Shown here piece by piece: positions 1 through 64,000 of a DNA stretch of 64,000 nt. The notes beneath the pieces are model-generated. The model was not told the DNA's origin and did not search any database. It worked only from the letters and a program-made list of their open reading frames with translations. Position 1 is the first letter of the stretch. The number at the start of each line of letters is the position of its first letter. Source of the DNA: Eledone cirrhosa (taxonomy: Eukaryota); contig OZ024742.1 in the NCBI GenBank assembly GCA_964016885.1, positions 172,856,001-172,920,000 of the forward strand. Direction: 5' to 3'. A program made the translations under genes and the position numbers.

Positions 1-339
1 TTGAATAAAGTAGGGTGATTAATGTGGGAGCTAGAGCCGAAAAAGTGGAAATTTGAGTCTAAAAGTGGTATTTTGAATATTTAAGCGGCTGCCACGCCGA
101 CCCTGACCACAAATGCAAAATATAAAGCAATTACAGGATGTGCAATGATAAATTCTATTTTGCTTTCAAGTGTGAACGAAATCGGTGTTAAAATGTGGGA
201 GCTAGTGCCAACTATCTTATTTTTCGTTACCTAAAAAAAGGTGACCCCATATGGATCGTTATCTGCAGAATGACCCCAGAATTTCCCAGGGAAATCATCG
301 CTCACTGCCGGAAACGCACTTCTTCTACAACGGAGGAGC

Positions 340-1530
340 CTGGTCAAAGAAGTCAACAACTCCATGGGATCGTTTGACAGTGCTGACGTATGCAACTTGC
401 TTGGCCTATTTATTTTAGACATATTACGCTTTAGATTCCCGGACCTCCAGACGGTAATATACCGCGGCGAAAGACTGATCTTATCGAGCCATAAAAGTGG
501 TCACGACCTCGACCGGTTTAAAAAGGACTTAGCTTCTACCTTCAATGAGTTAGGACTTAGGATAACAGTAGTACCACCGCTCTAGCGTAGATTTCTTACA
601 CATTAATTTATACCATCGCACACACACCTACAGACCCTTCCATAAGCTAAACGAAAAACTAAATTACATTTACAAGCACTCATGCCACCCTCCTACTGTT
701 TTTAGAAACTTCGTAAATAATATCAGTACTAGAATCTCAAACCTCTACTCTAATCTTCGACAGGGCGGCACCCTACCATAACATGGCATTAGCTAACAGT
801 GGATTCTCGCAACCTATTACTTACTCTCCCACTAACAACAACAGCAATAAGAAAAGCGAGCGTAACAATAGACACACTATCTGGTTCTCTCCTGCCTTCT
901 CACTCAACGTTAAAACCAATGGAGGCAAAACATGTCTAGCCCACTTAGATAGACTTTCCCATAGGTAATAAAAATCGCTCCATCTTTAACCGACACAAAG
1001 TAAAACTAGGATACTACTGCGCTAAGAACATTAAGGACAACATCACCAACATCTCTAAGAGCAACACTCTACCAGGGTGCTCTTGCCGTAAGACCGAAGC
1101 TTGCCCCTTCAACAAGAATGTAACACACACGCTGTAGTTTATGAAGCTGTGGTCACTCGCAACTGACGAAATCAACCACATGAGCTCGAACATATGTGGT
1201 TATGGAGGAGGGCCGATTTAAGGAACGCTTCCTGAACCACTAGTCCACCTTTAGACACTCGGACATACGTTAATCTACGAAACTCACGAGCCACGTATGG
1301 TCCCACAAGGATTCAAGTATAGACTACTCCATTCAATGGAAAGCCATCACTAAGTCCAAGCCATACGCAAGGGGCAATCCGTCGTGTGGACTATATATTG
1401 ATGGACGAATAAATATTCTAAAGAGATAACGCAATAGTGATTGCCTAAACACGAGAAATGAATCCTTCACAAGTTGTCCACACGCCTGGAAACACCTCTT
1501 CCATAACTACAAAGCTCCGAATTGAATTAC
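340..1530 (+). mobile_element. Decayed, 5'-truncated Penelope-like retroelement (RT C-terminal half + GIY-YIG endonuclease)
   Basis: Frameshifted/stop-interrupted PLE motifs in order: MGSFDSADVCNLLGLFIL (364), RHTIWFSPAFSLNVKTN (~870), CSCRKTEACPF Cys linker (~1078), GRFKERFLNH (~1210), terminal SCPHAWKHLF before a stop at ~1522. Confidence 0.85.
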
Positions 1531-1692
1531 AAAAACATCCGAATTTTCTTATCAACTAGAAACTTTCGGACTTTCGCAGTTATCTCCCTCACATCTCTCG
1601 AACGCAATTTAATATTGCCTGTGTGAAGTGGTCGTTTCTGCGTATGCGCGTTCGTACGTTTGTCCTTCCTCTTCCGTATAACCATGTCCATT

Positions 1693-1731
1693 GCGACCAG
1701 AGGATCCGCTAAGGTGAAACAATTGTTTCCC
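1693..1731 (+). ncRNA. Degenerate type I hammerhead in the PLE 3' region
   Basis: CAGAGGA (vs CTGANGA)-TCCgctaaGGT-GAAA-CAATTG-TT; helix I poorly paired; ~170 bp downstream of the PLE stop. Confidence 0.5.
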
Positions 1732-1780
1732 GGTATGGTGACATAACTGTTGTGTAATCACTTATATATATATATATATA

Positions 1781-2019
1781 TAACGAAGGAAAGGTGGTAA
1801 GGAACGAGATGGACAATAACGCACAAAAGTACTCATTACTTAGGGTAGTAGAATGGGTAATAGGAACAAGTATGACCCCGAAGACAGAGCTCAATCCGTT
1901 TCGACGGCTAATTCTAGACTAAATAAGAAATTTAGCCTGGCTAAAAGGCTAAACATTCTTATTTAGTCCAGAATTAGCCGTCGAAAGGGCTTGAGCTCAG
2001 CCGCCGGGTTCATACTTGT

Positions 2020-2020
<1 letters not shown>
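1781..2020. repeat. Non-coding foldback repeat between (TA)n tracts
   Basis: Hairpin 1873-2011; homologous blocks at 9200-9347 and weaker ones at 16130-16265. Confidence 0.7.
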
Positions 2021-2076
<56 letters not shown>

Positions 2077-3198
2077 GATACATAAACACGCACTCTTTCA
2101 CACAGAAACAAACAAACGCGCATGCGCGCCCAAAATATATGTATATCCAACATTCTTATATCCAACATATTTATATCCAAGTAACGGTGTATGTGTGTAG
2201 CATGCACATTGAACCTTATAAAATCAATTCCCTAACTAGCCATATCACTTCAATACTCTCGTTGATGAAACTACACTTTACGTCCGTCCCTTTGCTTTCA
2301 CTGTATTTTTTAAATTGTTTTTCTGCTCCCACAGATAAAGATGGTCAGGTAGTGACATATAAATATAACTCAAAACGAACCTCTGACATAAAACATTCCC
2401 CACAGCATAGTTGAAGGACGTTGAGCAAGAGACAGAGAAAGGCAATACTGATCTGACAACCATGAATAAAACTTGTAGTTTATGATTATTGCTAGACTTG
2501 CCCGACGATATAATTGACTGGACAGGACACAACAATGTTAGTTCTGCAACGCCATGGACTGGTCAGGTCATGACACAGGGACCCATCTGCACAGAACGGG
2601 GAACATGAGCAGTAAAGACTGCAGACTGCCTGTGTTGGTTCTAAAAATACTAATGACAGTACACTACGAAACTTCTGCGCATGAAGGAGGCTGGATATCA
2701 CTGGGTAATCATAGCCTTTGCCAAAACGTCTAGAGTGATATATAGACATGCAACTGTACCAGTTAGGGATGATGACGGTAATGATGATAACTGAATTATT
2801 TAGTTTCCGTCATTATAGTGACTGCTTCTTACAGTTTCTAACTGATGTGTTATCCTCCACAGATGACAATCAACACACGGTACTTCCAATAACAATACGG
2901 GAAAATTGTGCCCACCTTCTTTCGATCTTTATATATTAGTATATAGGGAGCTGAAGGAGTTAAAGGAATTTAAAACCAATTTGAAGACTTCGAGAAAGGA
3001 AATTAGCCGCTCGTCAGTTCCAGCTGAACAAACAATGTTTTCATTAATTCTATCTCTTTCTAATATTATCTTCTGTCCGCAAGAAAGAGGTGGCATTTGA
3101 GATCAGAAGGCAGAGGGGCTGATAAGATAACAGAAATCATCCCGCTCCAATCCGCAGGACTGAACAGATGAAATGCCAAATTCGTCAGGGTAGGATAC

Positions 3199-3473
3199 TG
3201 TAGCAAGGTGACGCCCCCTGGTTTTTGACTTTAGTAACAGTCTATTAACTCCCCTTAGTTCTGACGTCATTAGCTAAATACTTCCTCTCTTTGACTTTGC
3301 CCCTTGACGTGACCAGACGTATTTACTGGCACGTAACATCTATATTGCACCATGCCGTCAACGAGACATTTAAACACATCCACGTTATGATAATATCTGA
3401 CACAAAAGCAAGGAGCAACAGATATAGTAACCTGTCTTGTTTATTTCACTGATTAAAAATGTTTATGTATATA
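3199..3473 (+). repeat. Left arm of ~275-bp inverted repeat (LTR-like, starts TGTAG)
   Basis: Reverse complement of 6370-6657 with scattered mismatches and a small indel; part repeated directly at 6673-6842. Confidence 0.9.
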
Positions 3474-4221
3474 TAATCTTCGAGGTATGTCCTTTTTTTT
3501 AATCGTTTGTTACACATACACCTACAACAACCTATAGAAGAGATGTTCATTCAACTAAGCTAGGGAAATGAACTACCCCTCTAAATTGTTGAACAACGCA
3601 TCTTCTAAATTGGTGACCTTCCCCTCTAAAGTGGTTGACCCCTAACGTCGAACACTATAAAATGGCAACCTTCTGATAAAACATGTGGTTGAACATTTAC
3701 AAACAAAACACTTATATCTTCTGTTATACTATTCTCTGAACAGTGAATATATATATATTAAAAAAAAAAAAAGAAGATTGCCAGCATTTTTGAACAGTTT
3801 TTTAAGCAGACAAAACAAAAAAAAAACGAATTCTTATTTTTTGTAATGGCCGATCATGTTCCCGACTATTCTCTTTCTCCTTCGGAATACGACCATCTGA
3901 TTGGATGCGGCGCATCACGTGATGCCGTCTTTTCCCGACCTTAACTAAGCAGCATGGTACGCTGTCGCCATATTTTTTTGAATGCTTCTGCCATGATGTG
4001 ATTTGACTTCTCGACTTCGGATTTTTTTTGCAAATTCGCCGGATTATTTTCCCTATTATGGACACTTGAGAACATTTATTTTCTTACTTCGGTTCTTCTG
4101 CCTTTATGGATGGTGAGCGAAATTTGTGTTGTTTTTCCGTTGTTCCAAGCATCTAGCAGGCGTTGCATTGCTTTACTTGGATATCATTTAGTGTTTTTTT
4201 TATGTGGAACTAATACATGCT

Positions 4222-4560
4222 AATGATGAGTAGTCCTCATTTACTTGCGTTTTCCGGTGATCCCAAGCTCTGGTTTGCGCAACTGGATGCATAATTTGCC
4301 GCAATAGGAATTAAAACAGAGCAGAAACTCAATGTTTTGATTAAGGGTATACCTTCGTCGCTCGCTACCACGGTCAAAGATTTAATAACGGACCCGCCAA
4401 CCGGTATTTTCTATGATTCGTTGAAGACGGAAATATTAAGGAGAAACTGCCGTTCTGCTGAGAGCAGGTTTCGTGCATTATTGGAGGACGAGTGTTTAGA
4501 CGACAGGCCGCCGTCCGAATTTTTACGCCACATTCGGGACCTCAGCGAATCGCCGATCAG
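4222..4560 (+). pseudogene. gag: Gypsy/Ty3 gag N-terminal fragment
   Basis: DPKLWFAQLDA*F...VKDLITDPP...YDSLKTEILRR...LDDRPPSEFLRHIRDL, typical metazoan Gypsy gag; one in-frame stop. Confidence 0.8.
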
Positions 4561-4584
4561 GATAGTTCATTTATCTTTCGCTTT

Positions 4585-6245
4585 GTGTTGATGATTCGGA
4601 TATTGCCGTGGGCGCAGTTTAGCAACAAAGTAGGAATAATCAACAGAAACCGTTGGAATTTTTCTCAAAATAGCTGAAACCTGCCGAAACCTGCCACAGC
4701 ATCTTTGAACCGGAGTTGTTAGCTATATACTTATCGCTGAAGCATTTTTCGCACATGCTTGAAGGTAGAACATTCACCATTTTCACTGACCACAAGCCAG
4801 TGACATTCGCCTTGCAAGCAAAATCCCGCAATTACTCGCCCAGAGACGCTAGACATCTCGACCTCATCTCTCAATTTACTAATGGTATTCAACATGTTCC
4901 GTGTTCTATGAATACAGCAGCTGACGCCCTGTCTCGTTTGCCGATTACTTCGATCTCGTCGTCCAATGACATAGATTTGAATCGCTTGGCAGTCGACCAG
5001 TCTACCTTCGAATCGTTTGATGTAACATCGTCTTAATTTGTGAATTGCAAGATGAAATACCTACCGTTATCGACCGCAGACAGACGGATCTTGTGCGACG
5101 TCTCTTTGGATGCGCCACTCCCTTTTGTTCCGTTGAACCATCGTCGAACTGTGTTTCTTGGTTTACACGGCATTTCACACCCAGGATCTTCTGCCGCAGT
5201 AAAACTCATAACGGTTAGATTCTTCTAGCCAAACATGAGAAGTGATATTACTGGTTGGTGCCGTTCCTGTGTTGCTTGCCAGAAATCGAAAGTTCACAGG
5301 CATGTTAAGAGTTGTCTATGTACTTTTAGTAACCCGGACGCTCATTTTCGCCACATTCATCTGGACATCGTGGGACCTTTGCCAATCAGTGGTGGTCTTA
5401 ACCTCATATTGACTGTTATCGATTGTTTTTCGCGATGGCCTGAAGCCACCCTCTTGAAAGCTATCACTGCTGAGACGGCAGCGCATGCCCTTGTGTCTGG
5501 ATGGATCGCTCGATATGGAGTACCAACGTCCATTACCACGGACCGTAGAAGGCAGTTTGAATCGAATCTCCTCCATGAATTAACGAAGATCATTGGCGCT
5601 AAACGCATCCAAACCACTGCATATCATCCTGCCTCTAATGGAATGGTGGAGCGCTTCCACCGACAACTAAAAGCCGCTCTACGGAATTCTCCTGACTCTA
5701 CGCATTGAAGCGAGTACCTCCCTATTGTGTTGTTGGGGTTTCGGTCAACAATAAAGGAGGAACTTGGGTTCTCCACGGCCGAATTATTATATGGTGCTCC
5801 TCTAGCGTTACCTGGGAAAATGCTTGCCCCTGTCGATCTTGCTGCACAAGATCCGCTTTCCTACGTATCCCGTCTGCGTTCTTATTTTCAGGACCTGCCG
5901 CCGATGGATACGAGGAAGCAAACTGTAAAATCTGCAGTCCCGAGGGATATTGCTTCGTGGACCCATGTGTTCGTAAGAAACGATGCTGTGAGACCACCTC
6001 TCACATAACCGTTCTCTGGACCCTACCGTGTATTAGGCTCGTTCCGATATACATTAAGAGTTCCAGAGAGATGGTTTCTATTGATCGACTCAAACGAGCG
6101 CATTTGGACACAGACGCTATCACACCTGAGCCACAAACGCCCCCGTCTTTTTCTTTCGCACACACACCAGCTTCTTCGTCCCACTCCCCATCACCAAGTT
6201 GTAAGATTTCGACCCGTTCACGTCGGAGGTTTCATTGGCCCAAAA
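4585..6245 (+). pseudogene. pol: Gypsy pol remnant: RNase H + integrase; protease and RT absent
   Basis: ELLAIYLSLKHF...FTDHKP...ADALSR (RNase H); HGISHPG...CVAC zinc motif; [36 protein letters not shown] (DDE integrase); several stops and frameshifts. Confidence 0.92.
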
Positions 6246-6369
6246 AACTGTGTTTGCAGTATATTTTTGAGCTGCAATTGTGCGGTTCTTTAATCCTGTA
6301 TCTGGACTATTTGAACTTTTAAAAATGTATTTATATTTTATTTATTCTTTTTTTCATTTTATTTTTTTT

Positions 6370-6657
6370 TATATACATAAGCATTTTTAATCAGTGAAAT
6401 AAATAGGACAGGTTACTATATCTGTTGCTCCTTGCTTTTGTGTCACATATTATCATGAAGTGGATGTGTTTAAATGTCTCGTTGACGGCATGGTGCAATA
6501 TAGATTTTACGTGCCAGTAAATATGTCTGGTCGCTTCAAGGGCGAAAGTCGAAGAGAGCAAGTCTTTAGCTACTGACGTCAGAACGTGACATCAGAACTA
6601 AGGGCAGTTAATAGACTGTTACTAAAGTGAAAAACCAGGTGGCGTCATCTTGCTACA
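6370..6657 (-). repeat. Right arm of the inverted repeat (ends CTACA)
   Basis: Reverse complement of 3199-3473; also folds back with 6673-6842. Confidence 0.9.
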
Positions 6658-6937
6658 TGGCCTCCCGCCATGACTTCCTTTCTTCGACTTTGGCCCTTGA
6701 AGCGACCAGGCGTATTTACTGGCACGTAACATTTATATTGCACCATGCGGTCAACGAGACATTTAAACACATCCATTTCATGATAATATCTGACACAAAA
6801 GCAAGGAGCAACAGTTATAGTAACCTGTCTTGTTTATTTCACATGGATGTGTATATTCATACACTCACACAAACGCATACATATACATACCACACACACA
6901 CAAACACTCAGAAACACAAATCTCTCTCTATCCCCCC

Positions 6938-6986
<49 letters not shown>

Positions 6987-8144
6987 GAGATAGAGAGATA
7001 GAGATGGGGGTTGTGTGCTAAAAGAATATATATTTATAAATATACATAAGGGGATTAAACCACGTTATACACACACAAATCATTGGTTAAATCGAGTTCT
7101 AAATTAAGAATGAATTAAAACTTTGTCGGTTTCGAAGCGTATGTTCTGAGGTCAAATCCGTCAAAAGTCTATATAAACCATGTTTAGTTGATTCTTCAAA
7201 AGAAGCTCAATACAATGGGATCACTAAACTCTTTTAAGCATATTCCTTATTACAACGTATTTCAGTTATGGGTCATAGATATTAATAGGCTTCGTAGAAA
7301 AAAAAACAACACTTATTGTTGGATAGATTCTGTTTTGAATAGCTGAGCCTACACTCCTGGCTCAGGAATAAATCAGAATATCTGTGGCACTGATTTATCT
7401 GTTTGCTCTTACTCAACTCATATAGCACAAAATAACTTGTAGTCTTCAGTGCAAACGTAAAGGATTTATGGAGAACGGGAGGACTCTTATATCACATCAT
7501 GCTTGCCTCCGGGAAACCACAAGAAAAATGACTGTGCCTTGGCTGCTTTCGTACCTGTTTAATATAAATAGATTTAGATGCATTCAATTCTCCAAAGCTA
7601 TAATTCCATAATTAAGGTTGTATTTATAATAGAAAAGCATTTAAGTTATTCATGCATTCAACAGGAAAGAAATTCCTGCTTGATTTATTGGAAAAAAGTT
7701 TTTTATTTTTGTTATATTTAACATTCTTAATTAATTAGATTAACAATACTCTATACTTAATATTTTGTGTTTTTCACACCAACAAAAGAAAGTAGGGTGT
7801 TGTAATTCTCATTTAGTTCGTTCTTTCTATCATTACAAACAGTATTATCATATTTGTAGTTAATGAACGATAAATAGTAGCAATATTATGAGTCTTGGAG
7901 GCATGTATGTTGTATCTCCTCCGAGAAATTTAATTAAAATTTAATCAAGCTGTTCTATTGATTAGCACATTACACATCATATCATAGAACAGTTTGATGT
8001 TAGTTTAACTGAGGAGTTGGGTTGTATGAACCAAACGGAGCCTACATAAACATACACATCCATAAACAACCATACTCTCACCTATATACATATATATATG
8101 TCCGTGAATGAATATTGATATATTCATATATATATTCAAATATA

Positions 8145-8215
<71 letters not shown>

Positions 8216-8269
8216 TAGGTTTACATATACATAAACTAGACAGAGTCATAGATATATATATTTCTATAT

Positions 8270-9140
8270 ATGTGTTTTTGCCAAACATTCACGGTGTGGC
8301 TCAATGACGAATTAGTTAATTAAATAATCAACAATCAGAGCGATATATAAGAAAGTAAGTCCATAGAATCAATTGATAAAATATATACAGTATTTCATTT
8401 CCCAATCAACATCATTAACCACACAAAAAATCAATTAAACGGGGCTATAAGTTTATAATGTACCTATGAAGAAACAATAGATAAATAAATGATAGCTATT
8501 TTATCCGCGATCAACAACCACAGAAAATGAACCTAGTATGTCTAATAGCCCGTATAAATTGATTTGATATATAGCCAACCATACATAATTAGGTACAAAA
8601 TCAAAGTTAGAAGATAAAATGTACATAAACATACAACAATTATGTTTCTACCCCATGAGGTTTCATTCGCATTTTGGAAATACCCCACCATGGATAAATT
8701 CACGAGTTACGAAATCATCAGGAAACAAACTCAGTTGGACAAAGATTTTTCTTAAATGATCCCCGCCAAAAACGAATTCAAAATGACTAAGAACCGTCAC
8801 ATGGCCAGTACTTTCTAGCAACCAGCCTACTGGCCGTCAAGCACCAATCACAAGCTTTCTGACTTGACCACTGGCCATTTTGGTATGTTTATGTACATTT
8901 TTTCTTCTAACTTTGATTTTGTACCTAATTGTGTATGGTTGGCTATATGTCTAATCAATTTCTATGGGCTATTAGAAATACTAGGTAAATCTTCTGTGGC
9001 TGTTGTTCGCGGATAAAATAGCTATCATTTATTTATCTATTGTTTCTTCATAGGTACCTTTTAAATTTATAGCCTCGTTTAATTGATTTTTTTGTGTGGT
9101 TAATTATGCTGATTGGGAGGAGAAATACTGTATATATTTT
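8270..9140 (-). mobile_element. ORF-less hammerhead-bearing foldback element (family B)
   Basis: Diverged inverted arms 8377-8634 / 8883-9140 with a hammerhead in the loop; shares blocks (tgtggctcaatga, attcaaaatg-ctaagaa-cgt) with 22539-23510; near (TA)n on both sides. Confidence 0.7.
8644..8726 (-). ncRNA. Type I hammerhead ribozyme, intact core
   Basis: GTTTC-CTGATGA-TTTCGTA...TGCGAAT-GAAA-CCTCATGGGG-TA-GAAAC: 5-bp helix I, long helix II, near-palindromic helix III, GUA cleavage triplet. Confidence 0.85.
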
Positions 9141-9371
9141 ATGAAATGTTTCTATGGACTTACTTTCTTATATATATATATATATATATATATTTGTATA
9201 GGAACAGGTTCAGGACCCCGACGGCAGAGCTCAAGCCGTTTCGACGGCTATTTCAGGACAGAGTCATATTACCGACTCTACTACCTAAAGTATTGTTTAC
9301 TCTGGTGCGTTATAGTCCAGCTGGTTACTTGCCACACTTCCTTCGTTATATACATATATATATATATATAT

Positions 9372-10564
<1,193 letters not shown>

Positions 10565-10602
10565 GAGATTACAATAATCAAAGTTCAGTTTAAATCATTT
10601 AT

Positions 10603-10651
10603 TTGCTTACAATTGTTTCCTCCAAACCGAGGTTTGGATTCTTCGGAGCAA
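10603..10651 (-). ncRNA. Type I hammerhead (U4C variant)
   Basis: TTGCT-CCGAAGA-ATCCAAACctcgGTTTGGAG-GAAA-CAATTG-TA-AGCAA. Confidence 0.75.
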
Positions 10652-12356
10652 CTATTTAGTGATCTATATCATATTTGACCTCCTTTTCAACACAGGAGAC
10701 ATATAAAAACATATGCACATATTGATCCACAGTGGGATGACATCCATCAAAATGATATAGCATGGCAATTTACATATAAAGGTTACAGGATAAAGCTAAA
10801 AATAAAAATAAAAATAAAAATAAAAATAAAAATAAAAATAAAAATAAAAATAAAAATAAAAATAAAAATAAAAATAAAAATAAAAATAAAGCATTGGCAG
10901 TCTATGAATATAAAGCAAGAGGAAAGTTTAGAGTAGTCAGTGTATGAAACAATCTCACGTGTAGCATGCACGCGTGTCTTATTTATACAGGATTAGATTG
11001 CGTCAGAATGTTACTTGCATTGTCAGGCAGTTGAAGCAGGCAATCGATATTATTATGTGGGCTGAATTATTAAATCATTTTTTCGCATACACCGGTATGA
11101 TATACAGTCCCGAATGTGGAGAAACACCAAAATATCAAAAATCCCCAACATATTATAACATATATTATATCGTAGGCAAAACAGTACCACTGTCTTCGCG
11201 CACACCACCACTCACACAATCCATGAGACGCAATATATAGACCACCGGTCTATCATATAATTCACGATGGTTCGGCATATAACCAAGTTATAAACCGTAT
11301 CTTGTCGATTCTTAATTAATAGATCATGTTGTTTAGTTTTGTGTGATGATACTATATTCCGGAAGTGTGTGTATGACCACGGGGAATTAATGCGTAAGGG
11401 GAGGAAACTAGCTGGTTTACTTAGTTAAATTTATTATCCTAAATTACATTAATGGTGTTCCAAATAAGTGCCTATCATATGCTGTTATAACTAATTTCTA
11501 GATTATGTTACTTATCTATAGGTTACGGTGTTGTCTATTAAGAAGTACTAAAGGTGTATATATCAGGATGATTACCTTCTATTAAGGGGTGTCATATCTG
11601 AACATTCTATAAGAAGAGTCAGACCCCCAAATCAATGTTATTTGTAAGTGTAATTCCTCCCGCAGGACCTGGCATGGTCCTATTATTATATATGACTCCC
11701 GGTAAGCTCTGGGTCATTGTATGTCTGAATCTTTGGTAAATCTGAATGTCTCCAGGGTGGACTGGAGATCAAATCTCTCATATAAAGACACCAGTCTGGC
11801 CATCAAGCAATAGATAAACTCCCATCTCATATATAAATTATATAAATTTAATTAGGTATCTTATCTACAAATTAGACTGGAGTCTATCAATAAGTACCAA
11901 AGGAGTTCATATCATGAAGATTACAATCTGGAGATCAAATCTCTCATACAAAGACACCAGTCTGTCCTCCAAGCAATACCTAAACTCCCATCTCATATAT
12001 AAATTAAATTAGGTATCTTTTCTACAAATTAGAGTGGAGTCTATTAATAAGTACTACATTCTGACGCACTCTAATCCTGTATAAATAAGACACGCGTGCA
12101 TGCTACACGTGAGATTGTTTCATACACTGACTACTCTAAAGTTTCCTCTTGCTTTATCTTCATAGACTGCCAATGCTTCATTTTTATTTTTATTTTTATT
12201 TTTATTTTTTATCTTTATCCTTTAACCTTTATATGTAAATTGCCATGCTATATCATTTTGATGGATGTCATCCCACTGTGGATCAATATGTGCATATGAT
12301 TTTATATGTCTCTTGTGTTGAAAAGGAGGTCAAGTATGTTATAGATCACTAAATAG

Positions 12357-12405
12357 TTGCTCCGAAGAATCCAAACCTCGGTCTGGAGGAAACAATTGTA
12401 AGCAA
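12357..12405 (+). ncRNA. Type I hammerhead (U4C variant), mirror copy
   Basis: TTGCT-CCGAAGA-ATCCAAACCTCGGTCTGGAG-GAAA-CAATTG-TA-AGCAA. Confidence 0.75.
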
Positions 12406-12724
12406 ATAAATGATTTAAACTGAACTCTGATTATTGTAATCTCTATATAACTGCTCTGTAAAACAACCGATGTTATTACATTGAGCTATTTATCTTACCG
12501 GTAATAAGATAGTAATTAATGACTATCTTTCACTATTTAGGGGTTGTATAAAAAATATATAACCATAAAAGGTGTTATTACATACATAACCATAGATAGT
12601 ATCCTTAATACTATATATATGTGTATGTATTTGTGTAAAAGTTAAACAGGAATAACAACACAATCGGTACAATATATGGAAGGGATATATTAGGTTAATG
12701 CTTGATATAGCAGGAAGAGGGTAT

Positions 12725-12756
12725 TAACGTTTTGAACGCTAGTTCTTCATCAGAAG
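12725..12756 (-). ncRNA. Degenerate minimal hammerhead
   Basis: CTGATGA-AGAACtagcGTTC-AAAA(GAAA mutated)-CG-TT; helix I weak. Confidence 0.5.
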
Positions 12757-12965
12757 AAAGAATGACAAATAAGATAGATTGAGGGGACGAGCGGGATGGA
12801 ATTGGAGAATATGTCTTTAAATAAAAACAACAGGTCCATTCATTTTGACATCTCTTGCAAAACTGTTGGTGCTGCCGTTTTGACTATGACTTATTTTTTA
12901 GAATACCTGAAATGGAAAAAGAACCGTCTACCTGAAATGGAAAGAAAACCGTTATACACACACAC

Positions 12966-13003
<38 letters not shown>

Positions 13004-13292
13004 GCATACATACACCCACACACATACACACATACACACCCACACACACGCACACAGACACACACATATATAGATAGATACAGTTATACGTGGGGAGGCT
13101 CATATTGTTATAATATTGCCAGAAATAATAGCAATACTTGTTTCGACACACGATTTCATATCAAAAACCGTGCACAGAGATTTGGCCAGACCTACCATCT
13201 ACATTAACAACACATTGATAATAACACTGACGCAACATCTTCAGCAGAAGACGATTAACAGCCTTCTCACCTACGTTTATGAACAGGAAATA

Positions 13293-13872
13293 ATAATTGT
13301 TTCTACTTTTGATACAAGGCCAGCAATTATCCCAATGCATTACTGGTACGTTATTTTATCTCCCCTGTAAGGATGAAAGGCAAAGCTACCCTCGATGGGA
13401 TATGAATTCAGACTGTAAAGGGCTGTAACTTATGCTTCAAAACATGTTGTAGGACCCTCTACCGATACTGTGAAAGCAAATAATTGTTTCTACTTTAGGC
13501 ACAAGGCCAGCAATTACCCAGTGCATTACTGGTACTTTATTTTATCGACCACGTAAGGATGAAAGGCAAAGTCAACCTCGGCGGGATTTGAACTCAGATC
13601 GTAAAGGGACGTAACTATGCTGGAAAGCATGACGTCCAACCCTCTACCGATACTGCCAATCCACCGCCTATGTGAAAGCAAATAATTGTTTCTACGTTAG
13701 GCACAAGGCCAGCAATTACCCAGTGCATTACTGGTACTTTATTTTATCGACCCCGTAAGGATGAAAGGCAAAGTTAACCTTGGCGGGATTTGAACTCAGA
13801 ATGGCAAGTGCCGTAACTCTATACGTCAAAGCATGGCGTCCGACCCTCTACCGATACTGCCAATCCACCGCC
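13293..13872 (-). mobile_element. Three stacked tRNA-derived SINEs
   Basis: Copies at 13293-13470, 13480-13668 and 13682-13872; A box TGGCAGTATCGG, B box GAGTTCAAATCC, central GCCTTTCATCCTTACGGGGTCGATAAAAT, tail AGAAACAATTAT. Confidence 0.9.
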
Positions 13873-14939
13873 TATGTGAAAGCAAATAATATTGTTAGGA
13901 TAGCCACTCATCTATGAAAAGTTACATGAAATAAATCTTGATTCAAACTTCTCTCACAGGAACATTGGAAATCTCTCCTGAATGTTGAAACAAAATACGC
14001 ATGTACAACCGAGAAGGTTGAACATGCTTATTTGAAAAAAAAAACACATACCACGAGGGGATAAATTATAGTAAAAGCCTGACATGGAATTCCGACAAGT
14101 TCATAATATCACACTATGAAGGATGCTTCAGTGCAATCCATGTACACCAAATCCACACCACTACCTTTTGCACAACAGAGAAAGGTCATTAGATGTTCTC
14201 TTTTGGGTCCACATATTAATAAGTATGTTCTGTTGTAGACGTCAGCTATCCATTTGATATCAATGTGGTAAGAAAATGCAAACCAAAGAGGATAACTACT
14301 GATCATTGATGAGGAGCTTTCAGATCCAGTAGCCAAGATACAAGTTTAGCTTCATCCCCGTAATTATTGGCGCTACAGGTTACATACCAACTCCTAGACC
14401 AAAGTATAGCTGAGCTTGTATCTCAGATTCGAGAATTGCTATTCATTGACCTTTATCTCATACATGTGTTTCGCGAACATTTCGTTACAACCCTGTCAAT
14501 ATTTTAGATTCCATTTTATATATGTTGTAGCGAAAGAGAAAATGAAAGGGCTATATCACGCAACACACGTGATAGCCATTTCGATTAAGTGATGCTTGTG
14601 TTTGATACATAGGATCAAACTCATTCTCTGAAAAACGGTGACATGTATCCAAAAAGAAGAGCAGTTCCAAATCATTGACTGCCAAAGAGCCGCCGGTTTT
14701 ACACGAGCGTGTTCCGTCTCCTGGAAAGTTGTTCTGACAAGAACGAGTGGTCTTTTACACGCTGTGTACTAACCGCGCACTCGGGCACCGAGCTGAGTAT
14801 TTCCATGACGCCACGCATACATAGATACATGCCAGCCTATATACATACACACATACATATATACATACGTACAAACACATACTTCTATTTCGTTTAAATA
14901 TTCATCCATCTCATTATTTAATTAAATATTCCTATGTCT

Positions 14940-15570
14940 CCATTTCAATAAATTATACTTATGATAGATACTTCTATCTTATTAAAATATTCTTCTATAT
15001 CTTCACTATTTAATTATTTAAATATACGTTATATTTCTATGTCATTGGTCGGTACTTCTATATCTTTGTTTCATTATTCTAAACTTATATGTCTATATTC
15101 CACTAAAATATACTCTTATACATATATACTTATATATACAATATACTTATATATATATATCCATTTCATTATATCCTTTTATGTATCGCTTTCACTAATT
15201 TAAACTTACTGGTTTTCAACTCTTTTAAAATAAGCTCCCATATATTAAATTAATTAAATTATATATTTATATATTTATTTCATTAAATTGTGTATCTAAA
15301 TATTCCATTCACAATTCTTCTGTATCTCATTAATCTGTACTTCTATGAATTTGTTTTGTTCATCCATACTTAGATGTCTCTTTTCCACTGCATTATGCGT
15401 TTATGTCTCACTGTCATCAATATATACTTCGATATCTCCGTTTTATTAAAATATACTACTATGTCTCTAAGTAATTAAAATATAAATCTAAGTCTCTATG
15501 TCATTAATCTGTACTGATGCAATTTTATTCAATTAATCTATCCTTATAAGTTTCTATTTAATTAAGGTAA
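14940..15570. repeat. Degenerate AT-rich minisatellite (~25-30 bp unit)
   Basis: Recurring tacttctat..tct....cattaa-like units. Confidence 0.5.
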
Positions 15571-16094
15571 TTACAACAATAATATTTGCCAGAAGGAAAC
15601 TACATTCACCGACTACAAGTTAACAATTATTTCGTGAAATAATGTAAAATGTTATTCTCAGTGTAAATTTGGTTTCTTTTGTTTACATTAAAATATGGAA
15701 AATGAAAATATTTCTCCGTAGACCATTTAAAACCATTCTTGATGTCTAAACTCATCTTAATTGTCGAAATTAATACAATAGTTTTTGTTTGTCTACAATT
15801 TCGTAAATGTAAACCTAATAATTGTTCGAAAGACAAATAAAAAATGAAAGAAACCAAACAGAGAAATCGATATCAAATGATGGTAGACATAAGCATAGTT
15901 GTCTATACTGATCATCAATCACTTGTGAGAATATTGGCTCAACAGTAATATCAATTTAGTGAACGCTGGGGAGTTACAAAATATGAAAGACATCGATAAA
16001 TTAGGTTACATTATATTGGATGATTCTCTAGGAATTATTATTTGCAGTATCGCACTTTTCTTAGCAGCTATTAGACATAAACGCACGATATATG

Positions 16095-16131
<37 letters not shown>

Positions 16132-17099
16132 AGTTCAGATCTACCTCTCAAAACGGCCGGAGCTCAGCCGTCGGTATCCTGAAACTTTTCATATATATAT
16201 ATATTTTATAAAGAGATAGAACCCCGCGACCGAGCACTTGCTTTTTCAACAGCTAATTCCAGACTGTTCGCCGGAGTGCTTCGTGTTTTACTTGGTTTAT
16301 CATTAACAGAGTCGTTTGTCCCTATAATCTTTGAAATTATTCATTTCATGTTTTTCAGTTAATCTCTTGGAATTCTTAAATTCCTTCAATCTCCACCTGT
16401 TTGTTATATATGAGTACCGCTTCTCTACCATCAAAGCATTATGATGTGTTCTCAAGCGAATTATCCACGTCACACAATTGCTATTGTTGAGAAGTTCTAT
16501 AGGAAGCAAGGTCGGAATTTTGCGTTGGCTTTTGTACCTCAGATATTATATTATCTAAATTCCCAATTTAATTAACTCCCGGTACCATAACCTGACCGGT
16601 TAGTAGTTTTGATTGGCCGAGTGAGCCGCTGTGAATTTCAGCATCCTACAGCCACACACCCACATATCCGCTTTTCATTGTCAGATAACTGTCGAAACCA
16701 GTCACACAACTCACCACTGTGTAAACATTAACATTTCGACTATCAGTAGGGCTTCCTGTTGAAAAGTAACTCTCAATGATAATTTGGTCATTTGCAATAT
16801 TTATGGTTAGCAAGTTTTTTCAGTGTTCAAAACCCAAAACATTTTTGTCCAGGAGATGGAAGAGTAACTCTCTCAATCTTTTCTTAGTTAACGTGTTGGA
16901 ATTCCTGAATTTCTTTTATTGTTAATCACCTGTTTGCTATATATGGCGAGGTTCTTTCCTATGAACGACTCACTGAAATGTGCTCCGAAGCTAAATTATC
17001 CACGCATGTAACAACGCCATCGTTGAGCAGCTCCACAGAAAGAAAGATCGGAAAATTGTGTTGACTTCTGTGCCTCTGCCATCAAATCGATTACAATTC

Positions 17100-17155
<56 letters not shown>

Positions 17156-17175
17156 TATATATATATACGTATATA

Positions 17176-17525
<350 letters not shown>

Positions 17526-18596
17526 TTTCAAACTCGCTCACTGTTTCAAAACATACTTACTTGCGATATATATATATATATATGTATTTATTTTGCCAGG
17601 TTTTTATACATATTCATATATATATATATTTATTTGTATATATATATATATATCTAAATATGGGTGTCTGTGTCTTTGTGTGTTTATTTCTTAATCTAGG
17701 TTGCATAATTCTTTTTCTATTGCTCTCCTGTTCTATCTTTATTGAAGACAGTTACCGCTATACGTTCTGCATACATATATATTTCCGATAAACGTAAACT
17801 CACTCTTCCGAATTGTTAAATACACGAGATTGACGCACGAGACAATTTGCAAGGAGGTTTAATGGGAAGGAAATTAAACACAAAATAAATCCAACTTACA
17901 TTTATGATGCTTATACCAATCCTTCCTAACAAAATAGATCAGTAAAATTTAAATAAAATGAATTACATATCAGCTAAAAGTAAAATATATCAAAGAATAT
18001 ATATAAAACATGACAAATAAGATGTGAAACATAAATAAGTACGGAAGACCTTTTGAAATTTAAGAAATGGCTTTAAAACACGAAATATTGTCGTAAAGAA
18101 TAGTGTAATAAATTCAAAAGATAAGGAAAGAAAGCTCAGAAGAAAGAAGGAAAAAACGGAACCAGGATTTGTGGCTGTAATATACCGGGCAATAGAAATG
18201 AAGAAATTTTAGAATCATTTCAACTGGAATATATATATAATCCATTATTTGAAGGTTGCTTTAGAAAATGTTGCATGTGTTGAGATATTTGAGATATTCG
18301 ATACTCCAATTTTATACATTTCTCCTTTCCATATACTACTTAAGAATGCATGAACACGGAGAATATAATATAAAAGTAATGGATTGTAATGATGCTGTTA
18401 CTAATGAGGACAAAGACTGAGAATATAATAGTGTTGATGATGGAATGATGATACGGTGCGCAAGGTTCAGATACTGAGGGTGAGAATGTTATTAGAAATA
18501 ACTTAAAGAGGAGGGTAGATTAGCATAACATAAATAACTGTATAATTTGGAAACTGAGATTCTGTTCAGATATCGGGAATATATTACACACTGTGA

Positions 18597-18683
<87 letters not shown>

Positions 18684-19889
18684 GAGAGAGAGTAATTGTT
18701 GGCTGACTATATTGCTCTTAATATTTAATTTCGAAAAGGAACGGAATCGTAAAGCCCGAAGTAGGAGACGCCGAGGGTAGAATAGCTGTGGTAGTGGGCA
18801 TTGCTGGATGTTTTCCGCTGCAACGTATTCACCATATGTCTGTGATACAATTCTGATATATACCATCCAAATAAAAAATTGAGTTCAACTACCATTACTC
18901 AACTACCATGATTTCAAATATTATTTATTTTCTCTTATTTCTTTTACGACTTATTTTCCTTCACATGCTTACCATAAAACAAACACACACGCGCATACAC
19001 ACACGCATACGCACACACACATGGATGCACCCCCACCCCTCCACACACAAACACACACAAAATTCAAAGACCAAAATACGAAGAGGAGTCGATAAGTGTT
19101 GCATACACATGTAAGATAAAGATGACCTCGTTTAGGGTGAAAGCAAAAGGTATTTGCTTAAAACTTTAGTCTCTACTAATATTGTATATATATATGTAAT
19201 AATTGTTTCTACTTGTTTGGTACAAGACCAGCAATTAACCAGTACCTTACTGGTACTTTATTTTATCGACCCCTTAAGGATGAAAGGCGTAATAATATAT
19301 ATACATATATATATATGCATTTATATAGGCATATATATTTATATATATATATATATGTGTGTGTGTCTGTGTGTGTTTGTGTATGTGCGTGTGGCTGTGG
19401 GTGTGTGTGTTTCTATGCACATATACATTTAGTTGACCGCCAAGAGAAGAGAGTTCTAAATACCTGTGTGAAGCAGGTGTAAGACGATTCACTAATTAGC
19501 CTTAATAAAGTGACTATATACTTATACGTATGTATGAGATGGTTCATATATATAGGTATAAATATTAATTCAATATATAGTTTCATATTTCTCATATCTC
19601 ATATGTACCTAATGTTCACAAATTATCACAATGCCATACCCATTACAAATAAACAGAAATCGGTTACTAACTTTTTACCTTGTTTACGCCTTGCGGTACT
19701 CACTCGAACACCGAAGAGTCGTATTCCACAGATATATTAGGGTGTACGCTTATAACCGTACGTGGAGATGTGTGTGTACAGGTATGCGTGTAAGGAATAT
19801 ATCTCTCACCCCCCCTCTCTCTCTGAATATATATATATATTTACGATAACTAATATCATATATATAAATATATATATACATACATATGA

Positions 19890-20005
19890 AGGCGTGTGGC
19901 TGAGTGGTTAGAGAACTGGATTCGCAATCGTGAGGTTGTGGGTTCGATTCCTGGACCGGGTGATGCGTTATGTCCTTGAGCAAGACACTTTATTTCACGT
20001 TGCTC
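19890..20005 (+). mobile_element. Second tRNA-derived SINE family, CORE-like, 3' truncated
   Basis: A box TGGCTGAGTGG, B box GGTTCGATTCC, followed by TGTCCTTGAGCAAGACACTT resembling the CORE domain. Confidence 0.75.
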
Positions 20006-20252
20006 CTCCTACCTGGAGTTGCAACCGATAGATAGTACTAGCAATTGGAAAGACCAACGGAAACGTTGTTTCCTCGGTCCGATTTGACGAAAGTCGATCG
20101 TTCTTTCATATATATATATATATAAGAAAAGCGATATATATATATATATATATAAGATATATATAAGCGATATATATATATAAGAAAAGCGATCCCATAG
20201 TTAAGATCTCATTCCTGGGTATGTTAATATTTATAAAACAAACACGTTGTAC

Positions 20253-20307
20253 TTTATCTGATGAGTGCGTAGCAACGTATTGGTACCGTTGAAATATATA
20301 TAATATA
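20253..20307 (+). ncRNA. Hammerhead with TATATA helix III (family C), helices decayed
   Basis: TTTAT-CTGATGA-...-GAAA-TATATA-TA-ATA; downstream aatatggttt-ataaatatagtttcca block shared with the 31.2-32.4 kb and 36.8-37.2 kb elements. Confidence 0.6.
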
Positions 20308-21142
20308 ATAAAATGAATATGGTTTCATAAATATAGTTTCCATATATTAATACCATTGATATATATAGAATATTAAATATTGGTGATATATGTTACTTTC
20401 TGTGTGAAATTATAATTAGGTAATATGAATGTTCATGAAAATTATGTAAGTATACAGGTTTCTTTCATAAACAATAGAGTCTATTTTATTAGAGATAGTG
20501 TATCTCTAAATATCTATGGCAATCTTCAGATCTTCATGTTTATACGTACCTACATGAAAACATGTAAACATACGTACTTGCCAAGATGCATGTAGGCATA
20601 CAAACACACAGACACACACACGCACGCACACACACATATATATATATATATATACCTATTAATATATATAATAATATAAACATGTATACCTATATATATA
20701 TATATATATATGAAAGTTGATAATTTATTCGCATGACGTAAATAACAGTAATTGAGGGAGAACAATAACATTCCCATGGAGACAAAATGATGACCAAAGA
20801 AGCATGCATCTCACGCACATGTCCAGTTCATTTCCCTCATTAAAGTTTCACTCATATAGAGTTGTCCGCCTTGAAGCGACTATGTTTTAAAGTTTCAATG
20901 GGCACAAATCCTGTATATATATATATTTATGTATATATATAAGCCAACGAATGCAATCAGGAGGTACAGCCAAGCACTCGATAAGGTATAAAACCTTAGG
21001 GTATATAAATATTGGAATTGAGGTTTTTTTTACAAAATGAAAAATAACCGAGGTGTCCTACACGAGTGAAAGTATAAGGAAAGAAGATGATATCGAAAAT
21101 GCAACTGTAGTCTTTTTTTTTTAAATATATATTTATTTGGTT

Positions 21143-21179
21143 CTTTTACCGGTTTCGCAGTTCTTCTGCTTTTCAAAAG
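21143..21179 (-). ncRNA. Degenerate minimal hammerhead
   Basis: CTTT-TGAAAA (decayed core)-GCAGaagaaCTGC-GAAA-CCGG-TA-AAAG; all three helices preserved. Confidence 0.55.
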
Positions 21180-21212
21180 TAGAATTGAGATGAAGGGTCT
21201 GTGGTTTTTCTC

Positions 21213-21365
21213 ACATTTATTATAATGCTCGGTTTGTTTGCAAACAAACAGCCCTAATTAGTAGCTGTACAGTGTTCGGCAACCATCGTTGTTCAACAGT
21301 GACTAAGGAACGATGGACTAGTTTCTAGCTTATTAGCTGTCATCGGCATCGTATACGTTCCTGTC
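21213..21365 (-). mobile_element. Family A fragment with hammerhead at 21311-21351
   Basis: CGATG-CCGATGA-CAGCTaataAGCTA-GAAA-CTAG-TC-CATCG; flanks align to 9538-9695. Confidence 0.75.
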
Positions 21366-21369
21366 AGTC

Positions 21370-22400
21370 GATTGGCCCTTAGCAATAGAACATTTCCGAA
21401 AGTAAAATTCTTCTACTCCCAACCATTAACCTGTTCCAATCTACAAACTCACAGGGTGTGGCAAATGGTAGCTCAATCAAATAACGGTTAGGTGTACCTC
21501 AGACGCCTTGAAGTTGGAACATAGTATACGCAACGATTAATTCTGTTCAAAAGCAATATACTGTTCCGTATCTCGACTATTTTCTTTTTTCTAAGAGAAA
21601 TTTATGTGGACACATCCAGGCAACCCCAGCAAATGTTTAAAAGCGTTCTGAATCAAATTTACTAATAGTTAAAATGAAAAATTCCTGAAATAACATGAAA
21701 CACTTAAGAAATATTAGGTTTTCTTAATAAAGCACACACCTTCTATAAGAGAAACTCATTTTTATTTACAATAATGATTTCCATAGAATCAAAAACATAA
21801 TGTGAATACGGAACATTGAATATTGAACATTATTTTTGCAAAAGAGACGATTTAGTTGTAGTTGGGTATGTTTTACGGTTTTCGGTAACGATCTATAAAA
21901 TAAATTGTTTCTCAGTTTCATTTTTTGTGAAAATGTTATTGTATTCCTGAAGGAGTTGGACAACTCTTGCTGCAACATCATTCACAACAACTGTCTTCTC
22001 AAGTTTTACAAGTCCACTTTTGTAACCAGGATCATCCTTTCAGGTTGAAGTGTCTCTGTCGAGGTAATCGGTGCTGATAGAACGTCTCGTGAAGAAAGTT
22101 TTTACCAGGCGTTATAAAAGACGAAAACTTGGAAGAAAAGCCATCTTGGTGCTGAAAGTACCTCTTCAGTTGATTCTTTCACATTTGTCTGTTCCCAGCA
22201 TAACTTGAGCATTATTTGCGTTAACCTCTCCTTGCATTACTTGCTCTTTTTATCTCCTTGCTCTCCTTTTCTCTTTGTTGTCCTTCCTATCCTTGCTCTC
22301 CTTGGTCTTTTTATCTTAAAAAAATGCCTTTCCAGGCGAAATTTCAACGTCTCCCGGTCGATAAGGGTCGCCTTGTCGTTGTCTGCGTGAGCTAAAGTTT
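21370..22400 (-). pseudogene. Possible highly decayed PLE N-terminal/RT fragment
   Basis: Only weak residues (FSQKMKLRNNLF; GLP..VH and LR..S-like) in the expected order. Confidence 0.3.
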
Positions 22401-22480
22401 TGAGTTGATTGGTTTGTTAATTGAGACAAGATCGGGGGAGGGAGCTAAACTTCTAGAAAGTTGAAAAATAAGGGCCAGCG

Positions 22481-22538
<58 letters not shown>

Positions 22539-22540
<2 letters not shown>

Positions 22541-23506
22541 TAAAACATGTCTATTGTATCACCAGATAAAATATATACCATTTCCTCTCCCAATTAGCAT
22601 AATTAACCATATACAAAATCGATTAGACCAACCTATAAGAATAAAGGCTTCTATGAAGAAATCTCGGACAAATAACCGAAAGCAGCCCTTCGCGTCGATT
22701 GCGAGGGAATATTTATCGAGTATTTCCACAGCGTGTATGAATCGCTCAGTTATACAGTCAACCAAACATAATTCGGTGTAAAATAAACTAGGAGAAAAGT
22801 GAACATATTTAGTTATGTCTACCATGGTTTCGTCCGCATTTTAAGATATCCGATAGCATCGGACACCCAGAATACCGGACTCTTCAGGAAGTTAGCTCAA
22901 ATTTAGACAATACAATTTCCAAAGTGATCTCGCCAAGAATACATTCAAAAATGGCTAAGAATCGTGACGTAGCAGCTGTCAGGTTAGAAAGAATGTGATT
23001 AGTTGCTTACGGCTGGTGGCTTTTTGCTAGAAAGCGTAGCACAATACAGCAAAATTGCATCTCAACCCAAGGGAGATAATTACATTTAAAGGTTTACATA
23101 TATATATATATATATGTGTGTGTGTTTTGCAACGGGTCACTCTGTGGCTCAATGAAGAGTTAATAAATTAAATAATCAGAGCTATATATCATAAAACATG
23201 TCTATAGAATCACCAGATAAAATATAAACCATTTCTTCTCACAATTAGCATAATAAACCATATAAAAAATCGATTAGACCAAGCTATAAGAATAAAGGCT
23301 TCTATTAAGAAATCTCCGACAAATAACCGAAAGCAGCCCTTCGCGTCGGTTGCGAGGGAATATTTATCGAGTATTTCGACAGCGTGTATGAATCGCTCAG
23401 ATATAAAGTCAACCAAACATAATTAGGTGTAAAATAAACTAGGAGAAAAGTGAACATATTTAGTTACCTCTACCATGGTTTCGTTCGCATTTTAAGATAT
23501 CCGATA

Positions 23507-23510
<4 letters not shown>
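22539..23510 (-). mobile_element. Family B retrozyme-like element, ~1.5 tandem units (~651-bp period) within (TA)n
   Basis: cataaaacatgtcta at 22539 and 23190; second unit breaks off inside its hammerhead; no credible ORF. Confidence 0.8.
22815..22892 (-). ncRNA. Type I hammerhead, intact core
   Basis: ACTTC-CTGAAGA-GTCCG...CGGAC-GAAA-CCATGG-TA-GACAT; the second unit has GAGGT, which pairs fully with ACTTC; extra TCCGAT/ATCGGA hairpin within helix II. Confidence 0.85.
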
Positions 23511-23567
<57 letters not shown>

Positions 23568-24100
23568 CATATACATATAAATATATATAAAGTGACAATA
23601 AGAATTACAGCTTTTTGCAAACTTTATTTCATATTACAATTATTTCCATATTGATCAGCTGTGGTTCGATTATGCGATGGGGTCACGACTCTTAATCGAC
23701 ACTTGTTCAGATATGAGAATTTATACGGGTAGTCCCATCCAATATATGTGCATGTTCATGTGATATTTCAAATGGATCTGTCTTAAATCTTCACTCCCGT
23801 TTTTTTCATTTCCGCTGAGCTATTATTTGATCGGAAAACAAAATATCTGAGAATATATATATGACAATTCATATGCCAACACTATGTAACTTATTTTAAG
23901 TTCATCCTTCTTGTTCAAGATGCAATATGTGCTTACACATGCGCTCATCCAAACGCACGCTCGTACTTATACATATATATATATATGTGTGTGTGTGTGT
24001 ATATATAGATAACTTTGAGTATGTGTTGGTTGTATACACACACACACACACACAGGCACACACACACACACACATACACACACACACACCCACACTTATA

Positions 24101-24126
<26 letters not shown>

Positions 24127-24131
<5 letters not shown>

Positions 24132-24337
24132 TAAGATAGGGGGGAAGAAAAAATGGCTTCACTTGTGCTTTCAACAAATTTATTTTCTTCACAAAATCCA
24201 AAAATAATTTTTCTTAAAAAAAATTATTTTATAAACTAAATTTTTTTTAAGAAAAATTCTTTTTGGATTTTGTGAAGAAAATAAATTTGTTGAAAGCACA
24301 AGTGAAGCCATTTTTTCTTCCCCCCTATCTTAATATA
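24127..24337. repeat. Near-perfect foldback (~95-bp arms)
   Basis: tatattaagataggggggaag...ttcttaaaaaaaatt versus its reverse complement. Confidence 0.9.
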
Positions 24338-24366
24338 CCTAACTGTACCAAGGATTACACACATTT

Positions 24367-24402
<36 letters not shown>

Positions 24403-24452
24403 TGAAGAGATAAGAAGGACGATTGGTTACTCCTTCAATACATTTATTTGTT

Positions 24453-24537
24453 GGTCACGCGCGTTTCGCCACTGATCAGCTGAAGGTTCGATTTGTATCG
24501 ATCTTACCCGACTCTGAAATCTGCGGCTCGACGGACC
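24453..24537 (-). ncRNA. Degenerate hammerhead
   Basis: GGTC-CGTCGA-GCCGC...GTGGC-GAAA-CGCGCG-T-GACC; core damaged, helices intact. Confidence 0.5.
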
Positions 24538-24915
24538 CCTTGAAATGCTAGTAGAAAATGAATACATGCTATATGATGGAGTCATAAGTTCATATGTTGG
24601 TCAATAAAGTTTGTTTTGATTGGTGGAATAGTTCATAGGGATGTTTTTGTCTGTAATGCATGTGGGTGGTGGATGTGATGATAACATGGTGGTGACGGTC
24701 ACGGGCTGAGGTGGGCGGCAGTGTTGGGGTGGTGGATTGTCGGTAGACAGACTGGCATATATTTGTGGTGGATTTGTGTGTGTGGTGTCGGTGTGGTGTT
24801 GTTATTTGTGGTAATGGTGTTTATGGTTGTGTAATGGATGTGTTGGTGGTGTCAAATTCAATAGACTTCCTGGATATATATATATATATATATTTTTTTA
24901 TTTTATAGAAGGAGC

Positions 24916-24960
24916 TTCTACAGGACTAGTACTGTTTCATTCAGATGAAATCTTCAGGAA
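24916..24960 (-). ncRNA. Minimal type I hammerhead, intact core, in a foldback (24895-25040)
   Basis: TTC-CTGAAGA-TTTCatctGAAT-GAAA-CAG-TACTAGTC-CTG-TA-GAA; the mirror arm lacks the CTGANGA box. Confidence 0.8.
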
Positions 24961-25609
24961 TCTTCAGATGAAATCTTCAGGAATCTTCATCTGAATGAAA
25001 CAGTACTAGTCCTGTAGAAGCTCCTTCTATAAAATAAAAACATTTACTCTGCCATGTATTGAGTACCTTACTTACTGTGGTTATCCCCGACTCAACCCGG
25101 GACCTACGTATATATATATATATATATATATACAGATACATCCACCAATTAATGGTAGGGTCTAAGCCGCATGAAGAACTCAATGTAATCCGTATGTAGA
25201 AGATATGATCTATGTAATATATTTTACATAGATCAATAATAGAATGAATATACGGAGAACTACCCCCCAGAAATGATCGTAAAATAATGAGTTTTACTAT
25301 AAATTAACCGTATTTTATTTAATTTCATTGATTTCATTATTTGTATTAAATATATATACTTATATGATTGTGTCGGTCAGTGTGTGATTGTAATTGTAGA
25401 TTGATTGGAAAACATTCCAGAATGAAAAAAAAAACACAATATTATTTTTGAATATTTAAATTATAAATAAGATAATTATAAATAAGATAATGTATCCTCG
25501 GATTACTGCAGTGACAAGTGGCCGTAATAAAGATAGCAAATATTTACTAAATACCAATAAATATTAACACAATGACAAACACTTTCTATCTGTATAGAGG
25601 GTATCAAAA

Positions 25610-26340
25610 TCAACATCACATCATTATCATAATGATCAACGTTAACATCATTATGTTTATCGTTAACACCATCATCATCATCATCATCATCATCAACATC
25701 ATTACCATCTTCAGCTTTCTCTTTTTCGTCGTCGGCAACTTAATAATCGGTAACGCCGCCACCATCATGATATCTAACATGTGCATTAGTATAAATATCG
25801 CCTTCATCATCAGCAGCACCAGCTTGATTATCATCAGCAATAATGCACTCACCATCCTCCTTCTCCACTTCGTCATCTCCATCAGGTTCAGCATCATCTT
25901 TAGTAATGTCAGCAGTTACTTCCTCCGAATTCAACTCATTGTATTCCTCCTCATTCCCTTCCTCCGCCTCGCCTCCCCCTCCTCCTCCTCATCATCCTTC
26001 TCCTCTCATTCTCATCTTTACCATCACCAATATTATCAACGTAATCATCTTTTTAATCGTCCTCAAATCCTGCACCATCATAACCATCAACAACAACAGC
26101 ACAGCCACCACTACCACCGCCGACACCACGGCCACAGCCATTAACAGCATAACCACCATTAACACCACCAATACCAACACCACCAGCATGACATGGAACA
26201 CCGCCACACTTCAGACCCGGCAACCTTCACCACCGCCACTATCATTATAACCAACACCACCACATCTACTAACAACACAATAATAATCAGGATAATCTTT
26301 ATTAATGTGTAAACAAGAACATCATCAATAATCAATAATG
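25610..26340. repeat. Degenerate trinucleotide low-complexity tract (CAT/CCT/CAC/CAA)
   Basis: Runs of catcat, cctcct and caccac explain the overlapping poly-I/S/T/H ORFs. Confidence 0.85.
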
Positions 26341-26645
26341 GAAATGTATAAAAACTTCTCTAATTTTCATTTGATTGACTTTAGCTTCTTCCCTTTTGAC
26401 TCTATGACATTAACATTTCTAAATGACCTTCGAACCGGCTGGAAAGAGGTCATAACCTCTGGTCGTCTATACCATATTAATTGCAATATATCATTTAGCA
26501 AATAAAAGCAATTCATTCGTCCTGAAACACACCCACACATACACGCACAGACACAGCCACGAGTGCGCACACACTCACAGACACACACAGACACAGTCAC
26601 ACAAACACACACATACACGCACACACACACTCACAACCACACAGA

Positions 26646-26680
<35 letters not shown>

Positions 26681-26816
26681 AGAGAGAGAGGTAGAGAGAG
26701 AGAGAGAGAGGGAGAGAGAGACTGACAGACAGAAAAAAAAATATTTTATATAGTTATGTATATACACATATAAATATATATATATATATATGAATATATA
26801 TATACGTATATATATG

Positions 26817-27053
<237 letters not shown>

Positions 27054-27827
27054 GGTATGACGTTGACTTATTAGTGTTGTACACTTACGAATAACTTCAG
27101 AAATACATTAATCATCTAGACTTAGATTGTTGTGCTTTAATAAATATTTATATTTATCTCATTCACTCGTTTTCAATAATGATTTCTTGCCTTCATGTAT
27201 GCTTATTTATTCAAAAAGCTAATACACACACACATACACTCATACATGCACGCACATTCAAACACCCATACACATATATTTATAGAAATAAATTAGTCTC
27301 AGGTCTTCCCTTGTCTAATATTGCACAAGGCAGACAGATTACTGTGACATAGCAATCTCTCGCATTTTTCTTAACACATATTCAACTAATTTCTGCGCGT
27401 CTGAGATCCTCCTGGAAAGTCCATCACCAGTTGTTTTGAACAGTGGTTCGGACACGCACAGAATATGACCCGCAACATAAATCCGATGCACTAGAAATCG
27501 TTTCGTAAAATATCGCCTTCATTTTAGACTTGGTCACGTTTGCTGTCATTTTCAGTTTCCCGATCGAGAACATACAGAGATCACTAGAGAGTAATAGGAC
27601 ATTGGTTCCACTCAAATCCCAATGCGAACCTTCATGTATACATAATTATATATGGACACCTATATCATATTATATACAGACGAAATAATTCGTTATATAT
27701 TTATAATTATTGACAGACATCCAAACATATATTAATCTATATTTCTCTTTTTTTAGCATGATATATATATTTTCATGTATCGATAAAATGTATTTATATA
27801 AATTTTCATTATTCACTTATACTTAAA

Positions 27828-28245
27828 GGGCGGAGGATTGGCAGTATCGGTAGAGGGTTGGACGCCATGCTTTGACGGATAGAGTTACGGTCCTTGCCAT
27901 TCTGAGTTCAAATCGCGCCGAGGTTAACTTTGCCTTTCATACCTTCGGGGTCGATAAAATAAAGTACCAGTAATACACTGGGTCATTGTTGGCCTTGTGC
28001 CAAATGTAGAAACAATTATTCACTTATACGATGCTAAAAGTGTCTACATACAGAAAACATAAATCATTCACACACACACCGACATACATTACGCTTTGAC
28101 GCGTAGAGTTACGGCCCTTGCCATTCTGAGTTCAAATCCCGCCGAGGTTAACTTTGCGTTTCATCCTTACGAGGTCGATTAAATAAAGAACCAGTAATAC
28201 AGTGAGTAATTGCTGGCCTCGTGCCAAAAGTAGAAACAATTATTT
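27828..28245 (+). mobile_element. Full tRNA-SINE (27828-28014) with TSD plus a 5'-truncated copy (28090-28245)
   Basis: Same A/B boxes and tail as the 13.3-kb copies; ATTATTCACTTATAC duplicated on both sides of the first copy. Confidence 0.9.
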
Positions 28246-28662
28246 ATATATTGGTATATATGTCTATAAATATTGTATATAAATGCATGTATATATCTAT
28301 GAATACGTAATAATTCGAAGGGTTATAATATATACCAGTTTCAGTCTAAACACAACATTTTTCTATTCCTCCCAACATATCTTCTCTTTTCTTTATATAA
28401 ACACCCACACACTCATACATATTCACACATACCCACATACATACAAAGAGTATACGAAAGTCACCAGATTTATCTCAGTGATCTACTGCTTCTACCCACT
28501 CACTCATTGAAATAATAAGCTGAAAATTGAGATAGTGCAAGTTGCATATATATATAATCTCAATTCCTCGTTCGCAATCGAGTAAGACTTTGTAATATAT
28601 ATATATAGTTGAAAACGTGAAGAATAACATGGTCAGCAGACCAACAAGGAACTTTATTCAGA

Positions 28663-28767
28663 GTCTAACAATTGTTTCCATGATAGAGATGTCTAGAAAT
28701 TGCTAAACACTGAAGATAGTGGTACTCAATTTAAAATACATGTAAACGACATCATTTCGTCATAGAC
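28663..28767 (-). ncRNA. Degenerate hammerhead with long helix II
   Basis: GTCT-ATGACGA-AATGAT...ATCATG-GAAA-CAATTG-TT-AGAC. Confidence 0.6.
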
Positions 28768-29724
28768 GAATAGAAAATACAAAATATATGCGCAACGGTA
28801 AATTTATGAATTCAAATTACCACATCAATAATGATATTAATAATAAAGATATAGAGAGAAATAGAGGAAGGGGGACATATGGAAAGGAGGGGGGGGGGGA
28901 GAAAGACGAAAAAGAAAACGAAAATACAGTTATATGCACAACCGGCAAAATTACGAAATCAAACTAAAACTAATATTGATAATAAAGATACAGATAGAAA
29001 GAAGGGCGGATAGATGTAGTAATGGTAGAGAAGAAAACGAAGGATGAAGAAGGAAAAAGAGAAAGAGATAGAGAAAGATGAAGAAGGATACAGAAAAACA
29101 CGTAGAGACATCATTTGAAAGACAGAAGAATTAAGGCGTGCGCTTGGATGAGTAATTGTTGATGAGTGAGAGAAGAAGGAAGATAAACAGACAGACGAAT
29201 ATACGTTAATAGAAGAATGAAAGCAAGTAAAAATAGAGATTTAAGCATAGAAACAAATAAATAAATAAATAAATAAATAAGTAAGTAAATAAATAAGTAA
29301 AAGGATAAATAAATAAATAAAACGATAGATGAGTAAATAAACAATTTGCATATATTGTTATATAAAATTGTATAGTATCTGAAACGTAGAGATGAGAATA
29401 AATATATAAATAAAAGAGACTAATAAGAGTAATATTAATGTTGTTAATGTTTTTGTGAATAGTTATTGATGATTATTAAATGTGGATAGATGTTAAGTTG
29501 AAAATATAATATTGGTATATTTATATATTAACTAGTTTAACATGCATTATATGATAGGATAAAATGATCGAGATGAAGTAGGTTTAAGTACAGAAAATCA
29601 AAGACAAAATGGCTGCCGTAACTAAATACAGGATGGTTATCAGACGTAATCAGTGTGGCTGGCCAAGTCATACAAAACGGACAGCTTCATGAAAACAGAG
29701 TATTTTATACATTATTATTTACAA

Positions 29725-29988
29725 TCAAATCCCGCCGAGGTTGACTCTGCCTTTCATCCTTACGGGGTCGATAAAATAAAGTACCAGTAATGCACTGGGT
29801 ATTTGCTAGCATTGTGCCTAGGGTTGGACGCCATGCTTTGATGCATAGAGTTACGGCCCTTGCCATTCTGAGTTCAAATCCCGCCTAGGTTAATTTTGCC
29901 TTTCATACTTACGGGGTCGATAAAATAAAGTACCAGTAATGCAGTGGGATAATTGCTGACCTTGTGCCAAAAGTAGAAACTATTATTT
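29725..29988 (+). mobile_element. Two fused 5'-truncated tRNA-SINEs
   Basis: Two consecutive B box/central domain/tail blocks. Confidence 0.85.
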
Positions 29989-30126
29989 ACACTATCTATT
30001 ACACATAAGATGACAACAAGAAATCGTCTCTCATAATTTACCTACATTTTTTTTAATCCCCCGGACTATATTTTCCTTTGAAGCAACGAAATGGTATTTT
30101 CTGTATATATAATATATATATATAAG

Positions 30127-30168
<42 letters not shown>

Positions 30169-30745
30169 CCCCCTTCTATCGTCTTCTAGTCACTGTTTTC
30201 CTTGCATTGATGATTCCTCATTGACATTACTGTTCTTCCCACCTCAACGCCTAAATTTATGTTTATTGTGTGTGTATATATATGTATATATATTTCTATG
30301 GAATTATCTGTAGTTTATTGTCTACGTTTTAATGAAAGCTTGCTGCAACAACAAACCAACAAACCCGTATATTATTTCTATAATTAACATCACAATAATA
30401 ATCATTACATACTACTCACTTCAAAACTGTTATAAAGAATTGTTATTATTGTTACCAAATTCTCAGTTGAACGTCATTCCATTTAATTAACATTGCTTAA
30501 CACCCTAATGGAAGGCATGAACATCACAACACCTCGTTTTGTCACAGTTCCTTTAAACACGGGCGTTGTTCCTCGCTTAAAGAAAGACATTATCATCATT
30601 GTATGGTGGAATATTATTAATATATATTATTACAAGTTTAAACTTAACTATATCTACCCACCGGGAGAGAAACACACTAACATCCTAACTCATACATGGA
30701 ACACTAATTTCATCCGATTAATGTCTATCGAAGTGGATTTAAAGG

Positions 30746-30781
<36 letters not shown>

Positions 30782-31144
30782 TTTTATGTTTCATATTCTC
30801 TGATATTTCATACCATACAGAGACAACACAAGACAGCAAATATAGTAAAATTATTTCTAACTAACCCCCTAAGTTTATCCCAGAGGCCCTTATGATTTTC
30901 ATGATCCATTCAAGAATCAAACCAACATTTATATACTTATTTACTCCAGTAGTTTAACTGTCGTATTTTTCTCTTCCTTCTGTCAAACGTTTTTATTAAA
31001 TTATCTTGACCCTGTTTTCCCCTGACTTTTATCGTAATTTTTGGAATGCATCTTCTCTTTTCATGATATCTTCTATATTTGGATTACATTGAGTTCTTCA
31101 TACGGATCGGATACTACCGTATATTTTGGCAGATTTATCTATGT

Positions 31145-31246
<102 letters not shown>

Positions 31247-31288
31247 CAATATTAAATAAATGGAAAACTATATTTATAAAACCATATT

Positions 31289-31354
31289 TATTTCATTATA
31301 TATATTTCGGGGATATCATATTAACAATATGCTATGCCTTCATCAGACAAAATA
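31289..31354 (-). ncRNA. Hammerhead with TATATA helix III, intact core
   Basis: Reverse complement of 32282-32347. Confidence 0.75.
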
Positions 31355-31720
31355 CAATATAAACAGTTTTATAGATAAATATATTCGACATACCGTAATA
31401 AACATCAACTTCATTTGAAGAGGTTCACTCTAGCAGTGAAAAATACAGAGAGAAAGAAAGAGAGAGAGAAAAGAGGGAAATAAGAAAGAAAGAAAGACAA
31501 AACGAAGAAAAGGAAGAAAAAGAAGAAAAAGAAGAAATGCATGGGACAAAATAGAGAGATGGAAAAATAGATAAAGCGAAGAGCTTCATGTAAAGAGACC
31601 GAAAGAGATATATATATATATATAGAGAGAGAGGAAATAGAGATAGATACATATATAAATATAGATATAGAAAAATTAGGTAGTGGGAGGTCATTTTGAG
31701 TAAGTGTATCAATGATGCAT

Positions 31721-31755
<35 letters not shown>

Positions 31756-32281
31756 GCTCAAGTATTAATGTAAGGGAGATATATAGAGAGATATAGAGAG
31801 ATATAGAGAGAGAAAAATTTAAAAATAGCCAGACATATTCGAGGCGTAGAAAACCCTATGTTTTAATGTATTAGTATTTATAAAACTTACACTATATTGT
31901 AAATATCATTATTCCTGAATGAAACAAGTATTCACAATGCGTGAAAATTCATTATCTTATGTTTAGTTTTTTAAAAAAATTCATATGTCTATGTGAATCC
32001 AACTGATTCACTCCGCAAATTCAAAGTTACCGGAAAACATTCTCAATGTGGTATAAAAATTTGAGCGTATTATTATTCTTGCGATTACTCTACAAGATTA
32101 TCTATCAATTCTTCTTTTTCTTCCTTTTCTTCGTTTTGTCTTTCTTTCTTTCTTATTTCCCTCTTTTCTCTCTCTCTTTCTTTCTCTCTGTATTTTTCAC
32201 TGCTAGAGTGAACCTCTTCAAATGAAGTTGATGTTTATTACGGTATGTCGAATATATTTATCTATAAAACTGTTTATATTG

Positions 32282-32347
32282 TATTTTGTCTGATGAAGGC
32301 ATAGCATATTGTTAATATGATATCCCCGAAATATATATAATGAAATA
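32282..32347 (+). ncRNA. Hammerhead with TATATA helix III, intact core
   Basis: TATTTTGT-CTGATGA-AGGCATAGCATATTgttAATATGATATCCCC-GAAA-TATATA-TA-ATGAAATA. Confidence 0.75.
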
Positions 32348-32483
32348 AATATGGTTTTATAAATATAGTTTTCCATTTATTTAATATTGTAAATATACTC
32401 CAAGTATTTGTCGAGTGCTTTTATATCAGTTATAAATATTTACTAGTTGTAACCCAACAATTTTAAATATAACTTTCCATGTA

Positions 32484-32597
<114 letters not shown>

Positions 32598-33646
32598 CCA
32601 AGCCTCCTATAAGTTTTGCATATGGCGTCGTGAGAAAACTCGGATGCACTGTTAATTTCCTCTCTCTTGATCCTGTGGCTACCTGGATGGATATACGGGA
32701 TACACAAGCACAGTGCCTGTATTTTCTTTATCGAACATCGAAAGTATGAAAGGCAAGGTGGAAATTGGCGACATTTGAACTGAGAACGCGAGAACCTTAA
32801 CAAATAACAGCCAACAGAATTTATAGTTATTTTCTGCACCTGAGCATACATGTTCTATAATCTTCATAATTCACTCAAAGATACGTAAGTTCGGATGTTC
32901 CAGCTTTTTGATACAACTCTCTAATTCAGGTGATATGATTACGTGCCTCAGCTCAATCTCTCGTCTTCCCACAAAACTCTTTATTTAGCATGTAAACATG
33001 CAACGAAATTCACCTATAGAACCTAGGTTTCTACCCGTCTCTCGCCTCGTCGGACGGATAGAGACAAGGTAAATATACAGGCTGATCACAACTACACCCC
33101 GAGCTTCATTATCCCATAGAAGTTTGCCAAGCAAGAAAAGAGGCACACATCGAATGTTTATGATTTCAACCAATATCACATAAAACTTTATTAGTATATG
33201 CAAATGTAGCCACTAATATCGTGAGAATATTCATTTAAATATTGATATTAAAAGTATGTGAAATGAAGGAGTGTTTTGTGGTCAATGTGTATATAAGAAC
33301 TACTAGCAACTGCTTGTCCGAAATAACTCATGTAAGAACACACCAGTTAGGTATAATAGCTGTCACAGCACTGGGAATACAGTAACTGAACCCAATTTTA
33401 TTCGTCACCTGTTTTCAGGTTAATCTCCTATGATTACTTTCAATTTTTCGGCACCTTATATTATTTATATATATATATGCTTCTTTCATTTGTTTTAAAT
33501 GTTTACATTTATATGTAATTGATCGATTGATTAACTAATTAAATACTACTATTTTCGCTTTATATTGCATTAATTTATCTCTGTATGTTTCCTTTTGGCT
33601 CCGCTAGTAACTCGATTAATAGGTTTCTTTCCTTCACTTCCTATAA

Positions 33647-35394
33647 CACCGTGTAACAAAGCATTTTATTTTCTCTGTTCCTGGCTTGTAATCACTTATT
33701 TTGTGTTGTTTAGGTCCCAAATAAATAAAAAAAAAAGCTATTAAACAGTTAAAAGTTTGGGTTTGTAAAAATTCTAAGCTATTCACTAGAATTATTTTTA
33801 TGCTGGATTCTACGTTGTACGTAAGTTTAATTTGCTTATGTTAAATTATTTTTTTTATATATGTTTCCGAATAAATTAAAATTATAAAATGAAGAGTAAT
33901 ACCTAAAGAAAATTATAAAAGGGCAATAAAGTATAAAATTGTTAAAAAGTGGATTACAGCGATTAATTGATACTGGAATTTCGCACCCTGAATAAAGGGT
34001 AAGTTGTGTTTTAAACATTCGACTCCAGGATGAAGCAGTGGAACTTGGTCAAGGAGGAAGTGCAGGTGACAAGTCAGAGAAGTGGACACGAAACTTTCTC
34101 AGACTTTTACACTCTTAGTGATGGCCTCTGCTTCTGCCATGACGTGCCTGGACTGTTTGACGTTATTGGGGTGACGTTTGTGCCCAAGGAGTGGCGGCTT
34201 TTTATAGACAGCTCCACCACGAGTTTCAAGGTTGTCCTCCTCCACAATGGAAACACGTTCCCCACGCTACCCCTAGCTCATTCAGTCTGCGTGAAGGAAG
34301 ATTGCTACAGTGTGAAAGTCATCTTCGAAGCTCTGCAATACAACCAGTACAATTGGGAAATCATTGGAGACTTCAAGATGGTGGCTTTCCTGCTTGGACT
34401 CCAAGGGGGCTTTATCAAATTCCAATGCTTCCTCTGCCTTTGGAACAGCAGAGCCATCTCTGACCACTACAAAAGAAAGCACTGGGAGCAGCAACCAGAA
34501 TTTGTAGTTGGAACCCGGAACCTCATGTGGGAGCCAATGGTTGATCCCAGGATTGTGATCATGCCGCCACTGAACATTAATTTGAGGTTGATGAAGCAGT
34601 TTGTGAAGGCTCTGGAGCAAGAATCAGCTGCTTTTAAGTAACTTTTTCAACAGTTCTTCTCCAAGTTATCTGAGGCCAAAATCAGAGGTGGAATTTTTGT
34701 TGGACCTCAGATAAAGAAGGTGTTTGAGTCTACCGAGTTCTCCAATAAGCTCAATAGGATTGAGAGAACAGCATGGAACTGTTTCAAGGCAGTTGTTAAG
34801 GGCTTCCTGGGCAACTATAGAGCTGAAAACAACCAGTAACTGCGGCAGGATCTGATAAAGGCTTTTGGCGCCATGGGATGCAGGATATCGCTTAAACTCC
34901 ATATGCTGGATGCTCACCTGGAAAAATTCAAGGACAATATGGGCGCCTACTCAGAAGAACAAGGCGAACGATTCCATCAAGATGTGAAAGAGATAGAGCG
35001 GAGCTACTAGGGCCACTAAAATGAAAAAGATGATGGGGGACTATATCTGGGAGCTAGTGCGCGAATGCGACCAGGATTACAAGCCCAAATCCAGGAAATC
35101 CAGTCATTTCTGACGTGTATATGTTGCTTTATAATTGTTATTTGTTTTTACTTGTTTGCTTTTGATAAGCTTCTGTAATAAAATAAATATATACTCTGTT
35201 GATTTAATTTATGAACTGATAAATTAAAAAAAAATGTGCTTTCTCTTGAAAAATATGAACATTTCGAAATATCAAACTCTTGACCACAAACCCAAACTTC
35301 TGATTAAATAAGAGTGTTTTTTTTATAATAATGGGATATAACAAACCAGGAAATGATACTTAGAACCGAGAACCTAAAAATATGTTATACGGTG
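33647..35394 (+). mobile_element. Chapaev3-like (CMC) DNA transposon, internally deleted
   Basis: Termini CACCGTGTAACA...TGTTATACGGTG with longer imperfect TIRs; 3-bp TAA TSD (33644-33646 / 35395-35397); family assignment from recalled CAC..GTG termini, TWA TSD and transposase motifs. Confidence 0.8.
34012..35113 (+). pseudogene. DDE transposase C-terminal part with premature stops
   Basis: EWRLFIDSS..KVVLLHNGN, GDFKMVAFLLGLQGG..CFLCLW, PPLNINLRLMKQFVKAL, GIFVGPQI, SLKLHMLDAHL, YSEEQGERFHQD; stops at ~34639, ~34837 and ~35008; N-terminus missing. Confidence 0.88.
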
Positions 35395-36027
35395 TAATTG
35401 GACGTTAATTCATTTTAAAACCTTAACTTGCAATTGTTAATCATTAATTCTGAATATTCAACGTTCAATGTTCAATCCTAATCTCTAACATTAATTTATA
35501 TATATTCCTATTTATTTTTAATTGTTAATTCTTAATTCTGAATTTTTAATTTTCAATGTGGAATTTTAATTTCCATCCCTTAGCATTAATATATTTATTC
35601 ACGAAACCCGATGGCTGAATTAAACGATAATATACACATCGATATAAGCACTTGCGTTCAGCATGATGCCATGCGTCGACCTGCCAAAAATAGTGGGAAT
35701 AGTTGTGGTGATGCATTCATACAAACACTAGACCTATACTTTAATACTGCTGGCGTCTGCTGGAAGTGAACACAGTGGCACAGCAAAGCATCATAAGTTG
35801 AATTGAACTCTGTGACCGTAATATTTCAGCAATTGTTGGGGGAGAGGTGCATTAGTATGTCAGTTAGGCTCGTCACGGTCGTTCTACCTACTTGCCGAGA
35901 CGGGTGATCGATCAACCCCCAATCTCCCTGCCGGTACGCAACTGTATAGTTCTCAGGGGATCGGACAACTGTAATAAAAATAGATTGGATTGCCTTGGAA
36001 ACGAAACATTGTTACATAAATTGCTTC

Positions 36028-36086
36028 CTGATGATGTGGCCTAGCCGATTACGTAATCGAACCATCACGCAACCGTGATCACCGTT
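36028..36086 (+). ncRNA. Degenerate hammerhead candidate
   Basis: CTGATGA-TGTGG..CGATTACGTAATCG..CCATCAC-GCAA-CCGTGATCACCG-TT; GAAA mutated, helix I unclear. Confidence 0.4.
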
Positions 36087-36136
36087 ATAATATGTATCAC
36101 TGTATTTTTAAACATCTACCACAACATTTGCATTTA

Positions 36137-36178
<42 letters not shown>

Positions 36179-36494
36179 ATAATAAATAAGAAGATTAAAA
36201 TCAAAAGAAACGAGTCGAGAAGATTTGTATATATATAGATGTATGTATGTCGTGTCACTCTTGAGTGGTACTGGTGACATGTAATCGAGTACAACCTGTC
36301 GCTTGGTCGGGTCGTCAGCGACTAAACCGGCTACCCCACCAAGTTTACTTGGCGAGGAGGGTGATTTTGGACACGCTGCAGGAAAAAAAAAAACCTGACA
36401 AAGGGCGGAAAAAACTCATAGGAGTCAACGGTCATCCGAAAGGGTGTAAATATGTATATATACATGTATCGCGCGGTTAAACCTTTTGGAGTGA

Positions 36495-36712
36495 AGGACG
36501 GTTGCTAAACACTATACGGCTTAATTCGGGATGTTTGTTTACAAACACACCGAGCATTATAATAAATGTTATGTAAATCCACACGCACATATTTATATGT
36601 GTGCATGTATATATATATATACATACTACTGTACGTCTGTATACATACTTATATTTAAGTAACAGCCGTACTAAGAGTGAGAAATGAAATTTCGTTTCAT
36701 TTTTTCCGTTTA
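36495..36712 (+). mobile_element. Family A fragment without the hammerhead
   Basis: Reverse complement of 9372-9607; ends at the same ccgtttat/(TA) junction. Confidence 0.8.
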
Positions 36713-36814
36713 TATATAAGTAGAAGTGGTATTTAATTTGTTGGACGTCCGACAAATTTAAATGTTTATAACTGATTTAGAGCACTCAAGAGTTTACTGG
36801 AGTAAATATTCAAT

Positions 36815-37290
<476 letters not shown>

Positions 37291-37607
37291 TGTGTGTGTG
37301 TGTGCGCAAAGGAAATAGGTGAGTTAAAGAAATAGGGGAATGATGTGGTGTATAGAAACCGAAATATAGCCAGATGATTGGATAGAGAGAGACACGGGAG
37401 GGGAGATATGCAGAGATCAATAGAAATAGAAAGGAGGTAATAGATAGAGAAAGAAAGATTGAAAGTTAGGTTGATGCATATACTTGCCTCTAAATACGGT
37501 ATTGACCATAAAAACTGTTTCCCTGTTTGACACTCAATACCATACAGATAGAAACACACGAATATTCTTTTCTTCTCGCAAATACACACACACATGCGCG
37601 CACGCAC

Positions 37608-37664
<57 letters not shown>

Positions 37665-38387
37665 CACACATACACACACTCACATATATATATATATATA
37701 TTTATATATATCGATGGTAACCCCAATGACCGCACGGGCGGTACACCGCCCTCGAGACTTGGGACGATTCAAAACACAAACGTCACACCCCAGGACACCA
37801 TTGCCCCACATGTAATTTCCAGTTACAATAGACCAGTAACTACTAGGAAGACAGGTCATTCTAATATAGTTAGTAGGAACTAGAGGCATCGGACCAGAAA
37901 AGACCTGGGGTATAATACTCCTTATTCCACTGGCCTGATCATTAGTATAACTAAGCTTTTATTTAGGGTCTTAGACAAATTCTTCCCTAGATCGCACAGA
38001 TATTATAAAATATTCAATAGAAATACCATCAAGCTGTCCTACTCCACAACTAGTAACATAGCTCAGAATATAGCTAAGATGAATTATAGTAGACTTAGGA
38101 CAGCCCATGAGAGAATTAGGCATGGCAGGAACAATGGCAGCTCTATTGAGGAAGTGACTCATATACGTGAGGCGAGTCGGGTCTCCCCAACTCCAGGGAA
38201 TTTAACCATAGAGCAGACTCGAACTGAGACCGGACCCCAAAGTACCGTGTTTCATCTGGAACTACCCAGGTCGATAGCAACATATGTAACTGCAGAAACA
38301 CCGCCACCTGCCCCATGACTGAGAAATGCCTTACCATATATATACATACTACTGTACGTCTGTATATATATATGTATGTATGTACGG

Positions 38388-41145
38388 GCTTTGGGAGGGT
38401 CATGTTGCCAATAAGAAACACACGCACCAGGAGCTTTCACTCCAATTTATTATAAATTAAATTAATAAATTCCCGGTTGGTTGGTTGGTTCCATAACCGG
38501 AGGGTTGTTCATATATTGTCACAGTTCTTTCGTCACATATTTTGTGACCTCTTCAGTGTCTGGAGATTATTTTCTTTGTTCTGTGCCTCTCCTTTGTTCT
38601 GTTCTACGCCATCTTGTTTTTGTGTGTGTTGTCTGATTACTTTGCGCTTGTGTTACATCCGGGTGCCTGTGTGTGTTTTTATTTGTTTATTTATTTGTTT
38701 ATTTACATGTTAATGGTTGATTGTTTGTTCTATGTGTGTGTGTGTTTTCATTTTGTCCTTAATTGTAAGTTGTGATGTTGCTATTCCATTCATGTTTTCT
38801 ATTTTATTTTGGTTGGAGTTCATTTATGTTTATTGCCTCTGTGATTTGTCTAAATATTGCGTCTTTTCTGTGTGTAGATTCTATTTTTGATTCTATGTTC
38901 TCTAATTTGCCCTTATGTTCTATTTTAGGATGTTGGTGGAGTATTGATGATTCTTTTGTATCTTGAAGTTCTCGCTAGTCTTCATTTAACCGTTCTCCTA
39001 TACTACGCGCTGTCTCACCTATGTACCCTATATTCTTATCTTTGCATTGTCCTTCAGTACATCTTATGCTATATAATATATTTCTAGTTTTACAGTTAAT
39101 ATGGAGGGGGGGGGCTTAGTTTACAGATTATGCATGTCTTATCTATACAGGGAGGTCTTTGAAAAGGGTATGTATTGCTAATACGTGTTTGTGTGGAGGT
39201 TCCTGGTCTTTCTACTATCTTAATATTAAGTTTAAGTTCATCTAGGGCCTTTCTAAATTTGTAAGCTAATTCACCTCTAGGGGTTGTATTGATGAACATT
39301 ACATCTGGTATTTATTGCTATCATACCATGAGTGTATTCTATTAACCTTATTCCTAGTTCTTTCTATTTTATTCCAAAATTTGCTCCTATATAAGAGGCA
39401 GGTTCCATTTGTATCATTATTTACCATTTTTTCCCATTTGGTTCAGGCTCCTCTATATACTTTGATTTTATCTCTCTGATTGTAACCAGAGAACTGCATA
39501 CGGTGGATGAAGTGTTGTATGTGTCTCTCTAGTTCTTTGTGGTTGCATATGCGGGACAGGTTTCTCATTACCCGTACCAAATCGGCAATCAGTATGTTGA
39601 TTTTGGTGTGATCCGAAACAGCTGAGTTTCGATGGATCAGATATTTGGAAGTCATGGGTTTGGCATAATGAGAATGGAGGATTTGTTTTTCTGTTATTTT
39701 GCTTCTTGTTATACTTTTCTATAATATTTAGATCTAGCTATATTAAATTGTGCTTCTATTTGTTCATCGACCTGTGACGGAAATTGCGTGCGTTTGTTAA
39801 AAGCTAAAGTCGTGGCGTGGACTCGTCTTATGTCGAAGGACATATCGGAAGGATTATAAAATGTAGAATTCCAGGCTGCTGCGTTATGTGTTCTATTGCT
39901 ATTGTTATTGTTAGTTGCTTCTATTTCTATTTCCTCCAACAGCCTCATGGTTGTTTCTATGTCTCTCATTATTACTCCTGTCTCTTTTCTCTGGCTCATT
40001 GTTATTATCTACTCTATTTTGTTTGTCTGTGTGTTCGTCCTCGGTATTTAGTCTGTCAGTATCGATAGTCTCCCTTCTTCTTTCAATCCTATTATCTTCC
40101 CTTACTTCTGTGTTACTGTCATTTGGATTGGCAGTATCGGTAGAGGGTCGGACGCCATGCTTTGACGCAAAGAGTTACGGCCCTTTCCATTCTGAGTTCA
40201 AATCCTGCCAAGGTTAACTTTGCCTTTCATCCTTACGGGGTCAATACAATAAAGTACCAGTAATACACTGGTTAATTGGTGGCCTCGTGCCAAAACTAGA
40301 AACAATTATCTGTTTCTGTGTCTGTGTGACTGTAAGATTGTGTTGTTGGTGACAAGCATCTTATATTTATCTTATTATATGTTGCATATTTCGGTGGTAG
40401 CTATAACATGGATAGTTCATCGGGGTCTACTGTAGTGTTGCCGTATATATTTGTGCTGTTGTTGAATTCGTCAATTAATGGTATGTCGGCCATGTTTATA
40501 CCATCAATCCTATCTGGTTATTTATCTCTATTCTCTGAAGTTTCTTGGTTTAGTTTCATCTGTTTGAGCCACGTTAATTTCTTGTTGAAGTGTTTGTTGC
40601 AATCTTGGATGATGTACTTTTCTTCTTCGTGTATAATATTTATGTATTCTAATTGTTCTTTTGGTGTGGTGATCTTAGTTATTTCTTGTATTAAGTTACG
40701 CTTATGTTTTTCTTGATGACTTAATCTCTGTAATTCTTTTTTTGTTAATGTTTAGAATTAGTGTTCATTTTAACCTATCTGCTTGTTCTTTTGGTAAGTT
40801 GTAAAGTTCTTACATCGGTGTTGATGGTATTGGTGTAAAATCGGGATGAGGCACATTCTTTTATGAAGTGTAGTTGTCGAGATGATATTGTTTTTCGTAG
40901 ACAACAGAAGATGGTGGTTTTCAGTATCTTCTTATCTTGGCTTACGATATTTTGTTTTTGAATTTGTATAACAAGATTCGTTATCTGAAAACGTGTATTG
41001 AAACCGATATTGTTATACTTTGGGAGGGCCATGTTGCCAATAAGAAACACACGCACCATTGATTTCACTCCAATTTCTTATAAATTAAATTTATAAATAT
41101 AAGAAATTTATAAATTTCCGGTTGGTTGGTTGATTCCACAACCGG
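38388..41145 (-). mobile_element. PLE left unit: pLTR part, N-terminal region, thumb/GIY-YIG and pLTR; RT core absent
   Basis: 38388-39690 is the reverse complement of ~42400-43705; 39700-41032 reads MALPKYNN...KILK...DIRRVHATTLAFNKRTQFP; 40960-41145 is the reverse complement of 43575-43765; hammerhead at 38518-38560. Confidence 0.85.
40125..40310 (+). mobile_element. tRNA-SINE inserted into the PLE
   Basis: GGATTGGCAGTATCGG...GAGTTCAAATCC...AGAAACAATTAT. Confidence 0.9.
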
Positions 41146-43775
41146 ACGGGAGAAATATCTGCAAATGGCTTGCGTAAGCTCATGCAGCGCTCACGTAAAG
41201 GAGAGATTGCATGCTTACCAACAGACATGTCTGGAAGAATGTCGGTTGACAGTCTGTCAAACTACATCCAGACAATGCAACCCCATATCACTAACGCAAG
41301 AGAAGTAACACCACAAGTGCATGAGGATAGGGAGAAAACCCTCAATGCCCATATGATGATGTGGACAAACATAATGCAGCCCAATAAACGGACTTCCAAC
41401 AACTTCCAGACCTGGATCACTGACGTGCGAGCGTTGTATGGGCTTCGAAAAGACCATAAGACGAACAGTGACCCAGTCACAGGACCTCCAACACGGTCAG
41501 TCTGTGGAGCTAACATTGCTAATAACTACATACTTTCCTACTTCCTCTCCCTGATCGTGCGCACCATCATTGAAATGTTCCCGGATATATGTGCCAGCTA
41601 GGAGGACCTCCTCAGAATCAGCGAAAATAACCGATCTAGGGACCTAGCAGACTGCATAATAGGTAGTATATATGTTGTGTCCCTATACCCATCTATTGAC
41701 GTGGATTTTGCTGTGGAAAAATGCGTAGAAATGATCAGTGAGAGCAATGTTGTATTCCATGGGATTGATACCAGTGAGCTGGGACTCCTACTTAAACTTA
41801 CTTATAGTAATGATTATCTTGATACGTACGACCTTAGCAACCTCTGCTCCACAAGGCCAACAAGAGGCAGACCAGCTACCATTACCTCAATGGCCAAGAA
41901 AACCCACACAGAAAGATGGAACGCGTTGCACAGAGCCATACGGACCCCTGAAAAGCATGATGAACTAAAAAAAATGATTGCACATGCGGTGGTGGCCAGT
42001 ATCAAATTAACCCTTAAGGAACATATGTTCAAATTTAATGGAAAAACATATGCCCAAGAGGAGGGGGGGGCAGCCATTGGTGTTAGCAATGCAGGTGACA
42101 TAGTTAACCTATTCGTGGTATGGTGGGACAATATTCTTAAAAACAAACAATTAGAAGACAGCAACCTATTAACCCTGATAATTTACTCTCGCTACGTTGA
42201 TGATATAAACATTGTAGTTAAAACACCCCACTAGAGAACACCCAGGAATTAGAGAAAAACACCATGGAAAGCATCCAGCAAATAGCTAACTCCATCCACC
42301 AGAGTATTAGAGTTACAATAGACTACCCAAGCAAATACCACAACCATCGATTTCCTGTACAAGACACGGGGCTTTGGTTAGAAACAAATAATAACAAAAC
42401 CAAATCCTCCACTCCCATTATGCCAAACCCATAACTTCCGAATATCTGATCCATCGAAATTCAGCTCTTTCGGATCACACCGAAATCAACATACTGATTG
42501 CGGATTTAGTACGGTGAATGAGAAACGTGTCGCGCATGTGCAAACCTAAAGAACTAGAGAGACACATACAACACTTCATCCACCGTATGCAGTTCTCTCA
42601 ATCAGAGCGATAAAATCAGAGTATATAGAGGAGCCAGAACTAAATGGGAAAAAATGGTAAATAATGATACAAATGGGACCTGCACCTTGTATAGGAGTAA
42701 ATTTTAGATAATGATGATGTTATGGAAGAACTAGGAATAAGGTTAATAAATAAACTCATGGTATGATAGCAATAAATACCATGGTGTAATGTTTATCAAT
42801 ACAACAACTAGAGGTGAATTAGCTTACACTTTTAGAAGGGGCCCTAGGTAAACTTAACCTAAATATTAAGATAGTATAAATACCAGGTCCCTCCATAAAA
42901 ACACATATTAGGAATACATACCCTTTTCAAAGATGTCCCTGTATAGATAACTAATGCAGGATCTGTAAACTAAGCCCACATATTAACTGTAAAACTAGAA
43001 ACATAGTATATAGCATAAGATGTACTGAAGGACAATGTAAAGATAAGAATACAGTGTACATAGGTGAGACAGCTCATAGTATAGGAGAACGATTAAATGA
43101 ACACTGGCGAGAGCTTCAAGATAGAAAAGATTCATCAGTACTCCACCAACATGCTAAAATAGAACATAAGGGAAAATTAGAGAACATAGAAATAAAAATA
43201 AAATCTACACACAGAAAAGACGCAATGTTTAGACAGATCACAGAGGCAATACATATAATTGAACTCCAACCAAATTAAATAGAAAACATGAATGGAATAG
43301 CAACATCACAACTTACAATTAAGGACAAAATGACAACACACACACATAGACCAAACAACCAACTATTAATATGTAAATAAAAAAAATAAATAAACAAATA
43401 AAAACACACACAGACATCCAGATGTAACACAAGCGCAAACTAAGCACACAACACACACACAAACAAGATGGCGTAGGACAGAACAAAGGAGAGGCACAAA
43501 CCAAAGAGAAAAATCCCAAGTCACTGGAGAGTTCACAGAATGTGTGACGACAGAACTTTGACAATATATGAACGACCGTCCGGTTGTGGAACCAACCAAC
43601 CAACCGGAAATTTATAACTTTCTTAAATTTATAAATTTAATTCATAATAAATTGGAATGAAAGCAACTGGTGCGTGTGTTTCTTATTGGCAACATGACCA
43701 TCCCAAAGTATAACAATATCTGTTTCAACACACGTTTTCAGATAAAGAATCTTGCTAAACAAATTCAGAAACGAT
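41146..43775 (+). mobile_element. PLE right unit: RT + GIY-YIG endonuclease + pLTR, decayed
   Basis: PTDMSG, LYGLRKDHK..PPTRSVCGA, SLYPSID, YAQEEGGAAIG, YSRYVDD, YIGETAHSIGERLNEH; decayed hammerhead at 43520-43562; 3' end runs into the start of the next ORF copy, then (TA)n. Confidence 0.92.
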
Positions 43776-43781
43776 ATATAT

Positions 43782-43837
<56 letters not shown>

Positions 43838-45298
43838 TTTGATTTACACACAATCTATCTGCTTTAATAACCACGCGAAACTCAATCCTGAAAGTTATTG
43901 CTGGAGCGTAATTCTAAAAACTACAATTGATTACAATTTTTCATGCTTGCTTCGTTTCCTCTCATTCATCATAAATTGTTTACTTTTGCTTACATTGTTA
44001 TTCCGTTATTTATTGCCAAATATCTAATATTAAACACAGATAGATTAAATTTGAATGTTGACCAGCTATTCCTGCTTGATGAGAATTTAAAATTACTATT
44101 ACCTTGATAATCATATTCTGGTCATATTAACCGAAATAGCATTCAAGTTATTTTTATATTTATTTTGTGAATCCTTTCCATGGCTCCTCCTCCTCCTCTT
44201 ATTCCTTACTTCCTGTGTATTACTGAATCTCTTTACGTTTATTTGCTTTCACAGAATCTCACTTTATATATGTGTGTCCTTTTCATCATTCCCTCTGCTG
44301 TCAGTTACACTTCCTACCGTTTCTATGTACCATTTTTATCAGTCACTGCCTTTATTTTCACCATTCTTATTCGGCATCCTTCCAGTTTCTAGCCCCTAAA
44401 TCTTCAAAGGCTGTTACTACGTTTTACATCTTTTGCTAAAATTTAGCTTCAGGTTACCATAAAGCTCTTCGTATTAAAACTGAAGAAAAAAAATATTGAA
44501 ATCATTCCATTGGAATATACCCATCGGCAACTGCATCTATGTGAAATTAAGATATATTCAGCTGGGAAATGATAATACCTCAAACATATATAATTGTCAC
44601 TAAATCTACCTCTACTTCATAGCTCACTATTTCATTTGATTAAATGTCCATACTTAGGAACGTTCTCTGATATTAAAAAGAAGATAGAAGTTATAGGCCT
44701 CGATTGATGTTCACGAAGGGTTGATTATGAAAATAACTGAAGCGAATACTCTTCACAGTGAAATTTAAGGAATGCATTGGATTTACTACTTACTGAGTGA
44801 GCTAAATGAACTTCAACCACTGAATAATACAAAGTATGGTTAACCAACGTGCTTGCATTAATCTACTGAAATGTTTTTGGTAGTTAATTGCAGTTACTCT
44901 CAGTCCGACAGGTTTACAAATGGTTACTGCATACCAAATTCCACTCGCAAATGTTAGGTTGACCCGAGTCTCTTGTAACTTATACTCACCGAATTATTGA
45001 TGCCGAGTCCTCATTCTCCAGTCCATCAATAACACACAGTTTTAAATATACATAGTGATTCATTCGTGGGCATATCGAAACATAAACTAAAACTGAAGTA
45101 TGAGAAAAACAGTGCATTGCTTGTAAAAAGAAAATGTTTAATTAGACGTTGTAATTCGTAGCTCCATGTTTTATAACGTAAGAGTATTTTTCAGACAGAA
45201 AAATTCAACTCACCTATTCTTGGGAATATCATCATCATCTGAGGTAGGAATTTCATATACGTTGACTTTACATTAACATTATATTATAGTCTTGGAAG

Positions 45299-45481
45299 GG
45301 CGGTGGATTGGCAGTATCGGTAGAGGGTCGCACGCCATGCTTTCCAGCATAGTTACGTCCCTTTACGATCTGAGTTCAAATCCCGCCGAGGTTGACTTTG
45401 CCTTTCATCCTTACGGGGTCGATAAAAAAAGTACCAGTAATGTACTGGGCAATTGCTGACCTTGTGCCTAAAGTAGAAACA
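45299..45481 (+). mobile_element. Full-length tRNA-SINE with 20-bp TSD
   Basis: ATTATATTATAGTCTTGGAA at 45278-45297 and 45482-45501. Confidence 0.92.
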
Positions 45482-47085
45482 ATTATATTATAGTCTTGGA
45501 ATTATTGGCAAAATACAAGAATGATCTTCGAAGATATACGTTGAATAAAACAACTAAATGAATTATTTCGAACCTGGTATTTTGGTTTCCTCTTTAGCAA
45601 AGATGAATGTTTTGATTCATGGGAAGATATTTGCAGTTTTCACCAACATTCAAACTGGAAAATGTTCACGTTGAGCATATTATATGTTACACGTTTTAGT
45701 GTGAATGTGGGCGAAAGATAACACTGCATGTATCATCACATGAATCAAAACATCGGTATACGTTACTTCCACAGACATTCATTTCACTGAACCATATACT
45801 TACTCCACTTCAGTTCTTTTCTCAATGCATCAAATCGATATTTCCATATTTATGTTTGTTTATTCTAAACAACCAAGAATTTCCCCCATCAGATGGAACC
45901 CTGATATATGTTCCTAGAAATATATCTATTAGTCGAAATTTATTCTAACATTCTGTCAGAAGGACTCATAAATGATTATCTGTCATTGATTTCAGTAATG
46001 TTTCTGAACAACGTTGTTTATGAAGTATTCCTGGTTCTTAGAAATGAGATTACTCAATTCAAATCTACATTATACAACTTCCAATATAATTCATACATTT
46101 GATTATACATCGTTTTTTTTTTCTTCTCTTTCTGTTGTTCGTTTCTATATCACCTCCTCTCAATGTCAACATTCATGAAATTTCTTTGAAGTGTCATAGA
46201 CAGAATTCGAATTGGATCAATGGATATGCAGAAAGTAACAATACATCAAAGGTGATAACATTTCCTGAAACTACTCTTGAGATGTTTGACGCCTCTGCGT
46301 TTGATGCAAGATTAATTATTTACCAAAATTAAAGGATTCTTTGTGGACGGTTGCTTCCAGATCCTAGTGAATTTGGTTTCTTACCTACTAAATTATCATA
46401 TTATGCAACAGCACTGTTATATCATGTATACGCATAATCGAGAACAAGTGACTAATATTCTGGTAGAGTATATTATTTCTTGCTTTTCATCGTCCTATAT
46501 GAATTTTATATTTTATCATTTCCCAGTCAGTTACTTGCATCATTGGTTTTCTCCTTTCTTCCTTGCAATAAAGCGTTGCATGTTTGCAGTCAAATATGTT
46601 CACATGGAAATGTAAAGCCATTCTTTCAATATAGAAACTGTACGCCTGCAGAAGTATTATAGCAGGTTTTGTTAATGTTAATGGAGTCTGTATATTATAT
46701 TCTGTGAGATTCATAAGATATAAAAATAATATATTCTTAGTTGGATATATTGGATGTAAGAGGACCACAAGTGTTATGATGCCGTTAGACTTGTTGACAC
46801 AGTTGTGAAAAGAATCGAGTATTAGAAATAACCGAGGTCGAAACAATGTTGTCATCTCTACCAAAAGATAACTCTGATTATTTGATTTTTGTCATATTGT
46901 TAAAATGACTATATGTAATACGAAGCGTGTTTGTAGTGGACGTTGCTCTCTGCAAGGGGAGGGCGTTTTGTACGCCATGTCACTAGTACTTTAGCATTAA
47001 TTTGAATTTTTACATGTCAAAATATCAATTATCTTCGAGGGAGTTCTAATACAACTTTTATAAGTTTTGGCTCACATTATTTCAA

Positions 47086-47275
47086 GGTGGTGGTTTGGCA
47101 GTATCGGTAGAGGGTCGGACAACATGCTTTGAAGCACAGAGTTACTCCCCTTTCTGATCTGAGTTCAAATCCTGCTGAGGTTATCTTTGCCTTTCATCCT
47201 TACAGGGTCGATAAAATAAAGTACCAGTAATGCACTGGATAATTGCTGGCCTTGTGCCAAAAGTAGAAACAATTA
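47086..47275 (+). mobile_element. tRNA-SINE inserted at the head of an older SINE
   Basis: ATTATTTCAAGGTGGTGG duplicated on both sides; degenerate SINE head follows at ~47282. Confidence 0.85.
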
Positions 47276-48683
47276 TTTCAAGGTGGTGGATTGGCGGAAA
47301 TGTTAGAGAAATGGCAGGGTGCATCATGCTGTTTAGTTTGTCTCATTTTATTCTGATTTTAAATATTGCTGTGCCTCTTCCTCTGAGGTGGACTTACTCC
47401 GAAGCCCCGTTTAACGCCACTGTCTTTTGCTTGGATATAATTGAATGAGTTCACTATGTTACAAACATCTGAAATGATTCACCATTTTATCGATAACTTC
47501 CTCCTCTAACACAGTTCCGTTGATAACAGAATGGGTCAATTTATCTGTCATTCCATTCCTGACACTATACTGTAAATATAAACAAAATATTACGTTAAGA
47601 AATCAAACACTAATGTAAACAATAAAGTATTCAGGTGAAACATATGAAACCTTATCTACGAACAGCAATCTCACACAACTATATACGTATCAATACTGGA
47701 TGATCTTGCCGGGAATCAATTTTATAATAGTTCTTTTGGAACATTTTTCTGCTGGTTTCAAACAATCGACTGTGGTTGATGGACACATACATAGATATTT
47801 GAGAGTATTGAAGTTTGCTTGAAGCATTGTGGAACAATAAGTAAATATCTTTAGGTCGTTTGGAATCCTCGACAATGCAAATTGGTAAATCTCCGGGTAA
47901 CAAGGTCCGGTGGTGGAGAGAGATGTAAGTGGCTGTACGTTGAGATGCGTGGTGTGTATAAGATGTGTGAGATGTGTAGAATGAAGGGAAGAGTATAAAG
48001 TATAAAATACAAATAACAACACAAGAGAGAGTTACCTTGGGAGAGATTTAATAGTCCCTATATATTTCGGATTCACATCCATCAACTGGGTTTTTTTCCG
48101 GGGTGGGGGAAAAGGTTGTCTGTCGGACAAGTCCGGAACGCGTCCTTCGCTGTTTGTTGTTTTGAATATCATAGATATTTGAGTTTGAATCAACAGTAGC
48201 CATTGAATTGACCCGCTTGTGTTTCGAGCAAAGGAACAGATTTCTTTTAAAATTAAGATCGAAGAAGAGACGCATTCAACTATATTGACAGCGAACCCGG
48301 AATATGCTGATTGTCAAGAAAATATCTTATCCATTCTGCCATTTTGCATCCACGTTACAGCATATTCCAATTGATGAAAAATGTTGTATCGCCACATTTA
48401 TAGATACGCGAGTATTTTATTTAAACAACAATCATATAAAAGAAAACATATAATGATTTATTTAGTGAAATTGTAAATATATTTTGTGTACAAAACAATG
48501 ACCTCACAAAATCCAATTGTCAATTTAAACACTACTTTAACATTTTCTTAAAGCCTTCCCGCCTTAAAACAAACGTACAACAAACAAACAAACATACGCA
48601 CATATATGAAAACATAAACATACACGTACATACGAGCATACATACATATATACATATATGAATACATACATGCATACATACAT

Positions 48684-48785
<102 letters not shown>

Positions 48786-49263
48786 GTATATGCATATATT
48801 CGTAGCTATGTATGTCTCTTCGTGTATGCATATGCGAGTTTTGGATATATTTTAGACACTTAAATAGAAACTCTACGACTATAAAAGACTACGATAACAA
48901 TATAAACAACAACTTGATTAGTAAATAAAATTATCGACCAAAGTTTATAACCAACAATAAATATTTTTACTGTTATTCTAATTATAATGCTTCCACATTA
49001 AAAGAACAGACACAATTTCAAGGAAATAATGGTGTATTTGTGCTGCGTTATTTCTATTTTGTTTTCCAATTTAGATTGTTTTGTTGTTGTATTTTATTGA
49101 TCTCCGTTAAATGCTGATTTCTAAACTCGTATATTTCATTGTAGATTTATTCTGTGAATAATTATTTGGAATCGAAATGATTTTTGAAACTTTCTAAACT
49201 ATTCTTATATTTCATGTCTTCAACACGATGTTTCATATATGTCCCTCATCCATATCCATGCAT

Positions 49264-49332
<69 letters not shown>

Positions 49333-49335
<3 letters not shown>

Positions 49336-49735
49336 CGTTTCTGAATTTGTTTAGCAAGATTCTTTATCTGAAATCGTGTGTTGAAACCGATATTGTTATA
49401 CTTTGGGAGGGTCATGTTGCCAATAAGAAACATACACCCGGATGTGGCGCATGCGCAAACTGAGCACGCAACCCACACACAAACAAAATGGCGTAGGATA
49501 GAAGAAAGGAAAGGCACAGAAACGAAGAAAGAAATCCCCAGTCACTGAAGAGGTCACAGAGTGTGTGACGAAAGAACTATGACTATATATATATAAACAA
49601 ATATCTGGTTGTGGAACCAACCAACCAACCAGAAATTTATAAATTTGTAAATTTATAAATATATAATAAATTAAATTGAAGTGAAAGCAACTGGTGCGTG
49701 TGTTTCTTATTGGCAACATGACCCTCCCAAAGTAT

Positions 49736-49742
<7 letters not shown>
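49333..49742 (+). mobile_element. Solo pLTR of the 38-44 kb PLE family, with a short inverted tail, in (TA)n
   Basis: 49438-49742 aligns to ~43418-43718; 49333-49432 is an inverted 3' piece. Confidence 0.85.
49540..49584 (+). ncRNA. Type I hammerhead, intact core (PLE pLTR)
   Basis: AGTCA-CTGAAGA-G-GTCACAgagtgTGTGAC-GAAA-GAAC-TA-TGACT. Confidence 0.85.
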
Positions 49743-49788
<46 letters not shown>

Positions 49789-49818
49789 CACAGAGCTGGC
49801 ATATCTAAGAACTGACTA

Positions 49819-49874
49819 ACTGCCTGATGATGTCATAGCCATTAAATGGCTATCATCGAAATATATATAGCAGT
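49819..49874 (+). ncRNA. Type I hammerhead with TATATA helix III, intact core
   Basis: ACTGC-CTGATGA-TGTC-ATAGCCATtaaATGGCTAT-CATC-GAAA-TATATA-TA-GCAGT; base of helix II irregular. Confidence 0.8.
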
Positions 49875-49894
49875 AAATAAAGTATTATGAGTTC

Positions 49895-50013
<119 letters not shown>

Positions 50014-50470
50014 TAGGCTTCGAACATAGCTATATACAAATATGTATTTGAATTTTGTATTTCTAAATACGTTATGTTTATAAGTAAACATTTAGAAAGC
50101 CATTATTATGAAAAGTTACTAGGAGCTAACACCACCAAGTGGTGTCCTGCAGAAACAAGGGGGACAATCTTGGAATAATTTTGAACACAACTGCTTCTCG
50201 TCACGACGATCTCTCCCGCTTTTGTAAATGCTGGACTATGAAAAAGGCGAATATATACAGCTTCTTCTTCTGTGTAAATGAGGTGATTCACCTCATTTGT
50301 AAATGAGGAGATTAACCTCATTTGCATATGAAGATGTATAAGTTGACTATTCTTTTGAGCCAACTTATAAAGCTGCATATGCAAATCAGATTAATCATCT
50401 CATTTACACAAACGAAAAAAGTATGTGTTTGCCTGTCTTCAAAGTCCAGCAGTTGCAACAGCGGGAAATA

Positions 50471-50512
50471 TTGTCCTGACGAATAACAGTTGAGTTCGAA
50501 ATGCATCGACGA
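50471..50512 (+). ncRNA. Minimal type I hammerhead, intact core
   Basis: TTGTC-CTGACGA-ATAACagttgaGTTC-GAAA-TGCA-TC-GACGA. Confidence 0.75.
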
Positions 50513-50634
50513 CAGTCGCTCTTGCTTCGGTCGGAAACCGCTGGGTGGCGTTAGCTGCGAGTGTTTTGCATAGCAACGGCTTTCTAAATGTTTAATGATA
50601 AACATACCGTATTTCTTTACAAATACGAAATTCA

Positions 50635-50686
<52 letters not shown>

Positions 50687-50689
<3 letters not shown>

Positions 50690-51700
50690 GTTTAAATAGC
50701 TTGACAAATTGAACATTGCGGTAGGCAAAACCCAACCACACAATACCAAAGCAACGAAAGAACTAAGAGGTTAAATGATACACCTAGGCAAATCAAATGA
50801 TATACGTCTAAAGTGTTTCTATGCATCCGAAATCATTTATCCAACTTCCGTAACGGGCACACTCGTGGTATTCCATGATCGAACAGAGGATTAATTTCAT
50901 CAACAGGGATTCCGTTCTGCCTCAAACAAAATGTGACCGATAATAATGCAGCCACCGAACACTTCTTTGTCACGTCTTTGTCACAAGGGAAGCAACCCCC
51001 GGGTTTTGGCGCGTAAATTCAAAGTGTTAACAAAGGAAATATTGTAATTTCCGCTCAAACATTCCGAATAAAAGCTCTCAACCAGATGTTATTAAACAAA
51101 CAAAAATAATTAACCAATAAACAGAATTGTCTAATTAAATTAATTAGTAAATTATTAAATCTAGGAGAGAATAATACAAATATACACCTGGACAAATCAA
51201 ACGATATACGTATAAAGTGTTAACAAGGGAATTTATTAAATTCAAAGTGTTAACAAGGGGATTCATCCGCCAAAAATTGAGTTTACTAAGCTTCCACTTG
51301 TATTCGGAATGTTTGAGCGGAAATTATAATATTTCCCTTGTTAACACTTTGAATGTACCCGCCAAAAAACGGGGGTTCCTTCCGTTTTTGAAATAACACG
51401 TGACAACGAAGTGTTCGCTGGCTACATTCTTAGCGGCCGCATTTTGTTTGTTGACACCGCTTTGAGGCAGAACGGAATCCCTGTTGACGAATTGAATCAT
51501 CTGTTCGATCAAGGAATACCACGAGCGTGCGTGTTACGTAAGTTGGATAAATGATTTCAGATTCATAGAAACACTTTAGACGTATATCGTTTGATTTGTC
51601 CAGGTGTATCTTTTAACCTGTAAGTTCTTTCGTTACTTTGGTATTGTGTGGTTGGGTTTTGCCTACCGCAATGTTCAATTTGTCAAGCTAGTTAAACGTA
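50687..51700. repeat. Foldback element with ~390-bp diverged arms
   Basis: 50687-51069 versus 51301-51700; partial direct duplication at ~51180-51260; left end abuts (TA)n. Confidence 0.85.
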
Positions 51701-51878
51701 TATTATTACTCTAAGGACCTACCCTTATTGAGTGCTTTGCTAACTCATTCCAACTGTAGGTCGACTTTGATTGCCCACAGCCAAAGCTTCGATTTTAATA
51801 AGCTTCTATTTGTATATATATATATGTATATTAAAGAAAAATAAGCTGAACATGCACTTGAAATCTTTACTATAAGTA

Positions 51879-51947
51879 AATTTACCGGTTTCACAGCTGG
51901 ATGAGATTAGAAACGTTTATGTAATGGTTCGTGACCATCTTCAAACA
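51879..51947 (-). ncRNA. Degenerate hammerhead candidate
   Basis: TTGAAGA...GAAA-CCGG-TA; helices weak. Confidence 0.35.
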
Positions 51948-52360
51948 TTCAGCCTTACAGGAAGATTATATATTTCATGTGTGCGTAGAAATCTTTTTGT
52001 TTCCTAATGTGCCGTTAGTTAAGCACCATTCTACGGAGCATCACTACTTGGGACAGACATTAACATTGTATATCCTGTACCTGCTACAGTTATGTACTAA
52101 CATCGTATGTAACTACATATACACCCACATAATCACGTGCGTATTCCATATTCCGTATTCAATAATGAATGAAATAAAATTTTGACAATACATGTTACAT
52201 TATCTGATATCGATCCATTTGTATATTCTCTTTTTAATGGTATTAGATCTATAAATTATAGAACTCCCATATAGACATCCAATCCAAGCCAATCTGATAC
52301 TCAAATTAGAATATTTTGAAAAGTATAACGATTCCGCTACTGCTTGTAACAGTAACAGTA

Positions 52361-52463
<103 letters not shown>

Positions 52464-55400
52464 ATTTATATATATGTGCCTGTGTGTGTAAGTATATAGT
52501 GATACATACATACATCCTACGTACAAACACACATACATATATATGTATAGTGAATGAGTTAACGTGTGTATGTATGCTTGTCTGTTTATGTGTGTGTTTG
52601 TGTGTGTGTGTATGTTTGTGTGAGCACGCGTTGTATTATAGGTTTACGTCCTTAACATTACAAATATCTGCCACACACTAAAGAGAGTTTCCCAACGTAT
52701 ATTCTTTATTATAATACGACGTCCGTCGGCTAGCTCATTATTGCATCAGCATTTTTTAAAGAGAACCGAACATAACATCGATCAATCAATACAATGCTGG
52801 TATTCGACCCTTAATTCATAAACACGTAAATATCTTGTTAAATACATAAATAAAATTGAAACGGAAAATGGAAATGGAATTCTTAATATTATAATAACCT
52901 TTAACGAAGTATACTTTATTAAAACATTGCTATCAATTTCCTCGTTTTTATTTTTTATTTATCTTGATGATATATATAATCGTTTATGAATTTCTATCAT
53001 CATTTTTATTAATGTTGTGCCTTCATATTTACATCTACTTTAGATGAAGCTATTGTATAATCTAATTACAATTGTGGTACTTGCTTATAGTTGCTGCCTC
53101 TATCAACTAGTGATCAATACTAATAGAAACTTTGATATAACTGGATATTAGTTTGAATAGGAAACTAGTGGTGATAGTGATAGAAACATACTTATTTAGA
53201 TATTCATTTTATTCATCTACAGGAAAGAAAAGAATGTATGATATTTCAGTGAAGCTTTTCATAACCAGCTTTGCCAGAAGCTCTCTGAACCATTCTGTTT
53301 ATATTAATGGAGAATTTCTTATTGTGCAGATTTCGGAGAGAAAAGATAATTGATAGCCGTTCTGAAAGACCAAATTCTAATTAAATTGTGATGCTTTATT
53401 AGTTAACCTATGAGATTTTTAAAGTGCTTTCGTATTAACGTACATAGTTGGCTTTAACTAACGGCCTACAGGATATTCTAGAAGTCTGATTCAGAAGCAG
53501 TATACTGCTTTCCTACCCCAAACATGATTTATTTGTTTGATATCTATTTCCCATCATTTTAACTAGGATTATATGCAAATATGGTTTTGATATAAGCGTG
53601 GATTGGATTGAACTTCAAATAATGTCGGTGGTAGACGATACAGAAGTTATTAGTAGATGATACACAAGTATTCATGCATTGCTGTATGTGATTAGTTGAT
53701 CAAGAAATAAATTAGTACTACAATAGTAAAGGCAATGATATATTTAATAATGCGGTAAATAATGGATGCTAGTGATAACACCTGTATTAATAATAATGAA
53801 ATTGATAATAATGGACTTACTTAATAATAATAATTCCTTTACATGTACAGTAGTCCATTCAACTGGCTTCCAAACAGTTAGACTCTACAGTATTTATCTC
53901 ACAAGACATGGTTCAACCCGACTCAATGACAAATCATACTTGCCAAAGATGGCAACGCAGTGCAGACGACCATATGCCATGATGGTTGCCAACTCACCTT
54001 GTTAACCACTCAGCCACGAGGCGTCGCATACAATTTTATGCACTGCTCATAAATATCGATTCATAAAACACATTGTAAAAACACACCTATCTAGCTCCTT
54101 ATAATGAGAAAATATGTATTCGAAAGAAAACAGCTATACAATTGTTTCTCCTATAAAATTAAAACTAAACTTCTCATTTAGGACTGATTGATCATTATGA
54201 AGTCCACAAGCATATGGAATGGATTCCGAATGTCTGTGGGACAGTTGGTCATCGCACTATTTGTGCGATGGCAGTGCTTAAATCGAAGGTATGACAAAAA
54301 TAAGAACACAGCATTTGAGTTAATTACAAGAAATCGCCGGTTACCATACCAAGAGACTGGGCTATGAGAATGCTGGAAGCAACTAAAGGTAAGGGTACCA
54401 TATCGAATTTTATTTTATCATAGTGAAGTTGTGGCATTCTAGTCTTATATTTCCCAACGGCACAATGACTTCCTTTCATTCCCAAGCTCACAGATGTATC
54501 TACTGGAATATTCTAAATTGTAAACACGACTCAGGTTTGTTACCTATAAGTTGGTTAATTAGAAATGATATTTTGGGTCACTACATTCAAAACACAAATG
54601 ATTTATGCAAATATTACTCAATAATATCAAGCAATATCAAAATGATATCAAAATGACTTTTGGATTTCTTGGTAAAATGTGTGGAGATAGGAATAGGACA
54701 TGGCAGGCAGACATGTCAAGCAGAAGATATGGAACACCGACGGTGGAGATTATAGAATATATTTACAAATATTATAACCATAATATTTTGGTCACAGAAA
54801 AATGTAAAATAGTGTGTGGACGAAAAAATTAATATTTTGATAAGATCTAATCAATTTTTTAAATTATCTTAATAAATAGAATATTATGTTATATTGACTT
54901 GTTTGCCTTGACTGGTCTGTGACATTGAAAAGGATTATAACAGACCAAGATGCCATAGATCGCAGTGTGAGATATCTTCTAAATACGCCCAACGAAATAC
55001 ACAGTGCTTAGGAAGTCTAATATCTCCATCTCTGCAGAGGTTACGTTGTTAGGAGAATATTCAGCACCATTGAATAGTATATGAAAACACATACTATTGA
55101 TGCCTAATAACATTTCAACAAGGGCGTCGATGTGCCATTGTGATTAGAGCATTGGAGGATTTGTCGCAGATCTCTGGGTTTTAAATTCAAAACATTAAGG
55201 GGGAAGCCATTGATTTCTCTCTTTTAGGGAACATCAGAGCGGGTGAAATCCTTTCTTTTTTTCGTATTACAGGTGTTACGTCATGGACATTTCACTGGAT
55301 CAAATGAGATAGGATCGTAAAAGTGTCGGAGTGCGACTTTATGGAGAGCTAAAACACTTATTAAAAGAAAAGTATATATCGGATTTCTAAGTAACGATTG

Positions 55401-55945
55401 AAGAACTATGATCGTGCAAAGTATGATAACCCATCTTTTATCAATTAAAAACACACACAAAAAAAAAAATTGTTTTGCTTATATTTATAATATGTTTCCT
55501 GGTTTCAAATTTCAATCAAACTCTCTACGTCATGTTCGTTGAAAGATTTCCATTCCTTGTAAAAAGGAAATTCTCGATGTAATTTCTAAACATACACACA
55601 AGCACACGTACACGCACACAAACAACGCATACACACGCACAGAGAAATCAATACGCACACATAAACACAGGAAACAAACACATATATTTATAAATATATA
55701 TATATTATAAATGAGATCTTTGCTTGAAGCATTGTGGGACATGGAAATATAAAGTAGAAATGTTTAGGAATACTTTTTGCCTGGAAATCAGAACCACTTA
55801 CATTGTACAGTTTCCTTTCAAACACACACACACGCATACACACACACACGCGCGCACACACACCCACACACACACATACATACATATGTATAAATAAGCT
55901 GTATTTGTCAACAGGCTAAGTTTAATTTCGTATATTCATAGTTGG

Positions 55946-56000
55946 TGTTATATATATTTCGGTGATAACGATTTTGCAACAGCTATGACCTCATCAGACA
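55946..56000 (-). ncRNA. Type I hammerhead with TATATA helix III, intact core
   Basis: TGT-CTGATGA-GGTcATAGC...GTTATcACC-GAAA-TATATA-TA-ACA. Confidence 0.8.
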
Positions 56001-56620
56001 GCTAGAGTGTGAACAGAAAAATAGGCCAGAAACACATAATGATGAAATAAAGCTAACGTCTATTATTACGACGTTTTTATATGGTTAGTGCAGTAATTTG
56101 GAGTTGTTTTCTCAAGGCATCGATAGCATAAATGTATATAAACGCGACAATCTGTTCTTAAGAGAAGGTGATTGGAATTTGAAAAGGGAATTGTATATCT
56201 TTCCCCGTATGCCTTAACTACAGAACATAGTCTAATATCAATGAGAATAAGCCCGCATAATCGACAAAAATGGCATCAGCGCGCATTGGAATCAAAACCA
56301 CACATCTTATTTTAATGGTCGCCTCCCGTCAACTAAAGACACGTGGTTGCTTACATATACATTGCTATTAACTTACAACGTTAATAGTTTGTCACAGATA
56401 GTATGTATGTTTAGTTGTGTGACAAGCGTGTGGGAAAAAAAACTTCAGGTTGCCGGACACAGTAGGAGTTTAATCGATGTACATGAAATATATTCTAACC
56501 AGCTAACTGAAAAGTATGGGCACATTAGAGAAAACTGTATGACTTGCGTATAAATCGCACAGAAGTTCGGAAGATATGCAATTTCTTCGAAGGAACGGAA
56601 GCGAAATAGAGAGAGGGTGA

Positions 56621-56759
56621 GAAGAAGAAGAAGAAGAAGAAGAAGAAGAAGAAGAAGAAGAAGAAGAAGAAGAAGAAGAAGAAGAAGAAGAAGAAGAAGA
56701 AGAAGAAGAAGAAGAAGAAGAAGAAGAAGAAGAAGAAGAAGAAGAAGAAGAAGAAGAAG
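56621..56759 (+). repeat. (GAA)n microsatellite, ~46 units
   Basis: Uninterrupted gaa run. Confidence 0.98.
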
Positions 56760-57220
56760 GTAATGCTACGTATTTCATCAACCTCGAATGGATGAAAGGC
56801 AAATTTGAGCATGCCTAAATTTTTCTCGGAATTATGTTAACTCTTCTGATTAATTCACCATATATATGTATATGTATATAAGGAAAAGAGAGAGTGAGAG
56901 AGAAAGAGAGAGAGACGTATATCCAAATATCAATATATCCATTTAGATAGATATATGCATGCATATATATATAAGAACACACACATACAACACACACACA
57001 CACACTTAGCTATATATGTATATATATCCACGCTCTGAACTTAAATCTCGCCGAGGTCAACCTTGCCTTTCATCCCCACGGAGCCATATCTCTATGCTGT
57101 AAAGCAATTATTATAATACTGGACTGTAACACGAACGGCTTCAACTATACACACTCTTGAAAGTCAACATTTGACATAATCTTGACATAATCTTGTAATC
57201 TTGTATCAGTAATGACGATA

Positions 57221-57327
<107 letters not shown>

Positions 57328-57471
57328 AAGTGAGAAGCGCGTGTGTGTTTGTTTGTATGTATGAGTGTTGCTGTGTGCGCGCGTATGTATGCATGTGTGT
57401 GCGCGCATATGTATGCGCATGTGTGTTTGTCGTACGTATAGGTGTCAATAAGTGAGTTTTTTTCTTTTTTT

Positions 57472-60400
57472 GCGCGGGGACATAGCAATAATCGGGCTGG
57501 ACACCCGATCGCGCAGTTAAACCACTGGGAGTGAAGAACCCCTAGCCCTTGTCAGGGCATTCTTCTAGGAGAAGGCATCTCAGGAAACTGGGTTAACTCC
57601 GACATAAAACCTGCAGCTCAGTAGTTACCGATGATGTTGATCTTTTCTTCTTTTCGGGTTATAGCTACTGTCGCTCAGAGAGTGGGATTGGCTCAGTGCA
57701 CAGTCTTTCCTCACTTTAAAAATATTCGTCACGCACAGGCATTGCACGAGTGCATTAATAATTATTAATAGTGTATTATTATTAGTATTGTTACTATTAT
57801 TATTACTTTTTTTTTTTTTTTTGTTCCAATTCAATGATGTTTCAGAGCAATATAAAAGAGATAATTGGCAATTTAGGTTCTGGAACAAAAAAGATAATTG
57901 GCAGTAAGGGCAGGGGCCCCAGGTTATCACAGCCTCAGCCCACTCGCCATCGTGCCATTGTAACAGAGCCAAAGGCATTTATTATTGGCTGCTGGAACGT
58001 ACGGACGCTGCTTGACAAGGATTGCTTGGAGCGTCCTGAACGAAGGACCGCTCTTGTTGCAAAGGAGCTTCGGCGTTACAATCTTGACATCGTGGCTTTA
58101 TCTGAGACGAGGTTAGCTGGAGATGGTCATCTTACAGAATTTTGTGGAGAATATACATTCTTCTGGAAAGGAAGAGATGAAGGAATCAGAAGAGAGGCTG
58201 TGGTAGGATTTGCTGTTAAGACTGTCTTGTGAATAAATTAGAAGAATTCCCAGTAGGGATTAGTGAGCGCCTTATGTCCAAGAGAATTCCGCTGGACAAA
58301 GGAAGATATGCGACCCTTGTGAGTATGTATGCTCCAACTATGAATTCTGTCGATGAAGAAAAAGTGTCCTTGAAAGGTGTTTTAAGAAATATCCCTCAGG
58401 CAGACAAAGTCATCGTGCTTGGTGACTTTAATGCTAGAGTGGATAGGGATCTTAACACATGGAATGTAATCGGAGGGTATGGGGTGGGGAAGAGTAACAA
58501 CAATGGTAAGGTCCTGCTGCAGATGTGTGAGGAGATGGATCTGTGTGTTACCAACACCATGTTCCAACAAAAGAACAAATTCAAGACCAAATGGATGCAT
58601 CCTGCATCTAAGGAATGGCATCTTGTAGACTACGTCCTAGTCAGGATGCGTGACAGACAGGATGTGCACTGCTCGTGCTCTTCGTGGAGCTGAGGGAAGG
58701 ACGGACCACCGCCTGGTACGCGTAAAAGTCTAACTAATCACTAAACGTAAAATCCGGATCCTAGAGTTGCCCTGGCCAGAATATTGAATGCTGCTTGTCT
58801 TAAAGATAAAAATATGAAGAGGACATTGGAAGAAGAGATGCAGGCTGCAGATCTTGGTGAGGATTGGCCGACCCTTAACAAGTCGGTTAATGATGTAGGC
58901 AGGCGTGTTCTGGGATTGGTGCAGAGAAAACATCAGGACTGGTTTAATGAGAATGATGTATGTACATATAGAAGACTTGTTGGCTGATAAGAGGCGTGCT
59001 CTGTCACGCTATTTGACGGCAAGACCACAGGAGTGGAATACGTTGCATGAGGAACTCAAGGATTTAAAATCACGTGTTAGGCGGAGTCTTTCTCAGATGA
59101 AGGATCAGTGGTGGAGTGAGAAGGCTGGTGAGATACAAACTGCGCCAGATTCTAACAACACAAAGCGGTTGTACAGTCTCTTGCTTGAGGTTTATGGATC
59201 GTCTTCTTCTCTGGTGACACCGCTTCGCAGCAAGGATGGCACAGACCTTCTTCGTGACTCACAAGGAATTCTACGAAGGTGGCAAGACCATTTTGATGAT
59301 CTTTTGAATCAGCCGTCTGTCGTCAGTGAAGATTTCCTCAATCTCATTCCAGAAAGTCCTGTGAAGGTATCTCTCGCAGAACCTCCGACGCTTGTGGGGG
59401 TTGCAGTGGCTATCTCGAAGCTGAACAGTGGAAGGTTTCCAGGTATGGATGGCATACATGCTGAGCTCCTACAATATGGCGGTGAGAGACTCCTGCAACA
59501 TCTTCACTCTTTGTTTGGCAGGATATGGACTAATGAATCCATACCTGAGGACTGGAGAGATGCAGTAATGGTGTTCTAGTACAAGGGAAAGGGTAACAGC
59601 AATGATTGTGGGAACTAAAGGGGTATATCATTACTTTCTGTCGTAGCGAAAGTTTTATGTAGGGTGCTTCTGGACCGTCTGCTGACACACATTGCAGATT
59701 GTCTTCTTCCTGAAAGTCAATATGGTTTTCGTGCTGGACGTGGCACTCCTGATATGATCTTCTCACCTAGACAGCTCCAGGAGAAGTGCATGGAACAAGG
59801 TTTGGATCTGTATCAGGTGTTTGTCGATCTGACAAAAGCTTTCGATACTGTTAACATAGATGCATTATGGAAGGTTCTCCAGAAAATTTGGTTGCCCTGA
59901 TAAGATCCTTGCTTTAGTTAGGTGTTTCCATGACGACATGAAGGCTTGGGATAATGTCGGAGGTAACATGTCGGAGCCTATCTCAGTAAAACATGAAGTG
60001 AAACAGGGGGATATTCCAGCACCGACACTGTTTGCCATATACTTTGCAATGGTTTTCTGTATTGCATTCAGGAATTGCGAGCATGGTGTTTACATCCGAT
60101 ATCGAACCTCAGGCAAAATATTTAACATCAGGCGCTTTGCTGCAAAGACAAAAGTATTTACATCAATCATAAGAGACCTCTTGTATGCAGATGTTTGCGA
60201 TCTTGTAGCGCACACAGAGAGTGATATGGAGCACATTTTGAATGCATTTTCTGACGCTTGCAGAGCCCTAGGATTGACTGTCAGTCTCAAGAAAACCGTC
60301 GTCATGTACCAACCTGCCCATGGTAAGCAGTACACTGAACCAAATATCTATGCGTATGGTAAACTACTAGGAGTGGTTGATTAGTCTGTCTACATGGGAA

Positions 60401-61645
60401 GCACTGTCAATCGATACAGCAAACTTGACAAGTGAAATCTCACTTAGGGTTAGGAAAGCAAGTGATGCTTTTGGAAAGCTAGAAAGGCGACTCTGGGGTC
60501 GGCGAGACATATGCAGGAGGACAAAGGTAAAGGTGTACAAGGTATGTGTGCTCTCTTGTCTTCTTTATGCCTGCGAGACATGGGTCACATATCGACAACA
60601 CCTTAAGCAATTGGAGCGTTTCCATCAGATGTGTCTTAGACAGATCCATGGCGTTCACTGGAGGGATCACATCAGTGATGTCGAGATTTTGTAAGCTTTA
60701 TGTGTGACAGTATAGAAGCTATTGTGCTTAAGCAACGACTCCGTCGGAGTGGTCATCTTACCAGGATGAAGGATTCCAGAATACCAAAACAACTCTTTTA
60801 TGGAGAGTATGTTAAAGGAAAACGACCGCCACATAAACCAAAAAAGAGGTATAATAATTCCTTGATAGCCTCTTTGACAGACGCTAACATCTCTGCTGAT
60901 ACATGGGAAAATATTGCTGCTGATCGTAATAAATGGAGAAAGACTGTATATGAGGGAAAAGTTGCCTTTGAGGCATCTCGAATCGCATACGAGAAAGTAA
61001 AGCGGGATGTGAGGAAGGGCATTGCTGTTGCACTTCCAGACGGCGAGGGTCCGCCTATGGTGCTGACATGCAGCGTTTGTGCGAGACTCTGCCTAAGCAA
61101 AGCTGAACTCGAAAGTCATCTTCGCAGTCATAAAGTAAGACCAGTGGTTGACTACCAGGCTGCTGTTGGAGATGCTACTCATCAGGCTTGCCAAACATGT
61201 GGTACAGAATGTAAATCAGCCGGAGGGCTCAAGCGACATGCAAAAGTACATGAACTCCAACCACAACCGGCTATTCCCAGTGAATGTTTTGGTTGCCGAC
61301 TCTGTGCAAGACATTTCAGATCATTGGCTGGGCTAAAAAGCCACATTCGATCGCAGCGCTGTTAGTTGTTTTTGCGTGTGTCTATAGATATGTTTATGTG
61401 TGTGCGTGTGTGTGTATATATATATATGTATATGTATATTATTATTGCTGTTGTCGTCGTTATTATTATTATTGTTATTAATGTATATCTGTGTATGTAT
61501 ATATATATGTGAGTATATATGTATATGTATGTGTGTATAAGTGTATATATATATTTTATTTATTTATGTTATTTTTTATTTATTTATCAATATTTTTTTT
61601 CTCCTCGTGCAATGGCCATACTCAATAACGAGGGGGCAGCCATCA
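57472..61645 (+). mobile_element. Near-full-length RTE-clade LINE, inactivated
   Basis: RTE-like 5' region (aaccactgggag...ctaggagaagg), single APE-RT reading unit, 3' tail atggccatactcaataacgagggggcagcc followed by (CA)n/(TA)n. Confidence 0.9.
57977..61365 (+). pseudogene. RTE ORF: APE endonuclease, RT and three C-terminal C2H2 fingers
   Basis: GCWNVRTL, ALSETR, YAPT, LGDFNA, DYVL; PESQYGFR, FVDLTKAFDTV, VKQGD..APTLF, LLYADV (YADD mutated); CSVC..H..H, CQTC..H..H, CRLC..H..Q; multiple stops and frameshifts. Confidence 0.93.
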
Positions 61646-61660
61646 TACACACACACACAC

Positions 61661-61796
<136 letters not shown>

Positions 61797-62096
61797 TTAT
61801 TTTATACAGTCTAGCAGAAAGCTGTAAATGACAGTTTTGAAATGAGCAGAAAAGGCATCTTTGTAATCCTTTCACAACGTACGTAGATTATCATTATAAC
61901 TAGTGGCACCAGCCAGTCTGACTGATATCTGTTAAACAGATTCTTCAAGAGAAATTACCTCAATATTGAAATATGCGAGGAAATATTTTGACTAGCATGC
62001 ATTCTCTGATCAATACAATAGATATATCTGTGATGTATGTAACTCTTATTAATGTTGCACATATCGTAAGTAATATAGTTATATAAATACATACAT

Positions 62097-62169
<73 letters not shown>

Positions 62170-62183
62170 TAAATATATACACT

Positions 62184-62257
<74 letters not shown>

Positions 62258-62339
62258 AATATACATAAATGAATATGCGTCTCTTTCTACGTACGTATTC
62301 AAACACAAATACAGATGCGCAGGAACAACCACGCACATA

Positions 62340-62368
<29 letters not shown>

Positions 62369-62374
<6 letters not shown>

Positions 62375-63150
62375 TGAAACAAAATGAAAACGAAATTTCA
62401 TTTCTCACTCTTAGTATGGCACTTACTTAAATGTAAGTATGCATGTATACGTACATACATACATGTATACAGACGTACAGTAGCATGCACATATATATAT
62501 ACATATACATATATACATACATATGCATACAGGTACACATACATATATGCACGTATCAGTTTAGCGGCGCTAACGTCGCTTTGTTCGTTTGTAAACAAAC
62601 TGAACAGCCTGAATTTATGCCATACGGTGTTAAGGCAACCACGTCACCTTTTTGTTCAACACTGACACAGGAACGATGTACTAGTTTCAAGCTTGTTAGC
62701 TATCATCAGCACCGTTTACCCATCTGCCAGATAGTTGAACGTTCGAAAGTATATACTTTCCTTATGAAAATTAACGGCTGAGCAGCCTAATTTGCATATT
62801 GAGTGAGTTAAATCGGTCAGGCATACCGAAAACGATAAATTGAAACAAAATGAAAACGAAATTTCATTTCTCACTCTTAGTATGGCACTTACTTAAATGT
62901 AAGTATGCATGTATACGTACATACATACATGTATACAGACGTACAGTAGCATGCACATATATATATACATATACATATATACATACATATGCATACAGGT
63001 ACACATACATATATGCACGTATCAGTTTAGCGGCGCTAACGTCGCTTTGTTCGTTTGTAAACAAACTGAACAGCCTGAATTTATGCCATACGGTGTTAAG
63101 GCAACCACGTCACCTTTTTGTTCAACACTGACACAGGAACGATGTACTAG
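62369..63150 (-). mobile_element. Family A retrozyme-like element, ~1.7 apparently identical tandem units (466-bp period) within (TA)n
   Basis: Units start at 62369 and 62835; identical ORF-track translations 466 bp apart; no real ORF. Confidence 0.88.
62674..62714 (-). ncRNA. Minimal type I hammerhead, intact core
   Basis: CGGTG-CTGATGA-TAGCTaacaAGCTT-GAAA-CTAG-TA-CATCG. Confidence 0.88.
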
Positions 63151-63330
63151 TATATATATATATATATATCTGTGTGTGTGTGTGTGTGTGTGTGTGTCTG
63201 TGTGTGTCTGTGTGTGTCTGTGTGTGCGTGCGTGTGTGTGTGTGTGCGTGCGTGTGTATGTATATGGGGGCGTAGTGTGGCGTGCCGGTGTGTTTGTACA
63301 TGTAGATATGTTTCATTATTCCAATATACG

Positions 63331-63512
63331 TTGGATTGGCAGTATCGGTAGAGAGTCGGACGCCATGCTTTCCAGCATACTTACGTCCCGTTACGATCTG
63401 AGTTCAAATCCCGCCGAGGTTGACTTTGCCTTTCATCCTTACGGGGTCGATAAAATAAAGTACCAGTATTGCACTGGGTAATTGCTGGCCTTGTGCCTAA
63501 AGTAGAAACAAT
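63331..63512 (+). mobile_element. tRNA-SINE with TSD
   Basis: AT(T/G)ATTCCAATATACGT on both sides; standard boxes and tail. Confidence 0.9.
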
Positions 63513-64000
63513 GATTCCAATATACGTATTTGTGAACGCTGGTATATGTAAATGATTATGAACCACATTGGGCTGTGATCTTCCAGATTCTAATTGCCAA
63601 TGATTCTTCCCTTCCGAACCCTCTTTGGTGTCTTGGGATACAAAATCGTGGTGCGTCCATTCAACGCCTCCTAGGACAGGTCGCATGGAATGGACACTGC
63701 GATATATTTTTTCTAACAGGCCCCTCTCCTAAATACCTGAATGCGTCCCTTGTTAAGGTGCGGTAATGATAATGCGATATGGGCCATTACTCGTCCTGCA
63801 GCTACCAGATTATATCGCAACTAAATATCATCTCTGATCGGTCTATCACTATTTCGAACCTTTGATCCATTCTGTATAACATCTCTGGGGACGAGGAAAT
63901 TTGGCCTAAGATTGTAAAAGCCTTAAGTAGAGAAGTTATTCACTAGCTGACTCATGTTGGCATGGACATCTCCGGTTGGCCTGGATATCTGGAAAAGTAC

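What the first reader, a model, noticed from the sequence alone, without database searches (positions are those of the whole stretch)
62369..63152. Young family A 1.7-mer ending at its own ribozyme cleavage site: best retrozyme candidate
Seen: two apparently identical 466-bp-period units with an intact CTAG hammerhead. The second unit stops at ...CGATG-TA-CTAG|TATATA, within ~6 nt of the predicted GUA cut, which corresponds to the RNA 5' end. No ORF, (TA)n on both sides. Inference: a cDNA copy of a self-cleaved multimeric or circular RNA that was recently mobile, i.e. a probably uncatalogued non-autonomous ribozyme retroelement. The few nt beyond the cut could come from palindrome or target microhomology.
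Basis: partly seen in the sequence, partly recalled or inferred. Interest (0 to 1): 0.75.

Follow-up and report, generated by a model that had tools for sequence, protein, structure and literature searches.

The report
Penelope-inserted hammerhead retrozyme, ordinary truncated copy
This is one copy of a young, very abundant non-coding jumping repeat carrying a predicted self-cutting hammerhead RNA; its end beside the cut site is chance truncation, but the family's copy ends bear the marks of Penelope-type retrotransposons, whose enzyme likely wrote them by reading round one probably circular RNA.

Summary
The sequence description holds: 62369-63151 is a 1.68-mer of a 466-bp unit with one complete type I hammerhead on the minus strand, between (TA)n runs. 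It is a real retroelement family (10,005 exact hammerhead matches in the genome). The headline inference fails. RNA-5' ends do not pile up at the cut (6 of 138 against 6.5 expected; genome-wide 36 junction loci against 37 and 15 at control sites). The fixed ends are on the 3' side, about 310 and 248 nt past the cut, and 56 of 82 sampled copies are two inverted arms: the Penelope-like (PLE) tail signature. Rare variants fixed in every unit of both arms, an A>G bias among them, and one array with a 7-nt scar at all five junctions point to one monomer read repeatedly, probably a circle. A one-off chimera at window 21006-21374 joins an older family member to the end of an autonomous PLE. Expression and cleavage are untested. 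Verdict: new member of the known metazoan non-LTR retrozymes. This scan noted the same family and sister families before on other DNA of this genome.

The parts
62369..63151 (-). Whole insertion: 1.68 units of the 466-bp monomer, one arm, 5'-truncated (monomer positions q460-466, q1-466, q1-310; q1 = first base after the predicted cut)
62679..63144 (-). The one complete cut-to-cut monomer (466 nt)
62672..62716 (-). Complete type I hammerhead motif: stem I, CUGAUGA, stem II, GAAA, short palindromic stem III, GUA triplet; predicted cut 62679/62678
   Evidence: sequence
63138..63151 (-). Truncated upstream site: only the substrate half (stem III strand, triplet, stem I 3' strand). This is the variable RNA-5' end; junction with 1-2 nt of TA microhomology
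   Evidence: cofold with the enzyme half gives stems I-III at -15.1 kcal/mol
62369..62434 (-). Penelope-type 'tail' (q245-310) between the two fixed family ends; 62369-62370 is the primary end, inferred reverse-transcription start
62437..62530 (-). Long TA-rich hairpin (q149-242), downstream copy; carries A>G at 62502 and 62462 against the family majority
62903..62996 (-). Same hairpin, upstream copy, with the same two A>G changes (62968, 62928)
62748..62798 (-). Candidate internal promoter: TATGCAAATTAG 12-mer and TATA box 42 nt later, like the upstream region of this genome's U6 genes
   Evidence: function inferred
62342..62371 (.). (TA)n target flank at the primary end
63152..63170 (.). (TA)n target flank at the truncated end
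21006..21374 (-). One-off chimera: older family member (21374-21213, through its hammerhead) joined on the same strand at ATGT to the terminal repeat and tail of an autonomous PLE family (21216-21006)
9372..10415 (.). Older two-armed inverted insertion of the same family (70-80% identical), ends at about q310 and q245 in (TA)n

Best explanation
This is a 5'-truncated copy of an abundant 466-nt non-coding hammerhead repeat whose copies end at two fixed sites in (TA)n, likely inserted by a Penelope-like retrotransposon enzyme that probably read repeatedly round one circular RNA monomer. Steps. (1) Inferred: a U6-like promoter inside each unit, or read-through, makes multimeric RNA. (2) Predicted: hammerheads cut it, likely as dimers through the ACUAGU palindrome, and a host ligase closes the monomer. 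(3) Inferred: the long hairpin is sometimes A-to-I edited. (4) Footprint shown, enzyme inferred: a PLE endonuclease/RT nicks (TA)n and starts cDNA inside the RNA at q309-310, and in about two thirds of events also on the other strand at q245-251. (5) Shown: each arm runs a variable distance (33 to over 4,000 nt), crosses cut sites without error and stops anywhere; the arms join head to head or one arm joins the target. This copy is one arm of 783 nt that stopped 7 nt past a cut site by chance. Its promoter-like module lies downstream of its only full monomer, so it is likely not a source of new circles. Odds by step: PLE-type insertion 0.9; active ribozyme 0.8; circular monomer as usual template 0.65; the L101 PLE family as partner 0.4.
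For: Fixed ends: 1,050 exact matches to the window-type 3' end plus TATAT; second-arm outer end at q245-251 in 45 of 45 arms with the landmark (56 inverted, 7 at locus edge, 4 without landmark) and 503 forward-strand genome matches. 56 of 82 usable copies are inverted two-arm. Autonomous RT+GIY-YIG PLEs here have the same anatomy: L106 arms end 66 nt apart in (TA)n, L115 likewise; published PLE tail = interval between two RT start sites, both strands extended (PMC11167929). Single template: 11 of 22 loci with >=3 units have all units identical; rare variants fixed in all units of both arms (L193 6/6, L177 7/7, L194 8/8; 10 of 22 fixed variants span both arms). Fixed variants 18 A>G: 2 T>C of 29, singletons 22:22 of 221. 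200 of 214 junction crossings identical; L164 lacks the 7 nt before the cut at all 5 junctions. 11 of 82 primary arms stop at the second start site against 2 and 2 in the neighbouring bins. Chimera with PLE terminal repeat. Helices 97% paired in 49 variants, one G-U to U-G double change.
Against: No RNA, cleavage or circle data. The A>G bias weakens to 8:2 of 22 (p 0.035; Fisher against singletons 0.075) with an alignment-free method, and most sites lie in the TA-rich part where alignment is ambiguous. L065 has 446T in 3 non-periodic units across both arms and L172 shows a two-unit period: a single monomer template does not explain these. Junction scars are not enriched genome-wide (2 loci with multi-base deletions at the cut against 1 at a control site). 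The monomer has no extended similarity to 50 PLE loci, only a 12-nt tail match (24 of 2,000 shuffles reach it); the chimera is a single event. The tail (about 60 nt) is longer than the 30-40 bp in print. Stem I is weak in the circular fold (0.18-0.80). U6-promoter likeness is not significant per locus (58-217 of 1,000 shuffles) and the spacing is 42 against 46-49 nt.
Confidence: 0.68

Rival explanations
1. Same PLE insertion machinery, but the template is a long uncut read-through transcript of a tandem array; the hammerhead plays little part in copying.
For: Perfect junctions fit uncut RNA equally. Non-fixed shared variants in L065 and L172. In the anole PLE, hammerhead cleavage was not needed for insertion in vitro (PMC11167929). 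Only 1 of 9 frog dimers cleaved in vitro (10.64898/2026.07.22.740005).
Against: New variants fixed in all units of both inverted arms and the A>G bias of fixed but not singleton variants need one monomer to be amplified; L164's five identical scars end at the cut; arrays would shrink with each round.
Confidence: 0.15
2. The template is a cut linear monomer, and the enzyme jumps repeatedly from its 5' end to its 3' end (or to another monomer) to build multimers.
For: Explains fixed variants and L164 as well as a circle does; switching between monomers could explain L065. The window chimera shows a template switch can occur.
Against: Jumping should leave errors and stops at the cut. Only 13 deletion-bearing junctions were found beside 10,005 intact ones (insertions not searched), and there is no pile-up of stops.
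Confidence: 0.1
3. One reading: cDNA ran off the 5' end of a self-cleaved RNA, and the 6-7 extra bases come from palindrome or target microhomology.
For: The end is 7 nt from the cut and forms a TACTAGTA palindrome with the flank. One of two genome-wide controls is lower than the cut site (15 against 36), so a mild excess is not excluded.
Against: 6 of 138 ends near the cut against 6.5 expected, p 0.64; 36 loci against 37 at the q46-58 control; this exact junction occurs once among the 36; CTAG cannot come from a (TA)n target; the same cDNA had already crossed one cut site.
Confidence: 0.04
4. A satellite expanded at DNA level or an assembly duplication, or merely the terminal repeat of a truncated autonomous PLE.
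For: Some period-2 or -3 patterns suggest later DNA-level duplication. PLE copies are usually 5'-truncated (PMC8557442).
Against: Dispersed copies with fixed ends and inverted arms; strand-biased changes; the unit closes on itself in arrays of more than 10 units without an ORF; PLE ORF pieces in 7 of 160 family loci all lie some 500 bases or more from the arms.
Confidence: 0.03

Closest known systems
Metazoan non-LTR retrozymes (coral, mussel, axolotl: Cervera and de la Pena 2020, PMC7229834, parts 2-4 of 6 read, supplement unreadable; review PMC7761336, passages; vertebrates: Li, Clavereau and Pollet 2026, 10.64898/2026.07.22.740005, parts 1-3 of 5 read, supplements not seen)
   Same: Small non-coding tandem unit with one type I hammerhead, weak palindromic helix III as in the axolotl motifs, thousands of copies as monomers to multimers, PLEs in the same genome; circle-templated copying by PLE RT is proposed there.
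   Different: 466 nt is above the 170-400 nt of the 2020 paper, within the 51-972 bp of the preprint. Fixed double start sites, inverted two-arm insertions, editing marks and a PLE chimera are not described in the text I read. The review says retrozymes seem to lack promoters; this one has a U6-like candidate. Circles were shown there, not here.
Penelope-like elements, EN+ (Frangieh et al. 2024, PMC11167929, parts 1-2 of 4 read; Craig et al. 2021, PMC8557442, passages)
   Same: Partial tandems, 5' truncation, inverted second arm, tail at one end only, AT-rich or (TA)n targets, internal RT start at two adjacent sites, hammerhead upstream of the start sites.
   Different: No ORF; unit 466 nt; tail about 60 nt; no extended similarity to the PLE terminal repeats sampled, so it looks like a passenger rather than a recent deletion derivative.
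Non-autonomous Chlamys PLEs such as MRC1 (PMC8557442, passage)
   Same: Non-autonomous, multicopy head-to-tail insertions driven by a PLE.
   Different: Those share 3' sequence with their autonomous partner and belong to a clade said to lack canonical hammerheads.

Membership tests
Metazoan non-LTR retrozyme | Type I hammerhead motif in each unit | tested here: met
   Core and three helices present; 97.1% of 588 cells paired in 49 variants; 10,005 exact matches. No Rfam hit.
Metazoan non-LTR retrozyme | Small unit in tandem, dispersed monomers to multimers | tested here: met
   arms from 33 nt to more than 14 units.
Metazoan non-LTR retrozyme | No protein coding | tested here: met
   Longest ATG frame 48 aa on the RNA strand; no PLE tblastn hit in the window.
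Metazoan non-LTR retrozyme | At least two consecutive complete hammerheads ('active' criterion of the 2026 preprint) | tested here: not met
   This copy has one complete motif. The family meets it: 34 of 90 primary arms exceed 790 nt. This lowers 'active copy', not family membership.
Metazoan non-LTR retrozyme | Self-cleavage and accumulation as circular RNA | not testable with these tools
   No RNA run was listed; only indirect genomic signs.
Metazoan non-LTR retrozyme | No LTR, primer-binding site or polypurine tract | tested here: inconclusive
   End mapping shows no LTR layout; primer-binding site and polypurine tract were not searched.
Type I hammerhead ribozyme | Conserved core (CUGANGA, GAAA, NUH) with open stem I | tested here: met
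   Sequence; position 7, loop II and the triplet vary in older members as expected.
Type I hammerhead ribozyme | Loop I-loop II tertiary contact | not tested
   Not analysed.
Penelope-like element (autonomous) | RT plus GIY-YIG ORF | tested here: not met
   It is not an autonomous PLE.
PLE-mobilised element (works like) | Two fixed 3' ends separated by a tail | tested here: met
   q309-310 and q245-251; PLE at L106 has a 66-nt tail.
PLE-mobilised element (works like) | 5' truncation, partial tandems, inverted second arm, AT-rich target | tested here: met
   56 of 82 inverted; (TA)n flanks. This copy is single-armed.
PLE-mobilised element (works like) | Sequence shared with an identified autonomous partner | tested here: inconclusive
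   No extended match to 50 of the 150 listed GIY-YIG loci; one chimera and a 12-nt tail match.

The most novel reading that the evidence does not exclude
The family is a genomic record of rolling-circle target-primed reverse transcription: a dimeric Penelope enzyme, probably of the L101 family, primes both strands of a (TA)n break on one ribozyme-made, ADAR-edited RNA circle transcribed from its own U6-type promoter, and stamps each edit or ligation scar into every unit. That would name the missing enzyme and template of animal retrozymes and make RNA editing a heritable source of variation in a mobile RNA.
Probability: 0.4. Interest if true: 0.75.

Novelty: new member of a known kind. Interest (0 to 1): 0.45.

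Why it matters
The papers read propose, but do not show, that animal retrozyme circles are reverse-transcribed by Penelope-like elements. This family supplies exact start sites, a candidate partner protein with an open RT-GIY-YIG frame, and internal markers (edits, a junction scar) that separate circle from linear templates, so the proposal can be tested directly in vitro.

Tried and rejected
End pile-up at the cut: tested two ways and rejected (distinct loci counted by hand from 83, 71 and 25 listed matches; anchors differ in conservation, so the counts are not normalised). DNA search of the genome with the unit returned nothing because common words are skipped. Rfam: no hammerhead hit. RNA evidence: no RNA holder listed. 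Laid contigs of 5 of the 6 listed runs show the family in high depth in one sample but cannot show ends, and the tool skipped the junction at 63142-63175, so polymorphism of this insertion is untested. Search for an autonomous partner by similarity: negative in 50 loci. Genome-wide ligation scars: too rare to test. One search used a structure that I had mis-indexed by one column; one search is the corrected count. Assembly duplication rejected on anatomy. Target-site duplication cannot be read inside (TA)n. Literature searches that found no cephalopod retrozyme paper and no two-armed retrozyme insertion: (listings); unread supplements of PMC7229834 and of the 2026 preprint could list such a family. 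A look-up in PMC4209133 failed on a short term and was not repeated; I saw only its listing.

Full report
Coordinates. q1 is the first base after the predicted cut on the minus (RNA) strand; the monomer is q1-q466. The window is G000:C3:172856001-172920000 in a 3.0-Gb animal genome. Earlier scan notes call the host an octopod; I did not test this.

1. Observation. The insertion spans 62369-63151, 783 bp, with 317 bp exactly repeated at period 466. On the minus strand it reads q460-466, q1-466, q1-310, with (TA)n on both sides. One complete type I hammerhead lies at 62716-62672; the upstream site keeps only 7 nt before the cut. Rfam does not recognise it and its isolated fold is not better than shuffles (21 of 200 fold as well). 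The motif is nevertheless convincing: all core bases are present, and in 49 distinct variants from the fetched loci 97.1% of 588 cells pair, with a G-U to U-G double change in 4 older sequences, probably one event. Catalysis is predicted, not shown.

2. Family. The exact 42-nt hammerhead occurs 10,005 times (control 0). The window-type 3' end followed by TATAT occurs 1,050 times. I mapped the first 90 of these, all on contig C1; the other 960 were not examined. Eight were dropped from 5'-end counts (7 ran off the fetched stretch, 1 met an N gap), leaving 82.

3. The end at the cut site is chance. Of 138 RNA-5' ends (82 primary arms, 56 second arms), 6 fall within q455-q10, against 6.5 expected from a uniform spread (p 0.64). 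Genome-wide, TA-flanked 5' junctions in a 13-nt window number 36 distinct loci at the cut, 37 at q46-58 and 15 at q423-435 (counted by hand). The lower second control leaves room for a mild excess; its anchor covers positions that vary in older members, so it may undercount. 55 of 90 primary arms are long enough to cross a cut site.

4. The fixed ends are Penelope ends. 56 of 82 copies have a second, inverted arm. Its outer end lies at q245-251 in 45 of 45 arms with the landmark (7 at the locus edge, 4 without landmark), followed by (TA)n; a genome-wide pattern gives 503 forward-strand matches (the 1,151 reverse matches are inflated by overlaps). Arm joints mostly show 0-5 nt overlap. Eleven of 82 primary arms stop at 50-66 nt, at the second start site, against 2 and 2 in the neighbouring bins, as expected if both strands are sometimes primed on one RNA. 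The genome is rich in GIY-YIG elements (10,596 candidates, 150 scored). Three of four proteins tested have both RT and GIY-YIG Pfam hits. Their two-armed copies show the same layout: at L106 one arm ends 66 nt beyond the other, both in (TA)n; L115 is similar. Frangieh et al. (PMC11167929) showed that a PLE protein nicks and extends both strands at AT-rich DNA and starts inside the RNA at two adjacent sites whose interval is the 'tail'; Craig et al. (PMC8557442) describe tandem and inverted arms, a 30-40 bp tail and (TA)n bias.

5. Template. In 39 loci with at least two units (153 units), 11 of 22 loci with three or more units have all units identical in the non-repetitive part. Rare variants are fixed across both inverted arms, for example L193 6 of 6, L177 7 of 7, L194 8 of 8. 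Such fixed variants are 18 A>G to 2 T>C out of 29 on the RNA strand, whereas singletons are 22 to 22 out of 221. An alignment-free recount gives 8 to 2 out of 22 (p 0.035; Fisher against singletons 0.075), so the bias is real in direction but modest, and some calls in the TA-rich part may be artefacts. Most sites lie in a predicted 40-bp hairpin, a plausible substrate for A-to-I editing (general knowledge, recalled). The window copy differs from a common copy only by two A>G changes, q177 and q217, present in both of its repeats; q177G is shared with two other sampled loci. Junctions are precise: 200 of 214 crossings identical, 8 with substitutions, 1 with a 1-nt deletion, and 5, all in L164, lacking the 7 nt before the cut. 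L164 looks like a trimmed monomer ligated once and copied five times. Genome-wide such scars are rare: 13 deletion-bearing junctions, with multi-base deletions abutting the cut at 2 loci, against 7 matches and 1 multi-base deletion at a control site. Against a single monomer: L065 has 446T in 3 non-periodic units in both arms and recurring length variants, and L172 alternates with period two. These could be dimer templates, later duplication, conversion or collapsed alleles. A circle is the simplest reading for most events, but it is inferred.

6. Partner. The monomer has no extended similarity to 50 PLE loci apart from three co-inserted family copies, and PLE ORF pieces in 7 of 160 family loci lie well away from the arms. 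In the window itself, 21374-21213 is an older family member (80-83% to older copies) joined on the same strand at ATGT to the last 210 nt of the L101-family terminal repeat (about 90%), ending at that PLE's long-tail end. The junction is unique in the genome, and the sequence beyond the PLE end is not the continuation of the repeat, which argues against a nested insertion. A template switch by that PLE's RT is the likely cause; it is one event. The two tails also share a 12-nt word (24 of 2,000 shuffles).

7. Promoter. Following a lead from e1-9512178, I compared q311-440 with U6 upstream regions. The 12-mer at q347-358 matches, with 0-1 mismatch, a motif at -77 to -80 of three independent U6 loci (two of six loci examined have a repeat inserted there and no match), with a TATA box 42 nt downstream against 46-49 in U6. 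It is conserved in older members. Per-locus alignment scores are not significant, and the monomer has four T4 runs. This remains a lead. In the window copy the module lies downstream of the only full monomer, so the copy is likely a dead end unless read through from the flank; the truncated site could still serve as a substrate half in a double hammerhead (cofold).

8. Comparison and verdict. It meets the testable features of metazoan non-LTR retrozymes (PMC7229834; 10.64898/2026.07.22.740005) and works like a non-autonomous PLE passenger; it is not an autonomous PLE. Seven literature searches listed no paper on this family or on two-armed retrozyme insertions; unread supplements may bear on that. 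The scan has reported what appears to be this family (467 nt, e1-8803865) and several sister families with the same reading; I treat those as leads, and the editing and promoter tests came from them. New member of a known kind; interest 0.45, carried by the family-level mechanism and the chimera, not by this copy's end.

Noticed in passing
window 21006-21374 (-): Unique chimera of an older family member and the terminal repeat of an autonomous PLE family; likely RT template switch.
   Followed up: yes
L164:407-3245 (G000:C1:184444808 onward): Two-armed insertion whose five junctions all lack the 7 nt before the cut; candidate ligation scar copied five times.
   Followed up: partly
L101, L102, L106, L112; window about 21140-21180 (-): The hammerhead-like motif of this PLE family reads TTGAAAA in place of CTGANGA (a U3-A8 core swap) with a CCGG palindrome in stem III.
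   Followed up: no
window 20258, 31305-31346, 32290, 38528-38556, 49545, 49824, 55957-55997: Further hammerhead-core motifs of at least two other families (TATATA or other stem III), several with long stem II.
   Followed up: no
window 24153-24311 and 24902-25033: Near-perfect hairpins that gave spurious miRNA hits; the first matches the inverted end sequence seen at PLE locus L103, so these are likely short two-armed insertions.
   Followed up: no
L065-L066 (G000:C1:69577966-69586760): 8.8-kb two-armed array of about 19 units with recurrent, non-periodic variants in both arms; unexplained by a single monomer template.
   Followed up: partly
L223 (G000:C1784:7218-10257): Two consecutive units share a 1-nt deletion in the GAAA core, so a core-defective unit was multiplied.
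   Followed up: no
G000:C19:31780605-31840331: Tandem cluster of about 34 U6 genes at about 1.8-kb spacing, some with a SINE-like repeat inserted just upstream.
   Followed up: no
window 13292-13890 and about 63340-63520: A common interspersed repeat, here also as a 202-bp tandem; looks like a SINE (label recalled, not from a call).
   Followed up: no
window about 58000-61360 (+): GC-richer stretch ending in zinc-finger-like coding sequence, probably the 3' end of a LINE (read by eye and composition).
   Followed up: no
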